A DNA stretch of 37,531 bases from a virus. The stretch spans positions 1 to 37,531 of IMG/VR virus record IMGVR_UViG_3300044534_000100. One strand, given 5' to 3'. Shown piece after piece: positions 1 to 37,531 of the stretch. The position numbers and the translations under genes were made by a program. Positions within the stretch are counted from its first letter, which is position 1. Each line of letters begins with the position of its first letter. The notes under the pieces are model-generated. The model saw nothing but the letters and a program-made list of their open reading frames with translations, had not been told where the DNA came from and ran no database searches.

Positions 1-127
1 AACTTTCCACCGTTCTTAGCGGTGTCATAAATCTTTTGAGCAGCGAACTTGTCACGATGAGGAACAGTAATTAACCGTTGATGTTCACGAACAACGTTAG
101 CCACTTGGTAGGCACCATTTTCGCTCA
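1..127. repeat. Exact 127-bp copy of 37405..37531, a terminal overlap showing a circular or circularly permuted assembly
   Basis: Base-by-base comparison of both ends shows they are identical. The reading frame of the capsid gene continues seamlessly across the junction. Confidence 0.95.
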
Positions 128-404
128 TATCAAGTTGATCAAGGTCATAACCAATCCAATCTTCTTGGGTGAGGTCAAACGTTTCCTTTTCAACGTTTAC
201 ATTATGACGAACATTATCACCATTCCGGTTATACTTTTCAGCTTCAACAAATCCTGAAAGCTTGTTTACTCGTACGGTGTGAACTCCGGTAAAATCAGCA
301 GCGGTGATTGACTTGGCGCCACCAGTTAATGGTTGCCAAATTTGGGAATCAGCAGCATATTCTTCATCAATTGTATTTAAGTCTTTTTGATCTAGTGCAA
401 TCAT
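1..404 (-). CDS. Major capsid protein, 5' part; the gene continues across the circular junction into 36942..37404 (288 aa in total)
   Basis: ATG at 404 is preceded by an AAGGAA-type RBS. My translation [26 protein letters not shown]... runs to position 1 without a stop and is in frame with ORF 36942..37508. The gene follows the scaffold gene. Confidence 0.8.
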
Positions 405-422
405 TTATTTTTCCTTCTTTCT

Positions 423-995
423 TTAATCCTTAGCTTCTTGCATTCGTTGAGCGATATTATTCACGATGTCATCACTGCCAGAATTGTCATCGTTACCGTT
501 ATTAAACTTACCGCCTAATGAAATATTCGGCTTAGGCTGTTCAGCGTCAAAAAGATAACTATTATCTTTCTTAACGGCATCAATTTGTTCTGATAAGCCG
601 GTCAATGAGCCATCTTTATTCACGCTCACTTTGTCAGTGTCGATTAATGGAAGCACGGTCTTAATGTTCTTCGCTTTGGCATCACGCAACGCACCTTCAA
701 TTTTGAAGCTCTTAATTTGGCTTGCTAGTTGGTCTTGGTACTTTTGCGTTGCCGTTTTGTTGTCCTCTTGTAACTGCTTAATCTGGTCCTTTAATGCATC
801 GTTATCCTTAACGGACTTCTTCAAGTCGTTTAACTGATTGTCACGGTCGGTAATTTGCGATTGCAGGCCATCACGCTCATTAGTTAAACTTGTAATCTTT
901 TCATTCAATGCATTAATATCTTTCCCATTTTGGCTCATTACAAAATCAATCTGAGTATCATTAAGTCCTTGTTCCTTTAAATCGTCACGCTTCAT
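423..995 (-). CDS. Capsid scaffolding protein (GP20-like coiled coil)
   Basis: N-terminus MKRDDLKEQGLNDTQIDFVMSQNGKDI and a long charged coiled coil. The gene lies immediately upstream of the capsid gene. Confidence 0.75.
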   Translation of the reverse strand: MKRDDLKEQGLNDTQIDFVMSQNGKDINALNEKITSLTNERDGLQSQITDRDNQLNDLKKSVKDNDALKDQIKQLQEDNKTATQKYQDQLASQIKSFKIEGALRDAKAKNIKTVLPLIDTDKVSVNKDGSLTGLSEQIDAVKKDNSYLFDAEQPKPNISLGGKFNNGNDDNSGSDDIVNNIAQRMQEAKD

Positions 996-1093
996 TGCGA
1001 TCTCTCCTTTACGTTAGTTGTTTACGGAGTTACGAACTCCGAGAATTGATTGCATAACAAAAGAGCAGTTTTACGACTTACTCGGGTCGAATA

Positions 1094-2245
1094 TTAATTA
1101 ACAATTTTTTCTCTATCGTAATCACGGGTAAGAATTGGCGTTTTATGATCTTCGTTTGTCTGCTTAATAAACTCTCGCATATTCGCCTGTCGTGCCCGTA
1201 TCAGCGTTTTACACTTGGTTACTTGTTCTTCATCGCCTAGTTCTTTAGCAGCTACTAGACGGTGCTTGGCGTCCCTGATAGCCCGTTCACGTGCTCGTTG
1301 TTTCTGAACTATCTTCCCATTCTTAACCGCCTGTTTAGGGTCATATTGAGGTTGATGGTTTACGTTAACACCCGGAACAAATGGAAAAAGTCGATGATGG
1401 CAATTAATGCCCATCGTTCCTGCTGGTGTTCCATAGCCGTGATTATAGATACTATCGTACTTATCGTTATAATCAGGGCTTTCAGGTGGAACGATATTAA
1501 CAACGTGACCTTGAATCCAAGCACAAGCCGATCGACTGTTAGGGTGGCTACTCATCAACGCTAAGTGCATATCAAAGTCCTTCATTCTGCTAAGTCGCAA
1601 GTCGTTGTAAGTCCGATTAACTGTCGTATTGATTACCATTCGAGAATAACCCTCAATGCTCCAGTTATGACCAGCTTTATCAACAAGTCTAGTAGGCAAG
1701 CCACGATCAACTGCACGATAGACCGCACTTTCGACAGCTTTTTGGTGAGTCATTAGACCAGATACTGTTGCCAATGTTGATTCAGTAAGTATCTGCCGAT
1801 ATACCCTTGTTGTTGCCGTAGCTCCATAATTACGGCTGATTAATGATTCATTAATGTTATTGTTCAAATCAGACCAAGTTTGGCTCACAACAGCTGTGAG
1901 AGCGTTCTGGGTGTCACTAGATACCGGCTCTTTTCGCCCTGTTACCTCTTGCAGCTCGCCATCAACTTCATTGATTACTTGAATACCATGAAACTTAATC
2001 AAGTCCTTAATCGCATCTTCACTCAAGTCGTCAGCGTGTGCCATTAGCTTCATAGTCTGTTGATTGAGTTTCCCCATTTGTGCTAATTGCTTAGCTTGCC
2101 AAGTAACGACATCATCTTTACTAACGTGTTTGTAATCTCCAGCCTTTAACGTGTCAATAATCGTGTTAAATATCTGTGATTGCAATTGTTCATAGAGGTC
2201 AATAATTCTATTACCGGCTTTTTGGAAATCATCACGTGCTGTCAC
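1094..2245 (-). CDS. Head morphogenesis / minor capsid protein (Mu F / SPP1 gp7-like)
   Basis: Follows the portal gene. Contains the conserved-looking C-terminal block GTMGINCHHRLFPFVPG. Confidence 0.65.
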   Translation of the reverse strand: MTARDDFQKAGNRIIDLYEQLQSQIFNTIIDTLKAGDYKHVSKDDVVTWQAKQLAQMGKLNQQTMKLMAHADDLSEDAIKDLIKFHGIQVINEVDGELQEVTGRKEPVSSDTQNALTAVVSQTWSDLNNNINESLISRNYGATATTRVYRQILTESTLATVSGLMTHQKAVESAVYRAVDRGLPTRLVDKAGHNWSIEGYSRMVINTTVNRTYNDLRLSRMKDFDMHLALMSSHPNSRSACAWIQGHVVNIVPPESPDYNDKYDSIYNHGYGTPAGTMGINCHHRLFPFVPGVNVNHQPQYDPKQAVKNGKIVQKQRARERAIRDAKHRLVAAKELGDEEQVTKCKTLIRARQANMREFIKQTNEDHKTPILTRDYDREKIVN

Positions 2246-2247
2246 GA

Positions 2248-3810
2248 TTAATCAGCTCCTACATCATTGTCACCATCAGGACTCTCGCTTTCCTCAAAGC
2301 TGTTAGACGTGTACTCCGGTTGCTCCTTTTGAACTTGTTGAAGCCATTGTTGAGCATCCTCTTCGCTTAGTCCCTCGTTACGAATCAAGAACTGCAATTT
2401 AGGCATAACACCAGCAGCAACAAGCGCTAAGTCGTTAGTTTGTTGCTTATCCTTATCAACAAAAACGCCATCGTTAAAGTGAACACTTAATCCTAATTCA
2501 TCGTCAGCATTAAAATTGCATCTTGCTTGACCATCGCTGAAGAACTCTGGTGTACTAGCAACTTCTAAAATAGCTGTAACTAATTGATTAAGAAACAGTT
2601 CAACTTGTGTCAGATAGCTTGAACGGGTTTGATAAGTGGTTGAGTTCTCGCTAACGATTTCAGTAGCAGTTTTGACTGACTGACCATCAAACGAGAATGT
2701 ACCGGCACTAAGTCCGGTCTGTTCTTCAAACTCACGTAAAAAGTAATCGATAGCGTCCTTATATTGCTGAGTTCGAATATCACTAGTTAAGTCGGTAATA
2801 TTCATATTGTCAGCATCCCCATAGAACTGTTCGTACACATCCATGTCAGGGTCAAACATGAGTGGATGTGTTTCATCATCATTAGTAGTATTGCCGAAAT
2901 TATTACCCGGTCTTAGCATTTCAGCAGGAACCGCAATGCGGCGTTTCCCCATTTTGATTTCATGTACAAACTCATCGTGGGTAGTGTTAATCGCATTAAT
3001 AATATTCTTTGAATTATCAACAATTCCCATACCAAGCGGACTATCTAGGTCTTTGTTATTTGCTCCCGGTGTACGGAAGTAAGCAAACAAGGGCTTTTTA
3101 ATAATCCCGTTATTAAAGGTGATAGTTGGCTGCATCTTTGGATAGAGAGTGCTAAGCGGTACAGATTGACCGACAACATCTCGTTCAGTTGAGCGATATA
3201 ATTCGTTAGTAATTTGATAGGTATTAGTGTCTAGCCACTGATGAAACTCTAATAAGGTGTAATAAACTAATTGCTTGTTTTCGGTTCGAGCTGAACGACT
3301 AGCAAAAACACATTCACTGATATTATCAGTGTTGCTATGTAGCGGGTAAAACTGATCAGCATTAGCCCAGGCAATACGAATATTATCTTGGTCATCAACA
3401 TAAGGACGTGCGGCTAATCCACCTAGCGCAACACCCGTTTCCAAATGTTGCTCAAATTGCAAATTGAAATGGTTATCATCAATAATCTGACTAAGCAGTT
3501 CATCGTTATCATGATCCTTTAACGATATTTCGCATTGTTCATTAAAGATGATTGAAGCCAGTCGTTTAGCTGATAACTTAGTAATGTTTAGCGTATTCAT
3601 TTTGCGGTGTCGCTTATGCCCGTAGCTGTTTCGATACCAGACAACAGGTAAATCGTCACGATAATACTTTTTGGCTTCTTGAATACGAATGTACTCTGAT
3701 TCAGCAATTGCTACCCGTTCATCATCAGTGATTTTAGTTAAACTTTTTGTCATACCTAACTTAGCGCCTCCCTTCCATATAAGATTCTTCAGTGTTGTTA
3801 GAAAGCTCAT
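2248..3810 (-). CDS. Portal protein
   Basis: About 520 aa, lying downstream of the terminase. The start is refined to the ATG at 3810, which is preceded by AGGAGGTG. Confidence 0.8.
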   Translation of the reverse strand: MSFLTTLKNLIWKGGAKLGMTKSLTKITDDERVAIAESEYIRIQEAKKYYRDDLPVVWYRNSYGHKRHRKMNTLNITKLSAKRLASIIFNEQCEISLKDHDNDELLSQIIDDNHFNLQFEQHLETGVALGGLAARPYVDDQDNIRIAWANADQFYPLHSNTDNISECVFASRSARTENKQLVYYTLLEFHQWLDTNTYQITNELYRSTERDVVGQSVPLSTLYPKMQPTITFNNGIIKKPLFAYFRTPGANNKDLDSPLGMGIVDNSKNIINAINTTHDEFVHEIKMGKRRIAVPAEMLRPGNNFGNTTNDDETHPLMFDPDMDVYEQFYGDADNMNITDLTSDIRTQQYKDAIDYFLREFEEQTGLSAGTFSFDGQSVKTATEIVSENSTTYQTRSSYLTQVELFLNQLVTAILEVASTPEFFSDGQARCNFNADDELGLSVHFNDGVFVDKDKQQTNDLALVAAGVMPKLQFLIRNEGLSEEDAQQWLQQVQKEQPEYTSNSFEESESPDGDNDVGAD

Positions 3811-3835
3811 CGTGTCACCTCCTAAAACTAAGGCA

Positions 3836-3862
3836 TAAAAAAAGACCATAAAATATATGGTC
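3836..3862 (-). terminator. Intrinsic terminator between the HNH gene and the portal gene
   Basis: 8-bp stem AGACCATA/TATGGTCT with a 4-nt loop, followed on the minus strand by a U-run (A-run 3837-3842 on plus). Confidence 0.6.
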
Positions 3863-3887
3863 TAATTTTCTTTAATTATTTTTTCAA

Positions 3888-4514
3888 TTAGTAGATTGCG
3901 GGCTTGGTGTGCTTCATGCTCTGTATCATAAACACTAGTATGATACTTCTTACCCATAAAGCTGGCTTGCCACAAATAATACATTTTCTTGTTTCATTAT
4001 CTTTTTTCGTTTTTCTTCGATATGTGGACTGGCAATTAGGAGAACAAAACTTTGTCCTATTAAACGCTGAGCGAAACACTTTGCCACACACCACGCAACG
4101 CTTTATATACTTTTTCTTAAAATGTAATCCTTTATGGATTTTCGAGCTAGCAATTCTTCCTTGCTTTGATTTATGCCATTCTGCTGCCGCAGCTCTTGCT
4201 TTATCATTCAAATTCCTATTCCAAATCGGCAACATTCTTTCATAATCATGTTCTTTATGATATGCCAGATGTTCTTTTCTGGTTAAGCATTCTAAGTTTT
4301 CAATTTCATTGTTATCTTTATTTTCATCTATATGATTGATTTCCATTCCAGACGGAATAGGCCCATTATGCTTTTGCCAAACATAAACATGCAATCGAAT
4401 GCGAGTAGTGCCTATCTTCTTTGTTGAAAGATAATAACCCGTTTTAGGATCTTTTCTGAATTTGTAGCCATCGATAAATCCGTATCCATCTTTATAATGA
4501 ACTTCGCCCATCAT
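3888..4514 (-). CDS. HNH homing-type endonuclease with C-terminal CxxC...CxxC zinc ribbons
   Basis: Motif EINHIDENKDNNEIENLECLTRKEHLAYH, plus CVVCGK..CSPNC..CIICGK. The insert is AT-rich and lies between terL and the portal gene. Confidence 0.75.
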   Translation of the reverse strand: MMGEVHYKDGYGFIDGYKFRKDPKTGYYLSTKKIGTTRIRLHVYVWQKHNGPIPSGMEINHIDENKDNNEIENLECLTRKEHLAYHKEHDYERMLPIWNRNLNDKARAAAAEWHKSKQGRIASSKIHKGLHFKKKYIKRCVVCGKVFRSAFNRTKFCSPNCQSTYRRKTKKDNETRKCIICGKPALWVRSIILVFMIQSMKHTKPAIY

Positions 4515-4530
4515 TATTCACCTCACATAT

Positions 4531-4539
4531 ATTGTAACA
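4531..4539 (-). promoter_or_regulatory. Possible extended -10 (TGTTACAAT) in front of the HNH gene
   Basis: The sequence is read on the minus strand. The leader would be very short because the SD GAGGTGA follows directly. Confidence 0.3.
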
Positions 4540-4564
4540 TAAATAATAGGTGTGTTCCTTGATA

Positions 4565-5875
4565 TTACCACTTCAATCCAAAATCTCTTTCATTATCGAC
4601 ACATAGGTACATAAACCCATCACAAGTATGGTCATCTTCCTTGATAACTTTAGGATCATCGCTCTGCAATGTTTTCTCATCCCACTGGTATTTCTCATGT
4701 TCCTTGATAAAGATCTCGTTCTCAGGGCGTTTCAGGTAGAAAAAGCGACCTTGTGCAAGTAAGTCCTGCACCCGGTCGATCATATCTACTTTCTTTAATT
4801 TCCTAACCTTATGCCAACGAATACCAAAGTCATTGTAAAACTGGTTATCCAATGCCCCTTCAGCAGAGTCCATAGTTAGCCGTGTGGGCTGTTTTCCGAT
4901 CCAGTTAGTGACTTTATCGATAAACTCTTTTAGATCCCTGGAAAGCTCACTCGGTGGCTTCTTGTGGGTCTTACCTTGTGGACTGTAGTAATAAGTATCT
5001 AGCAAGATTAAATTACCTTTCTTGGTCAATCCATAAGCACCACAAGTGGTTGCAGAAACTTCATGTCCCGTATCAACAGAATAATAAACATTAGTGATGT
5101 AATCATCTGTGGGTAATTTATCAATAGCTTGGAAGTTATCCATGTTATAGATATTAGTTCCAAGCCCGATAACTTCCCCAAGATACATCCAACGGTAATA
5201 GTCATAATTATTTTGCTTAACGGTATTGATTTCATCAATATAATCTTGTGACAAGATATTGGGAAGTGTGACGTCCTTATATGTAGAATGATCGACAAGC
5301 CAATTAGGCATCCCTTCTCGTTGTGTAGCCCATTCGTTAATCCATTCATAAGGATTTTTAGGCGGGTTGTAGCTATAATATGTAACAACGTGAGCGCCAG
5401 GTGGTAGCTGTTTACGAGTAAACGAGGCTCGTACCATATCAACCTCTTGCCAAGAATCAAACTCAGCTAATTCTTCAAACCAAAGATAACGTACATATCC
5501 ATGCGCTATAATCATTGATTTTAACTTTTGCGGGTCATCAACTCCGCTAAAATAGAAAGCCGTTCCGTTGCGTTTATCAACAATTCGATACGGTGATTTT
5601 TTGAACTCAAAAAGGCTATCTACATGCAACATGTAAATGGCCCATTTAATCTGTTCATAAACTGACAACTCAATCGTATTGGCGACCTTACGCATAATTA
5701 AAACGTTAGCCTGTGAATCCTGTAAAAAATCCATCACTAATTGAATACTAATTACAGAAGACTTAGTAGATCCACGCCCACCTTTTAGAACCTTATTTAA
5801 GCAATGAGAAAACAGTATTCGATCAAAATGAGGGCATATCATGTTGTCAGCATTAATTGTTATTTGCTTCTTCAT
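4565..5875 (-). CDS. terL: Terminase large subunit
   Basis: Walker A motif GGRGSTKS, a length of 436 aa, and a position between terS and the portal gene. Confidence 0.85.
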   Translation of the reverse strand: MKKQITINADNMICPHFDRILFSHCLNKVLKGGRGSTKSSVISIQLVMDFLQDSQANVLIMRKVANTIELSVYEQIKWAIYMLHVDSLFEFKKSPYRIVDKRNGTAFYFSGVDDPQKLKSMIIAHGYVRYLWFEELAEFDSWQEVDMVRASFTRKQLPPGAHVVTYYSYNPPKNPYEWINEWATQREGMPNWLVDHSTYKDVTLPNILSQDYIDEINTVKQNNYDYYRWMYLGEVIGLGTNIYNMDNFQAIDKLPTDDYITNVYYSVDTGHEVSATTCGAYGLTKKGNLILLDTYYYSPQGKTHKKPPSELSRDLKEFIDKVTNWIGKQPTRLTMDSAEGALDNQFYNDFGIRWHKVRKLKKVDMIDRVQDLLAQGRFFYLKRPENEIFIKEHEKYQWDEKTLQSDDPKVIKEDDHTCDGFMYLCVDNERDFGLKW

Positions 5876-6347
5876 TTTCTATGCTCCTATCATTTCTAAC
5901 TATATTGATTGTTAAGTCATCCGTTACATCATTACTCAATTGTTCAGCCTTACGTTCTGCAATATCTGCCTCAGCGTTAGCCTTGCGAATCTTGGCTTTG
6001 TCTAACTCTGGTGTGCTATTATCTGACAACATACCAGAAAGCTTCAAAATTGAGTTGGCAGCTTGAAGCTGAACCATTTCAGACTTAGCGCTTAGTAGGC
6101 TATTAAGTTTTCGGATTGCATTGCTTTCATAATCCTTTTTTATTACAACATGTTTATATGCATCCTGTCCCTTTTTAAATTTTGGGTCATTCTTCCATTT
6201 AGCAAGTGTACGTCTTGTTCGATTCACATTTTCAGCTATCTGTTCATCGTTTAACTCATCTTCAAACAGCATAACAATAGCGTCGCGACGTGGCTTATCC
6301 AATGAATAAAAATCGTCATATTGTGAATTTTTGTGAACTTCTGTCAT
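5853..6347 (-). CDS. terS: Terminase small subunit
   Basis: 164 aa with an N-terminal HTH-like region. Its end overlaps the terL start by 23 nt. Confidence 0.65.
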   Translation of the reverse strand: MTEVHKNSQYDDFYSLDKPRRDAIVMLFEDELNDEQIAENVNRTRRTLAKWKNDPKFKKGQDAYKHVVIKKDYESNAIRKLNSLLSAKSEMVQLQAANSILKLSGMLSDNSTPELDKAKIRKANAEADIAERKAEQLSNDVTDDLTINIVRNDRSIENEEANNN

Positions 6348-6369
6348 GGCATATCACCACACCACCTTT

Positions 6370-6666
6370 CTAAATTTCCAAATGGTTTGAATGCAGTACT
6401 GAATAGAGCATATTGCCAAGTGGGTTTACAAGTTTCTCATCATTGTAGCCGTCAACTGCTCCGGTTTCCCAAAGCATGGCATGAACAAGCTCATGAATAA
6501 GTGTCTGCTTAATATGTTGCTCGCTCAGCTTATCGTCAATGTAGATAGCTGATTTTGCATAGTCCGTATATCCCCATACATGCTGGTGACTATCTGGTTC
6601 AATTAGATTTTTCTTTAGATAAACAGAATACTTTACTCCACCGATGTTGATTTTATTAATAGTCAT
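6370..6666 (-). CDS. Small HEXXH (Zn-metallopeptidase motif) protein, ImmA/IrrE-like core
   Basis: Contains LIHELVHAML. The start is refined to the ATG at 6666, which follows GTGAGG. Confidence 0.55.
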   Translation of the reverse strand: MTINKINIGGVKYSVYLKKNLIEPDSHQHVWGYTDYAKSAIYIDDKLSEQHIKQTLIHELVHAMLWETGAVDGYNDEKLVNPLGNMLYSVLHSNHLEI

Positions 6667-6707
6667 TATGAAAAGCCTCACTTATAATTTAATTAGGAGG
6701 TGATATT

Positions 6708-6830
6708 ATGGGTGAAAATCGACATTTTCCAGCTAATCCACACAAAAGTGGCCCTAAGACTGTAACTGTTCGTCCATCTAAGAAACAGCCAGGCTACAAG
6801 CGGACTCAGCCTCGCCATTTTGGAAAGTAA
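6708..6830 (+). CDS. 40-aa highly basic peptide on the opposite strand (MGENRHFPANPHKSGPKTVTVRPSKKQPGYKRTQPRHFGK)
   Basis: AGGAGGTG lies 6 nt upstream of the ATG. A perfect TATAAT sits at 6683..6688, and an intrinsic terminator follows directly downstream. Confidence 0.45.
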   Translation: MGENRHFPANPHKSGPKTVTVRPSKKQPGYKRTQPRHFGK

Positions 6831-6836
6831 ATCACT

Positions 6837-6867
6837 AGCGCCAGAGCAATTAGCTCTGACGCTTTTT
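6837..6867 (+). terminator. Intrinsic terminator for the plus-strand small ORF
   Basis: Stem 6837-6847 / 6853-6863 (10 bp, 1 mismatch), followed by TTTTT. Confidence 0.6.
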
Positions 6868-6870
6868 GTA

Positions 6871-6896
6871 AAATAAAAGACGGTATCGCTACCGCC
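6871..6896 (-). terminator. Intrinsic terminator after ORF 6897..7070
   Basis: Read on the minus strand: GGCGGTA-GCGA-TACCGTC followed by TTTTATTTT. Confidence 0.6.
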
Positions 6897-7070
6897 TTAA
6901 TCATTATTCAGCTTCTCATCAATCATCTTGCGTAGCTCTTTGAGATCATCTTCCGTTGCAATATCTCGAATGAACTTGCGAGCATAGGAGCGATAACGGT
7001 AAACCCGTTGCTTGTCCTTGTTCTTGTCGTTCCATTTCTTGTTGGCCCGCTGCCTTGCATCGCTAACCAT
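6897..7070 (-). CDS. Small basic protein (57 aa), function unknown
   Basis: ATG at 7070 is preceded by GGAAAGG. Sequence: MVSDARQRANKKWNDKNKDKQRVYRYRSYARKFI... Confidence 0.5.
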   Translation of the reverse strand: MVSDARQRANKKWNDKNKDKQRVYRYRSYARKFIRDIATEDDLKELRKMIDEKLNND

Positions 7071-7095
7071 TGTATTCGACCTTTCCACATTAGTA

Positions 7096-7104
7096 TGGTA
7101 TACT
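7096..7104 (+). promoter_or_regulatory. Extended -10 promoter (TGGTATACT) for a plus-strand small RNA
   Basis: Matches TGnTATACT. No good -35 is present. Confidence 0.4.
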
Positions 7105-7110
7105 GAATAT

Positions 7111-7201
7111 GCAAAAGGACAAGAGCTCCTAACCTCTTGTCCCCTTGCGATCCGGAAAGTTTGTAATGCCAGCTAGTCGCTATTTGCGATTAGCTTTTTT
7201 T
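7111..7201 (+). ncRNA. Candidate ~90-nt antisense sRNA (possible type I antitoxin)
   Basis: Has an extended -10 upstream. Stem-loop 1 is 7117-7125/7134-7142 (9 bp). Stem-loop 2 is 7172-7180/7186-7194 (9 bp) followed by T7. It overlaps the 3' end of the convergent peptide ORF. Confidence 0.4.
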
Positions 7202-7302
7202 ATTATCGCGTATGCAATTGCGAAGTTGACACTTGCAACTGATACGGCCACGAGAGCACTGACGATAACGGCATCCTCACGTTTCCGAATATACTCTTTC
7301 AT
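7180..7302 (-). CDS. 40-aa hydrophobic peptide, type-I-toxin-like (MKEYIRKREDAVIVSALVAVSVASVNFAIAYAIIKKANRK)
   Basis: Has a charged N-terminus, a 24-aa TM segment and a basic tail. It has its own TTGCAA-17-TACAAT promoter and a structured ~80-nt leader. The SD is weak. Confidence 0.4.
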   Translation of the reverse strand: MKEYIRKREDAVIVSALVAVSVASVNFAIAYAIIKKANRK

Positions 7303-7388
7303 CCATTGAACTCGCCCCCATCCGGATAGAAAGGCTTGCCGCCGGATCGCTGTAGTCTTTCAGGCGTCCCTTACTTGACTACACTTAT

Positions 7389-7417
7389 ATTGTACATTAT
7401 TAATGTGTATATTGCAA
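7389..7417 (-). promoter_or_regulatory. Sigma-A type promoter TTGCAA-17 nt-TACAAT
   Basis: -35 at 7412..7417 and -10 at 7389..7394 on the minus strand, with an exact 17-nt spacer. Confidence 0.55.
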
Positions 7418-7599
7418 TAGAAAATGCTATTTATTTTTGCTTAAACTAAAGGTCGGCACGCTCTGCGAGTATGTCGGTTTTTCTTTTGTTTGCTAAGTTT
7501 TATTCTTGTGTGTTCCGCATGGTTCAGCATATATAGTTCAGCCCCGCTGTTAACGAAACCCCACTTATTGGTTGATCTCATACACGTTCCTACTCTCTA

Positions 7600-7610
7600 C
7601 AGCTATCTAA
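7600..7610. repeat. CAGCTATCTAA motif, copy 1 (flanked by CTCTCT)
   Basis: Identical 11-mer at 7676..7686, 76 bp away. Both copies have a CTCTC-containing 5' flank. Confidence 0.6.
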
Positions 7611-7675
7611 TTGCGGTCCAACTTGTCCCCTTAAAACAGTGGGCCAACTCGGCCCCTGCTCTCTCAAGCTATATT

Positions 7676-7686
7676 CAGCTATCTAA
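7676..7686. repeat. CAGCTATCTAA motif, copy 2
   Basis: Identical to 7600..7610. It abuts the terminator at 7685..7708. Confidence 0.6.
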
Positions 7687-7708
7687 AAAAGGCCAGCCGA
7701 AGCTGACC
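7685..7708 (-). terminator. Strand-specific intrinsic terminator with a C(UUCG)G tetraloop
   Basis: Read on the minus strand: GGTCAGC-UUCG-GCUGGCC followed by UUUUUU. The single imperfect pair is a G-U wobble on minus but a C-A mismatch on plus. Confidence 0.6.
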
Positions 7709-7860
7709 AGATTGATATGAGCGATACGTTAATCTTGAACCACTCGTTGAAATGATGCGAATCGCTCGTCCAAGGCGAAGTGTTAACTAATCGAGAGTAG
7801 GCTTTCTACACCTTCCTTTCATCAACGTTTGTAAAATAGGTGACGCCTTGAAAGCTAAGA

Positions 7861-7880
7861 GCCAGGAGTCGAACCTGAGC
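7861..7880 (-). ncRNA. T-loop-type hairpin (GC(U)CAGG-UUCGACU-CCUGGC) inside the large RNA
   Basis: Carries a TPsiC-like 7-nt loop. I could not build a complete cloverleaf around it. Confidence 0.4.
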
Positions 7881-7961
7881 TGTGCGCGGAGGCAAATAAA
7901 ACCGTGCCCTACCGAGGACCATTAGCGTGCTTGCGAGGTCCGTGAAGATTTGCAAGCTAAT

Positions 7962-8046
7962 TGCTGACGGGCGGAATCGAACCGCCTTCTCTGGGAAAAT
8001 AATCTGACCTAAAAAGCCCAGCTGCCTGCCATCGGCCCACGTCAGC
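7962..8046 (-). ncRNA. tRNA-like element: canonical acceptor, D and T arms but a 21-nt anticodon loop
   Basis: Segment lengths 7/2/4/7/4/1/5/21/5/4/5/7/5/7 sum to exactly 84 nt. The acceptor is GCUGACG/CGUCAGC, the T arm is GGCGG-UUCGAUU-CCGCC, and the D loop is GAUGGCA. Confidence 0.5.
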
Positions 8047-8511
8047 ATATAATCAGGATCCTCGTCTCTGCTTACGGTTACCGTTTTCCGCCGGTCCCTT
8101 GGGCAGTACTGGTGTCCTGATAGTGTGATCCTCTAGCCGTTGAATGAGATCACGGATTCTTCTGCCTTAGCACGGCTGTGCCTGAGACTATCATGAGCGG
8201 CACGTTGAGGTATTGTTATGGTTGACGCTCATCATATTTACGTTGTTTGAAATCTCTTGAAAGGAGGTCGAATTCTTACATCGGATTCATCAAGAATGTC
8301 CCATCGATAGTCTCAATGCGGGGGTATGGTCATCTGCCACCACGTTCGTCGGCTTGGTTACCGGCTCCCCACCGCTTGCGCTAGACCTGAGTTGCTGTGA
8401 ATATACGTCAGACGTCTAGCGCTGTTAGTTTATTTTGGGAGTAAGTAGTTTAAGGGCTTGCTCAGGTCACGTTTTCGGGTATGTCGCAATTGATAATCTT
8501 TCGACGATACC

Positions 8512-8517
8512 AATATA
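8512..8517 (-). promoter_or_regulatory. Candidate -10 (TATATT) of the activator-dependent late promoter
   Basis: Lies 21 nt downstream of the proximal CTGCAG repeat. No -35 is present. Confidence 0.3.
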
Positions 8518-8538
8518 ATCCCGTTTACCCTGCTTTTT

Positions 8539-8588
8539 CTGCAGGTTTACTGCAGAATTCCTGCAGATTTACTGCAGAAAAACTGCAG
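8539..8588. repeat. Five CTGCAG hexamers at exact 11-bp spacing (22-bp unit CTGCAGRTTTACTGCAGAAWWM); candidate late-activator binding array
   Basis: Hexamers start at 8539, 8550, 8561, 8572 and 8583. The array begins 3 nt after the arpU-like stop codon. Confidence 0.85.
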
Positions 8589-8591
8589 ACT

Positions 8592-9020
8592 TCATTTACT
8601 TACTCGAACATGATCATCTGGAATGATCTTCGCTGCTTCCCAAAGCGCTTCATTCTGGTAGTCATAGAACGTCCGCTCAGACAGCCCCAGTTTCATTCTG
8701 ACGGCCGTTACTGACCAGTGATGATGAACAAATCGGTCATCCAGAATCTGCTTGTAGGTCACATGCGCGTCGCCCTTGGAGGCAATGTAATCTAGGACCT
8801 CTTCTCTGACCTTCCACTCCCGTTCAGCGTTCACATAGTCGACAATCTTATAATCGGCATCGTATAGTGACCCCGTGGGCAGACCGTCCATGCTCGGTGA
8901 CCCAATCGTTGGTTTTTTCAGCCTTGCTTCATCTCTCCAGTCCCAGTACTGAGACAGCCACTTTCGTGCGGCCTCAATGCTTTTTTTCTTGTCGTATTTC
9001 CCGAAAATGTCATCAATCAC
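8592..9020 (-). CDS. arpU: ArpU-family phage late transcriptional activator
   Basis: 142 aa. The N-terminal pattern is FGKYDKKKSIEAARKWLSQYWDW. A C-terminal HTH-like TAVRMKLGLSERTFYDYQNEAL is present. The GTG start follows AAGGGG. Confidence 0.65.
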   Translation of the reverse strand: MIDDIFGKYDKKKSIEAARKWLSQYWDWRDEARLKKPTIGSPSMDGLPTGSLYDADYKIVDYVNAEREWKVREEVLDYIASKGDAHVTYKQILDDRFVHHHWSVTAVRMKLGLSERTFYDYQNEALWEAAKIIPDDHVRVSK

Positions 9021-9036
9021 GACGCTACACCCCTTG

Positions 9037-9045
9037 TGGTATAAT
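9037..9045 (+). promoter_or_regulatory. Extended -10 (TGGTATAAT) on the plus strand
   Basis: Perfect TGnTATAAT match, with no convincing -35. Confidence 0.35.
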
Positions 9046-9071
9046 GAATTTGGTTTTATTTATATCGAAGG

Positions 9072-9101
9072 GGCGTTCCAGCGATGGAACGTCTTTTTAT
9101 T
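9072..9101 (+). terminator. Plus-strand intrinsic terminator hairpin
   Basis: 9-bp stem 9072-9080/9085-9093 with loop GCGA, followed by TTTTTATT. The minus-strand reading lacks a U-run. Confidence 0.5.
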
Positions 9102-9123
9102 ACACTGTGTTTCTTCTTTGACT

Positions 9124-9333
9124 TCACTCAACCACTTCCATGCACAATACCGTCGTTGGATCAGCTTCAATCGGCTCACGTGGAACGCCGAGCACCTTCT
9201 TCTTGATGTAGAAGAAAACCGGGTTGTCTGCAGAACACCTTCTATGGTGCCCAACGATCCAGTACCTATCTCCTAGCTCGTCCTGGATCAGCTTGTGATC
9301 ACGTTCCACTTCCGCAGCTTCTTGCCAGGTCAT
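9124..9333 (-). CDS. Hypothetical protein (69 aa)
   Basis: The ATG at 9333 follows GAAAGGA and lies just after the stop of the upstream ORF. Confidence 0.5.
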   Translation of the reverse strand: MTWQEAAEVERDHKLIQDELGDRYWIVGHHRRCSADNPVFFYIKKKVLGVPREPIEADPTTVLCMEVVE

Positions 9334-9340
9334 GATCCTT

Positions 9341-9562
9341 TCATCGCCTTTCACCTCGTAGATCCCGGCCACACATCGGACAGTAGCCAATTTTCTTCGT
9401 CTCGCAGGTGTCCTCTTCAACGACCAGCATGTTTCCTTCAATGTGAACAGCTTGCCCTAATTGTTCGCCTATCCCATACGGTTTGTCATAATGCACCGTA
9501 TTGATCAAGTCCTTCTGGCCGTGGCAGTACGGGCAGTTCTCTTGCGATATTCTTTTTTTCAT
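9341..9562 (-). CDS. Small zinc-ribbon protein (CPYC...CPMC)
   Basis: AGGAGA RBS and two CxxC pairs. Confidence 0.6.
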   Translation of the reverse strand: MKKRISQENCPYCHGQKDLINTVHYDKPYGIGEQLGQAVHIEGNMLVVEEDTCETKKIGYCPMCGRDLRGERR

Positions 9563-9573
9563 TATTCATTCTC

Positions 9574-9786
9574 CTATACAAATTCCTTAGGTTTTCTTTT
9601 CCACCATTGTGACCAGGCATAGCCTGCATGATCCATAAACTGTGCTCGCCGGATTTGCCGCTTACGAGTCCGTTTAATACCTGAAGGTAGTGCATAGCCA
9701 AGCAGTGTTGCCCGCACCCGCCGCCACACACTTGGAGGCATTCCTAGCTCAACTGATACACTGGTTTCGACCGGCATTGAATCCAT
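9574..9786 (-). CDS. Small basic protein (70 aa), hypothetical
   Basis: The ATG overlaps the pnuC-like stop (TAATG coupling). Confidence 0.4.
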   Translation of the reverse strand: MDSMPVETSVSVELGMPPSVWRRVRATLLGYALPSGIKRTRKRQIRRAQFMDHAGYAWSQWWKRKPKEFV

Positions 9787-10541
9787 TATTTAATTTCCTC
9801 CAATCCATCGTGCTTACGTCCACGGTTAAACCAAGGCGAAACTGTGAAGGCTAAAACATCGTTAGTCACATAAATCAGTGAATTAACCGCCATTGCGAGT
9901 GTGGCATCACCTTGTGCGAAAGTGACCGCCCATAAAATCAATTGGAAAATACCGGAAGCTAACCACCAGTAGTATTGGTTGTTGTAACGGAAGAAGCACA
10001 TTACACCGGCCGTTAAACTGATAGCAAAACTAATCGCATCAATCCATGGCCGTGGGTCATTGGTAAACCGACCAATTAAGTAACCCGAAACTAAGTAAAC
10101 GAGTAACGTTCCAGCAATCGCGATTAACCATTGCTTGCCACCGAATTTTCGTAAGTGGTTCTTTGTATCATTGTTCCATGAACGAATGGCAAAAATTACC
10201 GGAATATCAAGCGTGGCCACATAGGCTAACTGTTCAAAAATACTCAAATAATTCTTTGCTGACCAGCCGGCATAAATGAAGCATGCTGCACTGATTAAGC
10301 CTAGCCAACCGTTAATAGCTTTCGTAGCGTTAATTGCCAGTACACATAATGTTCCGAGCAGTGTTCCAATAAATGTAATCATTGTCACGCTGGTTACCTT
10401 AGCGCCAATTAGCAGGCACAATTGAAAACCAAACGCGAAAAACCATAGACAGTAATTCTGCACTGGCCAACCCTTTAACTGATTAACTAACCAAACGAAA
10501 TAATTTTCTTTCTTAGAATCCATATCCAACCAACCCTTCAT
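9786..10541 (-). CDS. pnuC: PnuC-family nicotinamide riboside transporter-like membrane protein
   Basis: About 7 TM segments. The W/N-rich pattern YNNQYYWWLASGIFQLILW...NSLIYVTNDVL resembles PnuC. The start may instead be the MDSKK codon at 10523. Confidence 0.6.
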   Translation of the reverse strand: MKGWLDMDSKKENYFVWLVNQLKGWPVQNYCLWFFAFGFQLCLLIGAKVTSVTMITFIGTLLGTLCVLAINATKAINGWLGLISAACFIYAGWSAKNYLSIFEQLAYVATLDIPVIFAIRSWNNDTKNHLRKFGGKQWLIAIAGTLLVYLVSGYLIGRFTNDPRPWIDAISFAISLTAGVMCFFRYNNQYYWWLASGIFQLILWAVTFAQGDATLAMAVNSLIYVTNDVLAFTVSPWFNRGRKHDGLEEIK

Positions 10542-10558
10542 TAATAATTTTCAATGCT

Positions 10559-10990
10559 TCACTGCTTCGTTAATTTTAATTTCAGTTCCTCCACTTCAAT
10601 CTCTACTCTCGGTTTGTCTGAGTAGTACTTCTTCGTATTCAGTTCCACGATCTGATTATCATCGCCCCACAGGACGCCGTTTAAGCCGTCTAAGGTGGAT
10701 TTGATATAGTTGTCCAAGTCAGGCTTCTTCGTCGGTCTAATGGCTCCTGTGGCTTTCAGGCGGTGCCTTTTTTTCGACTCGCTCGTTTGGATTGGCCGAT
10801 AGAACCTGGCCGTTACTTTCAACGGTCCTTCCAGCGGATCACCCTCGTATGCAGTACGAGCAGCAAGCCATAGTTGGTCCTTGTAGGTGCGTACTGGCTT
10901 CGGGTCATACAATCTTATACCTTTGCCGAACCGTGTCGCTCTCGGCCGTGCCTGAGCCACTGGGGCGATGTCAAACGTCAACTTAATCAC
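10559..10990 (-). CDS. rusA: RusA Holliday-junction resolvase
   Basis: Sequence IKLTFDIAPVAQARPR...KPDLDNYIKSTLDGLNGVLWGDDNQIV. The start is refined to the GTG at 10990, which follows GGAGG. Confidence 0.8.
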   Translation of the reverse strand: MIKLTFDIAPVAQARPRATRFGKGIRLYDPKPVRTYKDQLWLAARTAYEGDPLEGPLKVTARFYRPIQTSESKKRHRLKATGAIRPTKKPDLDNYIKSTLDGLNGVLWGDDNQIVELNTKKYYSDKPRVEIEVEELKLKLTKQ

Positions 10991-11303
10991 GGTTGCCTCC
11001 GTAGATGAAGTCTGCTGCAATGTCGGCCACCTTGTTGATGGTTTCCTGTGGCAGACCACCGTCCAGGTTTGGGGCATACTCAGTCATCACATCGCCGATG
11101 CTAGTGTCCTTAGCACTGATCGACAGGAACCAGCGTTGTTCCACGTCTCCGCATAGGTCAGCGTTCAGATTGTCACGGTTGGCATATACGATCACACCAT
11201 ACATATCGCTTACTTTAGTCAGTAAGCCCGTCTCTTCATGGATCCGCTCCGCTAGCCATTGCTCACGGATATGGTCACTAATCTTTACAACTTCTGTAGT
11301 CAT
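10983..11303 (-). CDS. Hypothetical protein
   Basis: The ATG at 11303 follows GAGGAAG. The stop overlaps the rusA start. Confidence 0.6.
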   Translation of the reverse strand: MTTEVVKISDHIREQWLAERIHEETGLLTKVSDMYGVIVYANRDNLNADLCGDVEQRWFLSISAKDTSIGDVMTEYAPNLDGGLPQETINKVADIAADFIYGGNRD

Positions 11304-11311
11304 GTTCTTCC

Positions 11312-12112
11312 TCACTTTCTTACATCCTTCAGCCCGTCAAATTCCACGATTTGGCTGTGATTGTGTGGGACTAGACGACTGATTATTTTTTCGTTATAGA
11401 TCCCAGCAAGTTTGTCAGTGCTGAGGTTAGTCGTACTAATTGTTGAGTGAATTGGCTCGTTGCGGTTAAGGTCTAACCGGGCATTCGCCACTCTGAACAG
11501 CAGCTCCTGCATGTCCTGGCGGACTGATTTAGGGTTCTTTTTCATACCTCCTTCTGTGCCAAGGTCATCAAGCAACAGCACATCAACTGACTTCATCATC
11601 TTTTCCAAATATTTGAGCCGATCCTTTACGTCGCTAGCTTCAAAGCGGTCATCGTGCAGATGAGATAGCTCCATCGTTGATACCACCATTACTGAGAAGC
11701 CTTCGTTAGCCAGGTAATTAAGCATCGCCATTGCTAGCGAAGTCTTTCCGACCCCTGGAGGGCCGCTTAGCAACACCTTCATTGGCTGATTAATCATCTG
11801 CTTTGCCAGCACATAGCATTGATTCCCGACACCTCTAGCCAGATTGACGTTGGCCGACTGCATAGATGGCTGCCAATCTTTAAAGGTGAAATCAATTCGT
11901 TGACCACCAGAGAACAAACTGCTACGAAAATATTCACTGTTCTGGAAGAGCTCATGCTGCTTTCCCCAACCGGCCTGAATGCGATTGTTCCTGACAATTA
12001 CCCGTCGCTTAATCTCGTTGTAGTCACGAGGGTCGCGCATATCTTTGCCAGTCATCTTTAAGATCTGCCTAGCGGCTATCTCTTGGATTCGGTTTAAATT
12101 CATCGTTGGCAT
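11312..12112 (-). CDS. DnaC/IstB-like AAA+ helicase loader
   Basis: Walker A GPPGVGKT and Walker B VLLLDDLG. Confidence 0.8.
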   Translation of the reverse strand: MPTMNLNRIQEIAARQILKMTGKDMRDPRDYNEIKRRVIVRNNRIQAGWGKQHELFQNSEYFRSSLFSGGQRIDFTFKDWQPSMQSANVNLARGVGNQCYVLAKQMINQPMKVLLSGPPGVGKTSLAMAMLNYLANEGFSVMVVSTMELSHLHDDRFEASDVKDRLKYLEKMMKSVDVLLLDDLGTEGGMKKNPKSVRQDMQELLFRVANARLDLNRNEPIHSTISTTNLSTDKLAGIYNEKIISRLVPHNHSQIVEFDGLKDVRK

Positions 12113-12123
12113 GATTTCACCTC

Positions 12124-12888
12124 CTAGAACGGCAGATCGTCTTCATTGACTCCATCTAGCGGATTGTGGCCGTCGTCCTGGATCACGAAGTTAGATGAAC
12201 TGGTAGTTGAGTCGTTAGTCGTGTAGTCATCATCAAATCGCCCGTTAAACCAGGTAGACCCGTTCTGCGGGTGATACCAATCAGCATTCTCCTCACAGTA
12301 TTTCTTGTAAGCAGCCAGGCGAGCTAGTATGTACTCTTTGGTATGTTTCTTAGAAGCCTTACGCCACGATTTATAGTGGTTAAAGGCTTGCTTCTTCCCC
12401 TTCTTGTTTGGATACTCTTTCCAGAGTTCTTCAAACTCGTCTTGAAGCTGGGATGCAGACAGTGCATTGCTTGGCGATGCACTATTTGTTTTCTTATTAT
12501 TTGGTAATTCTTGTTGTTGATAATTCTTGTTATTGTTAATTCTTAGTGGGGGATTTACCGTCGGACGTGTTTCCCGTTGGACGGGGTTTCCCTCTAACGG
12601 TGAATCCGACAAAATCCATTCCATTCCGCTGATTTTCCCGTTAACGGTTAATCTGTTCTTGCGTTTTAAGTAGCCATACTTCTCTAACTCTTTCAGCCCT
12701 GAAGCTAAGGAATCTTTGCCGTCAGTTGCGTGTGTTGCAACTTCACTCACATAGAACTGCCAGTTATCTGCTTGGCTCCATAGGTAGACAAAGATTCCGC
12801 GTGCCTTCCAGCTAAGCCGTTTATCACGAATAAGCTGATTGCTTACATTTGTATAGTTTTTATTTGTTTGTTTAATCAGCCTAGCCAT
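12124..12888 (-). CDS. Replisome organizer / DnaD-domain replication protein ending in an SSB-like EDDLPF tail
   Basis: N-terminal winged-helix-like region, low-complexity linker and C-terminal DnaD-like region. It lies between ssb and the loader. Confidence 0.65.
   Translation of the reverse strand: MARLIKQTNKNYTNVSNQLIRDKRLSWKARGIFVYLWSQADNWQFYVSEVATHATDGKDSLASGLKELEKYGYLKRKNRLTVNGKISGMEWILSDSPLEGNPVQRETRPTVNPPLRINNNKNYQQQELPNNKKTNSASPSNALSASQLQDEFEELWKEYPNKKGKKQAFNHYKSWRKASKKHTKEYILARLAAYKKYCEENADWYHPQNGSTWFNGRFDDDYTTNDSTTSSSNFVIQDDGHNPLDGVNEDDLPF
12505..12547. repeat. About 2.7 tandem 16-bp repeats (TAATTCTTGTTRTTGW) inside the organizer gene; candidate origin iterons
   Basis: Repeat units start at 12505, 12521 and 12537. 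Confidence 0.6.
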
Positions 12889-12899
12889 ATTGTTTCCTC

Positions 12900-13280
12900 C
12901 TAGAACGGCAAATCGTCGTCGGTTACTTCTGCTTCTTCATTTTGCTGGGGTGCTTGACCCTGGTACTTGTCACGTGGCACAAATGAGAAGTTAGATACGG
13001 TCAGTTCAGCTGATTGCCGTTCTTGCCCTTCACGATCTGTCCACGAGCGCATATTAAACTCACCGGCAACAGTGATCGGCTGGCCCTTTTGGAAATTATT
13101 CATGATCACGTCACCCTGCCGTCCAAACGCTGTGCATCGAACGAAGGTAGTATCATACTTGCCGTCTTTGTTCTTGCGGGTACTATTAGAAGCTACTGTA
13201 AAGTTTGTAATGTTAGACTGACCCGCTTGGCGTTGTTCGGGGTCACGAGTTAGTCGCCCTATAATTGTTGCAATGATCAT
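12900..13280 (-). CDS. ssb: Single-stranded DNA-binding protein
   Basis: OB-fold N-terminus MIIATIIGRLTRDPE and an acidic tail DDDLPF. Confidence 0.9.
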   Translation of the reverse strand: MIIATIIGRLTRDPEQRQAGQSNITNFTVASNSTRKNKDGKYDTTFVRCTAFGRQGDVIMNNFQKGQPITVAGEFNMRSWTDREGQERQSAELTVSNFSFVPRDKYQGQAPQQNEEAEVTDDDLPF

Positions 13281-13924
13281 TGCTGCTTACCTCCTTGGTA
13301 CTGTTTGAGCACCTCACGTGCTGCTGCAACTAGCTTTGATGCCTTAGCACTAGCACTGTCTTTAGAATTAACCCTGGCCATCTGTGTGAGCTGATCATTC
13401 ATCTGCTTAGGGGTAAATTTATTTCCGGATGCTGCAATGATCTTGGCTCTCAGTTCGGCGTACTCTTTGCGGTCGAGCTCTAGCTGACTTGGCTTAGCTG
13501 GTGCTTTACGTTGTGACTGGCGTTGACGTGTTTGGCGCTGCTGCTGTCGGTATTCATTAGTATCAGCATCCTTGGTGTCGTCGATCAGAAACAGACCGTT
13601 GAGCGCATACTTACGAGCGTAGCTTGATGCAGTCCCGGTGATCTGACTATCGTCCATGCCCTTCTTATTAGCCGCCTCGCGTGCAAAACCGGTAACAGTG
13701 GTTACCTTTCCATCCTTAGCGGTGAATGTAGCCGTTGCCTTGATGTAGTGCCAGTCGCCGACCATAATGGGCTCGTCAGACAAGATTAAGCCATCACCAT
13801 ACTTGGCTAAGAGCGGTTTAGCCGCCGTTAGAATGTCCTCCGCACTTCGGTAGTCATATCCCCCAAAGTTGTTGTGCTGATTCTTGGGTGCCTTTAGCTC
13901 ACCCTGTACTTGAAGTAGAGTCAC
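13277..13924 (-). CDS. erf: ERF-family single-strand annealing recombinase
   Basis: Contains NFGGYDYRSAEDIL...SSYARKYALNGLFLIDD. Confidence 0.75.
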   Translation of the reverse strand: MTLLQVQGELKAPKNQHNNFGGYDYRSAEDILTAAKPLLAKYGDGLILSDEPIMVGDWHYIKATATFTAKDGKVTTVTGFAREAANKKGMDDSQITGTASSYARKYALNGLFLIDDTKDADTNEYRQQQRQTRQRQSQRKAPAKPSQLELDRKEYAELRAKIIAASGNKFTPKQMNDQLTQMARVNSKDSASAKASKLVAAAREVLKQYQGGKQQ

Positions 13925-13927
13925 TTT

Positions 13928-14470
13928 TTACCCCTCCTTCGTAACCCAGTTGCCCTTAGCGTTCTTATGCTTAATTTCAATCTGAGCTGGCTTCTCAACG
14001 GCTTTGACACCTTCAATGAGTTCTCCATCGCTATTGATCACATGCCCGTCAACGGCCTTGAGAGAACGTTTGAGCTTGTCCCAATCCAGGGAATACTTCT
14101 GCTTAACGTAGTCAGTGTCCTTGTACTGATCGATTAGCTTGGCCCGATCAGGCTGCATATCGACCTTTGGCTTGCTCATAACGATTCGGCCAAAAGGTGA
14201 GTCTGTGAAGTCCCAATTAGGGTCCTCGCATAGCTGCTCGTCCGCGTACTGGCGAACGATTTGTTTGAAGTTCTCAATGTCCTTGTTGCAGTCATCAATC
14301 TTGGCTTGGTAGAAGTCAAAGGCTTCTTGCATCATCTTCTTGTAGCCTTGGGCTTCCTGTCGTTTCTGTTCCATCTTTTGGAATGCCCATTTGAGACCCT
14401 GATCGTCTTCAATGTGCCAGCGTTCCTTGTGAGGCTGAGATGTTTCCTGTTCAGATACTTGATTAGTCAT
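13928..14470 (-). CDS. Coiled-coil early protein (siphovirus Gp157 / Gam-like?)
   Basis: The call rests only on its position upstream of erf/ssb and its charged helical sequence. Confidence 0.4.
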   Translation of the reverse strand: MTNQVSEQETSQPHKERWHIEDDQGLKWAFQKMEQKRQEAQGYKKMMQEAFDFYQAKIDDCNKDIENFKQIVRQYADEQLCEDPNWDFTDSPFGRIVMSKPKVDMQPDRAKLIDQYKDTDYVKQKYSLDWDKLKRSLKAVDGHVINSDGELIEGVKAVEKPAQIEIKHKNAKGNWVTKEG

Positions 14471-14552
14471 CCTGGTCGCCTTCCTTCATCATCTTCTTAA
14501 CGAGTTCGTCTGGAATGGCCTTATTGATCTTAACGTTCTTTTTCTTTCCCAT
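14463..14552 (-). CDS. Possible 29-aa ORF
   Basis: The ATG follows GGGGTGG. The stop overlaps the next ATG (ATGACTAA). Confidence 0.3.
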   Translation of the reverse strand: MGKKKNVKINKAIPDELVKKMMKEGDQDD

Positions 14553-14725
14553 TATTTCCACCCCATAATCTTGTTGAATAAGTTTGGCAGTGTATCTTGT
14601 GAGCGGTAGTACCGTTCAAGTGTCTCGGTGTCTGACACCGTTGTTCCGTAATCCCCCAGCACGCAAAGCTTGAGTTTCTTTCGCAGTTGGTAGTAGCCTT
14701 CTGCTTTTTTAATTTGTTCGTTCAT
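14552..14725 (-). CDS. Possible 57-aa ORF
   Basis: The ATG at 14725 follows AAGGGGA. A TAATG junction links it to the next ORF. Confidence 0.4.
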   Translation of the reverse strand: MNEQIKKAEGYYQLRKKLKLCVLGDYGTTVSDTETLERYYRSQDTLPNLFNKIMGWK

Positions 14726-14764
14726 GGTGTATAATCCCCTTAGATGATTAATTTGATGTATTGT

Positions 14765-14953
14765 CTACTTTTGGGCGTCAGCAGTACCGGTGCTGGCGTC
14801 TTTTCTTGTACTGTAATCTTCGTCATCGAATCCCATCGGCGTGATGATCACCAGGCATAAGATGAATGCGATAACGAAAGCCATGACTGGCTCGAAGTAG
14901 TACAGGCTGACCACAAGGGCCATGCCTAGGGCTGCGCTAATTAGACTCTTCAT
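14765..14953 (-). CDS. Small membrane protein (62 aa, 2 TM)
   Basis: The ATG at 14953 follows GGAGGGG. Confidence 0.55.
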   Translation of the reverse strand: MKSLISAALGMALVVSLYYFEPVMAFVIAFILCLVIITPMGFDDEDYSTRKDASTGTADAQK

Positions 14954-15080
14954 GTTTGCCCCTCCTTTCTGTGTGCTTGAAAACATGATCGTGGTTAATC
15001 AGGTTAACGATTATCCCGATCAGAAATGCTGCTACGATGATCAGCCAAGGCAGGCCGATCCAGAATGTGAATGTGAACAT
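14937..15080 (-). CDS. Small membrane protein (47 aa, 1 TM)
   Basis: The ATG at 15080 follows GAAAGGAA. Confidence 0.45.
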   Translation of the reverse strand: MFTFTFWIGLPWLIIVAAFLIGIIVNLINHDHVFKHTERRGKHEESN

Positions 15081-15093
15081 AGTCAGTTCCTTT

Positions 15094-15435
15094 CTAGCTT
15101 GGTAATTTTGCATCCCAGTCAATGTCGAACTTGTGCTCGTCCATCCACTGAGACGCTTGATACTCATAGATCCATGTCGTGTCATGATGGCCTGGGCGGC
15201 TTCGAGGATGAACTACCCATCCACCGTTTTTGAAATTCGTCTCCGGGAAGGCATCAAAGATGAAGTGCCTGACCCACGCTGGTGCCTTGCCTCGACAGTA
15301 CTTTTTGCGAAACTCATCTATCTTGATCTGTCTTCCTAGCATCAGCCGTTTGGGAACTAAACCGTATTCCAGGACGGCTTTCTTCGTTTCATCTCTAATT
15401 AAATTGTCTGGAATTGTTAGCTCCATTTGGGTCAT
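15094..15435 (-). CDS. Early protein, function unknown (DUF771-like from memory)
   Basis: ORF of 113 aa in the early operon. It is compactly spaced with its neighbours. Confidence 0.5.
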   Translation of the reverse strand: MTQMELTIPDNLIRDETKKAVLEYGLVPKRLMLGRQIKIDEFRKKYCRGKAPAWVRHFIFDAFPETNFKNGGWVVHPRSRPGHHDTTWIYEYQASQWMDEHKFDIDWDAKLPS

Positions 15436-15471
15436 CTCCTTTCTGCTATACTGAAGTCATCTCCTAATTCC

Positions 15472-15669
15472 TCAATTACGATCATTACTATTCTGTTTTC
15501 CTACAATTTCTAGAAGTTTTTGGCGATAAACTTTAGGATCCATAGGTGTGAACCGCTTACGCAGCCATGCTGTGTCAGCGCCGATTTTATCGAGCTGCTC
15601 TTTGCTACCTCCAATAGCATTGAGCAGTTTTTCTATTTCTTCGGGTTTGCCTTCAAGCGTGACTTTCAT
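15472..15669 (-). CDS. Hypothetical protein (65 aa)
   Basis: GGAGGAATGAT lies upstream of the ATG, which is coupled to the upstream small ORF (ATGA). Confidence 0.55.
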   Translation of the reverse strand: MKVTLEGKPEEIEKLLNAIGGSKEQLDKIGADTAWLRKRFTPMDPKVYRQKLLEIVGKQNSNDRN

Positions 15670-15776
15670 ATCATTCCTCCTTCCCTTTCTCTGGGAATAA
15701 ATGCTTTACCGATGAACACAACAGTTTCACAGTGAAGTATCAGCTTTCCGTCTTTTAATTCGCTTCGCCGTTCCAT
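15666..15776 (-). CDS. Possible 36-aa ORF
   Basis: GGAGG lies 8 nt upstream of the ATG. Confidence 0.35.
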   Translation of the reverse strand: MERRSELKDGKLILHCETVVFIGKAFIPREREGGMI

Positions 15777-15779
15777 GTC

Positions 15780-16529
15780 TCATGCCTCCTGCAGAAACTT
15801 ATTGATAAAGTATTGCTGGCCCTTGCCAGTGACCTTCGTCGTGATCTGGACTGTCGTGTGCCCATCTGAGTGGGTCACGGCAGTCTCTTTCGTCTTGAAC
15901 AAGCCCAGCTCCATTGCGTACTGTGTTGGTACGTTGCGATTGCTGCCACGCTTGCCCAAGTAGCCGTTATCCCGCAGCCAAGCAAACAAACGATTCTGGC
16001 CAGTGTTTACACCGTTCTGGCGAAGCATCTTGGCAAGCTGACCAACGAGGATTGACGAGTTGCTCGTTGCCACTGCGTCAGCGAAGAGTGCCTTAGGCTT
16101 CATCTCGGCAATCTGCACGTCCTTGGCTTTCAACTGATCGGCGGCCTGCTGAAGCAAGTCAGCCAAGCCGTCCGCGTTATGGATGACGTTAAATGCCTTC
16201 TGGTCAGTCATGTAAGCACCATGCTTGCGGATTGCCGGGAGAACTTCGCTGGTGACCCAGTGTTTGAACTCTTTGGCTTGTGGCAGCTTGCTACCGAGAA
16301 TTAATGAGTACAGGCCCGATTCGTTGATCAAAATCGGAGCCGTTCCATTAACGGTGAACGATTCGTTCACCGTCTTATCTTCCTCATCAACATGATCCCG
16401 AATTGCTTTAGGGCCATTGGATTATTGAAGGATGTTGGTTATATCGCGTCCAACGAAATAAGGTTCGTTATTGATCATCACGGTTCGTACTTGCTGGCCG
16501 TGAAAATTGAATAGTTGTGGTTGATTCAT
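15780..16529 (-). pseudogene. Antirepressor (BRO-N + KilA-C type) interrupted by one in-frame TAA at 16422..16424
   Basis: The ATG at 16529 follows GGAGG. The reading is MNQPQLFNFHGQQVRTVMINNEPYFVGRDITNILQ*SNGPKAIRDHVDEEDKTV..., and the stop sits where BRO-N proteins have LGY. The downstream part (15780..16370) could reinitiate at a GTG. Confidence 0.6.
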
Positions 16530-16564
16530 AATTACTACCTCCTAGCATTAGTTAGACGATATGG

Positions 16565-16780
16565 CTAACTTTTATTTAAAAAATAAGTAACTGGCAACTT
16601 CAGAACTTGTGCGGCCTTAATAGCTACATCAGTTGAGAGATTGCGACTTCCGTTCAGCACCTGCCCCAGATAATTAGGCGAAATACCAATCTTGGAAGCC
16701 ACATACTTGACTTTAAGCCCACGCTTTTCGATCTCAAACTTCAACTTTTTGTAAGCATTTTCTTCTAAAACAGTCGTCAC
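16565..16780 (-). CDS. Cro-like XRE-family HTH regulator
   Basis: 71 aa with HTH VKYVASKIGISPNYLGQVLNG. It is divergent from the repressor gene. Confidence 0.75.
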   Translation of the reverse strand: MTTVLEENAYKKLKFEIEKRGLKVKYVASKIGISPNYLGQVLNGSRNLSTDVAIKAAQVLKLPVTYFLNKS

Positions 16781-16823
16781 CTTGCATCACCTCCTTTGCC
16801 ATTTCGTTTAACTTACGTCTATT

Positions 16824-16852
16824 ATAATAGCTCGCCATATTGTCTAAGTCAA
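16824..16852 (-). promoter_or_regulatory. Early lytic promoter TTGACT-17 nt-TATTAT
   Basis: -35 at 16847..16852 and -10 at 16824..16829 (minus strand). TTGTCTA motifs at 16840 and 16870 may be operator half-sites. Confidence 0.5.
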
Positions 16853-16934
16853 TACTTTTTATAAACTTTTTGTCTAGTTTTATTTTCTTTATGTTTAACA
16901 GTTGTATTATTAAAGAAAAAGGAGGCTGTCAAAC

Positions 16935-17267
16935 ATGTCTGAATTTAGCGAGAGATTGCAAAACCTCAGAGAAGAAAATGGCTGGACTAAAACCTATGTT
17001 GCTGGCAGGTTAGGGATAAAGATGCAAACCTACGCCAACTATGAATACGGACGCCGTGAGCCGGACATTGACCTAATTAATCAAATTGCCAAGTTATTCA
17101 ATACGTCTACCGACTATCTTCTAAACGGTAAGGAAAGCAGTGGCAATCCTGTTGACCTTGACGATGCAATTGATAACGCCATGTCATTCGACGGCCGCCC
17201 TGTTACTGAACACGATCGTCAAATGATGAAACAACTCTGGAAAGCGTACATGGACAACAAGGACTAG
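16935..17267 (+). CDS. Short XRE-family phage repressor (ImmR-like; no S24 peptidase domain)
   Basis: HTH WTKTYVAGRLGIKMQTYANYEYGRREP. The RBS is AAAGGAGG. Confidence 0.75.
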   Translation: MSEFSERLQNLREENGWTKTYVAGRLGIKMQTYANYEYGRREPDIDLINQIAKLFNTSTDYLLNGKESSGNPVDLDDAIDNAMSFDGRPVTEHDRQMMKQLWKAYMDNKD

Positions 17268-17665
17268 TGATAGCTATGGCTATTAACGTCGATGAAATTA
17301 TCAAAGAGCTGGACGTGGCTGTCATCGTCGGTGAGTTCGACAAGCCGGGCTACTACATACCAGACTGGAATGCCATCTTCATTAGCCAGGCTCTGGATGA
17401 AACCGAGCACGAGGTCGTCCTGCTCCATGAGCTTGGTCATGCCGCCAAGCAACGTGGCGAGCGGTGTTTGTATCGGGCCACGATGCAGATGAAAATAAAA
17501 ATGGAATATGGCGCTAACCGATTCATGATTAGCTACCTATTCCATAACTACATCTCAGTAACGGGAGATGATCCGTGTTCAGTTAATTACATTGAGTTCA
17601 TGCGTCAGAATGACATTCCAGTGCGTGATGAAAACATTGTTAGGGAGATTATTGCAAGCTACTAA
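17267..17665 (+). CDS. immA: ImmA/IrrE-family Zn-metallopeptidase (anti-repressor protease)
   Basis: HEXXH motif LLHELGHAA. The gene is translationally coupled to the repressor gene. Confidence 0.7.
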   Translation: MIAMAINVDEIIKELDVAVIVGEFDKPGYYIPDWNAIFISQALDETEHEVVLLHELGHAAKQRGERCLYRATMQMKIKMEYGANRFMISYLFHNYISVTGDDPCSVNYIEFMRQNDIPVRDENIVREIIASY

Positions 17666-17676
17666 GGGGTGGTCAA

Positions 17677-17955
17677 ATGTTTAATAATACCTGCTTTGTC
17701 TGTGGTAAGAAGTTTAAGTTGCTTGAGATGAATAACGATGGCACTGTCGAAGGCGACACAGACCTCTTCTGCCCGTACTGCAACAGCGATAACGTTCAGC
17801 CGCTCGGTCAGCATCATAAGAACTTCTCGGTAGGAAAAGCGGCAGCTGGTGCTGTGATTGCTGGTGGAGTCGGAATTGCTGCGGGGCTACTGGGTAAGAA
17901 TACGAAGCAGACCGACTTTATCTGCCTTGACTGTGGGAAACAATTTAAAAGATAA
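17677..17955 (+). CDS. Zn-ribbon / Gly-Ala TM / Zn-ribbon small protein
   Basis: Contains CFVCGK...CPYC, then AAAGAVIAGGVGIAAGLL, then CLDCGK. Confidence 0.6.
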   Translation: MFNNTCFVCGKKFKLLEMNNDGTVEGDTDLFCPYCNSDNVQPLGQHHKNFSVGKAAAGAVIAGGVGIAAGLLGKNTKQTDFICLDCGKQFKR

Positions 17956-17985
17956 AGCCCTCTCCGGAGAAAGGACGTGTGAGTG

Positions 17986-18357
17986 ATGGAAGATGAAAAA
18001 ATGATTAATTCTGTCTATCTAACCCACAGAAACGATATATATCCAATTATGAATTCACACGTTGAAGGTGACGGCGTCCATGTTGATTTGCACATTCAAG
18101 TTATTAATGTCACTCCTGGTATGCGTTATATGTTCAGCTTAAAAGCCTTAGGACCAGAAAAACAATCCATAGCAGAGAACACAAATTGGTTTGAAATGAC
18201 TACGCCACGTGAAGATGGTTATACATTTGGAGAAATTGTGATCCCACTGGATCTTGATAGGACCGATATTGAAAGCTTTGATCGAGTTGTTGTCTCCGTT
18301 ACAATAAAGGAAAGCAAACAATCAGTAGTACTGTTTCTGGGAGGTCAAGACCAATGA
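17986..18357 (+). CDS. Hypothetical soluble protein (123 aa)
   Basis: The ATG at 17986 follows AAAGGA. Confidence 0.6.
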   Translation: MEDEKMINSVYLTHRNDIYPIMNSHVEGDGVHVDLHIQVINVTPGMRYMFSLKALGPEKQSIAENTNWFEMTTPREDGYTFGEIVIPLDLDRTDIESFDRVVVSVTIKESKQSVVLFLGGQDQ

Positions 18358-18431
18358 GCCAATTTGGGTCGAGTAGGGTAATTGAGCACAACTTTGGCCT
18401 CCAGAAAAAGAAAGGTAACGGAGGCGGCAAT

Positions 18432-18722
18432 ATGAACAGAAATAATGATTTTGTAACTCACACTGAACTTGAACTTAGTAATGAAAGGTTGCTGCGGCAC
18501 CTTGATGAGCATTTTAAGCAAATCGATGATCATTTCAAGCAAGTTGATGACCATTTCAATCAGCTAGAAAAGAAAATGGATGCTAATAAGGCTGATACCG
18601 ATTTAAAGTTTGAACAGGTAAATACTAAATTTGAGAAGCAAAAAGTTTGGTTCTATGGAACGGCCATAGGAATAGTCACAGCTACGTGTACTATCGTTGG
18701 ATTTTTAATTCATTATCTTTAA
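18432..18722 (+). CDS. Coiled-coil protein with a C-terminal TM anchor (XhlA-like architecture)
   Basis: The ATG at 18432 follows GGAGG. A heptad repeat DEHFKQIDDHFKQVDDHFNQ is present. The C-terminal TM is VWFYGTAIGIVTATCTIVGFLIHYL. Confidence 0.6.
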   Translation: MNRNNDFVTHTELELSNERLLRHLDEHFKQIDDHFKQVDDHFNQLEKKMDANKADTDLKFEQVNTKFEKQKVWFYGTAIGIVTATCTIVGFLIHYL

Positions 18723-18793
18723 GCTTAAACCCGTCAATTTCGACGGGTTTAAAAATAGCACTCAAAGAACATATGTTTGAAAGGGGATAGCTT

Positions 18794-19951
18794 ATGGCTC
18801 AGATAGTAAAGAAAGGCAATGGTTACATGGTTCGTGTAACTTATCGTGACGCAACCGGAAAGCAGCACAAGAAGTCAAAGGCTGGTTTCAAGACTAAAAC
18901 GCAAGCCAGGGCCTACGGAGCTAAGATGGAGGAACAAAAGTACGGTGGCATAATCTCCACTAAGAATCCCTACTTTGCCGACTACTATGAGGACTGGTAT
19001 ACAGCCTTTAAAAAGAACAAAGTTTCCAAATCTACTCAGAATTTCTACAATTATGTAATCAACGTTGTAAAGAAAAACTTCCCAAGAAAAAAGATTGGCG
19101 ACATATCCCGACACCAGTACCAGCTATTTATTAATTCGTTTGGAGAGGATCATTCAAAGGAGACGGTTAGCAAAGTCAACTCAGGAATTAAAGCGTGTTT
19201 GAAAGAAGCCGTCTTTGAAGGCGTGATCCCTCGTAATTTTGCTGAGAACATCGAACTGGTCTGGAACGAAGAGCTAACTCGTAAGGTCGAGTATCTCAGC
19301 ATCGAAGAGTTGAATACTTTAACCGAGTACGTAAAGAAGAGTCTCCGTCCAGCCTTTCCAGTTAGGTATATGATTCTAACCATCATCTACACCGGTATGC
19401 GCTTATCTGAGATTGCAGGGCTAACGTGGGACGACATTAATTTCAACTTCAAGACCATCTCGATCACTAAGACTTGGAACTATAGGATTAAGAACCCTAC
19501 ACCTGATGAGCACTTTGGGCCTACTAAAACGCCGTCATCAGTTAGAACGATTCATGCCAGTCAAGAACTGCTAGATGCGCTAGCACAGCTCAAAGGCAAC
19601 GACGATAAGATGGTCTTCCTGAATCCAACCTATAAGACAATGGTCGGCTCTTCATCAGTCAATCGAACCTTGCGGCTAATGATGGAGCGCTGCGGCCTGC
19701 ACAAAGAAAATTTCCACTTCTATAGTCTTCGCCACGCTCACGTTGCTTACTTGCTTGCTCATGACGTCCCACTTTATGCCATCAGCAAACGCTTAGGCCA
19801 TGCAAACATGACTATCACAGCAAACACTTATGCCTATCTGATTGATGAGCTGAGAGCTAGATCGGATAAGCAAATCGACGATGCCCTATCACAGCTAGGT
19901 GTCCCGAATGGTGTCCCAACTTCAGAAAAAACCAAGATCAGCAATGATTAA
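18794..19951 (+). CDS. int: Tyrosine integrase
   Basis: 385 aa with catalytic-region motifs MRLSEI...HSLRHAHVAYLL...GHANMTITANTYAY. Confidence 0.9.
   Translation: MAQIVKKGNGYMVRVTYRDATGKQHKKSKAGFKTKTQARAYGAKMEEQKYGGIISTKNPYFADYYEDWYTAFKKNKVSKSTQNFYNYVINVVKKNFPRKKIGDISRHQYQLFINSFGEDHSKETVSKVNSGIKACLKEAVFEGVIPRNFAENIELVWNEELTRKVEYLSIEELNTLTEYVKKSLRPAFPVRYMILTIIYTGMRLSEIAGLTWDDINFNFKTISITKTWNYRIKNPTPDEHFGPTKTPSSVRTIHASQELLDALAQLKGNDDKMVFLNPTYKTMVGSSSVNRTLRLMMERCGLHKENFHFYSLRHAHVAYLLAHDVPLYAISKRLGHANMTITANTYAYLIDELRARSDKQIDDALSQLGVPNGVPTSEKTKISND
19888..19907 (+). repeat. GGTGTCCC x2 (12-bp spacing) in the 3' end of int
   Basis: Copies at 19888 and 19900. The same 8-mer occurs twice again at 20071 and 20082. 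Confidence 0.7.
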
Positions 19952-20070
19952 AATGTCTAGTTAACTCCCCTAAAAGCTACCAAAAATCAGCCAAAACCAG
20001 CCCACATTCTACAACAAGTAATTTTTGCAGGTACCTTTGGCCCCGATATAAAGCCATCTTGGCTGTTTCA

Positions 20071-20089
20071 GGTGTCCCAAAGGTGTCCC
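20071..20089 (+). repeat. GGTGTCCC x2 (11-bp spacing); candidate integrase arm-type sites in the attP region
   Basis: Copies at 20071 and 20082. Confidence 0.6.
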
Positions 20090-20097
20090 AGCTTGAT

Positions 20098-20143
20098 AAA
20101 AAAGACGTATTTCCATTGAATTGGAGATACGTCTTTTATTTTT
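20098..20143. terminator. Bidirectional intrinsic terminator
   Basis: 15-bp stem 20101-20115/20122-20136, flanked by an A-run and a T-run. Confidence 0.7.
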
Positions 20144-20190
20144 ATTGGTGCAGAGATACCCCCCCTTTTTTGAAATTGGGCAACCAACAC

Positions 20191-20222
20191 AAAAAAGCCC
20201 GGCCGGATTGCTCCAGTCGGGC
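20191..20222 (-). terminator. Intrinsic terminator of the moron gene
   Basis: Read on the minus strand: GCCCGA...CCGGGC followed by TTTTTT. Confidence 0.55.
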
Positions 20223-20261
20223 TAGTGTTAATACGAGAGGAGATCTTCACCTCCTCTCTAA

Positions 20262-20879
20262 CTATTTAATTTTCTTTGCTAAATCATTCATCTGGTCAGC
20301 TAAGTAGCCACGAACATAGTCGACGAAAGCATCAAGGCGGAGAGCCGATACATGTTTGTTTTCTTCAAGTGACTTTATCAGTGCTTGCATTTTACCTAGG
20401 AATTCTTCGTTTTTGTCAGTGCCTTCATATAAATACAAGCGGACGAGTTCTACCTGCTCATTCAATTTTTTCAACATATCTTGTGATTCGATCTCGACAG
20501 CCTTTTTCTTACTCAAGAATTCACTAATATTTTCAATAGAGCTTGTTGAGCTAAGGCTTGAATACTCTTTGGCCAGTTCGTCAAGTCTTTCAAAGACTCC
20601 ATTAGCTTGTTGCAGCTCAACAACTAGTTTGGCCACCGTTTTGCGAAGAGAGTCAAACCACTCGACCTGATTAGCATACAACAGGGTTGTTTGTCGTTCC
20701 ATTCGTGCATTCTCCTTTTGTGCTTCAATGCTTTCGCGTGTATTTTTCCGCTGTACATGTGCCATTAGCAAATTAACCAGGATGGTCACTATAGCTGACA
20801 CAAAGCCAGCTATCAGGCCACTACTAATTGCTAGGTTCCACATGCTTGGCGCGTGAACGTGGCTTGCTAAGATGATCAT
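20262..20879 (-). CDS. Membrane-anchored coiled-coil protein (moron between lysin and attP)
   Basis: The ATG at 20879 lies 8 nt after GGAG. An N-terminal TM is followed by a helical domain. The gene is AT-rich and has its own promoter and terminator. Confidence 0.65.
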   Translation of the reverse strand: MIILASHVHAPSMWNLAISSGLIAGFVSAIVTILVNLLMAHVQRKNTRESIEAQKENARMERQTTLLYANQVEWFDSLRKTVAKLVVELQQANGVFERLDELAKEYSSLSSTSSIENISEFLSKKKAVEIESQDMLKKLNEQVELVRLYLYEGTDKNEEFLGKMQALIKSLEENKHVSALRLDAFVDYVRGYLADQMNDLAKKIK

Positions 20880-20909
20880 ATTTTTAGCTCCAATCAATTG
20901 ACTAGAGCC

Positions 20910-20918
20910 ATTATATCA
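20910..20918 (-). promoter_or_regulatory. Perfect extended -10 (TGATATAAT) driving the moron
   Basis: Read on the minus strand. It lies immediately after the endolysin stop. Confidence 0.55.
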
Positions 20919-20933
20919 TGTTGCTACCCTACA

Positions 20934-22115
20934 CTAGACAATCTTGACCGTCAGTTTGGATACAGCCGTCTTAACCTGAGTATCTACATAGGCCTTGAGA
21001 TCAGTCTCGATAGCTTGCTTGTCAGCATCCGATAGCTTAGTAGTAGCGCTCGCTGGCTTAGGATCAGTTGGCTGAGTCGGTTGCTTAGGCTGATCCGGGA
21101 TCAGTTTCTGCTCTGTCATTGCCCCGTTGTCATCAAACAGGTACTGCTTGCCGTCGATAGTCTGTGGCCCGGTCACCATCCAAACATTGTCCGGGTCGAA
21201 GTAGTACTTCTTGCCGTTGATGGTCTGCCAGCCAGACAGACACCAAGCGTTCGTCGGATCCATGTAGTACCAGCGATCGTTGATCTTTTGCCAGCCAGTC
21301 AGAGCGGCACCATAAGCGCCGTTGTGATTGGTGTTGAAGTAGTACCAGTGGTCCTTGATCTTCTGCCAGCCGGCCAGTGTGTTGCCATTAGCGTCGAGAT
21401 AGTACCACTGGCCACCGACCTTACGCCAATCGTTCTTGACCGCGGAACCATTTTCAAAGTATTGCCAATTGTCACCGCTACCTTGCCAACCGTCAGTTGT
21501 CCGATAACCATTCCAAGTAATACCGAGCAAGTCGACGTTCATGTCTTGCTTGCCTCCGTAGTTGCTGTATTGCCAGATTGCAACGCCGTCCATTGATGGG
21601 AAGTAACCGTAATTTGGTGTGATTGATAAACCAGGTTGGTAACCGGCTACCCAAATTGAATTTGGAAATACTGCCAACACCCGCCCAACGTTGACGTTAT
21701 CGTGCATGTATGGCTTGTAAGAATACAGCATTGGAGTGTATCCCGCATTCTTGATTTGTCGCATACCAAAAATAATGTTGTCAGTATTAGCTTCTATATT
21801 GCCAGATGCGCCGTCTTCGTAGTCTAGCGCTACAATAGCCCCTTTCGGTTGTTGCAAACGTGGTAAGAAGTAATTCAACATTTGCTGAGTTTGACTTTGG
21901 TTAGATCCAGTTTGCATCCAGATATACGTGTGGAAACGCCAGCCTCTGCTCTTGGCTTGTTGAGCGTGTGAGCTATAAGTAGCTTGCTCATAAATCCAGC
22001 CGTTAACCGAACCACCAATTTGTGAAATAGCAAAACTATCATGGCCTGTATTGTTATATAGCGATGGCTGATACTTTGAGTAGTCACCACCATAACTAAC
22101 GATTGCTGCTGTCAT
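20934..22115 (-). CDS. Endolysin: GH25 muramidase plus C-terminal GW/YY cell-wall-binding repeats
   Basis: N-terminus GGDYSKYQ...FAISQIGG...ALDYE. The C-terminus has repeated GWQKI.D.WYYF units. Confidence 0.85.
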   Translation of the reverse strand: MTAAIVSYGGDYSKYQPSLYNNTGHDSFAISQIGGSVNGWIYEQATYSSHAQQAKSRGWRFHTYIWMQTGSNQSQTQQMLNYFLPRLQQPKGAIVALDYEDGASGNIEANTDNIIFGMRQIKNAGYTPMLYSYKPYMHDNVNVGRVLAVFPNSIWVAGYQPGLSITPNYGYFPSMDGVAIWQYSNYGGKQDMNVDLLGITWNGYRTTDGWQGSGDNWQYFENGSAVKNDWRKVGGQWYYLDANGNTLAGWQKIKDHWYYFNTNHNGAYGAALTGWQKINDRWYYMDPTNAWCLSGWQTINGKKYYFDPDNVWMVTGPQTIDGKQYLFDDNGAMTEQKLIPDQPKQPTQPTDPKPASATTKLSDADKQAIETDLKAYVDTQVKTAVSKLTVKIV

Positions 22116-22572
22116 TAGTATCAGCCTCCTTACGATCAGCTAGTTTATTTTCGCTAGGGATTCCCTTACCACTTAATCGATCTTGTGCAGGAGCCATTGG
22201 CTTAGGGATTAAACTGCCTGTTGCTGGCTCAGCTTTACCTGTTAAGTCTGACTTTTCATAAGCTGCTTGGACGGCCGATTCAATTGCTTTCATGTCAATA
22301 TTAGTAAAGCCATGCTTAGCCAAGACGTTTTGAACAATTGTGGTTGCTTGATTGAACTTGTCATTGCCAGACATCTGAGCATTAACCAGTGAACTAACTG
22401 CTGTGTCAGCTACTTGTTCAATAAAGCTCCACAGTTCCTTTGACTGAATTGTCTTTGCATGTTGAGCCTTGCTGTGTAGTAAGTTCTTCCCTGCATTCAT
22501 GAGATAAAAAATAGCGGTTGAAACAACCGCTGTAATTACATATTCCGGAATGGCATTAATAATTTCATTCAT
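22096..22572 (-). CDS. Holin (LL-H-like)
   Basis: One N-terminal TM segment, located directly upstream of the lysin and overlapping it. Confidence 0.6.
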   Translation of the reverse strand: MNEIINAIPEYVITAVVSTAIFYLMNAGKNLLHSKAQHAKTIQSKELWSFIEQVADTAVSSLVNAQMSGNDKFNQATTIVQNVLAKHGFTNIDMKAIESAVQAAYEKSDLTGKAEPATGSLIPKPMAPAQDRLSGKGIPSENKLADRKEADTNDSSNR

Positions 22573-22874
22573 TTTCGATATTCCCCCTCCAGGTTTGTAA
22601 TCCGTCGTTCATGATCCTCCAGCTGCTCATCGTGATGGATAAACTTCTTGTCGTCCTCTTCAAGGCGTAGCTCTGCCTGTGACTGACGATTGTAAAACTC
22701 CCTTAAACTATCGTTTACGTGCTGCAACTGATGCCTGATAGGATCAAACAATTCTTTGTCTGCTCTATTAAGCAGCCAGCGAAGGATAAACACGATAGCT
22801 GTTAAGATAGCAATGATAGAGGCCCATTCGTTCCATTCAAGGCTGAATAGAGAATGTGGTGTAATCCAGTTCAT
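22569..22874 (-). CDS. Lysis-cassette membrane protein (TM plus coiled coil)
   Basis: The TM is WASIIAILTAIVFILRWLL. The gene is coupled to the holin gene by an ATGA overlap. Confidence 0.5.
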   Translation of the reverse strand: MNWITPHSLFSLEWNEWASIIAILTAIVFILRWLLNRADKELFDPIRHQLQHVNDSLREFYNRQSQAELRLEEDDKKFIHHDEQLEDHERRITNLEGEYRK

Positions 22875-22902
22875 TTCTTTACCTTCTCCCTATACCTATC
22901 AG

Positions 22903-22931
22903 CCGCCCATAATAAAAGCCCCACTCGTTTG
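22903..22931 (-). terminator. Intrinsic terminator between the tail-fibre and lysis modules
   Basis: 9-bp stem 22910-22918/22923-22931. The single imperfect pair is a G-U wobble only on the minus strand. A U-run follows. Confidence 0.55.
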
Positions 22932-22984
22932 AGTGAGGCTTATTTATGTATTGTGTATTTCTTCGGCGACTATGTGTTAGCTAT

Positions 22985-23125
22985 CTAGGCAACGTAATCA
23001 ACGCCAGTCAGTTCCTTATACTGGTTTGCGTCAATTCCCATACCAACGTAAACCTTGTAATATTGTGGGTCATGGTTGCCCCAGTCGTTCCAAAACATCT
23101 TTAGCATATCTAATGTGCTCATCAT
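22985..23125 (-). CDS. XkdX-family small protein (46 aa)
   Basis: Sequence MMSTLDMLKMFWNDWGNHDPQYYKVYVGMGIDANQYKELTGVDYVA. It is below the ORF-track length cutoff. Confidence 0.55.
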   Translation of the reverse strand: MMSTLDMLKMFWNDWGNHDPQYYKVYVGMGIDANQYKELTGVDYVA

Positions 23126-23127
23126 AA

Positions 23128-23502
23128 TTAGTTACTTCCTTTCTTTAATTCCGTAATAGTTGCCTGCTGGGTCATAATCATCTTTTGCATTTGCGTCAGG
23201 TTCGCCTGTTGCGCCATGACCGTCTTTTGCAACTGAGTAATATTGGCTTGTTGAGCCATTAATAATTGTTGGCCCTCACTTGGTTTAATGTTAGCTTGTT
23301 GCTGGGCGATTGATGCCGCTACTTGTTGTTGGAATGTTGCATTATCCATTCCGCCAACCCACTCAGTACCATTGAACTTTTGATAGCTCTTAGTTGGATC
23401 TGGCGCTACTGTTGTCGTATATGGTGGTAAATTATTGGCATCAGCAACTTCAATTTCAGCTAATTGATACCCGTAATGTTGATCGTACATATATGCTTTC
23501 AT
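23128..23502 (-). CDS. Tail-fibre-associated protein with Q-rich heptad repeats (XkdW-position)
   Basis: Contains repeated QQANITQLQK/QQANLTQMQK. Called from its position. Confidence 0.55.
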   Translation of the reverse strand: MKAYMYDQHYGYQLAEIEVADANNLPPYTTTVAPDPTKSYQKFNGTEWVGGMDNATFQQQVAASIAQQQANIKPSEGQQLLMAQQANITQLQKTVMAQQANLTQMQKMIMTQQATITELKKGSN

Positions 23503-23519
23503 CTTACTTCACCTCTCCT

Positions 23520-23945
23520 TTATTGTTCGTACTTAGTTTGTACTACTGTCCATGTGTCCCATCTAGCTCCCGCACGAATGCGCATGAACATCCAGCCACC
23601 AGTAGAACAAATTAACTGTACTTTAGAAGTAGTATCATTTCCCAACTGGAGAATCCAACCCCATTCAGCAGTGCCTTGTATTGCTTTAGGCCAATTACTA
23701 TTCGCTGGCACCTTGCTGTCTTCCCAAAAGCCAAAGTTATGCGCTCCCATAGTAATGTTATTAAGATCGGGATTATCTTTCCCAATAAAGTTGCCAATTT
23801 GCAGTGCATTACTATTCAGCGTGCCTAATTGTTTGTCTTGGTCAATATTCTCTTCAAGTAGTTTGTTAAAGTTTTCAGCAATCTTTTCTGCACCTAAGTC
23901 CATACCAGTAAAGATGCTTGCAATATCTGTTTCTGCTATTGCCAT
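23520..23945 (-). CDS. Distal tail/fibre-region structural protein, function unknown
   Basis: 141-aa ORF in the baseplate/fibre block. Confidence 0.6.
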   Translation of the reverse strand: MAIAETDIASIFTGMDLGAEKIAENFNKLLEENIDQDKQLGTLNSNALQIGNFIGKDNPDLNNITMGAHNFGFWEDSKVPANSNWPKAIQGTAEWGWILQLGNDTTSKVQLICSTGGWMFMRIRAGARWDTWTVVQTKYEQ

Positions 23946-23951
23946 TAATTA

Positions 23952-24410
23952 TCATTCCTTTCCCTTATAGTAAAGAGCCTTGTAGCCTTCAAAGACTCCA
24001 AAGCTCTTGTCTGGTAGTTGTTTCATTGTTAAGCCATCGCTCATCAAGTTAAAACTGTTAGTGATCTCAATCGTGCTCGTCCCGTTAGCCGAGCTAATTA
24101 CCTTTGCTGGGATAATTTGTCGATTGCCACCGCCGAACATACCCTTGGGTTCCGTCCCAATCGGGACTAATCCTAAGGCATATTCAAGGTAGACTAACGA
24201 CACCGTTGCTCCAGTAGTTAAGCTAACTGGCACCTTAACTTGAATTCCGCGAGTTTTAACCGTCAGGCTCGCCCTTGGACTTTCACGGAAGCCATTAAAG
24301 GACGCCACTGACAAGTTATAAGCAGTGTTGGGAGTTAATCCCGTTACTTGATACTGCTTGTTGTTCACCGTGCCAATTAATTGATCACCGTTTCGGATTC
24401 GATACTGCAT
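23952..24410 (-). CDS. Tail-fibre-region protein beginning with FN3 strands C-G
   Basis: Sequence QYRIRNGDQLIGTVNNKQYQVTGLTPNTAYNLSVASFNGFRES. The ATG is in frame with the upstream ORF, after TGA TGA TGA. Confidence 0.7.
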   Translation of the reverse strand: MQYRIRNGDQLIGTVNNKQYQVTGLTPNTAYNLSVASFNGFRESPRASLTVKTRGIQVKVPVSLTTGATVSLVYLEYALGLVPIGTEPKGMFGGGNRQIIPAKVISSANGTSTIEITNSFNLMSDGLTMKQLPDKSFGVFEGYKALYYKGKE

Positions 24411-24416
24411 TCATCA

Positions 24417-24926
24417 TCAGTCCCAACTTAAATCAAGCGAGTTTGGTGTCACGTTAGTTGCCGCTAAGTTGGTCACGTTAACCAGCGCTTCGTAAACCGT
24501 TAAGCTAATCACGTTAGAGACCTTTTCGCCAATCTTTGCGGTAATAGTTGCCGTACCTGGAGCAATCGCTTTGACATTCCCCGCACCATCAACCGTTGCC
24601 ACTTGCGTGTTTGATGAGGTCAATACTGCTGCACCGTCAGTTTCATTAGCCGGCGTAATTGTAACGGTAACTTTAGCCGTTCCGCCAACTTCAAGACTAG
24701 TCTTGTCAATTGCCAGCGTAATCCCTTGAACTGGAATCGCTGATGTTTTGACCGTGATCACGTTCGACTTAGCACTTTCCCGCAATCCATTGTAGGAACT
24801 TACAGCGAAGCGATAAGTTGAGTTAGCTGTTAACCCCGTAACGGTGTATTCTTTCTTGTTCTCAACTTCGGCAATCTTCGTCAGTTCGCCGTCCGTCCCA
24901 ACGCCTTGATAGATATAGAATTTCAT
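24417..24926 (-). CDS. Tail-fibre-region protein: partial FN3 (strands C-G), then Big_2 Ig-like domain, then FN3 strands A-B
   Basis: Partial FN3: KFYIYQG...YTVTGLTANSTYRFAVSSYNGLRES. Big_2: LEVGGTAKVTVTITPANETDGAAVLTSSNTQVATVDGAGNVKAIAPGTATITA. The C-terminus is NLAATNVTPNSLDLSWD. Confidence 0.75.
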   Translation of the reverse strand: MKFYIYQGVGTDGELTKIAEVENKKEYTVTGLTANSTYRFAVSSYNGLRESAKSNVITVKTSAIPVQGITLAIDKTSLEVGGTAKVTVTITPANETDGAAVLTSSNTQVATVDGAGNVKAIAPGTATITAKIGEKVSNVISLTVYEALVNVTNLAATNVTPNSLDLSWD

Positions 24927-24929
24927 TAA

Positions 24930-26339
24930 CTAATACCTCCATAATAATCTTTGTGTGTGTTCATCAATGTAGACCGCCCGGAGGTCGGTTGGACTTGTTG
25001 GCTTCGAGAAGTAACCCGTGTTCGGTGATAGGTAAGAATTACCTTCTCCATCACCTGCTTGGGCTTTAGCGTCATCAATCGGTATTCCCAAGTCAACCTT
25101 GATCGTCCGGTTACCATCAATCAGGTACCAAGCACCAAATTTATAGTGCGGTACGGCATCAAGATAGAAGTTCCGGGGAATCTTAACCTTAATTGTGTTT
25201 GCATCGGGGTATTCCGCAATGCAATTAATCAGTTTGGTATTTGTTTGCCCGAAACCATGACTAGTCTTTCCTAGGCCATCCCGTTCAGTTCCGATAGCGT
25301 CCTCGTAGTACAAAACCGCTGGACGTAGTGGGTGTTCGCATTGATTATGCTTAATTTCAATTGTGTACCCGTAGAGGAAGTCTTCTAAGCTGTCCGCACT
25401 CAACAAGGATGAGTTCCGTTCCGCAACTAAGCCCATATTGGTATTAATGCTAATTACGTTCTGCTCGTCTGGCGTTTCGTCCTTGTGTTTGGCTCGAATA
25501 TTCCAATAAGCCCCGTGACCATCATCGTAATTATCCCAGCCGTGCGTGATTGCAAGGTCACCATCTATTAATGCTGTGTAATTCTGCATTGCATTAACAG
25601 TGGCAAAGTGGAATGGTCTGTCATGAAATTGTGCTTGTTTGAGAATCTCTTGAATCTGATTTGCCATTGTTAGTAATGATGAATATTTCATCATCAATCC
25701 TTCTTTAGGATCATCAACAGCGTTAAGCGCATCTTGCAAGGATTGCTTATAATTTGCCAGCCATCCCAAAAAGTCTGTTTTCGTACTATCGCCAAGTTCA
25801 GTGATTGTTTTGGTAGTATCATCAACCAACTTTTGGATTTGTTGAGTATCAACATCAGCTTCATCTTGAAGCTTCTTCAAAATATCGTTGAACTCATCAA
25901 TAACCGACTTAGCATGTTCCCCCATCCGAGCGTAGAAATTGCTTCCCATAACTACTAATAAGATGTTAACGGTTGATACAATCTTGCCGTCAGGACTAAT
26001 AAAACTAAAGTAGGCCTGTTCCCATTGACCATCACATTGGAAAATGTTTGCGTCAAAGTAAAGGGTAATTCGCCCGGTCTTAATCATATCAAGCTGTTGT
26101 GAATCGTCCATCTTCATATATGACCGAAAATCGTTGTGCTGAAAGTCGGTACCTTGAAACAGGACACGCCAACCAGTCATATCTTGCGGAAGTGAATTAG
26201 AATACACCCATAGCTTAATATAACTATCAACGTCACCAACACGTCCCTTGAACTTATCCCTAATATCAATCGTTTCATCTTGATCACGTAATAAGTCTAC
26301 CGGAATATATTGATTTAATTTTGCTAATTGTGTTGCCAC
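24930..26339 (-). CDS. Baseplate upper protein (BppU-like N-terminus) ending in FN3 strands A-B
   Basis: The N-terminal region resembles BppU_N. The C-terminus is PTSPTDLRAVYIDEHTQRLLWRY. Confidence 0.6.
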   Translation of the reverse strand: MATQLAKLNQYIPVDLLRDQDETIDIRDKFKGRVGDVDSYIKLWVYSNSLPQDMTGWRVLFQGTDFQHNDFRSYMKMDDSQQLDMIKTGRITLYFDANIFQCDGQWEQAYFSFISPDGKIVSTVNILLVVMGSNFYARMGEHAKSVIDEFNDILKKLQDEADVDTQQIQKLVDDTTKTITELGDSTKTDFLGWLANYKQSLQDALNAVDDPKEGLMMKYSSLLTMANQIQEILKQAQFHDRPFHFATVNAMQNYTALIDGDLAITHGWDNYDDGHGAYWNIRAKHKDETPDEQNVISINTNMGLVAERNSSLLSADSLEDFLYGYTIEIKHNQCEHPLRPAVLYYEDAIGTERDGLGKTSHGFGQTNTKLINCIAEYPDANTIKVKIPRNFYLDAVPHYKFGAWYLIDGNRTIKVDLGIPIDDAKAQAGDGEGNSYLSPNTGYFSKPTSPTDLRAVYIDEHTQRLLWRY

Positions 26340-26530
26340 TATTTTTCACCTCCTCCTAGTTGGTTTAATGCTTCATCGCTCAATCCTAAAGTACCGGTCA
26401 GATTATTTTGTTTCTTATCTAAGCCGTCAATAGCATCACCGATAATTGTAAAGTTCTCAATTAACTGTTTACGCAATTCTTGACCGTCTAGCGACAAGTC
26501 ATGAATGTGTAGTCTGTCCTTTATCGCCAT
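26339..26530 (-). CDS. Small structural-module protein (63 aa)
   Basis: The ATG at 26530 follows GAAGGGGA. It overlaps the end of Tal by 32 nt. Confidence 0.5.
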   Translation of the reverse strand: MAIKDRLHIHDLSLDGQELRKQLIENFTIIGDAIDGLDKKQNNLTGTLGLSDEALNQLGGGEK

Positions 26531-28175
26531 CTGTATCTTCCCCTTCTTCCGTACTCAACTTTAATTTGCCATCGTCACCAGCAGTTAAGGTATAAACTTT
26601 CCCATTAGGAGAGCGCAGTTGTAATCCATTAGTGGGTATGTCATCAGCCGTAACCGGCGGATTAATTTCGTGTGACTTACTACCACTATTACCATTACCG
26701 CTATGAATAGCCGTTCTTGCAGCATCATTTCGGTTACTCCATTCATCGGGGCCAAAAATCTTATTGCCAAATGTGATGGTATCGGTTTGAGTGGTTGTCG
26801 GGTCCTTATATTGAGTAAAGCTCTGAATACGCACATTCACATCAATTCCAAAACGATCACGCAACCATCCATTGTTACCAATTGCGATTTCGTTATTAAT
26901 CCCACTCAGATTATTTTTGAAACTTACCCAGTCCATTGTGTATTGAACATCTGGGTAATCGTGGAGTTGAGCCTTCATGGCATCTTTTAAGGCGTTCTCA
27001 TCTGTGATTGTGTCACTAGTGAACGGATCCGCCCAGATTTTGCCCCACTTCTTGTCATCCGCCATCGGACTATCATATTCGCCCTGACAGGTATATTGTG
27101 GCTGCTGGTCAGTCGTATCAGTTGTTGATGAATCATCAGAATCACCACTGCCTTGAACCTTAGCCGCCATTTGTGCATTTCTTACACCAAAAGCAGGTGG
27201 CCACGCATTAATTGCTTGAATAACTGTTCCTCGTTCTTCGTTAGCAGCCATTTCAAGCGTGTTGCTATCAAGCGCTAATGCAACGTGGTAAGTTGAACCT
27301 CTCGAACCCCAAAAGAGCATATCGCCCTCTTGATAAGGCGGACCAACTACTTGACCTTGATACTCTTCGTAAGTAGTCGGTTGATGCATCGGAATACCAA
27401 AATGATTATAAACATAAGCCACAAATCCAGAACAATCCCAGCCACTCGGTGAACTACCACCGTAAACATAAGGTACGCCAGCATACTGACGAGCAAATGA
27501 AGCTACTGCTCCACTACCACCACTAGAATCATCGCTACTAGTATCTTGCTCAATTTCTTTACCAGTACCTTTAATGGCTGTTTCAATCGTAGTGTAGTCT
27601 TCGTTAACCTGAATCTTTGAAGCGTTGACTTTGTCAATAAAGACAAAAGAGTTGTCTTTACCAATCTTGGTTGCTAAATGAATTGTGGTATTGTCAAACC
27701 AGAACTCAATACCAAAGGCTTCAGCAATTGAATTAAGCACATCATCACCATGTGCATTGCCTAAAGTGTCAGAACCAAAATCATGATCGCTAACGTTGCC
27801 ATCAATCGAATAACTGAACTTACTTCCCGATACTAAAAAATCACAGCAAGCCTTTAATGATTGACTACCTGTGATTGTGTTATCTAAATATAAATCGTGT
27901 AAGTCGTGAGCAATATGAATGGTTGTCACCGCATACACTCGGTACTTATTCGTTGGAACCGGGTTAGAAGTAGCGATGCGGTACTGTTGACCTGTTGTCG
28001 GATCAGTAATAATTGCCCGAGGAGCAATCATCTTTTCAGCTACTTCATTATCCTCATTTGCAATAAAGCTGAAGTTAAGTGTCGGATACGATTTTAACGT
28101 GTCAGTAACGGCTACATCATAAGCATGTACTGCTGTTACATCCCCTGCTGGTGAGCGAATTGGTAAACTAAGCAC
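26499..28175 (-). CDS. Tail-associated lysin (Tal) with an embedded NlpC/P60 endopeptidase domain
   Basis: Contains GVPYVYGGSSPSGWDCSGFVAYVY...STYHVALAL. The GTG start lies 8 nt after AAGGAG. The gene follows Dit. Confidence 0.75.
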   Translation of the reverse strand: MLSLPIRSPAGDVTAVHAYDVAVTDTLKSYPTLNFSFIANEDNEVAEKMIAPRAIITDPTTGQQYRIATSNPVPTNKYRVYAVTTIHIAHDLHDLYLDNTITGSQSLKACCDFLVSGSKFSYSIDGNVSDHDFGSDTLGNAHGDDVLNSIAEAFGIEFWFDNTTIHLATKIGKDNSFVFIDKVNASKIQVNEDYTTIETAIKGTGKEIEQDTSSDDSSGGSGAVASFARQYAGVPYVYGGSSPSGWDCSGFVAYVYNHFGIPMHQPTTYEEYQGQVVGPPYQEGDMLFWGSRGSTYHVALALDSNTLEMAANEERGTVIQAINAWPPAFGVRNAQMAAKVQGSGDSDDSSTTDTTDQQPQYTCQGEYDSPMADDKKWGKIWADPFTSDTITDENALKDAMKAQLHDYPDVQYTMDWVSFKNNLSGINNEIAIGNNGWLRDRFGIDVNVRIQSFTQYKDPTTTQTDTITFGNKIFGPDEWSNRNDAARTAIHSGNGNSGSKSHEINPPVTADDIPTNGLQLRSPNGKVYTLTAGDDGKLKLSTEEGEDTDGDKGQTTHS

Positions 28176-28187
28176 ATCATCATCTCC

Positions 28188-29006
28188 TTAGTAATAAAAC
28201 CGAGTATCAAACTTAATCGTGAAGTTACTTGCACCATCAAGGTGTAGCTTATTAACTCCCGTTTCAAAATCTAAGAAGCCATGATTACCAGCATCATAAT
28301 TTTGTGTGCCGTTAATCGTTGGCATTACGCCCTCAATAGTTAACTTATCGTTAACTGTGAGGGCATTCTTATATTGAAATGATTGTCCCGTTGTCTGATT
28401 AGTTAGCGTAATACCGTTTGAAGCGGTACCTTGAAATTCAATCTTAACTGGGTGTTCTTCTGCCGTTAGTTTGATAATCCCAGCATTGAGAAATTCAAAA
28501 TCACTTTGATTAGTAAAGGTATATTGCCATTCATTACGAAATAGTCCCATACCTAAACCAATTCCTTTACCAGTCCCTTTATCAAAATCTTGGGTTGTGT
28601 AAGAACTCTCAGCATATCCGTCCGGACAATCTAGGTTAATCTGCACGTTAGATGCCCGCCAGAATGAATTGTCACGGCTAACGCTAACTGGTTCAGCGTA
28701 AACTTTCCAACGGATTTCTTTATTAGTGGTGTCATAAACATAGAACGCTTCATGGCTTTGGAGCATTCGATTAAGCTTCATTCTTTGAAGAAACAAGTCA
28801 TTAGAATCAATTGCTAACATATTCAAAGTTAACGGGATAACTAGCTGTTGTGCTTGAACGCCAGTCATTAAGGCTCTATATTGCCCGATTTGCTGGTAGT
28901 TGTAATTGTAGTTGGTCGTTGGTACATCAAACTTTTTTACCCTGAAACCAAGCTGATCTAAATCAAAAATAGTTCCATCGAGTTTTTGAAAGATTATTGT
29001 ACTCAT
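28188..29006 (-). CDS. Distal tail protein (Dit)
   Basis: 272 aa, lying immediately after the tape measure gene. Confidence 0.7.
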   Translation of the reverse strand: MSTIIFQKLDGTIFDLDQLGFRVKKFDVPTTNYNYNYQQIGQYRALMTGVQAQQLVIPLTLNMLAIDSNDLFLQRMKLNRMLQSHEAFYVYDTTNKEIRWKVYAEPVSVSRDNSFWRASNVQINLDCPDGYAESSYTTQDFDKGTGKGIGLGMGLFRNEWQYTFTNQSDFEFLNAGIIKLTAEEHPVKIEFQGTASNGITLTNQTTGQSFQYKNALTVNDKLTIEGVMPTINGTQNYDAGNHGFLDFETGVNKLHLDGASNFTIKFDTRFYY

Positions 29007-32000
29007 TAGTAAACACCTCCCAGCGGTTGCGCACCTCCAACAGGAATAGCCCCGCCATTAGCTTGAATATTGATTTCATGACTTCGAATTGCTCGCCAAG
29101 TAGCGTAAGTAACGTGACCGATTGTCTTACCGTCAACGTTCATGACAACGTTTAAATTACCGTCAATCTTTGCTGAACGACTAGCTACTGAACTAGCAGT
29201 ACGAACTTGATTAGTTCCCTGATTGATAACCGGCACTAAGTTATTAGCGCTATTTTTAGCTGATTCAATCAGTTTACTAAGCGTGCCTGCAAAGCCATTC
29301 GGGTTAATCTTTGCCCTTGCTTCAATGGCTTCGGCAATATGACCTTCTGAAGTATCACGGGCTGGATTAACGGCTAATTCAGGTTCACCGGGAACTTCGC
29401 CAAAGATGGAGAACTTATCAGCCCAACCACCATTAGCATAGCCTTGTGGTGACCAACCACGACGTACGCCAATTGGCGCTAAGTCTGAACGCCATGTACT
29501 ATCAGCTAAAACAGCCATGATTTGGTCAACTGCACTATGGATATTGCTATGACCAGCCGGAAGATGGCGTACTGCTGCTCCCCAAGTTCCAAGCTTAAAT
29601 TGGAATAATCCAATTGGTCGACCCGTGCCATCATGATCATCAATTCCACCGCCTTGAGCCGGATTAACAGTTGATTCAACCATTGCTTGCCAATAAAGTC
29701 GTTCAATATCAGACGCTGAAAGTGACTGATGCATTAATGCAGCCGCAACTTGAGCAGCTTTAGCAAATTCCCCTTTCGACATTTTGCCGCCACCGCCAAT
29801 GCTCTCCATGAACTTGTCAGCCATCTTCTTAATATAATTGCCAATAGAGTTTTTAGCATATTCAAATGAACCTTTGGTAGTACGCTTAACACCACCCATT
29901 GACGGTTGAGCATTAAGCATTTTATCAAGCCCAGTCTTTCCTTTTAACCAATCCCAGACTTCACTTGCACCCTTGCCAATAAGGTCGAATGCTTCTTCCA
30001 TACCATCTTTGGCATCATCAATGAAATCACTAATTTTAGCACCAGTACCCTTAGCATATCCTGGCAGTTTCCCACCATTCATTGCCATTGCGGCGGTTGA
30101 TTGAGCGTGAGTAAGAATTGAAGTACCAGCAGACAGATACCGGAGTTCTGGCCCACCAGCACCAAGCACTTCATACCCTCGTGGAGTATGTGCAAGTTCA
30201 AAACCCTCTTCACCAACCAGTGCAAGTTGGTTTTCTTTCAAGGCACCTGTACCAGTAGCATACCCAGTTGGAACACTTGGCATATTTTTTGTACTTTGTT
30301 GGAAGAATTTAAGTACGTCTTTAACACCATTCAGAAACTTATTCCATATTCCACCGGCATGACTATATCCAGATGAATAATTGCTATTAACGCCTTGCAT
30401 TTCAGTCTGTGAGGCGCTTATGTGACCAGTTGCTTCATCCATTGCTGAACGGTTAACATCGTTTTTCTGGTCTTCAATTTCTCTTGAAACTTTACGGTGC
30501 TGTTCACGGGCGGTCTTTGTTACTGAGTCGTATTGACGATTTGCTTCTTTAATTGAACCATCACGTTGTTTCTTTGCATTATCAACAATATCTTCATACT
30601 GTTTTTTACTAATAGTATGATTCTCTTTATATTCACGCTCTGCTGTTTTAGTAGTTTCGCGATACTTTTCTCTTGCAGACTTAATAACTTCATCCCTAGC
30701 CTTTTGAGCTGGACGAACAGTAGCTTGATATTGTTTGTTAGCGTCACGTTGGGTTTGTTTTAGGTCTTGTTGACTTAGCTTACCTTTTCTCTTAATCAGG
30801 TCTTTATAGATTTTCTCCTGCTGACTAGCGCCTTTCTTAACACTGGCATTTATGCTTTTATCAGCCTTCATTTGGTCACGAACTAGAACTTTAGTATAGT
30901 TTTGATTCTCTTTTTGGATTTCACGAATCCGTTCTTGATTGTATTGCTTAGAGTTCTTGCCATACTTCCGTTCAATTTCGAGAAGCTTCTTAGTCTGACC
31001 ACTTTCGATAGTTTGCAATCTCTTATAGTGATTGTTAGTTGCATCTTGCATAGATTTCAGGGTACTTTGCTCGGCCTTAATTCGCTTATTATCAGCGTCC
31101 TTTTCAGCTTGAAGCTTCTTATTGGCTTGTTGCTGAGTAATAACGCCTTCCTTAACGAGTTGCTGAAGGTCTTTCTGTGAACGTTTTTCCTTATCATCGT
31201 AGTATCTCTTAAGGGACTTCGACATATCGCTATACAGCTTATCTGTCCTTGCCTTTGTCTCAGAAATACTCTTAGGATCAACGTCCATCTTAATGACAGT
31301 TCTTGCAACTTTATTCAAATCAGGGCGAATTGCCTTAGATGAGCCTGAAGTATCGGTATCAATCTTAATCTTGGTATGAGCAACAATGGAATGACCGGCC
31401 ATCGCTTTGTTAGCTGCATTACCGGCTGTTTCACCAATTTTTTTACCAAGCCATTCACCAGCCATTGCACCAACAGCGGTACCTTCAGGGCCAATAAATG
31501 AACCAGCAAGTGCACCAAGAGCTGTACCAGCAATGGAACCAGTAGAGCCGCCTACTTTTTGTCCTGTATTGTTTGAGGATAAAAGTTCAGTACCAACACC
31601 GGCTACTGCCGTAAGCACTGGAACAGCCTTGTTTGCACGGAGTACATTCACAGCGCCACTAGCACTATTTAATCGTGGTAGCATCGCACGACCAGCGTTT
31701 TGTTCAGCACTTGCTTCTGTTAGGTATTGAGGAGCAGTTGAACCACCGCCTAGATTAAGCGCGCTCATTGCTTTTTGAGTTGCTTCAAATGAAAGCAGTG
31801 CTTCTCTTGCTCTTGACATCCATATTACAAAGTCCATGATTCGCTTAACGGCGAACATCGCAACCAATGCTACCGTAAATGCTCTAACAGCACCTTCGTG
31901 AGAAACAAGATCTTTGGTAACATCATCAAGTAATTCTAGCGGATCAACAGCAGCTTTACCGTTTTTACCCACCAGGCCAAACGTGTGAGCAATGATACTT

Positions 32001-33442
32001 AGAAAGTCACCGAAAACATGCCAGACAGTATTGCCCATGATTGCAACTAGCTTAATTAAATTGCCAGTAAGATCAACAATGGTATTTTTATGTTCACCAA
32101 TATAGTCAAGTAGCTTCATAGCGCCATTCATGATGGTACCAAGTGCGTCACCAAGTAATTTAGAATAACGTGAAATCATTTGGTCAGACAAAAGGTCACG
32201 TAAATCTTCAGACATCTTCTTATTGGCTTTGAATGAAGTATTCATTACTTCACCCCAAAGAACTGACCAGCGCTGTTTGATGTACATTGACATCCCTGTG
32301 AATGACGTCATGGCTTCTTCAGTAGAGTTCTTATACTTGTTACTCAAGTAGTCTAGCGCTTCGGTAAAATCTTTAGCAGTTAATTTGCCTTGAGCTGACA
32401 TTTCGTACAGTTGCTTCATTGATTTTCCAGTTGCTTTTTGCAAAGCTTCACCAAACATAGGGAACCGATTAATCATAACTGACATATCTTCAGCGTTTGC
32501 CTTACCTCCAGCAACAATCTTAGCAAATTGCTCACCGGCTTCAGCTAACTGGTCATTGGTCATATGGAGCGTTGAACCTAAACGAATGAATCCATTAGTC
32601 CAATCTTTAGTTTCCTTAACGCTTGAATGAACGTGATAGAACGATTGAGCCATGCGGTCAATAGTGCTTGCCGCATAGATGGAGTGTTGCGCCATATCAT
32701 TGATATAGCTAACTAAAACTTTACCGTCTTTCGGTGCCTCAGTGGTTAATGCTGTCCAAACCGTTTTCATCCGGTCTTGTTCAACGTTATACTCCATACC
32801 AGCACGTGCGGCTTCTTTTAATCCATTACCAATTGCATGAATACCGTTGATAGCCATACCACCAATAAAGGTACCAGCGATCATATCTTTCAATCTGCCA
32901 AAACTATGGGTTGTTTGAGTGGCTTCTTGTTGCAACTCATGTAACGGAAGTGAAGCCTTGTTATTCAGCTTGGCTTCTGTAACGATCCGAGCTGGCACCT
33001 TACGTAAAAGCTCCTCATAGTTAACTACTTCGCCACGTTGAGCTTTCACAATTAACTCAGTCCGTTGTTCTTTAGGAATCTTCCTAAGAAGTTGACCAAA
33101 GTTTTCAATACCTTGTTCTCTTGCATCAGCAATGAGCTTAGTCTTAACATCATGAGGAATCAGGCCGACTTTTTCTTTGAACCGGCTTAGCCTACTATCC
33201 GCTTCATCGGTGTCTGCTGTTATCTTCTGCTCAACCGGTTGCTTCATGGCTTCTTCCATTTCATCATGAGCGTGTTTAGCCTGATTTACGGACTTGCCAA
33301 GAGCATTGCGCAGATTTTCTTCAGCCTTGTCACCAGTATTTTTACCAACATTATTAAGTGTTTCGTCAAGCTCTTTTGCCGTTTGTGCTGGCTGTTGAGC
33401 ATTTAAGATCACATCAATGTTGACTGTACCATCTGCTGCCAT
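29006..33442 (-). CDS. Tape measure protein with a C-terminal lytic transglycosylase (SLT)-like domain
   Basis: 1478 aa with TM-like glycine-rich segments and long coiled coils. The SLT-like motif is YWQAMVESTVNP...GLFQF, around 29480-29740. Confidence 0.9.
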   Translation of the reverse strand: MAADGTVNIDVILNAQQPAQTAKELDETLNNVGKNTGDKAEENLRNALGKSVNQAKHAHDEMEEAMKQPVEQKITADTDEADSRLSRFKEKVGLIPHDVKTKLIADAREQGIENFGQLLRKIPKEQRTELIVKAQRGEVVNYEELLRKVPARIVTEAKLNNKASLPLHELQQEATQTTHSFGRLKDMIAGTFIGGMAINGIHAIGNGLKEAARAGMEYNVEQDRMKTVWTALTTEAPKDGKVLVSYINDMAQHSIYAASTIDRMAQSFYHVHSSVKETKDWTNGFIRLGSTLHMTNDQLAEAGEQFAKIVAGGKANAEDMSVMINRFPMFGEALQKATGKSMKQLYEMSAQGKLTAKDFTEALDYLSNKYKNSTEEAMTSFTGMSMYIKQRWSVLWGEVMNTSFKANKKMSEDLRDLLSDQMISRYSKLLGDALGTIMNGAMKLLDYIGEHKNTIVDLTGNLIKLVAIMGNTVWHVFGDFLSIIAHTFGLVGKNGKAAVDPLELLDDVTKDLVSHEGAVRAFTVALVAMFAVKRIMDFVIWMSRAREALLSFEATQKAMSALNLGGGSTAPQYLTEASAEQNAGRAMLPRLNSASGAVNVLRANKAVPVLTAVAGVGTELLSSNNTGQKVGGSTGSIAGTALGALAGSFIGPEGTAVGAMAGEWLGKKIGETAGNAANKAMAGHSIVAHTKIKIDTDTSGSSKAIRPDLNKVARTVIKMDVDPKSISETKARTDKLYSDMSKSLKRYYDDKEKRSQKDLQQLVKEGVITQQQANKKLQAEKDADNKRIKAEQSTLKSMQDATNNHYKRLQTIESGQTKKLLEIERKYGKNSKQYNQERIREIQKENQNYTKVLVRDQMKADKSINASVKKGASQQEKIYKDLIKRKGKLSQQDLKQTQRDANKQYQATVRPAQKARDEVIKSAREKYRETTKTAEREYKENHTISKKQYEDIVDNAKKQRDGSIKEANRQYDSVTKTAREQHRKVSREIEDQKNDVNRSAMDEATGHISASQTEMQGVNSNYSSGYSHAGGIWNKFLNGVKDVLKFFQQSTKNMPSVPTGYATGTGALKENQLALVGEEGFELAHTPRGYEVLGAGGPELRYLSAGTSILTHAQSTAAMAMNGGKLPGYAKGTGAKISDFIDDAKDGMEEAFDLIGKGASEVWDWLKGKTGLDKMLNAQPSMGGVKRTTKGSFEYAKNSIGNYIKKMADKFMESIGGGGKMSKGEFAKAAQVAAALMHQSLSASDIERLYWQAMVESTVNPAQGGGIDDHDGTGRPIGLFQFKLGTWGAAVRHLPAGHSNIHSAVDQIMAVLADSTWRSDLAPIGVRRGWSPQGYANGGWADKFSIFGEVPGEPELAVNPARDTSEGHIAEAIEARAKINPNGFAGTLSKLIESAKNSANNLVPVINQGTNQVRTASSVASRSAKIDGNLNVVMNVDGKTIGHVTYATWRAIRSHEINIQANGGAIPVGGAQPLGGVY

Positions 33443-33459
33443 CTATCTCCCTCCTTTCG

Positions 33460-34110
33460 CTAAGATTGAGCCCAAGCCTTAATAGTATTCATAAAGCCCG
33501 TGAATTGCTGTTCACGGGCTTCTTCAGTCTTGTTCTCGTTAAGTTCGTAATACTGCTTTGCACTAAGCGCATCGGTAAGCTCTTGCCCCTTCAATTCGCT
33601 AGTATCTCGCATTCTGATTTGAATAATCCTACTCATATAGGTCTTATCATTCAAGCCAGAAAACAACGCCTTAAACTCGTCCCAATGCATTTTGCCTTTC
33701 TCTTGAAGCAAATTAATGCCGTATTGTTCACGAAAACTAGAGTAAATAGCTTCCGCATCCTGTGTGAACGAATAATACTTGACGGCTGGTGTTGGATTGC
33801 CTTGCATATCAGAGCTAGGTTCTTCATCATCGTTGCCGTAGGGTTGTTCTCGCAGATAACTGCTAATCTGTTCAAATGCTGAGACCGCAAAATCAGGATC
33901 TTGTGGTGTAAATCCAAAGAACATTTCAAAGCCAATTGATACCTTTTCCTCAGCGGTAAAATGCTCATCATCTAGTAACTGATAGAAACTGATCACCGTG
34001 TCAAAAGATAGGTCAAGTTTGTAGGCCTTGCCTTGATAATCAAACTCATTATTGAGACCAGTAGGATTACTTTTGCGATCCTCGCTTCTTGTTAGCGATA
34101 GCATGTTCAC
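33460..34110 (-). CDS. Tail assembly protein (Gp15-like, pre-TMP)
   Basis: Called from its position. Initiation is probably independent, at GTG 34110 or ATG 34104. Confidence 0.5.
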   Translation of the reverse strand: MNMLSLTRSEDRKSNPTGLNNEFDYQGKAYKLDLSFDTVISFYQLLDDEHFTAEEKVSIGFEMFFGFTPQDPDFAVSAFEQISSYLREQPYGNDDEEPSSDMQGNPTPAVKYYSFTQDAEAIYSSFREQYGINLLQEKGKMHWDEFKALFSGLNDKTYMSRIIQIRMRDTSELKGQELTDALSAKQYYELNENKTEEAREQQFTGFMNTIKAWAQS

Positions 34111-34567
34111 TCACCCGCTTCTTTTTGCCTGTGTATTGAGCAGTACGGGCTTCGTGCTTTTCACGTTGACGGGCTTCATTCGTTCCATCGAGTTTTTCTT
34201 TAGTCTCACGTAGAACTTTAATCGTCTTGAATAGTGCATACGATTGTTGATCGTAGTAATCATAGATAGACTTACCAGCACCCTTAACACCAAGTACATC
34301 ATCTAGTGCTTCAAACACATCATTAAGTAATGCCTTTTGCTGTTTTTCGAGGTAATCCTTTCGCTGGTCAACAGTCATTTCATCTTCAAACTTCTTTGAA
34401 GCATCTTGTTGCTTTTTGTAGAAATCTGAAATTTCTAGTTGCAAGTTGCGCAAAGCCCGATCCATTTCATCGTTAAATGTGACGTGATAAGTCTTGCCAC
34501 CAATGATTACACTTCGTTTGAAATTAAACTTGAACTGCTTATCTAGATCCATATTGATTGCAGACAT
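34067..34567 (-). CDS. Tail assembly chaperone
   Basis: Lies between the major tail protein and TMP. The protein is acidic and helical. Confidence 0.55.
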   Translation of the reverse strand: MSAINMDLDKQFKFNFKRSVIIGGKTYHVTFNDEMDRALRNLQLEISDFYKKQQDASKKFEDEMTVDQRKDYLEKQQKALLNDVFEALDDVLGVKGAGKSIYDYYDQQSYALFKTIKVLRETKEKLDGTNEARQREKHEARTAQYTGKKKRVSEHAIANKKRGSQK

Positions 34568-34621
34568 TTTATGTATCCTCCTATCGTTTCACTTTAACTC
34601 GTCTCTGTTTTTACTTAGTTA

Positions 34622-35203
34622 CTACTTATTAGCGCTTGCTGGGACAAACTTAGGCTTACCGTTAAATACGGCCACAAAGCTGAATGTTTGCTTAGCACCT
34701 GGTTGACCACCAGCTGGGACAATGTTAGTCAGGGTAACAATTCCGTATACCTGTGAGCCGTCCGCAAAGGTAACTCGCATCAAGGTCTTTAGGTTGTCAC
34801 CAATTTCTAGCATCTTAGAAGCAATGTAGTCTTGTGCCTTATCACCATATACACGGTGACCAGCAACAGTAAATTGGTAACGCTTAGAGGTAACGTCTGA
34901 AGTACCGAAACCTTCACCATCGTAGTATTCATCGTTAGCGGTGGTGTCGTTTTCGGCTGGCGTTAAGTTGTTAATACCAGCTGCCAAACGTGCCCACGCT
35001 GCCTTAGTAATATCGTTAACGTTATCTAAACCATCGGTAGCAATTTCAATCTTATTTTGCCAGTTCAGTAAGAACTTACCGATGTTAGTAGGTGCTGTGT
35101 CGTCACCTGCTAGAGAGTTGTTTGTTGTTGTGCCAGCAGGTTGTGGTACTACATTACCCGCTGTTCCTGCTGCACTTGTTGGAGTTGTATTTTCATCAGC
35201 CAT
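34622..35203 (-). CDS. Major tail protein
   Basis: 193 aa. Called from its position upstream of the chaperones, with a strong intergenic RBS. Confidence 0.7.
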   Translation of the reverse strand: MADENTTPTSAAGTAGNVVPQPAGTTTNNSLAGDDTAPTNIGKFLLNWQNKIEIATDGLDNVNDITKAAWARLAAGINNLTPAENDTTANDEYYDGEGFGTSDVTSKRYQFTVAGHRVYGDKAQDYIASKMLEIGDNLKTLMRVTFADGSQVYGIVTLTNIVPAGGQPGAKQTFSFVAVFNGKPKFVPASANK

Positions 35204-35219
35204 AATTTATCCTTCTTTC

Positions 35220-35618
35220 TTATTTTTCAAAAGTATCAACCGTAATTTTAAAATCAAAAACATATGTTACTGTTCCAGTAGTATCAGCCATTGTTGGGTG
35301 CGGGAACGAAGCAATCTCTAACGTTGAGAAAACAAAAGAGCCATCTTTTGAGATGACCCTGCAATCGTTATCACCAAGCACGTTAGCAATCTGCCACAGC
35401 ACTTGATTAATCAATCCTTCATCACTACCTCGCATGATTACTTCCATGAGGTATTGTTCAGTCTTATTGCCGGCATAATCAACTTCAATCACGTTAGAAC
35501 CCGGTAACATTTGCAAGCGTAACTCTGGATCATGTTTACCGTCCAAGTAGCCAAGCAAACATTTAAGCGGTAAATCTAGTGAATTAATTGAGTCTTTTAC
35601 TCGTTCTTTTAAATCCAT
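35220..35618 (-). CDS. Tail completion / tail-terminator-like protein
   Basis: Called from gene order in the head-tail joining block. Confidence 0.5.
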   Translation of the reverse strand: MDLKERVKDSINSLDLPLKCLLGYLDGKHDPELRLQMLPGSNVIEVDYAGNKTEQYLMEVIMRGSDEGLINQVLWQIANVLGDNDCRVISKDGSFVFSTLEIASFPHPTMADTTGTVTYVFDFKITVDTFEK

Positions 35619-35977
35619 TAGCGACCTCCTAATAATGAATCAGAGACTTTATTCAGCCACCGATTCATATACAGTGACTTAGCTTTTAAGTCCCAACGCT
35701 TAGTTGCCTGTGGGTGTTCTGAGCGAGTGTAGTTAACTACCGGATGATCGTTAATCATTCCATAGAATTGAGCTTTTGAATATGGTTCATCATAAACAAT
35801 AGTCTGTTTATTCCCGCTAATGTGAGCCGAACCAGCTAAGTGACCTTGCCTGTATGGTACAAACTGGTCCATATCTTCCATAGCCTGATTAGCGACAATA
35901 TAGTTAGCCTTTTCTAAATTAGCTTGGCTAAATATTTCGGCTAGCTTTTTACCGCTATAACTAACCCGTACACTCAT
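35618..35977 (-). CDS. HK97 gp10-like head-tail joining protein
   Basis: Called from gene order and size. Sequence ANQAMEDMDQFVPYRQGHL.... Confidence 0.5.
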   Translation of the reverse strand: MSVRVSYSGKKLAEIFSQANLEKANYIVANQAMEDMDQFVPYRQGHLAGSAHISGNKQTIVYDEPYSKAQFYGMINDHPVVNYTRSEHPQATKRWDLKAKSLYMNRWLNKVSDSLLGGR

Positions 35978-36324
35978 TACAACACCTCCAGTTCGTATGA
36001 ATAAACCTTGTTATTATAAGGCTCTCGATTATCCACAATGTTAGTAATCGTGTAATCTCTACCTTCAAAAGTGAGGTGGGTGCCAATCCAATCCGGTGTA
36101 ATTTTCGGCAATGGCTCTGAAATTTGAGCAAATAAAAAGACAATCGCATTTGCTGTGATTGTCCGGCTGTTACTCGAGCCCGAATAAATTGTCTGTGGTT
36201 GAACCAACACGTTGTTGATTGCTTGTTCCACAGTCTTTTGCTTACCGTAATCATCTTCTTCACCCGTTGGTACTTGAAGCACGATTGACTGATTACACAT
36301 CTTTTTAGGAATGCGAGGCAACAT
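35977..36324 (-). CDS. Head closure / head-tail adaptor protein
   Basis: The start is refined to the ATG at 36324, which follows GAGGGAG. Confidence 0.5.
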   Translation of the reverse strand: MLPRIPKKMCNQSIVLQVPTGEEDDYGKQKTVEQAINNVLVQPQTIYSGSSNSRTITANAIVFLFAQISEPLPKITPDWIGTHLTFEGRDYTITNIVDNREPYNNKVYSYELEVL

Positions 36325-36730
36325 ACCAATCACTCCCTCGACCACGATAAAGCAAACCATAATGAGCTAACAAACGGTAAGCTTCACGACAAACACCATG
36401 AATCATTCCGTTTGTTGAAGCATGGTTAGTTGGCTGTAAGGACAGCCGACCAATCGAAATACTATTGAAATCATCCCCATTAACATATGAAGAGCTGATT
36501 CCCGTTTCAACAATGAAATCAATTTGTTCACAGATAGCTGCCTTGTAAGCATCTACTCGCTTCAAATTCTCATCTTGACTAATATCGTGATCGTTATAGT
36601 AATAATCAATCACACCATCAATTGCTCGCTGGGCTTGTTTCTCGGCAGAATCAAAATCAGGAGCAGATTTAAACGCTGTATAGCCTAAATCTGAATATTC
36701 ACTGAATGTTAGGTGTGCTGGATAAGCCAT
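36305..36730 (-). CDS. Head-tail connector (gp6-like)
   Basis: It is the first gene after the capsid gene. The ATG overlaps the stop of the -1 frame extension (TAATG). Confidence 0.55.
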   Translation of the reverse strand: MAYPAHLTFSEYSDLGYTAFKSAPDFDSAEKQAQRAIDGVIDYYYNDHDISQDENLKRVDAYKAAICEQIDFIVETGISSSYVNGDDFNSISIGRLSLQPTNHASTNGMIHGVCREAYRLLAHYGLLYRGRGSDWYVASHS

Positions 36731-36954
36731 TACTTACCACCACCGTTAACTGCATTGAGCAAATCATCCTTGCTCATTGTTGAAGTGTAAGTCAAGCCGT
36801 GAGCATCCATATAAGCCTTAATTTGATCTACTGTTTGAGCAGTCGTTGGCTTTACACTACCCTTTGGATCAAAAGCTGGGACTGATTCCCCGCCTTGATT
36901 AGATGGTGAAACATTTGCCGTTCCACTATCAGTTGACGGGGTTACGCTTTTGGG
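36730..36954 (-). CDS. -1 frame C-terminal extension of the major capsid protein (72 codons) reached via slippery heptamer C CCA AAA; ends in a HeH/SAP-like motif
   Basis: The heptamer lies at 36948..36954 (minus strand), two codons before the 0-frame TAA. The -1 frame stays open to the TAA at 36730..36732. It has no ATG, GTG or TTG in its first 46 codons. Its tail reads [29 protein letters not shown]. Confidence 0.6.
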
Positions 36955-37531
36955 GAAGCTGCTACATAAATAGCCTTCTTGGCATTGTCAAATACTAGGA
37001 TGTCGTAATATGACAATCCCTTAATGGTTGTCCGATAGCCCGACCGGTCAGTAGAAGCATCGAGAACATCGACAGTATCGTACTTAACGATTGGCGCTAA
37101 TGCATAAAGTGGTACTGCCATAAAGTTAACGTTATCAGAAATAGTTAGTCCTTGAATCCGGTCCTTGGCACAAGTAAGAATTGGAACACCACCATCAAGT
37201 TGACCTACCCGACGGTCAATCCCGTTAATTTGCTGAGTGTTAGTAGAGAAGTTTTTAGTAACACCCTTAGCGTTCTTTAATGCCCGGTAATAACCAGCAG
37301 AAGCAAAGATAACATAACCACCAGGAATTTCATTATCAATCATGTATTGCTCAAGGTCATCATAGGCATCAAGAGCATTATCGCTAGTGATTGTATCAGT
37401 AACCAACTTTCCACCGTTCTTAGCGGTGTCATAAATCTTTTGAGCAGCGAACTTGTCACGATGAGGAACAGTAATTAACCGTTGATGTTCACGAACAACG
37501 TTAGCCACTTGGTAGGCACCATTTTCGCTCA
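36942..37531 (-). CDS. Major capsid protein, 3' part (37405..37531 duplicates 1..127)
   Basis: Same frame as 1..404, with TAA stop at 36942..36944. Its position between the scaffold and head-tail connector genes fits a capsid gene. Confidence 0.8.
37405..37531. repeat. Second copy of the 127-bp terminal overlap (equals 1..127)
   Basis: Identical to 1..127. Confidence 0.95.

What the first reader, a model, noticed from the sequence alone, without database searches (positions are those of the whole stretch)
7685..8505. ~820-nt ORF-free, strand-specifically structured RNA at the head of the late operon (GOLLD/ROOL-class candidate)
**What the sequence shows**
- The genome is otherwise almost gap-free coding, yet 7115-8590 has no ORF with an RBS.
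- The 7685-8505 portion starts just downstream of the CTGCAG activator array and a -10-like TATATT.
- It ends at a terminator whose C(UUCG)G tetraloop and G-U wobble exist only on the minus strand.
- It contains several 6-9 bp long-range helices: 8378-8386/8414-8422, 8193-8199/8226-8232 and 8125-8130/8148-8153.
- It also holds a tRNA-like cloverleaf and a second T-loop hairpin, and it looks more G+C-rich than ordinary spacers here.

**Established knowledge (from memory)**
- GOLLD RNA (~800 nt) was described in a Lactobacillus brevis prophage.
- It is co-induced with phage production and is often adjacent to, or contains, tRNAs.
- ROOL RNAs share this prophage and tRNA association.
- The function of both classes is unknown.

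**Inference**
- This is a member or relative of those classes.
- Its placement as the first product of the activator-dependent late promoter suggests a role tied to late gene expression or virion assembly.
Basis: partly seen in the sequence, partly recalled or inferred. Interest (0 to 1): 0.8.

Follow-up and report, generated by a model that had tools for sequence, protein, structure and literature searches.

The report
Large structured phage RNA, not GOLLD/ROOL
The gene-free stretch after this phage's late promoter encodes a real, conserved, folded RNA followed by tRNA-like pieces; it is a divergent and much longer version of a small catalogued motif (Lacto-phage-1), not a GOLLD or ROOL RNA.

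Summary
The observation largely holds. 7685-8505 (minus strand) has no credible ORF. It starts after a unique 5x CTGCAG array plus a -10 box and ends at a strand-specific terminator.

It is not GOLLD or ROOL: neither Rfam model matches, even at E<=10.

The region is composite.
- 8506-8050 is a ~460-nt structured RNA. Its core (8201-8125) is a sub-threshold match to Rfam Lacto-phage-1 (41.6 bits, cut-off 50).
- 8046-7853 holds two tRNA-shaped modules. These are shared only with the closest relative.
- 7708-7685 is the terminator.

About 50 relatives from Limosilactobacillus prophages and viromes show that the 81-nt Rfam motif is the centre of a larger RNA:
- a 5' hairpin;
- a tRNA-like three-way junction;
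- an 11-bp long-range helix into the motif's "loop";
- a pseudoknot;
- a conserved 3' arm.

Covariation supports this: 97% of cells paired, 22 doubly changed pairs against 9.8 in shuffles. A model built without the window scores it 93 bits.

The function is not shown. My best reading is an accessory late-expressed RNA cassette, co-transcribed with tRNA-like modules that probably define its 3' end. A cis antitermination role is the main rival.

The parts
8592..9020 (-). ArpU-like late transcriptional activator gene, immediately upstream
   Evidence: phrog_248 'transcriptional activator', E 4e-24. TIGR01637 ArpU scores 26.7 bits, below its 43.1 cut-off. No Pfam hit. The equivalent ORF precedes the RNA in all ten relatives checked, and the alignments show the end of such an ORF in the others.
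8539..8588 (-). Five CTGCAG boxes with an 11-nt period: presumed activator binding sites (inferred)
   Evidence: unique array holding 5 of the 7 CTGCAG sites in the window. Relatives carry 4-5 boxes of other sequences at the same place.
8512..8517 (-). -10 box TATATT with no -35 hexamer; predicted start near 8506
   Evidence: Aligned with TATTAT in the relatives. The start site is inferred, not mapped.
8483..8505 (-). 5'-terminal hairpin (GUCG/CGAC)
   Evidence: Read by eye: every relative has a hairpin here with a different stem (GUUC/GAAC, GCAAAGUU/AACUUUGC). Not counted formally, because MAFFT misaligns it.
8378..8455 (-). Leader motif CCUUAAACUACU (8455-8444) and a hairpin domain (outer helix 8422-8414/8386-8378, conserved loop ACAGCAACUCAGG)
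   Evidence: In the minimum-energy fold. The loop sequence is conserved and the stems differ between lineages. Weak support.
8318..8375 (-). tRNA-like three-way junction: closing stem 8375-8367/8324-8318, hairpin h1 8363-8350, T-arm-like hairpin 8343-8326
   Evidence: All 4 pairs of h1 covary, and one T-arm pair shows UA/AU/GC. The closing stem changes compensatorily between lineages; the junction is the minimum-energy fold in 8 of the 30 distinct variants and can be drawn in the rest. The T-loop is canonical UUCGAGU in some relatives.
8305..8315 (-). 5' strand of the 11-bp long-range helix (UGAGACUAUCG)
   Evidence: Pairs with 8193-8183. 99.4% of cells paired, 2 pairs doubly changed. 220/220 cells paired in 20 sequences found with an independent pattern.
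8203..8304 (-). Variable insert between the two strands of the long-range helix
Evidence: Not alignable across lineages.
8125..8202 (-). Lacto-phage-1 core: P1 (8202-8199/8182-8179), 3' strand of the long-range helix (8193-8183), junction helix (8177-8172/8140-8135), P2, P3 (8159-8156/8145-8142), pseudoknot (8153-8147/8131-8125)
   Evidence: RF03004 scores 41.6 bits, E 8e-6, cut-off 50. Every relative scanned with Rfam scores 66-98 bits. Pair counts.
8050..8124 (-). Conserved 3' arm: P5 (8121-8115/8058-8052), P6, P7 (8095-8092/8083-8080) with invariant loop GCGGAAAA
   Evidence: All 4 pairs of P7 and 3 pairs of P5 covary. Model R1, built without the window, scores 8046-8204 at 93.2 bits.
7962..8046 (-). 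tRNA-like module 1: normal acceptor, D and T arms, but a 22-nt anticodon loop. Begins 3 nt after the 3' arm
   Evidence: RF00005 46.6 bits; ARAGORN tRNA-???. L001 keeps the acceptor and T arms but has different, still paired, D and anticodon stems.
7853..7926 (-). tRNA-like module 2: acceptor-like stem, D-like arm and T-arm UCAGG-UUCGACU-CCUGG, with an aberrant anticodon region
   Evidence: Not called by ARAGORN or Rfam. Similar modules occur in the L007 and L018 groups.
7685..7708 (-). Intrinsic terminator with C(UUCG)G loop and U6 tail
   Evidence: Minus strand only. Compensatory change in L001.

Best explanation
**What it is (shown)**
- 8506-7685 (minus strand) is the non-coding first segment of the transcription unit driven by the phage's only activator-box promoter.
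- Its first ~460 nt (8506-8050) are a divergent member of an extended form of the Rfam Lacto-phage-1 family. This is a pseudoknotted multi-domain RNA.
- The catalogued 81-nt motif is its centre. The motif's conserved 'loop' pairs with a strand ~120 nt upstream, next to a tRNA-like three-way junction. A conserved 75-nt arm follows.
- Two tRNA-shaped modules and a terminator come next.

**How it probably works (inferred, not shown)**
- The ArpU-like activator turns the promoter on late in infection.
- The RNA folds as an independent unit.
- RNase P cuts at the 5' end of the abutting tRNA or tRNA-like module and so makes its 3' end.
- It then acts as a free, accessory RNA, comparable in setting to GOLLD and ROOL.
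- The terminator ends most transcripts, and read-through feeds the packaging genes.

The molecular target is unknown.
For: **Family membership**
- RF03004 matches at 8125-8201.
- Every relative scanned with Rfam is a true Lacto-phage-1 hit, 66-98 bits.
- R1, a 166-position model built from 34 relatives without the window or L001, scores the window 93.2 bits (E about 1e-21). The next best hit in the window scores 6.8 bits.

**Structure**
- An unbiased scan of column pairs recovers the helices.
- 62 pairs are 97.0% paired. 22 have changes on both sides, against 9.8+-1.8 in shuffles (0/500) and 2-6 when partners are slid.
- The helices hold in 20 sequences found with a different search pattern: long-range helix 220/220, pseudoknot 140/140.
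- Recurrent U-G pairs fix the strand.

**Setting**
- The same order recurs in the relatives whose flanks are held: activator gene, boxes, -10, RNA, tRNA or tRNA-like module.
- The box array is unique in the window.
- Where it could be judged, a tRNA or tRNA-shaped element starts within a few nt of the 3' arm. These include tRNA-Lys in L016 and tRNA-Trp in L027.

**Accessory nature**
- L006 has the same promoter and leader but no core.
- In phages LR1 and LR2 of L. reuteri 6475, another ~170-nt segment replaces the core and 3' arm, inside an otherwise 96-98% identical leader.
Against: - There are no expression, end-mapping or processing data. The start site, RNase P cleavage and action in trans are all inferences.
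- The relatives fall into only about 6-9 independent lineages, so covariation counts are inflated by shared descent.
- The relatives were found with sequence patterns. Invariance of the pattern columns (UAGUCUC, CCGNGCU, CGGCU, GGCGGAAAAC) is therefore partly built in.
- At least two intrinsic terminators (7708-7691, 6898-6877) lie between the promoter and terS. No second box array exists. This fits a cis antitermination role as well as, or better than, a free RNA.
- The 5' half is mosaic and poorly alignable. Several of its helices rest on inspection only.
Confidence: 0.5

Rival explanations
1. Cis-acting processive antitermination element, like HK022 put RNA or the lambda pR'-6S-tR' arrangement. 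The structured RNA made first from the late promoter binds the transcribing RNA polymerase, or loads a factor onto it. The polymerase then reads through the terminators that separate the promoter from terS and the structural genes.
For: - The window has a single activator-box array.
- Strong minus-strand terminators at 7708-7691 and 6898-6877 lie before terS at 6347.
- In most relatives a strong terminator sits 20-40 nt before the first late ORF with a ribosome-binding site, which leaves little room for another promoter.
- The RNA always sits directly after the predicted start site.
Against: - L006 and LR1/LR2 keep the promoter, leader and downstream terminators but lack the core.
- L015 lacks the whole 5' domain.
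- tRNA genes lie between the RNA and the terminators, so processing there would cut the tether to the polymerase. From memory, put RNA needs that tether.
- At ~460 nt with a tRNA-like junction, it is far larger than known antiterminator RNAs.
Confidence: 0.2
2. No function of its own. The region is a decaying array of phage tRNA genes and pseudo-tRNAs inside a long 5' leader, and the conserved folds only reflect tRNA ancestry.
For: - The 3' half of the region is made of tRNA-shaped modules with aberrant anticodon arms.
- Relatives carry real tRNA-Gln, Thr, Lys and Trp genes at the same places.
- The modules are mosaic and are gained and lost between close relatives.
Against: - The core and 3' arm have no similarity to tRNA.
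- They are about 86% conserved over 166 nt in 34 distinct sequences.
- They keep a pseudoknot and four helices through compensatory changes.
Confidence: 0.1
3. A DNA-level element, such as a packaging (pac) signal, an origin or a recombination site, whose inverted repeats only look like RNA helices.
For: It lies upstream of terS and a headful-type terminase (Terminase_3, SPP1-type portal).
Against: - Recurrent U-G pairs would be A-C mismatches on the other strand.
- Pseudoknots and an 11-bp helix spanning ~120 nt are not features of protein-binding duplex sites.
- It sits between a promoter and a terminator, among tRNA genes.
Confidence: 0.04

Closest known systems
Lacto-phage-1 RNA (Rfam RF03004; motif from Weinberg et al. 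2017, PMC5737381)
   Same: - The core 8201-8125 aligns over the full 81-position model.
- Every relative scanned with Rfam is a true hit.
- The setting is Lactobacillaceae prophages.
   Different: - The window copy scores below the curated cut-off (41.6 against 50). It is the most divergent lineage seen: 93 bits on R1, against 143-192 for all intact relatives outside its own lineage.
- The Rfam model covers 81 nt and treats UGAUAGUCUCA as a hairpin loop. Here that loop forms an 11-bp helix with an upstream strand.
- The conserved RNA extends ~300 nt 5' and ~75 nt 3' of the motif.
- I found no text describing this extension (one search gave 0 papers). The 2017 supplement could not be read.
GOLLD RNA
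   Same: - Large phage or prophage RNA next to, or containing, tRNAs.
- Well conserved 3' region and variable 5' region (bioRxiv 10.1101/2024.12.08.627333).
- GOLLD is reported in that preprint to rise during phage-induced lysis; here late timing is only inferred from the promoter.
   Different: - No match to the Rfam model at any threshold tried.
- Shorter: ~460 nt conserved.
- Unrelated helices.
ROOL RNA
   Same: - Multi-junction, pseudoknotted RNA of ~580 nt in prophages near tRNAs (PMC5737381 section 18).
- Similar size class and setting.
   Different: - No match to the Rfam model.
- Narrow host range so far: every named host among the relatives is Limosilactobacillus, plus two uncultured 'Lactobacillus sp.' genomes.
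RNase P-defined 3' ends next to tRNA-like elements (MALAT1-mascRNA; polycistronic tRNA precursors) - from memory
   Same: A tRNA or tRNA-shaped module starts 0-3 nt after the structured RNA.
   Different: Cleavage has not been tested here. Module 1 has a 22-nt anticodon loop.
HK022 put RNA and the lambda pR'-6S RNA-tR' arrangement - from memory
   Same: The order is late promoter, structured RNA, terminator, late genes.
   Different: Put RNA is two ~35-nt stem-loops. Here the RNA is ~460 nt, and it is absent from some relatives that keep the same leader.

Membership tests
GOLLD (Rfam) | Match to the family covariance model | tested here: not met
   No hit in the window at gathering thresholds, nor in 6900-8800 at E<=10 with lax filters.
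ROOL (Rfam) | Match to the family covariance model | tested here: not met
   Same searches, no hit.
GOLLD/ROOL | Phage or prophage setting next to tRNAs | tested here: met
   tRNA-like modules at 8046-7853. tRNA genes sit at the same place in relatives. This feature is shared but does not define the family.
GOLLD/ROOL | Homo-oligomeric RNA cage | not testable with these tools
   Needs cryo-EM or mass photometry.
Lacto-phage-1 (RF03004) | Score at or above the curated gathering cut-off of 50 bits | tested here: not met
   41.6 bits, E 8e-6, full-length alignment 1-81.
Lacto-phage-1 (RF03004) | Homology to true members, judged by an independent model and by gene order | tested here: met
   R1, built from 34 relatives without the window or its nearest relative (the relatives scanned with Rfam score 66-98 bits), scores the window 93.2 bits, E about 1e-21. 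The gene order is the same.
Lacto-phage-1 (RF03004) | P3 hairpin whose loop pairs with the 3' tail (pseudoknot) | tested here: met
   8153-8147/8131-8125. 99% of cells paired, with GUAAUC/GAUUAC, GCAAUC/GAUUGC and GUGAUC/GAUCAC variants.
tRNA (RF00005), for 7962-8046 | Cloverleaf scoring above the 29-bit cut-off | tested here: met
   46.6 bits.
tRNA (RF00005), for 7962-8046 | 7-nt anticodon loop with a readable anticodon | tested here: not met
   17-nt insertion giving a 22-nt loop. ARAGORN reports tRNA-???. It is therefore tRNA-like, not a decoding tRNA.
Processive antiterminator RNA (put-like) | Makes RNA polymerase resistant to terminators, acting in cis | not testable with these tools
   Only the arrangement is compatible.

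The most novel reading that the evidence does not exclude
The extended Lacto-phage-1 RNA is a third class of large, ornate phage RNA alongside GOLLD and ROOL.
- It is a ~450-nt fold with two pseudoknots and a built-in tRNA-like junction.
- It is made as the first product of the ArpU-type late promoter, as a swappable cassette in a leader full of tRNA and tRNA-mimic modules.
- It acts on tRNA or translation-related machinery, for example by sequestering or decoying tRNA-directed host factors, or by assembling into a higher-order particle.
- Because relatives sit in the culturable, inducible host L. reuteri, the unknown function of this kind of RNA would become testable by genetics.
Probability: 0.25. 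Interest if true: 0.8.

Novelty: new variant of a known kind. Interest (0 to 1): 0.58.

Why it matters
- GOLLD and ROOL are among the largest bacterial and phage RNAs of unknown function. Their only consistent clue is that they sit in prophages beside tRNAs.
- This locus adds an unrelated RNA with the same clue and a defined position: the first transcript from the activator-dependent late promoter, directly abutting tRNA-like modules.
- It shows that a catalogued 81-nt 'sRNA' motif is really the core of a ~450-nt multi-domain RNA.
- Nature has supplied comparison cases: a relative without the cassette (L006), one without the 5' domain (L015), and the studied L. reuteri 6475 phages LR1 and LR2, which carry a different cassette in the same slot.
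- This gives a tractable way to ask what such RNAs do.
- It would also improve annotation. Rfam misses the divergent copies and the full extent of the RNA.

Tried and rejected
- **GOLLD/ROOL membership:** rejected, no model match.
- **BLAST of 7600-8620 against deposited phages:** no match. The terminase-portal region also has no close deposited relative.
- **Chance pattern matches:** L002, L023, L028 and L029. L002's match lies inside an ORF, the other three lack the core sequence, and none is hit by R1.
- **Profile search for ArpU loci:** failed, because the protein alignment had no stretch conserved enough. I therefore could not survey what occupies the ArpU-terS slot in other phage groups.
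- **LR1/LR2 of L. reuteri 6475:** expected to carry the RNA, but they do not. They share the leader and three-way junction and carry another cassette in its place.
- **Antisense target search within the phage:** only one 14-nt match, from the expanded anticodon loop (8009-7996) to 26396-26409, with about 0.1 expected by chance. Too weak to use.
- **My simple screen for tRNA-shaped elements** has a high chance rate by my own estimate. Only the top-scoring cases and those confirmed by Rfam or ARAGORN are used.
- **My own error:** in A5 and R1 I set helix P5a one column out of register, so helix 6 is 39% paired. The correct register was tested (94%).
- **Not formally counted:** the acceptor-like stem, P1 and the 5' hairpin, because MAFFT misaligns them. 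They rest on per-sequence folds and inspection.
rejected as not conserved.
Full report
**1. What is in the window**

The window is a ~37.5-kb temperate siphovirus-type genome, with nearly all genes on the minus strand. Pfam and PHROGs place these genes:
- terS at 5853-6347;
- terL (Terminase_3) at 4565-5875;
- an SPP1-type portal at 2248-3849.

The ORF at 8592-9020 matches phrog_248 'transcriptional activator' (E 4e-24). It matches the ArpU family model TIGR01637 only weakly, at 26.7 bits against a cut-off of 43.1.

Directly after its stop codon come five CTGCAG boxes at 8539-8588, exactly 11 nt apart. These are 5 of the 7 CTGCAG sites in the whole window. TATATT follows at 8517-8512, with no -35 hexamer.

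A C(UUCG)G hairpin with a U6 tail at 7708-7685 is called as a terminator on the minus strand only.

Between these points the only ORF (7806-8048, 80 aa) overlaps tRNA-like sequence and is interrupted in the closest relative. G+C is 0.49-0.51 there, against 0.43-0.45 in the adjacent windows and mostly 0.36-0.47 elsewhere.

7115-8590 is not free of ORFs with a ribosome-binding site: 7441-7581 (46 aa) has an AGGA site and protein-level relatives in L008 and L013.

**2.

Rfam 15 gave no hit above gathering thresholds anywhere in the window. With lax filters and E<=10 on 6900-8800, neither GOLLD nor ROOL appeared. Two matches were meaningful:
- tRNA (RF00005), 46.6 bits at 7962-8046. It has a 17-nt insertion in the anticodon loop, and ARAGORN calls it 'tRNA-???'.
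- Lacto-phage-1 (RF03004), 41.6 bits, E 8e-6, over the full model at 8125-8201. This is below the 50-bit cut-off.

**3. Relatives**

Deposited phages hold nothing similar to the region. Two pattern scans of public collections found relatives.
- A pattern from the core found relatives in IMG/VR, in GTDB genomes (Limosilactobacillus vaginalis, L. albertensis, L. urinaemulieris and two uncultured Lactobacillus MAGs) and in metagenomes.
- A second pattern, taken from the 3' arm only, found 25 more IMG/VR loci with variant cores.
- Four pattern matches were chance hits.

Every relative I scanned with Rfam is a true Lacto-phage-1 hit, 66-98 bits.

I built a 166-position model, R1, from 34 distinct relatives, leaving out the window and its nearest relative.
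- It scores window 8046-8204 (minus) at 93.2 bits, E about 1e-21. The next best hit in the window scores 6.8 bits.
- It hits 51 of the 56 sequences held at that point.
- The window lineage (window, L001, L003) is among the lowest-scoring: 93-99 bits, alongside the truncated L005/L014 copy (93.5), against 143-192 for all other relatives.

**4. Anatomy of the conserved RNA**

The relatives whose flanks are held share one order:
1. the end of an ArpU-like gene;
2. 4-5 direct boxes about 11 nt apart, whose sequence differs between phages;
3. a -10 box;
4. a 5' hairpin;
5. a leader motif, CCUUAAACU(A/G)CU;
6. a hairpin domain;
7. a tRNA-like three-way junction;
8. (A/G)UUGAGACUA;
9. a variable insert of 60-130 nt;
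10. the Lacto-phage-1 core;
11. a conserved 75-nt arm.

An unbiased scan of all column pairs in the 18-sequence alignment A3 picked out these helices (window coordinates):

| Helix | Window coordinates |
|---|---|
| P7 | 8095-8092 / 8083-8080 |
| h1 | 8363-8360 / 8353-8350 |
| P5 | 8120-8115 / 8058-8053 |
| Pseudoknot | 8153-8147 / 8131-8125 |
| Long-range helix (11 bp) | 8315-8305 / 8193-8183 |
| T-arm-like hairpin | 8343-8339 / 8330-8326 |
| P3 | 8159-8156 / 8145-8142 |

The formal count on 62 pairs gave:
- 97.0% of cells paired;
- 22 pairs changed on both sides, against 9.8+-1.8 in shuffles (0 of 500 reach it) and 2-6 when partners are slid by 1-3 columns.

In the 20 sequences found with the independent pattern, the helices hold:

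| Helix | Cells paired |
|---|---|
| Long-range helix | 220/220 |
| Pseudoknot | 140/140 |
| P3 | 80/80 |
| P7 | 80/80 |
| P6 | 97.5% |
| P5a | 93.8% |
| h1 | 90% |

The long-range helix uses the conserved nucleotides that the Rfam model draws as a hairpin loop. With P1 it forms an H-type pseudoknot.

The closing stem of the three-way junction changes compensatorily between lineages:
- GCGG-GGG / CCCCCGC;
- GCGUAA / UUACGC;
- GCGGAA / UUCCGC;
- GUGGA / UCCAC;
- GUGAAU / AUUCAC;
- GCGGAU / AUCCGC.

The junction is the minimum-energy fold in 8 of the 30 distinct variants and can be drawn in the rest. Some members have a canonical UUCGAGU T-loop. Recurrent U-G pairs fix the transcribed strand.

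Caveats:
- The relatives form only about 6-9 independent lineages.
- The columns used in the search patterns are invariant by ascertainment.
- The 5' hairpin, P1 and the closing stem rest on inspection, because MAFFT misaligns them.
- I set P5a one column out of register in A5 and R1 (helix 6).
- Single-sequence folding gives z = -2.21 for the minus strand and -1.36 for the plus strand.

**5.

8046-7690 is shared only with L001, L003 and L004. It contains:
- tRNA-like module 1 (8046-7962);
- a spacer hairpin;
- tRNA-like module 2 (7926-7853);
- two further hairpins;
- the terminator.

L001 has the same frame with a true tRNA-Gln and a 'tRNA-Thr' inserted. Its copy of module 1 keeps the acceptor and T arms but has different, still paired, D and anticodon stems.

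Other relatives carry tRNA-Lys, Trp or Gln genes, or tRNA-shaped modules with non-canonical GGCAGUU loops, starting within a few nt of the 3' arm. My simple screen has a high chance rate. I rely only on its perfect-scoring cases and on calls confirmed by Rfam or ARAGORN.

In most relatives 450-780 nt of further non-coding, mosaic sequence runs to a strong terminator just before the first late ORF.

**6. Natural variants**

- L006 has the same boxes, -10 and leader as L005, but goes straight to tRNA-like modules. R1 does not hit it.
- L015 lacks the whole 5' domain.
- L005 and L014 have a truncated 3' arm.
- Phages LR1 and LR2 of L. reuteri ATCC PTA 6475 carry a 58.5% identical activator gene, left unannotated in both records. 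Their promoter, leader and three-way junction are 96-98% identical to L035 and L043. Between the junction and the first tRNA-like module they hold an unrelated ~170-nt segment instead of the core and 3' arm. R1, Rfam and ARAGORN find nothing there.

The core and 3' arm therefore behave as a swappable cassette in a modular non-coding leader.

**7. Mechanism**

Shown:
- a conserved, strand-specific, pseudoknotted RNA fold;
- a fixed position after a unique box-plus--10 promoter;
- direct abutment to tRNA or tRNA-like modules;
- a terminator;
- dispensability in some relatives.

Inferred:
- activation by the ArpU-like protein (the boxes differ between relatives, as expected if each activator has its own site, but I did not test the pairing);
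- a start near 8506;
- a 3' end made by RNase P at 8046/8047;
- action as a free accessory RNA.

The main rival is cis antitermination. It is supported by two or more terminators between the only box array and terS. It is weakened by the natural variants and by the tRNA genes in between. A decaying tRNA array and a DNA-level signal are unlikely, for the reasons listed under rival explanations.

**8. Comparison with known families, and novelty**

Compared with GOLLD and ROOL (PMC5737381 section 18; bioRxiv 10.1101/2024.12.08.627333), this RNA shares the setting: prophage, tRNA neighbours, a conserved 3' part with a variable 5' part, and probable late expression. It does not share sequence or fold.

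It is best filed as a divergent member of Lacto-phage-1. The added finding is that the family is a ~450-nt multi-domain RNA and not an 81-nt sRNA. I found no paper text on Lacto-phage-1, and the 2017 supplement could not be read. The extension may therefore have been noted there; this is unverified.

**9. Verdict**

This is a real feature. The GOLLD/ROOL label is wrong, and the size given is a composite of a conserved RNA and a variable tail. I rate it a new variant of a known kind, of moderate to high interest.

Noticed in passing
window 7180-7302 (-), with 7389-7417 (-), 7076-7104 (+) and 7171-7195 (+): A 40-aa hydrophobic ORF (MKEYIRKREDAVIVSALVAVSVASVNFAIAYAIIKKANRK) has its own sigma-70-like promoter. 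A convergent plus-strand promoter-like site and a plus-strand terminator overlap its 3' end. This is the layout of a type I toxin with an antisense RNA. It matches no family in Pfam, NCBIfam or PHROGs.
   Followed up: partly
window 7441-7581 (-): A 46-aa basic ORF with an AGGA ribosome-binding site. It has 59-63% identical relatives downstream of the RNA region in L008 and L013, so it is probably a real small late gene.
   Followed up: partly
window 9786-10541 (-): A phage-borne nicotinamide mononucleotide transporter (PF04973, E 5.9e-30) lies in the early region. It may be an auxiliary gene linked to NAD metabolism.
   Followed up: no
window 8539-8588, and the same place in L005, L007, L013, L015, L027, L031 and L037: The 4-5 direct boxes before the -10 differ between relatives: CTGCAG, TGGCGG, TG(T)CCGG, TGCGG, GUACAG-type, GTGAAC, RGGGA. 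Spacing is always about 11 nt. The adjacent activator proteins also diverge, to 18-58% identity with the window's. This looks like repeated swaps of activator and site specificity.
   Followed up: partly
L058 (phage LR1) 3001-3405 and 3405-4635; L059 (phage LR2) likewise: In both deposited L. reuteri 6475 phage genomes the ArpU-like gene is unannotated. It is followed by a 0.9-1.2-kb unannotated gap that holds the shared leader, the three-way junction, an unknown ~170-nt cassette and D-arm-less tRNA-like modules.
   Followed up: partly
window 7996-8009 (-) against 26396-26409: The expanded anticodon loop of tRNA-like module 1 (GGUCAGAUUAUUUU) is complementary to 14 nt of a same-sense intergenic stretch upstream of the gene that starts at 26339. 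About 0.1 such matches are expected by chance.
   Followed up: no
L007, L009, L011, L034-L036, L042 and others, just 3' of the conserved arm; window 8343-8326: A recurring family of tRNA-shaped modules carries GGCAGUU or GGCAGAUG in place of the T-loop. Their closing stems covary: GUGAAUA/UGUUCAC against UGCGAAU/AUUCGCA.
   Followed up: partly
window 6877-6898 (-); L016 and L025: The terminator AAGGCGGUAGCGAUACCGUCUU before the terS module recurs in almost the same form in L016 and L025. In relatives, the stretch between the RNA's terminator and terS holds variable, unannotated genes. It looks like a hot spot for accessory genes.
   Followed up: no

Follow-up and report, generated by a model that had tools for sequence, protein, structure and literature searches.

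What does a tRNA-like element that seems unable to decode do in a bacterial virus? The question is raised by the window, the 37,531-nucleotide stretch of DNA analyzed here (IMG/VR record IMGVR_UViG_3300044534_000100), which derives from a temperate gut-lactobacillus phage encoding an integrase, an antirepressor, a terminase and tail proteins. Relatives sharing its late activator protein carry the name Limosilactobacillus. Positions 7962–8046 of the minus strand fold like a tRNA, with 21 nt (7996–8016) in place of the anticodon loop. Non-decoding tRNA-like RNAs have been known in phages since species 1 and 2 of T4, and they are still without a function. The family to which the window element belongs, here family A, supplies natural variants that separate the parts that are needed (acceptor, T arm and leader) from those that are dispensable (the anticodon and often the D arm).

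The element is a cloverleaf with an enlarged anticodon arm

The cloverleaf at 8046–7962 is real and better than chance. Re-reading the fold returned the segments given in a preliminary description of the locus: a 7-bp acceptor, a D arm, a 5-bp anticodon stem, a 4-nt variable region, a perfect T arm and A73, with CCA not encoded. The Rfam tRNA model matches over its full length (46.6 bits, E 5.2e-7), and ARAGORN reports a tRNA-??? with anticodon not found. The folding energy is unremarkable (z −1.3). The D arm consists of three pairs plus G10.A25. It was an overstatement that every segment except the loop is canonical, since position 14 is G rather than A and 15:48 is A:A. The canonical tRNA features that are present in family A are the 7-bp acceptor, the 5-bp T stem and a UUCRANY T loop.

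The 21-nt loop of the window copy was assigned by hand. A class-II-like fold, previously considered weaker, is on energy the ViennaRNA minimum (−31.8 kcal/mol, versus −31.5 and −30.3 kcal/mol for the alternatives), and the stem of the long arm has a pairing probability of only ~25%. We prefer the long arm because of homologs, not energy. Specifically, the copy in phage record L233 has an alignable U-rich 14-nt loop that is closed directly 5′ of the 4-nt variable region and is unable to adopt the class-II fold, and variants from L. reuteri phages share this long-arm geometry. An 80-aa open reading frame through the element (7806–8048) was rejected as a gene: it has no PHROG match, is stopped at codon 4 in the related record L186, and gives unrelated translations elsewhere.

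Family A is conserved in late leaders of Limosilactobacillus phages

The window element belongs to a conserved family found in the late-transcript leaders of Limosilactobacillus temperate phages, and it is frequent among Limosilactobacillus prophages. Scanning with patterns and looking up loci anchored on proteins yielded 36 distinct variants with interiors of 25–57 nt. The pattern had no match in a class sample of 61 genomes, and no plasmid match was found. In GenBank records, for example LR1 and LR2, family A carries no annotation, and no description of it turned up in the mainly open-access literature searched.

An alignment of 27 full-length variants places 93% of cells in pairs, and both partners change in 11 of the 21 pairs, counts that overstate independence because the source phages are kin and recombining. 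Pairing reaches 100% in the T stem and 97% in both the D stem and the acceptor, compared with 31–57% in slid controls. Compensatory pairs may also have arrived as whole arms from real tRNAs. Acceptor pairs 1–3 and 5 are invariant, A73 is nearly fixed and the D-loop GG is retained in full-length copies; pair 6–67 is mismatched in 6 of the 27. The anticodon arm is the free part, and its loop measures 8–21 nt in full cloverleaves, never 7. Comparison with homologous phages upholds the cloverleaf, with stems conserved and the loop variable.

To gauge constraint without circularity, a set of leaders was picked without using the element, through the activator protein or a conserved leader motif (8347–8364, minus strand, in the window); 30 were collected and two unrelated ones removed. 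Family A occurs in 24 of the remaining 28, and all 24 copies have a canonical T loop and UAU at −3 to −1 (8047–8049, minus strand, in the window). The D arm is missing in 10 of the 24. This D-armless form is 56–57 nt long and has a single arm with a 5-bp stem, a 7-nt loop and C at position 37. Unannotated D-armless elements of 56–57 nt are also present in LR1 (L259, 13995–14052) and LR2 (L260, 30502–30558), where the 7-nt loop is centered on GAA or AAA. Four unbiased leaders are without family A, and that of record L064 is without any look-alike. In record L209 the copy, ~625–710 nt behind the anchor motif and just before terS, was fused to another element by recombination inside its T loop, and the 3′ acceptor strand is gone.

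Family A almost certainly does not decode, as had been suspected from the window copy. A 7-nt anticodon loop with U33 and a purine at 37 is absent, the loop being 21 nt in the window and 8–20 nt in the other full-length variants, and the core bases A14 and R15:Y48 of a decoding tRNA are replaced in the window copy as described above. The best BLAST match of one L. reuteri variant is a T4-type phage tRNA-Thr (72–74% over the whole gene), and on this sequence similarity descent of family A from a phage tRNA-Thr is likely. The idea of a tRNA with a mini-insertion did not hold, nor does an intron-containing tRNA fit, as inserts vary from 1 to 14 nt and in position and have no Rfam intron match. 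A proposed link between the UUA triplet in the loop and an in-frame TAA in the antirepressor gene (16422–16424, minus strand) also falls: the codon is Tyr in relatives carrying the same element, UUA is not preserved in their loops, and the TAA probably reflects either a nonsense change private to this phage or an error in sequencing. For annotation, ARAGORN tRNA-??? calls in these phages, and some Thr calls, do not denote decoders. One such gene, at 5337–5420 of L186, is called tRNA-Thr but folds with a ~20-nt anticodon loop like that of the window element, and is probably mis-annotated.

The leader is a mosaic of stem-closed units

On the minus strand, the element is found between a transcriptional activator gene (phrog_248, 8592–9020), located 5′ of the leader and presumably ArpU-like, and terS (5853–6347) downstream. 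Five CTGCAG boxes spaced 11 bp apart (8539–8588) are probable activator sites, and a candidate extended −10 late promoter follows at 8504–8512, with similar sequences seen by eye in relatives. An intrinsic terminator-like hairpin (7685–7708) ends the array, and this stretch would form a single late leader transcript of ~800 nt.

This leader is a row of stem-closed units with 2–6 U/A-rich bases between them. In the window, a first predicted unit (8384–8468) precedes the anchor motif, a divergent Lacto-phage-1 RNA (RF03004, 8125–8201; 41.6 bits, under the 50-bit cut-off, with 64–98 bits in relatives) and a 4-bp hairpin (8080–8095), all four pairs of which are compensatorily swapped in L186. Behind the family A copy come a small hairpin spacer (7929–7957), a second tRNA-like element (7853–7926) and a hairpin module, M1 (7770–7851), all on the minus strand. 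The second element has an intact T arm, an 8-bp acceptor with one mismatch, a short D arm and a long loop, and was detected by neither ARAGORN nor Rfam. It resembles family B, a component of the majority of leaders in L. reuteri phages that frequently has C56U, and constraint in the array is therefore loose. Four families of look-alike (A–D) place several unrelated acceptor sequences within one array.

Leaders are composed of tRNA look-alikes, hairpin modules and, in the L186 group, one real tRNA, and these units vary in presence and order. L186 is 100% identical to the window over 234 nt upstream; the D/anticodon interior of its family A copy differs. It has additional units, namely a hairpin module and a tRNA-Gln(UUG) between family A and the spacer and another long-loop look-alike, which were gained or lost exactly at the short U/A spacers. 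This tRNA-Gln is the only normal tRNA among the unbiased leaders. Family B precedes family A in L. reuteri phages, and the order is reversed in the window and L233. Top-half motifs (acceptor plus T arm) occur at 1.3 per kb in leaders versus 0.002 per kb elsewhere, for loci that were partly selected. Rfam searches of the window and 28 related loci returned only tRNA and Lacto-phage-1. The cargo next to the leader also varies: HicAB (L186, 6033–6671) and RelB/YafQ (L202, 3306–3868) toxin–antitoxin pairs adjoin it in relatives, and the window has different cargo there. Elsewhere, the window encodes a PnuC-like nicotinamide mononucleotide transporter (phrog_1880, 9786–10541, minus strand).

Two kinds of hairpin recur as passengers directly behind look-alikes. 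M1 and M2 (M1 in the window; L194 5017–5095 and 5186–5270) are hitherto undescribed, are 75–85 nt long and have covarying closing stems (7–8 bp in the window's M1) and a purine-rich, SD-like core; no Rfam match and no conserved ORF were seen for either. At the DNA level M1 starts 2–3 nt past the acceptor strand in 27/27 distinct cases, behind families A, B and D, a count inflated by the many M1 loci fetched via the family A pattern. M2 shows this 2–3-nt spacing in 26 of ~32 cases, and 4 of the remainder follow a degenerate look-alike. About a quarter of family A copies are without M1 behind them, so family A does not require the passenger.

A processing handle is the best reading

We consider it about an even chance that family A serves RNase P/RNase Z as a handle and thereby punctuates a precursor of small RNAs, and this is the best reading of the sequence comparisons. 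A phage-type tRNA gene, closest to tRNA-Thr, would have lost decoding and persisted because of its tRNA top half and elbow. The element would be transcribed within the late leader, as a single unit among others, and then cut by host RNase P at 8046 and by RNase Z after A73 at 7962. These cuts would free the look-alike, probably CCA-added and stable, and would also give the neighboring hairpin RNAs exact ends. What the sequences show is the structure, its pattern of conservation, the synteny, the modularity of the array and the spacing to passengers, from which transcription, cleavage and the role of the products are inferred.

What bacterial RNase P recognizes is the acceptor/T helix together with the T loop and elbow, U(−1) and A(−2) (PMC4919922). 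The parts conserved in family A match this list, which is why we favor a handle, and the UAU leader fits the A(−2)/U(−1) preference of the B. subtilis enzyme. On the 3′ side, the window element has A73 followed by non-C bases, with no CCA, as suits a substrate of B. subtilis RNase Z. The fixed spacing of M1 behind three different look-alike families, and the gain or loss of units exactly at the spacers, also speak for a handle. Weighing against a handle are the mismatches at pair 6–67, the loss of the acceptor strand in L209, C56U in family B and the family A copies without M1. As a plain hairpin suffices for RNase P, the D-loop GG may have been retained for a different reader. The preliminary description had proposed such a handle for the release of a large RNA; on comparative grounds the handle survives, but it would punctuate an array of small units rather than release a single large RNA.

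A more ambitious extension, which we put forward tentatively and think doubtful as it stands, is that these phages run a tRNA-punctuated small-RNA operon in which interchangeable look-alikes release passenger effectors (M1, M2 and Lacto-phage-1) in late infection. If true, the passenger hairpin RNAs would be late effectors, for example against host defense or translation, and the operon would be a bacterial-virus counterpart of the herpesviral TMERs.

Alternative readings

The main rival, although we regard it as rather unlikely, makes the freed look-alike the end product: abundant in late infection, it would act as a decoy or mimic toward host factors that recognize the acceptor end or the elbow. 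Targets might be tRNA-modifying toxins or tRNA-cutting abortive-infection effectors, with the altered loop making the RNA uncleavable or non-decoding. Invariant acceptor pairs 1–3 and 5 and a near-fixed A73 are more than processing needs, and this reading would also account for the retained D-loop GG, for near-identical phages that differ mostly in the D/anticodon interior, and for family A copies that have no M1 to release. Toxin–antitoxin genes lie near the leader in relatives, but such genes are common cargo of the region. No candidate target was identified, the invariant acceptor may reflect recent common descent only, and the unrelated acceptor sequences of families A–D share one array. 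The decoy is compatible with the same processing, which would then be only its biogenesis. LR1 and LR2 are resident in L. reuteri ATCC PTA 6475, a harmless and genetically tractable strain, which makes the choice between handle and decoy directly testable.

It is less probable still that family A is a decaying tRNA pseudogene, hitch-hiking in a recombination-prone moron region with its pairing maintained by arm exchange with real tRNAs. The arrays do grade from a genuine tRNA-Gln into units that have an enlarged loop, lack the D arm or have a degenerate T loop, the family is missing from four unbiased leaders (and L064 has no look-alike at all), family B often has C56U, and the arms could derive from real tRNAs. 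Yet none of the related leaders yielded an intact decoding ancestor, the T loop is broken in 0/24 copies of the unbiased set, and each of the four stems shows turnover of paired alleles alongside a loop that remains non-canonical.

We give little credence to the idea that the tRNA fold serves to present an antisense loop, much like the C4 RNA of P1/P7, which RNase P matures. The last 14 nt of the window loop perfectly complement late mRNA from the tail region (26396–26409, minus strand; p about 0.005–0.015 against shuffled and genomic controls), and 12 nt match again at 26906–26917 (minus strand). However, the duplex energy is not exceptional (2/20 shuffles are as good), and seven other phage records, searched with their own arms, have no such match, the longest being 9–11 nt (p 0.24–0.98). 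One genome in eight is about the multiple-testing expectation, and the 14-nt complement is probably chance.

More improbable again is that the element is a tertiary domain of a single large ornate RNA of the GOLLD/ROOL class spanning 7685–8505. GOLLD and ROOL RNAs are located near tRNAs in prophages (PMC5737381), and the region is ORF-free and structured. No GOLLD or ROOL match was obtained, however, in the window at E ≤ 1 or in the 28 related loci at the gathering score, and the presence and order of units vary between phages. The earlier placement of the element inside a large RNA is not supported, and its reading as a structural T-loop module of such a fold is disfavored. Least credible of all is that the element still decodes. 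It might do so either in the class-II-like fold, as a +1 frameshift reader whose 8-nt loop is CU-UUUU-AG, or as a suppressor of TAA, perhaps once a 14-nt insert has been removed. The class-II-like fold is indeed the energy minimum, and for the identical copy in L188 the intron mode of ARAGORN suggests Lys(UUU) with an intron of 14 nt. Against this, fold, triplet and insert length are all unconserved, the acceptor is Thr-like rather than Lys-like, the core has the non-canonical G14 and A15:A48, relatives have Tyr in place of the antirepressor TAA, and bacteria are not known to have a general short tRNA-intron endonuclease.

Comparison with known systems

Judged by sequence, family A falls outside decoding tRNAs, intron-containing tRNAs, GOLLD/ROOL RNAs and C4-type RNAs. 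The C4 antisense RNA of P1/P7 is a phage small RNA matured by RNase P (cited in PMC4919922); family A has no Rfam C4 match and no conserved complementary target (a complement in the window only, and in 0/7 other records). The phage tRNA-Thr(UGU) of T4-like phages is near-identical to the L. reuteri variant in acceptor start, D arm and T arm, whereas family A has an enlarged anticodon arm in which the GU anticodon core is not in register, and does not encode CCA.

The closest likenesses in proposed function are the t-elements of plant mitochondria, together with tRNA-Other of B. cereus. The mascRNA and the herpesviral TMERs are of the same kind as t-elements, being tRNA-like, non-decoding and proposed or shown to direct RNase P/Z. 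The t-elements are non-decoding tRNA-like structures proposed or shown to direct RNase P/Z cuts and so set the ends of adjacent RNAs (PMC1920247), and family A likewise preserves the acceptor/T helix and the T loop but offers no usable anticodon. The t-elements, mascRNA and TMERs are organellar or eukaryotic, whereas family A, a putative cleavage substrate, sits in a phage late leader. tRNA-Other, a tRNA-like pseudo-tRNA in a mobile region of a Firmicute, takes no part in translation and occurs within longer RNAs (PMC3399842). It is a single copy flanking a genomic island and affects host physiology, whereas family A is part of an array inside phages, far from the integrase.

Other tRNA-like elements were noticed in further phages. 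At 520–626 of record L276, a site near-identical to Enterococcus SAP6-like phages, an unannotated acceptor-plus-T-arm element has a 75-nt interior; it shares a short stretch with T4 rnaC, and the same T arm is matched in ~60 Enterococcus phages. A GC-rich unrelated phage (L042, 2310–2393) contains several tRNA-like hairpins, one of them a cloverleaf that shares the acceptor of family A and has a loop of 20 nt, and a large tRNA array in L055 includes an odd gene (7602–7680) in which an Arg(ACG) arm lies directly 3′ of the acceptor strand.

The closest likeness in how family A works is to rnaC and rnaD of T4 (species 1 and 2), which are phage-encoded, late-expressed, located in a tRNA cluster and of unknown function (PMC3014915, PMC9697503). 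A tRNA top half with a non-canonical interior in a phage tRNA cluster is found both in rnaC, which passes the same acceptor-plus-T-arm test with a 60-nt interior, and in the window array. No sequence homology with rnaC or rnaD was shown, and the BLAST matches in T4 fall on tRNA-Thr instead. Unlike them, family A has a recognizable D arm and cloverleaf, belongs to temperate phages of Firmicutes and has recurring hairpin modules behind it.

Follow-up and report, generated by a model that had tools for sequence, protein, structure and literature searches.

Gene layout and junctions

Why are two FN3 domains of a phage baseplate interrupted by stop codons at the same place, and are the parts rejoined? 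The question is raised by p1, p2 and p3, three neighbouring baseplate genes of a Limosilactobacillus phage. They are located on the minus strand of the 37,531-nucleotide stretch analysed here (the window) and share one common reading frame. Each of the three carries FN3 parts, and each part is cut at one same position. According to the Pfam and PHROG matches, p1 (24930..26339) encodes a BppU-like baseplate protein of 469 residues with donor 1 at its C-terminus. p2 (24417..24926) encodes a 169-residue connector composed of acceptor 1, a Big_2 domain and donor 2, and p3 (23952..24410) encodes a 152-residue terminal protein composed of acceptor 2 and a BppU_IgG domain. The donors, or tags, correspond to FN3 strands A-B, and the acceptors, or docks, correspond to strands C-G.

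Junction 1 (J1, 24924..24938) is AGG TAT TAG TTA ATG and is read as ...LLWRY TAG TTA ATG KFYIYQG. Junction 2 (J2, 24408..24422) is GAC TGA TGA TGA ATG and is read as ...LDLSWD TGA TGA TGA ATG QYRIRNG. An earlier sequence-only reading had described the ORFs, their terminal peptides, both junctions and the common frame, and all of these were confirmed. It had also proposed that the Trp-Arg codons of J1 double as the Shine-Dalgarno sequence of p2. The GGAGG formed by these codons is located 9 nt upstream of the p2 ATG, and, judged from the sequence, a role as ribosome-binding site is plausible.

Residues 323–417 of p1 (25089-25373) correspond to Pfam BppU_IgG (PF18667, 111 bits), and the PHROG matches of p1 are virion structural and minor tail protein families. 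The gene order is Dit, Tal, a small ORF and p1, so that p1 is positioned as BppU is. The homologues of p1 carry BppU_N (PF10651) and BppU_IgG, some of the BppU_N records being weak; BppU_N was not reported in p1 of the window (Pfam, E <= 1). The BppU_IgG domain is connected to donor 1 by the Gly/Asp/Ser-rich linker GIPIDDAKAQAGDGEGNSYLSPNTGYFS (25005..25088). Acidic or Pro-rich tethers resembling this linker are located ahead of the donor in phage K ORF95, in the tail protein of TPWB-09 and in the BppU of lineage L010. In p2, residues 65–134 (24525..24734) correspond to the Ig-like domain Big_2 (E = 3e-14), and residues 2–147 are aligned to profile positions 4–150 of 154 of phrog_341, annotated as 'major tail protein' (E = 2.5e-33). 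In p3, residues 54–149 (23964..24251) correspond to BppU_IgG (PF18667, 88 bits, E = 3.5e-25), a second copy of the p1 domain. No chaperone-like gene was identified in the module.

Sequence searches of the PDB with p1, p2, p4 and the p3 profile gave no structure of a split pair, only Big_2 or generic FN3 matches, and those of p2 are confined to its Big_2 domain. Foldseek with the p2 model gave generic tandem Ig/FN3 matches only. As megablast of the region against phage genomes gave no match, the relatives were reached by protein-level search. When p2 was searched against protein representatives, giant multi-Big_2 proteins dominated the list, which is uninformative on split versus fused forms.

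Assignment of the FN3 halves

Donor 1, KPTSPTDLRAVYIDEHTQRLLWRY, is located at 24933..25004 and donor 2, VNVTNLAATNVTPNSLDLSWD, at 24420..24482, and each is followed directly by a stop. Acceptor 1 is the N-terminus of p2 (24741..24926), and acceptor 2 is the N-terminus of p3 (24246..24410). Using Pfam fn3 (PF00041, gathering score 25 bits), p2 residues 21–58 are aligned to profile positions 43–82, and p3 residues 3–45 to positions 36–79. The sequence joined at J2 is aligned to positions 3–79 with 41.5 bits, compared with 24.4 bits for the half alone. The sequence joined at J1 is aligned to positions 2–83 with 28.1 bits; p2 as a whole gives 30.3 bits, so that the score is not increased by joining. 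Only the joined halves cover the profile from strand A to strand G with more than 25 bits. The strand-B Trp is present in both donors (LLW and LSW), and the strand-F Tyr motif, of the type Leu-x-Pro-x-T-x-Y, is present in both acceptors (GLTANSTY and GLTPNTAY). As the sequence-only reading had stated, both breaks fall 1–2 residues past the Trp.

With a custom, family-specific FN3 HMM, four FN3 pieces and no more were detected in the window: two donors, whose matches end at position 21, and two acceptors, whose matches begin at position 24. Donor 1 is a weak match by itself (positions 2–21, iE 0.87), and donor 2 is matched at positions 1–21 (iE 0.006). Both acceptors are matched at positions 24–80, with iE of 3e-23 (acceptor 1) and 1.4e-19 (acceptor 2). 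The profile of p3 homologues is aligned to the C-terminal halves only of solved FN3 domains; p3 residues 3–52 are aligned to residues 36–87 of the 88-residue chitinase A1 FN3 chain.

AlphaFold2 monomer models place the strands of p2 and p3 where they are expected. In the p2 model (mean pLDDT 93.9), the strands of acceptor 1 are residues 2–9, 16–22, 37–45 and 57–60, and donor 2 forms a hairpin of residues 155–160 and 163–167 (pLDDT 93–94). The p3 model has a mean pLDDT of 88, and its half-domain reaches 93–96 even with no donor. The Pfam and p3-profile alignments indicate that the split of the FN3 domains is real.

Proposed mechanism and pairing

We consider it probable that each FN3 domain is split into a C-terminal tag (A-B) and an N-terminal dock (C-G), which are rejoined in trans and chain p1, p2 and p3. 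The tag comprises about 20 residues on a flexible linker and ends 1–2 residues past the strand-B Trp. The dock starts with the initiator Met of a protein that has its own translation start. By insertion of the tag into the incomplete β-sandwich of the next polypeptide, the full FN3 would be rebuilt non-covalently. The chain would run from p1 (BppU) to p2 (FN3-Big_2-FN3) and then to p3 (BppU_IgG), so that an Ig-like stalk would carry a second BppU_IgG module at the periphery of the baseplate. p2 and p3 would be translated from their own starts, by coupling or reinitiation at the compact stop–start junctions.

The wiring may differ from this. If the p2 tag completed the dock of p2 itself, a circularly permuted FN3 into which Big_2 is inserted would result; if it completed the dock of another p2, p2 would polymerise head to tail. 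In either case, the p3 dock would be left for the p1 tag. We regard such a wiring as rather unlikely. The dock and the tag are indeed both present on p2, and the pLDDT exceeds 90 at both ends of p2. As the half-domains of p2 and of p3, which served as the acceptor-only control, are both modelled confidently, this comparison does not discriminate whether the p2 hairpin is packed against the dock. Some Staphylococcus prophage and phage proteins join a KLNLYKG-type dock with a ..ADVSAE tag, which resembles the ORF95 tag presumed to pair with the same dock type, and in TPWB-09 no second dock was found within the stretch fetched. In the Saphexavirus and Brochothrix phages and in phiEf11, however, the single tagless dock can pair only with the anchor tag. 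It follows by homology that the p1 tag should be the partner of the p2 dock. The two tags of the window clearly differ from each other (PTDLRAVYIDEHTQRLLW vs NLAATNVTPNSLDLSW), and likewise the docks, which suggests two specific pairs, and p1, p2, p3 is the usual gene order. The donor to acceptor ratio is 2:2 in the window and its relatives, and 1:1 in the Saphexavirus and Brochothrix phages. The chain from p1 through p2 to p3 is the wiring that we favour.

Analogues in Staphylococcus phage K

The Staphylococcus phage K layout consists of ORF95 (anchor and tag), ORF96 (dock, Big_2 and tag) and a 75-residue dock-only protein, encoded in different frames. This three-part layout is like that of the window. 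It differs from the window in that the anchor is ORF95 in place of BppU, that no Trp is present in the tags, and that joining the sequences does not bring them above the Pfam fn3 threshold. The computed masses of ORF95, ORF96 and the 75-residue protein are 23,068.1, 17,717.2 and 7,817.4 Da, and intact masses of 23,069, 17,718 and 7,818 Da were measured on purified phage K virions (PMC5923470). This agreement indicates that the phage K analogues are separate, unfused virion polypeptides. The 75-residue protein has only five FN3 strands and is retained on the virions, so that it must bind something there. ORF95 is present in the PDB (9rox) as residues 2–175 only, a globular N-terminal domain with the tag absent; no paper citing 9rox or 9roz was found in the literature covered. 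The phage K proteins are named 'Ig-like protein', 'tail morphogenetic protein' and 'major tail protein' in databases, and these names, like that of phrog_341, hide the split.

Tags behind frameshift-type sites

In other phages, a tag of about 20 residues (A-B) would be appended to a capsid or tail-tube protein at motifs that match known frameshift sites, and strands C-G are encoded by a separate gene. CCC_TAA (+1) is located at the anchor stop codon in five lineages (L014, L017, L053, L062 and L067). G_GGA_AAG_TAA (-1) is located at the anchor stop in Enterococcus Saphexavirus and Brochothrix phages, and A_AAA_AAA (-1) is found in the phiEf11 capsid protein. By sequence, a slippery motif at the anchor stop with the extension in another frame is present in L014, L016-L018, L026, L053, L062, L067 and L068-L076. 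The extensions, of 20–28 residues, are terminated by a stop after strands A-B, and none of them encodes a whole Ig-like domain. Related capsid proteins reach one tag by different putative recoding types. In phiEf11, near-identical tags are carried by the capsid protein (in the -1 frame) and by a tail protein (directly), and there is one dock gene. Two capsid-protein bands were reported for phiEf11, which the authors explained by a proposed -1 frameshift that lengthens the protein by 21 residues (PMC5221750).

The donors of the window itself are read in the zero frame of p1 and p2, and inspection of J1 and J2 showed no slippery motif of the CCC_TAA or X_XXY_YYZ type. The window does not conform to programmed frameshifting of the SPP1 gp17.1* type, and no recoding appears to be involved there. 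In lineage L001, donor 1 is in the -1 frame, and no canonical slippery site was found for it. The sequence-only reading had noted that Ig-like domains are appended to phage structural proteins by recoding. The remark is apt for the relatives, but the frameshift-type sites there would append the A-B half and not a whole Ig-like domain.

In the members of the dock family, the dock is combined with a single Big_2 domain or a pair of them, and some members also have a further tag. The split module appears to be general in Firmicutes phages, with one tag on baseplate, capsid, tail-tube and other virion proteins. The tag is encoded directly or behind frameshift-type sites, the latter of which would give sub-stoichiometric dosing. 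We lean towards the view that the module is a natural, portable tag-and-catcher of phages of Gram-positive bacteria, in which a split FN3 hairpin on any virion protein recruits chainable Ig-like adhesins starting at strand C. The frameshift efficiency would set the number of copies, and extensions of the phiEf11 type would be docking tags.

Conservation of the break and alternative explanations

p2 has 169 residues in 119 of the 120 protein clusters listed, all of Limosilactobacillus. The donor 2 segment is 86% conserved, compared with 89–93% for the remaining part of p2, and its Trp is kept in more than 95% of the 119 p2 clusters. The homologues of p3 have 147–158 residues in 118 of 120 clusters, with no p2 fusion among them. 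When 80 viral loci of IMG/VR were surveyed, all the FN3 matches (81/81) were found to start at strand C, at most 20 residues past a stop codon, and no intact FN3 was found (0/81); 44 donors were detected. The break is located 1–3 residues past the strand-B Trp in every Trp-bearing donor surveyed from phages of lactic acid bacteria and Enterococcus. The Staphylococcus, Brochothrix and phiEf11 donors lack the Trp, and the alignment puts the break at the equivalent position. Joined Enterococcus sequences give 43.7 and 45.8 bits with Pfam fn3 (positions 2–82). Joined Staphylococcus and Brochothrix sequences are below the Pfam fn3 threshold, and their FN3 assignment is based on homology to p2.

The break position is constant, and the junctions vary across the relatives, with differing stop codons, one to three stops and spacers of 0–21 nt, in frame or out of frame. 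At J1, with one or two stops, the frame is lost in L008, L009 and L019/L020. At J2, most lineages have two or three stops, and L010 and L025 have lost the common frame; the J2 variants include TGA TGA GAA ATG, TAA TAG AGG TGA TTG CTA ATG and TAG TAA AGG GGT GAT TCC TTG. The J2 spacer is a multiple of three in six of seven variants from seven lineages, but these comprise only two or three related spacer classes, and the idea that an in-frame J2 is selected for was set aside. In L010, other genes intervene between the BppU donor gene and p2.

The tags could be functionless relics of gene fission or module shuffling, in which an ancestral long fibre gene was cut at recombination points in its FN3-coding parts, the remaining stubs make no contact with each other, and other surfaces attach p2 and p3. 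We judge this to be quite unlikely. Many junctions are still in frame, as expected from fission by point mutation, the p3 half-domain is modelled confidently alone, and intact FN3 in cis exists elsewhere, such as in SPP1 gp17.1* with its 87 extra residues. Relics should be decayed or trimmed, yet the tags are conserved as proteins: the donor DNA of the relatives differs mostly by synonymous changes, and the donor 1 peptide is conserved. The single break position in 81/81 matches, the three different frameshift-type motifs that lead to tags exactly at anchor stops, and the virion-bound 75-residue phage K protein, which is a dock alone, also argue against relics. Real decay looks different: in L003 and L006, a frameshift is located inside p3, at an unrelated position. 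The earlier argument that the breaks are not random decay was borne out, and it gains much strength from the recurrence of the conserved break at many loci and in several host genera. The first of the two options in that reading, complementation of each split domain by the neighbouring protein, is the best supported, by the conserved break, the balanced donor and acceptor counts, L010, the varied anchors and phage K; the physical pairing itself is what we infer from them.

The second option was stop-codon readthrough at the TAG junction. More generally, readthrough or other recoding at the junctions would give covalent p1-p2(-p3) fusion isoforms as the functional form. The common frame of the three ORFs in the window, the J2 spacers, which are mostly multiples of three, and the known addition of Ig-like domains by recoding in other phages would fit such isoforms. 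However, J2 is a triple TGA here and has at least two stops in most relatives, J1 and J2 are out of frame in the lineages named above, and the genes of L010 are not adjacent. The phage K analogues are encoded in three frames and are separate proteins of exact mass, and J1 and J2 are free of CCC_TAA and X_XXY_YYZ motifs. Functional fusion isoforms are thus very unlikely, and the readthrough option was not upheld.

In-frame stops within a recognizable domain are a classic signature of a pseudogene, but the probability that the breaks are errors of sequencing or assembly, or that a defective prophage has recently acquired a pseudogene, is negligible. Independent assemblies and isolates with this architecture number in the hundreds, every downstream ORF is provided with a start codon, with a strong ribosome-binding site in many relatives, and lytic, plaque-forming phages such as K have the architecture. 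An alternative genetic code was rejected because of the two different stop codons, the double and triple stops and the out-of-frame relatives. Introns or inteins were also rejected, because the junctions are too short (3–21 nt).

Comparison with known systems

In SPP1 gp17.1*, a +1 frameshift at CCCUAA adds an 87-residue extension, which is a whole, covalently attached FN3. FN3 or Ig-like domains are also added in cis by programmed frameshifting in Listeria PSA and Lactobacillus A2, as cited in PMC5221750. The locus is similar to the gp17.1* type in the decoration of capsid, tail-tube and baseplate proteins of Firmicutes phages with FN3 or Ig-like domains, and its relatives have the same CCC_TAA (+1) or X_XXY_YYZ (-1) motifs at the anchor stop. 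Unlike gp17.1*, the C-terminus or extension here comprises A-B only (about 20 residues), and the remaining FN3 is a separate gene product.

In the case of chaperone–usher pili, the pilins lack the C-terminal G strand and take one N-terminal strand from the neighbour, assisted by a periplasmic chaperone and an usher. The proposed assembly is alike in that strands donated by a neighbour would complete an Ig-like sandwich and give non-covalent head-to-tail chains. Here, however, the missing part is the two-strand A-B hairpin at the N-terminus, the strands would be donated by a C-terminus, the assembly would be cytoplasmic, and no chaperone is evident. The resemblance to donor-strand complementation is one of proposed mechanism only, not of homology. 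SpyTag/SpyCatcher is a man-made pair derived from split CnaB2 and locked by an isopeptide bond. In both cases, a short peptide tag and an incomplete Ig-like domain would reconstitute one fold and join two proteins modularly. Unlike that of SpyTag/SpyCatcher, the split here occurs in nature, its tag is a hairpin of two strands, and nothing points to a covalent bond.

The locus resembles the lactococcal TP901-1/Tuc2009-type BppU/BppA/BppL baseplates in the BppU_IgG domains of p1 and p3 and in the location of p1 after Dit and Tal; it differs in that BppU_N was not detected in p1 of the window. To our knowledge, no split FN3 connector has been described for the BppU/BppA/BppL baseplates. No earlier account of phage FN3 or Ig domains that are split was found in the part of the literature covered.

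If the proposed complementation is true, it would explain why small products named 'Ig-like', 'major tail protein' or 'tail morphogenetic protein' stay on virions although they show no obvious domain for anchoring, and it would account for capsid and tail frameshift extensions that are too short for a domain. Short unexplained extensions, such as the 21 residues of the phiEf11 capsid protein, would be reinterpreted as docking tags, and at CCC_TAA or G_GGA_AAG sites the frameshift efficiency would set the decoration copies per virion. It would also provide a second natural example, outside pili, of an Ig fold completed by donated strands, here two in number and of opposite polarity, in a widespread architecture hidden by current annotations. 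The arrangement suggests a way in which adhesin or receptor-binding modules could be swapped and chained with no fusion of their genes, a point of relevance to how host range evolves in phages of lactic acid bacteria, enterococci and staphylococci. The tag may also serve as a genetically small, ready-made tag for decorating therapeutic or display phages. The candidate anchors for a portable tag are the capsid protein, the tail-tube protein, the ORF95-type virion protein and BppU.

Split FN3 domains in the baseplate genes

The ORFs p1 (24930..26339, 469 aa), p2 (24417..24926, 169 aa) and p3 (23952..24410, 152 aa) are consecutive on the minus strand and share a common reading frame. According to Pfam, p1 carries BppU_IgG at residues 323–417, p2 has a partial fn3 followed by Big_2, and p3 has a partial fn3 followed by BppU_IgG. 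The p1 C-terminus (...KPTSPTDLRAVYIDEHTQRLLWRY) is followed by the junction J1, TAG TTA ATG, and the p2 N-terminus (MKFYIYQG). The p2 C-terminus (...NLAATNVTPNSLDLSWD) is followed by the junction J2, TGA TGA TGA ATG, and the p3 N-terminus (MQYRIRNG). Alone, p2 covers only positions 43–82 of Pfam fn3, and p3 only positions 36–79. When the peptides were joined over the J1 stop, fn3 positions 2–83 were covered with 28.1 bits, and joining over the J2 stops gave positions 3–79 with 41.5 bits, compared with 24.4 bits for the half alone. In solved FN3 domains, the profile of p3 homologues matched only the C-terminal half, and residues 3–52 of p3 correspond to residues 36–87 of the 88-residue chitinase A1 FN3 chain in the profile alignment. 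Using a custom FN3 HMM made from joined family members, two donors (the C-terminal strands A–B, up to position 21) and two acceptors (the N-terminal strands C–G, from position 24) were detected, and no further FN3 pieces were found in the whole window. The sequence, the Pfam joins and the custom HMM confirm the sequence-only reading, in which three in-frame ORFs divide an FN3 domain at each of two junctions.

Proposed arrangement of the chain

The split is probably a 'tag and dock', in which the domain is completed by trans-complementation. The C-terminal A–B hairpin (tag), on a flexible linker, would fill the five-strand C–G half-sandwich (dock) with which the next protein begins. The chain of the window would run from BppU (p1) to p2 (FN3, Big_2, FN3) and then to p3, placing a second BppU_IgG module on an Ig-like stalk. 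Such chaining of subunits was one option of the earlier reading. It stands as the best explanation. The split, its conservation, the independent translation units and the separate virion proteins of phage K are established, and the physical pairing and the order p1–p2–p3 are inferred. In the AlphaFold2 model, the p2 monomer has a mean pLDDT of 93.9, and the C-terminal hairpin is located at 155–160 and 163–167. The monomer models are no test of pairing, because p3, an acceptor-only control, was predicted with equal confidence in its half-domain. No solved structure of a split pair was found in PDB searches.

In a less probable wiring, p2 would close on itself or polymerise head to tail. This weighs most for the Staphylococcus proteins in which a KLNLYKG dock occurs together with an ADVSAE tag. 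Staphylococcus prophage or plasmid proteins of 248–260 aa have a dock and two Big_2 domains, and end in the ..ESDADVSAE tag (P0270, P0275, P0318) or in a Pro/Glu-rich tagless tail (P0287, P0311, P0322). The tagged ends could serve chain extension or self-polymerisation, and the tagless ends would terminate the chain.

Separate proteins and variable junctions

The split also occurs in Staphylococcus phage K and its relatives. In phage K, the C-terminus of ORF95 (210 aa) is ...PSAPKNVQVTPKEDGADVSAE. ORF96 (170 aa) begins with MAKLNLYKGNELL... (strands C–G), continues with Big_2 and ends in ...PADVTVEPGENSADITV, and a 75-aa ORF consists of strands C–G with little besides. The three genes are in different frames. 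The computed masses (23,068.1 Da for ORF95 and 17,717.2 Da for ORF96, both with Met removed, and 7,817.4 Da for the 75-aa protein) equal the intact masses of 23,069, 17,718 and 7,818 Da measured by MALDI-TOF in purified kayvirus virions, where MS/MS covered 96% of the small protein (PMC5923470). Therefore, the three products are separate virion-borne polypeptides and no readthrough fusion. The 'Putative Ig-like protein' of PDB entries 9rox and 9roz (10 chains in the two entries) is identical to ORF95 residues 2–175, and the linker and tag are missing from the deposited sequence. The absence would fit an unresolved flexible tether, and a truncated construct would give the same result; no paper tied to these entries was found.

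Across the loci of lactic acid bacteria with a constant break position, all other junction features differ, including the type and number of stop codons. J1 occurs as TAG TTA ATG, as TAG GAC TAA ATG, or as TAA and 21 nt with GGGAGGGAG before TTG. J2 occurs as TGA TGA TGA, TGA TGA GAA, TAA TAG AGG TGA TTG CTA or TAG TAA AGG GGT GAT TCC TTG. L008, L009 and L019/L020 have an out-of-frame J1, and only L010 and L025 an out-of-frame J2. In L010, homologues of p4 and p5, the next ORFs of the window, stand between the donor-bearing BppU and p2. The other option of the earlier reading, stop-codon readthrough at the TAG junction giving long and short isoforms, is contradicted by the several stops, by the relatives with out-of-frame or non-adjacent genes, and by the phage K masses of the unfused proteins.

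The J2 spacers of the window (24408–24422), L001, L005, L007, L008, L009 and L019 are 9, 15 or 18 nt, all multiples of three. Selection for this frame is not demonstrated, because the spacers form just two or three related classes. In L001 (Latilactobacillus phage TMW 1.1381 P1, 3880–4000), donor 1 (PKPTVEAPKFLVVSPVNATTTKLDWV) is in the -1 frame and overlaps the 267-aa baseplate gene at its end, and the site lacks a canonical slippery heptamer. A non-canonical shift, a mutation or an error of sequencing might account for this.

Conservation of the break

Of the 120 best 90%-identity clusters of p2, 119 have a length of 169 aa, and p3 measures 147–158 aa in 118 of 120 clusters. No p2–p3 fusion was found among the 120 p3 clusters. 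The donor segment of p2 is 86% conserved against 89–93% for the rest of p2, which is about equal, and its Trp is kept in >95% of clusters. The donor-1 DNA differs from relatives mainly by synonymous changes. In the Limosilactobacillus, Ligilactobacillus, Lactobacillus and Latilactobacillus loci, the break lies 1–3 residues past the strand-B Trp without exception. In 80 IMG/VR loci retrieved with the p2-family profile, all 81 FN3 hits start at strand C within 20 residues after the upstream stop, 44 donors were detected, and no intact FN3 was found. The earlier argument against random decay is borne out by the constant p2 and p3 lengths, the conserved tags and the constant break. In the Limosilactobacillus prophages L003 (4017–4479) and L006 (826–1002), a frameshift cuts p3 into two ORFs, one of 59 aa with the dock only and one of 114 aa with BppU_IgG. 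This is ordinary decay, and its position is unrelated to the conserved break.

Tags behind frameshift-type sites

In several phages, the anchor (the virion protein bearing the tag) is a major capsid or tail-tube protein, and strands A–B are encoded in another frame immediately after its stop. The motifs ahead of the tag match known frameshift sites in sequence. CCC_TAA (+1) is found in Staphylococcus TPWB-09, Enterococcus EG103P1, L053/L054, L062 and L067, and is the confirmed SPP1 gp17.1* type (PMC6316719). G_GGA_AAG_TAA (-1) is found in Enterococcus Saphexavirus phages (TV16, L068–L076) and Brochothrix BtpYZU02. For related capsid proteins, the sites leading to the same tag differ in type, -1 in one phage and +1 in another. 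The extensions are 20–28 residues and stop just past strand B; after each come a ribosome-binding site and a gene whose protein opens at strand C. The joined Enterococcus sequences give 43.7 and 45.8 bits over Pfam fn3 positions 2–82. The same FN3 split is thus recognizable by sequence in unrelated phages, on differing anchor proteins. The view that the half-domains are inert relics is contradicted by the tags, which are under purifying selection, by the unvarying break position and by the frameshift-type motifs exactly at the anchor stops. The wide range of independent assemblies excludes a sequencing or assembly artefact.

In phiEf11 (L026, NC_013696), two capsid-protein bands were reported, and a 21-residue extension of unknown purpose was proposed (PMC5221750). 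The tail protein ends directly in ...SPSVESVTPTFDGASTELS, and the capsid protein would acquire ...EAPKVESVIPTTDGASIVLS via a -1 shift at A_AAA_AAA. The capsid and tail tags (3590–3710 and 5680–5745) are near-identical over about 20 residues (..VESVIPTTDGASIVLS and ..VESVTPTFDGASTELS), and ORF16 (MVDTFKIYKG...) is the sole acceptor gene. Thus, one Ig-like protein may decorate both head and tail.

Relation to known systems

The feature of the window falls under kinds already known, namely the decoration of virions with Ig-like domains and strand complementation in Ig folds. Mechanistically, the closest systems are the donor-strand complementation of pili and the engineered tag/catcher pairs split from Ig-like domains. 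Biologically, the closest is the frameshift addition of an FN3/Ig-like domain in SPP1 gp17.1*, where a whole domain of 87 residues is added in cis (PMC6316719). The present case is unlike all of these: separate genes encode the parts of the domain, the donor part is a C-terminal hairpin of two strands, there is no apparent chaperone, and nothing indicates a covalent lock. No published description of a split FN3 tag and dock in phages was found in a literature search of incomplete coverage. The feature is widespread and masked by annotation.

Genome setting and distal end of the proposed chain

The window appears to be the genome of a temperate siphophage in permuted form. It encodes terminase, SPP1-type portal, tape measure protein, Dit, an endopeptidase-domain tail protein, BppU, GH25 lysin and integrase, and its close relatives are Limosilactobacillus prophages. 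In the regions 1–5875 and 36942–37531, one end has the genes for head and packaging (terminase, SPP1-type portal, minor capsid protein 2) and the other has more structural genes; both sets lie on the minus strand. Therefore, it appears to be a circular permutation of a complete genome of ~37.5 kb.

Beyond p3 lie p4 (23520–23945, 141 aa), with no match in Pfam, PHROG or PDB, and p5 (23128–23502, 124 aa). The p4 N-terminus (IFTGMDLGAEKIAENFNKLLEEN) is kept in L001 and L010, and presumably resembles that of lactococcal BppL receptor-binding proteins. The distal end of p3 is variable (L010, 4001–5005; P0447; L019–L021, 3972–4568): the L010 protein (334 aa) has a large insert, and the insert of P0447 (226 aa) is long, acidic and rich in Ser/Thr/Asp. 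Some relatives have a gene for a GDSL/SGNH hydrolase next after p3. The distal variation and this neighbour suggest a host-interaction role for this end of the proposed chain.
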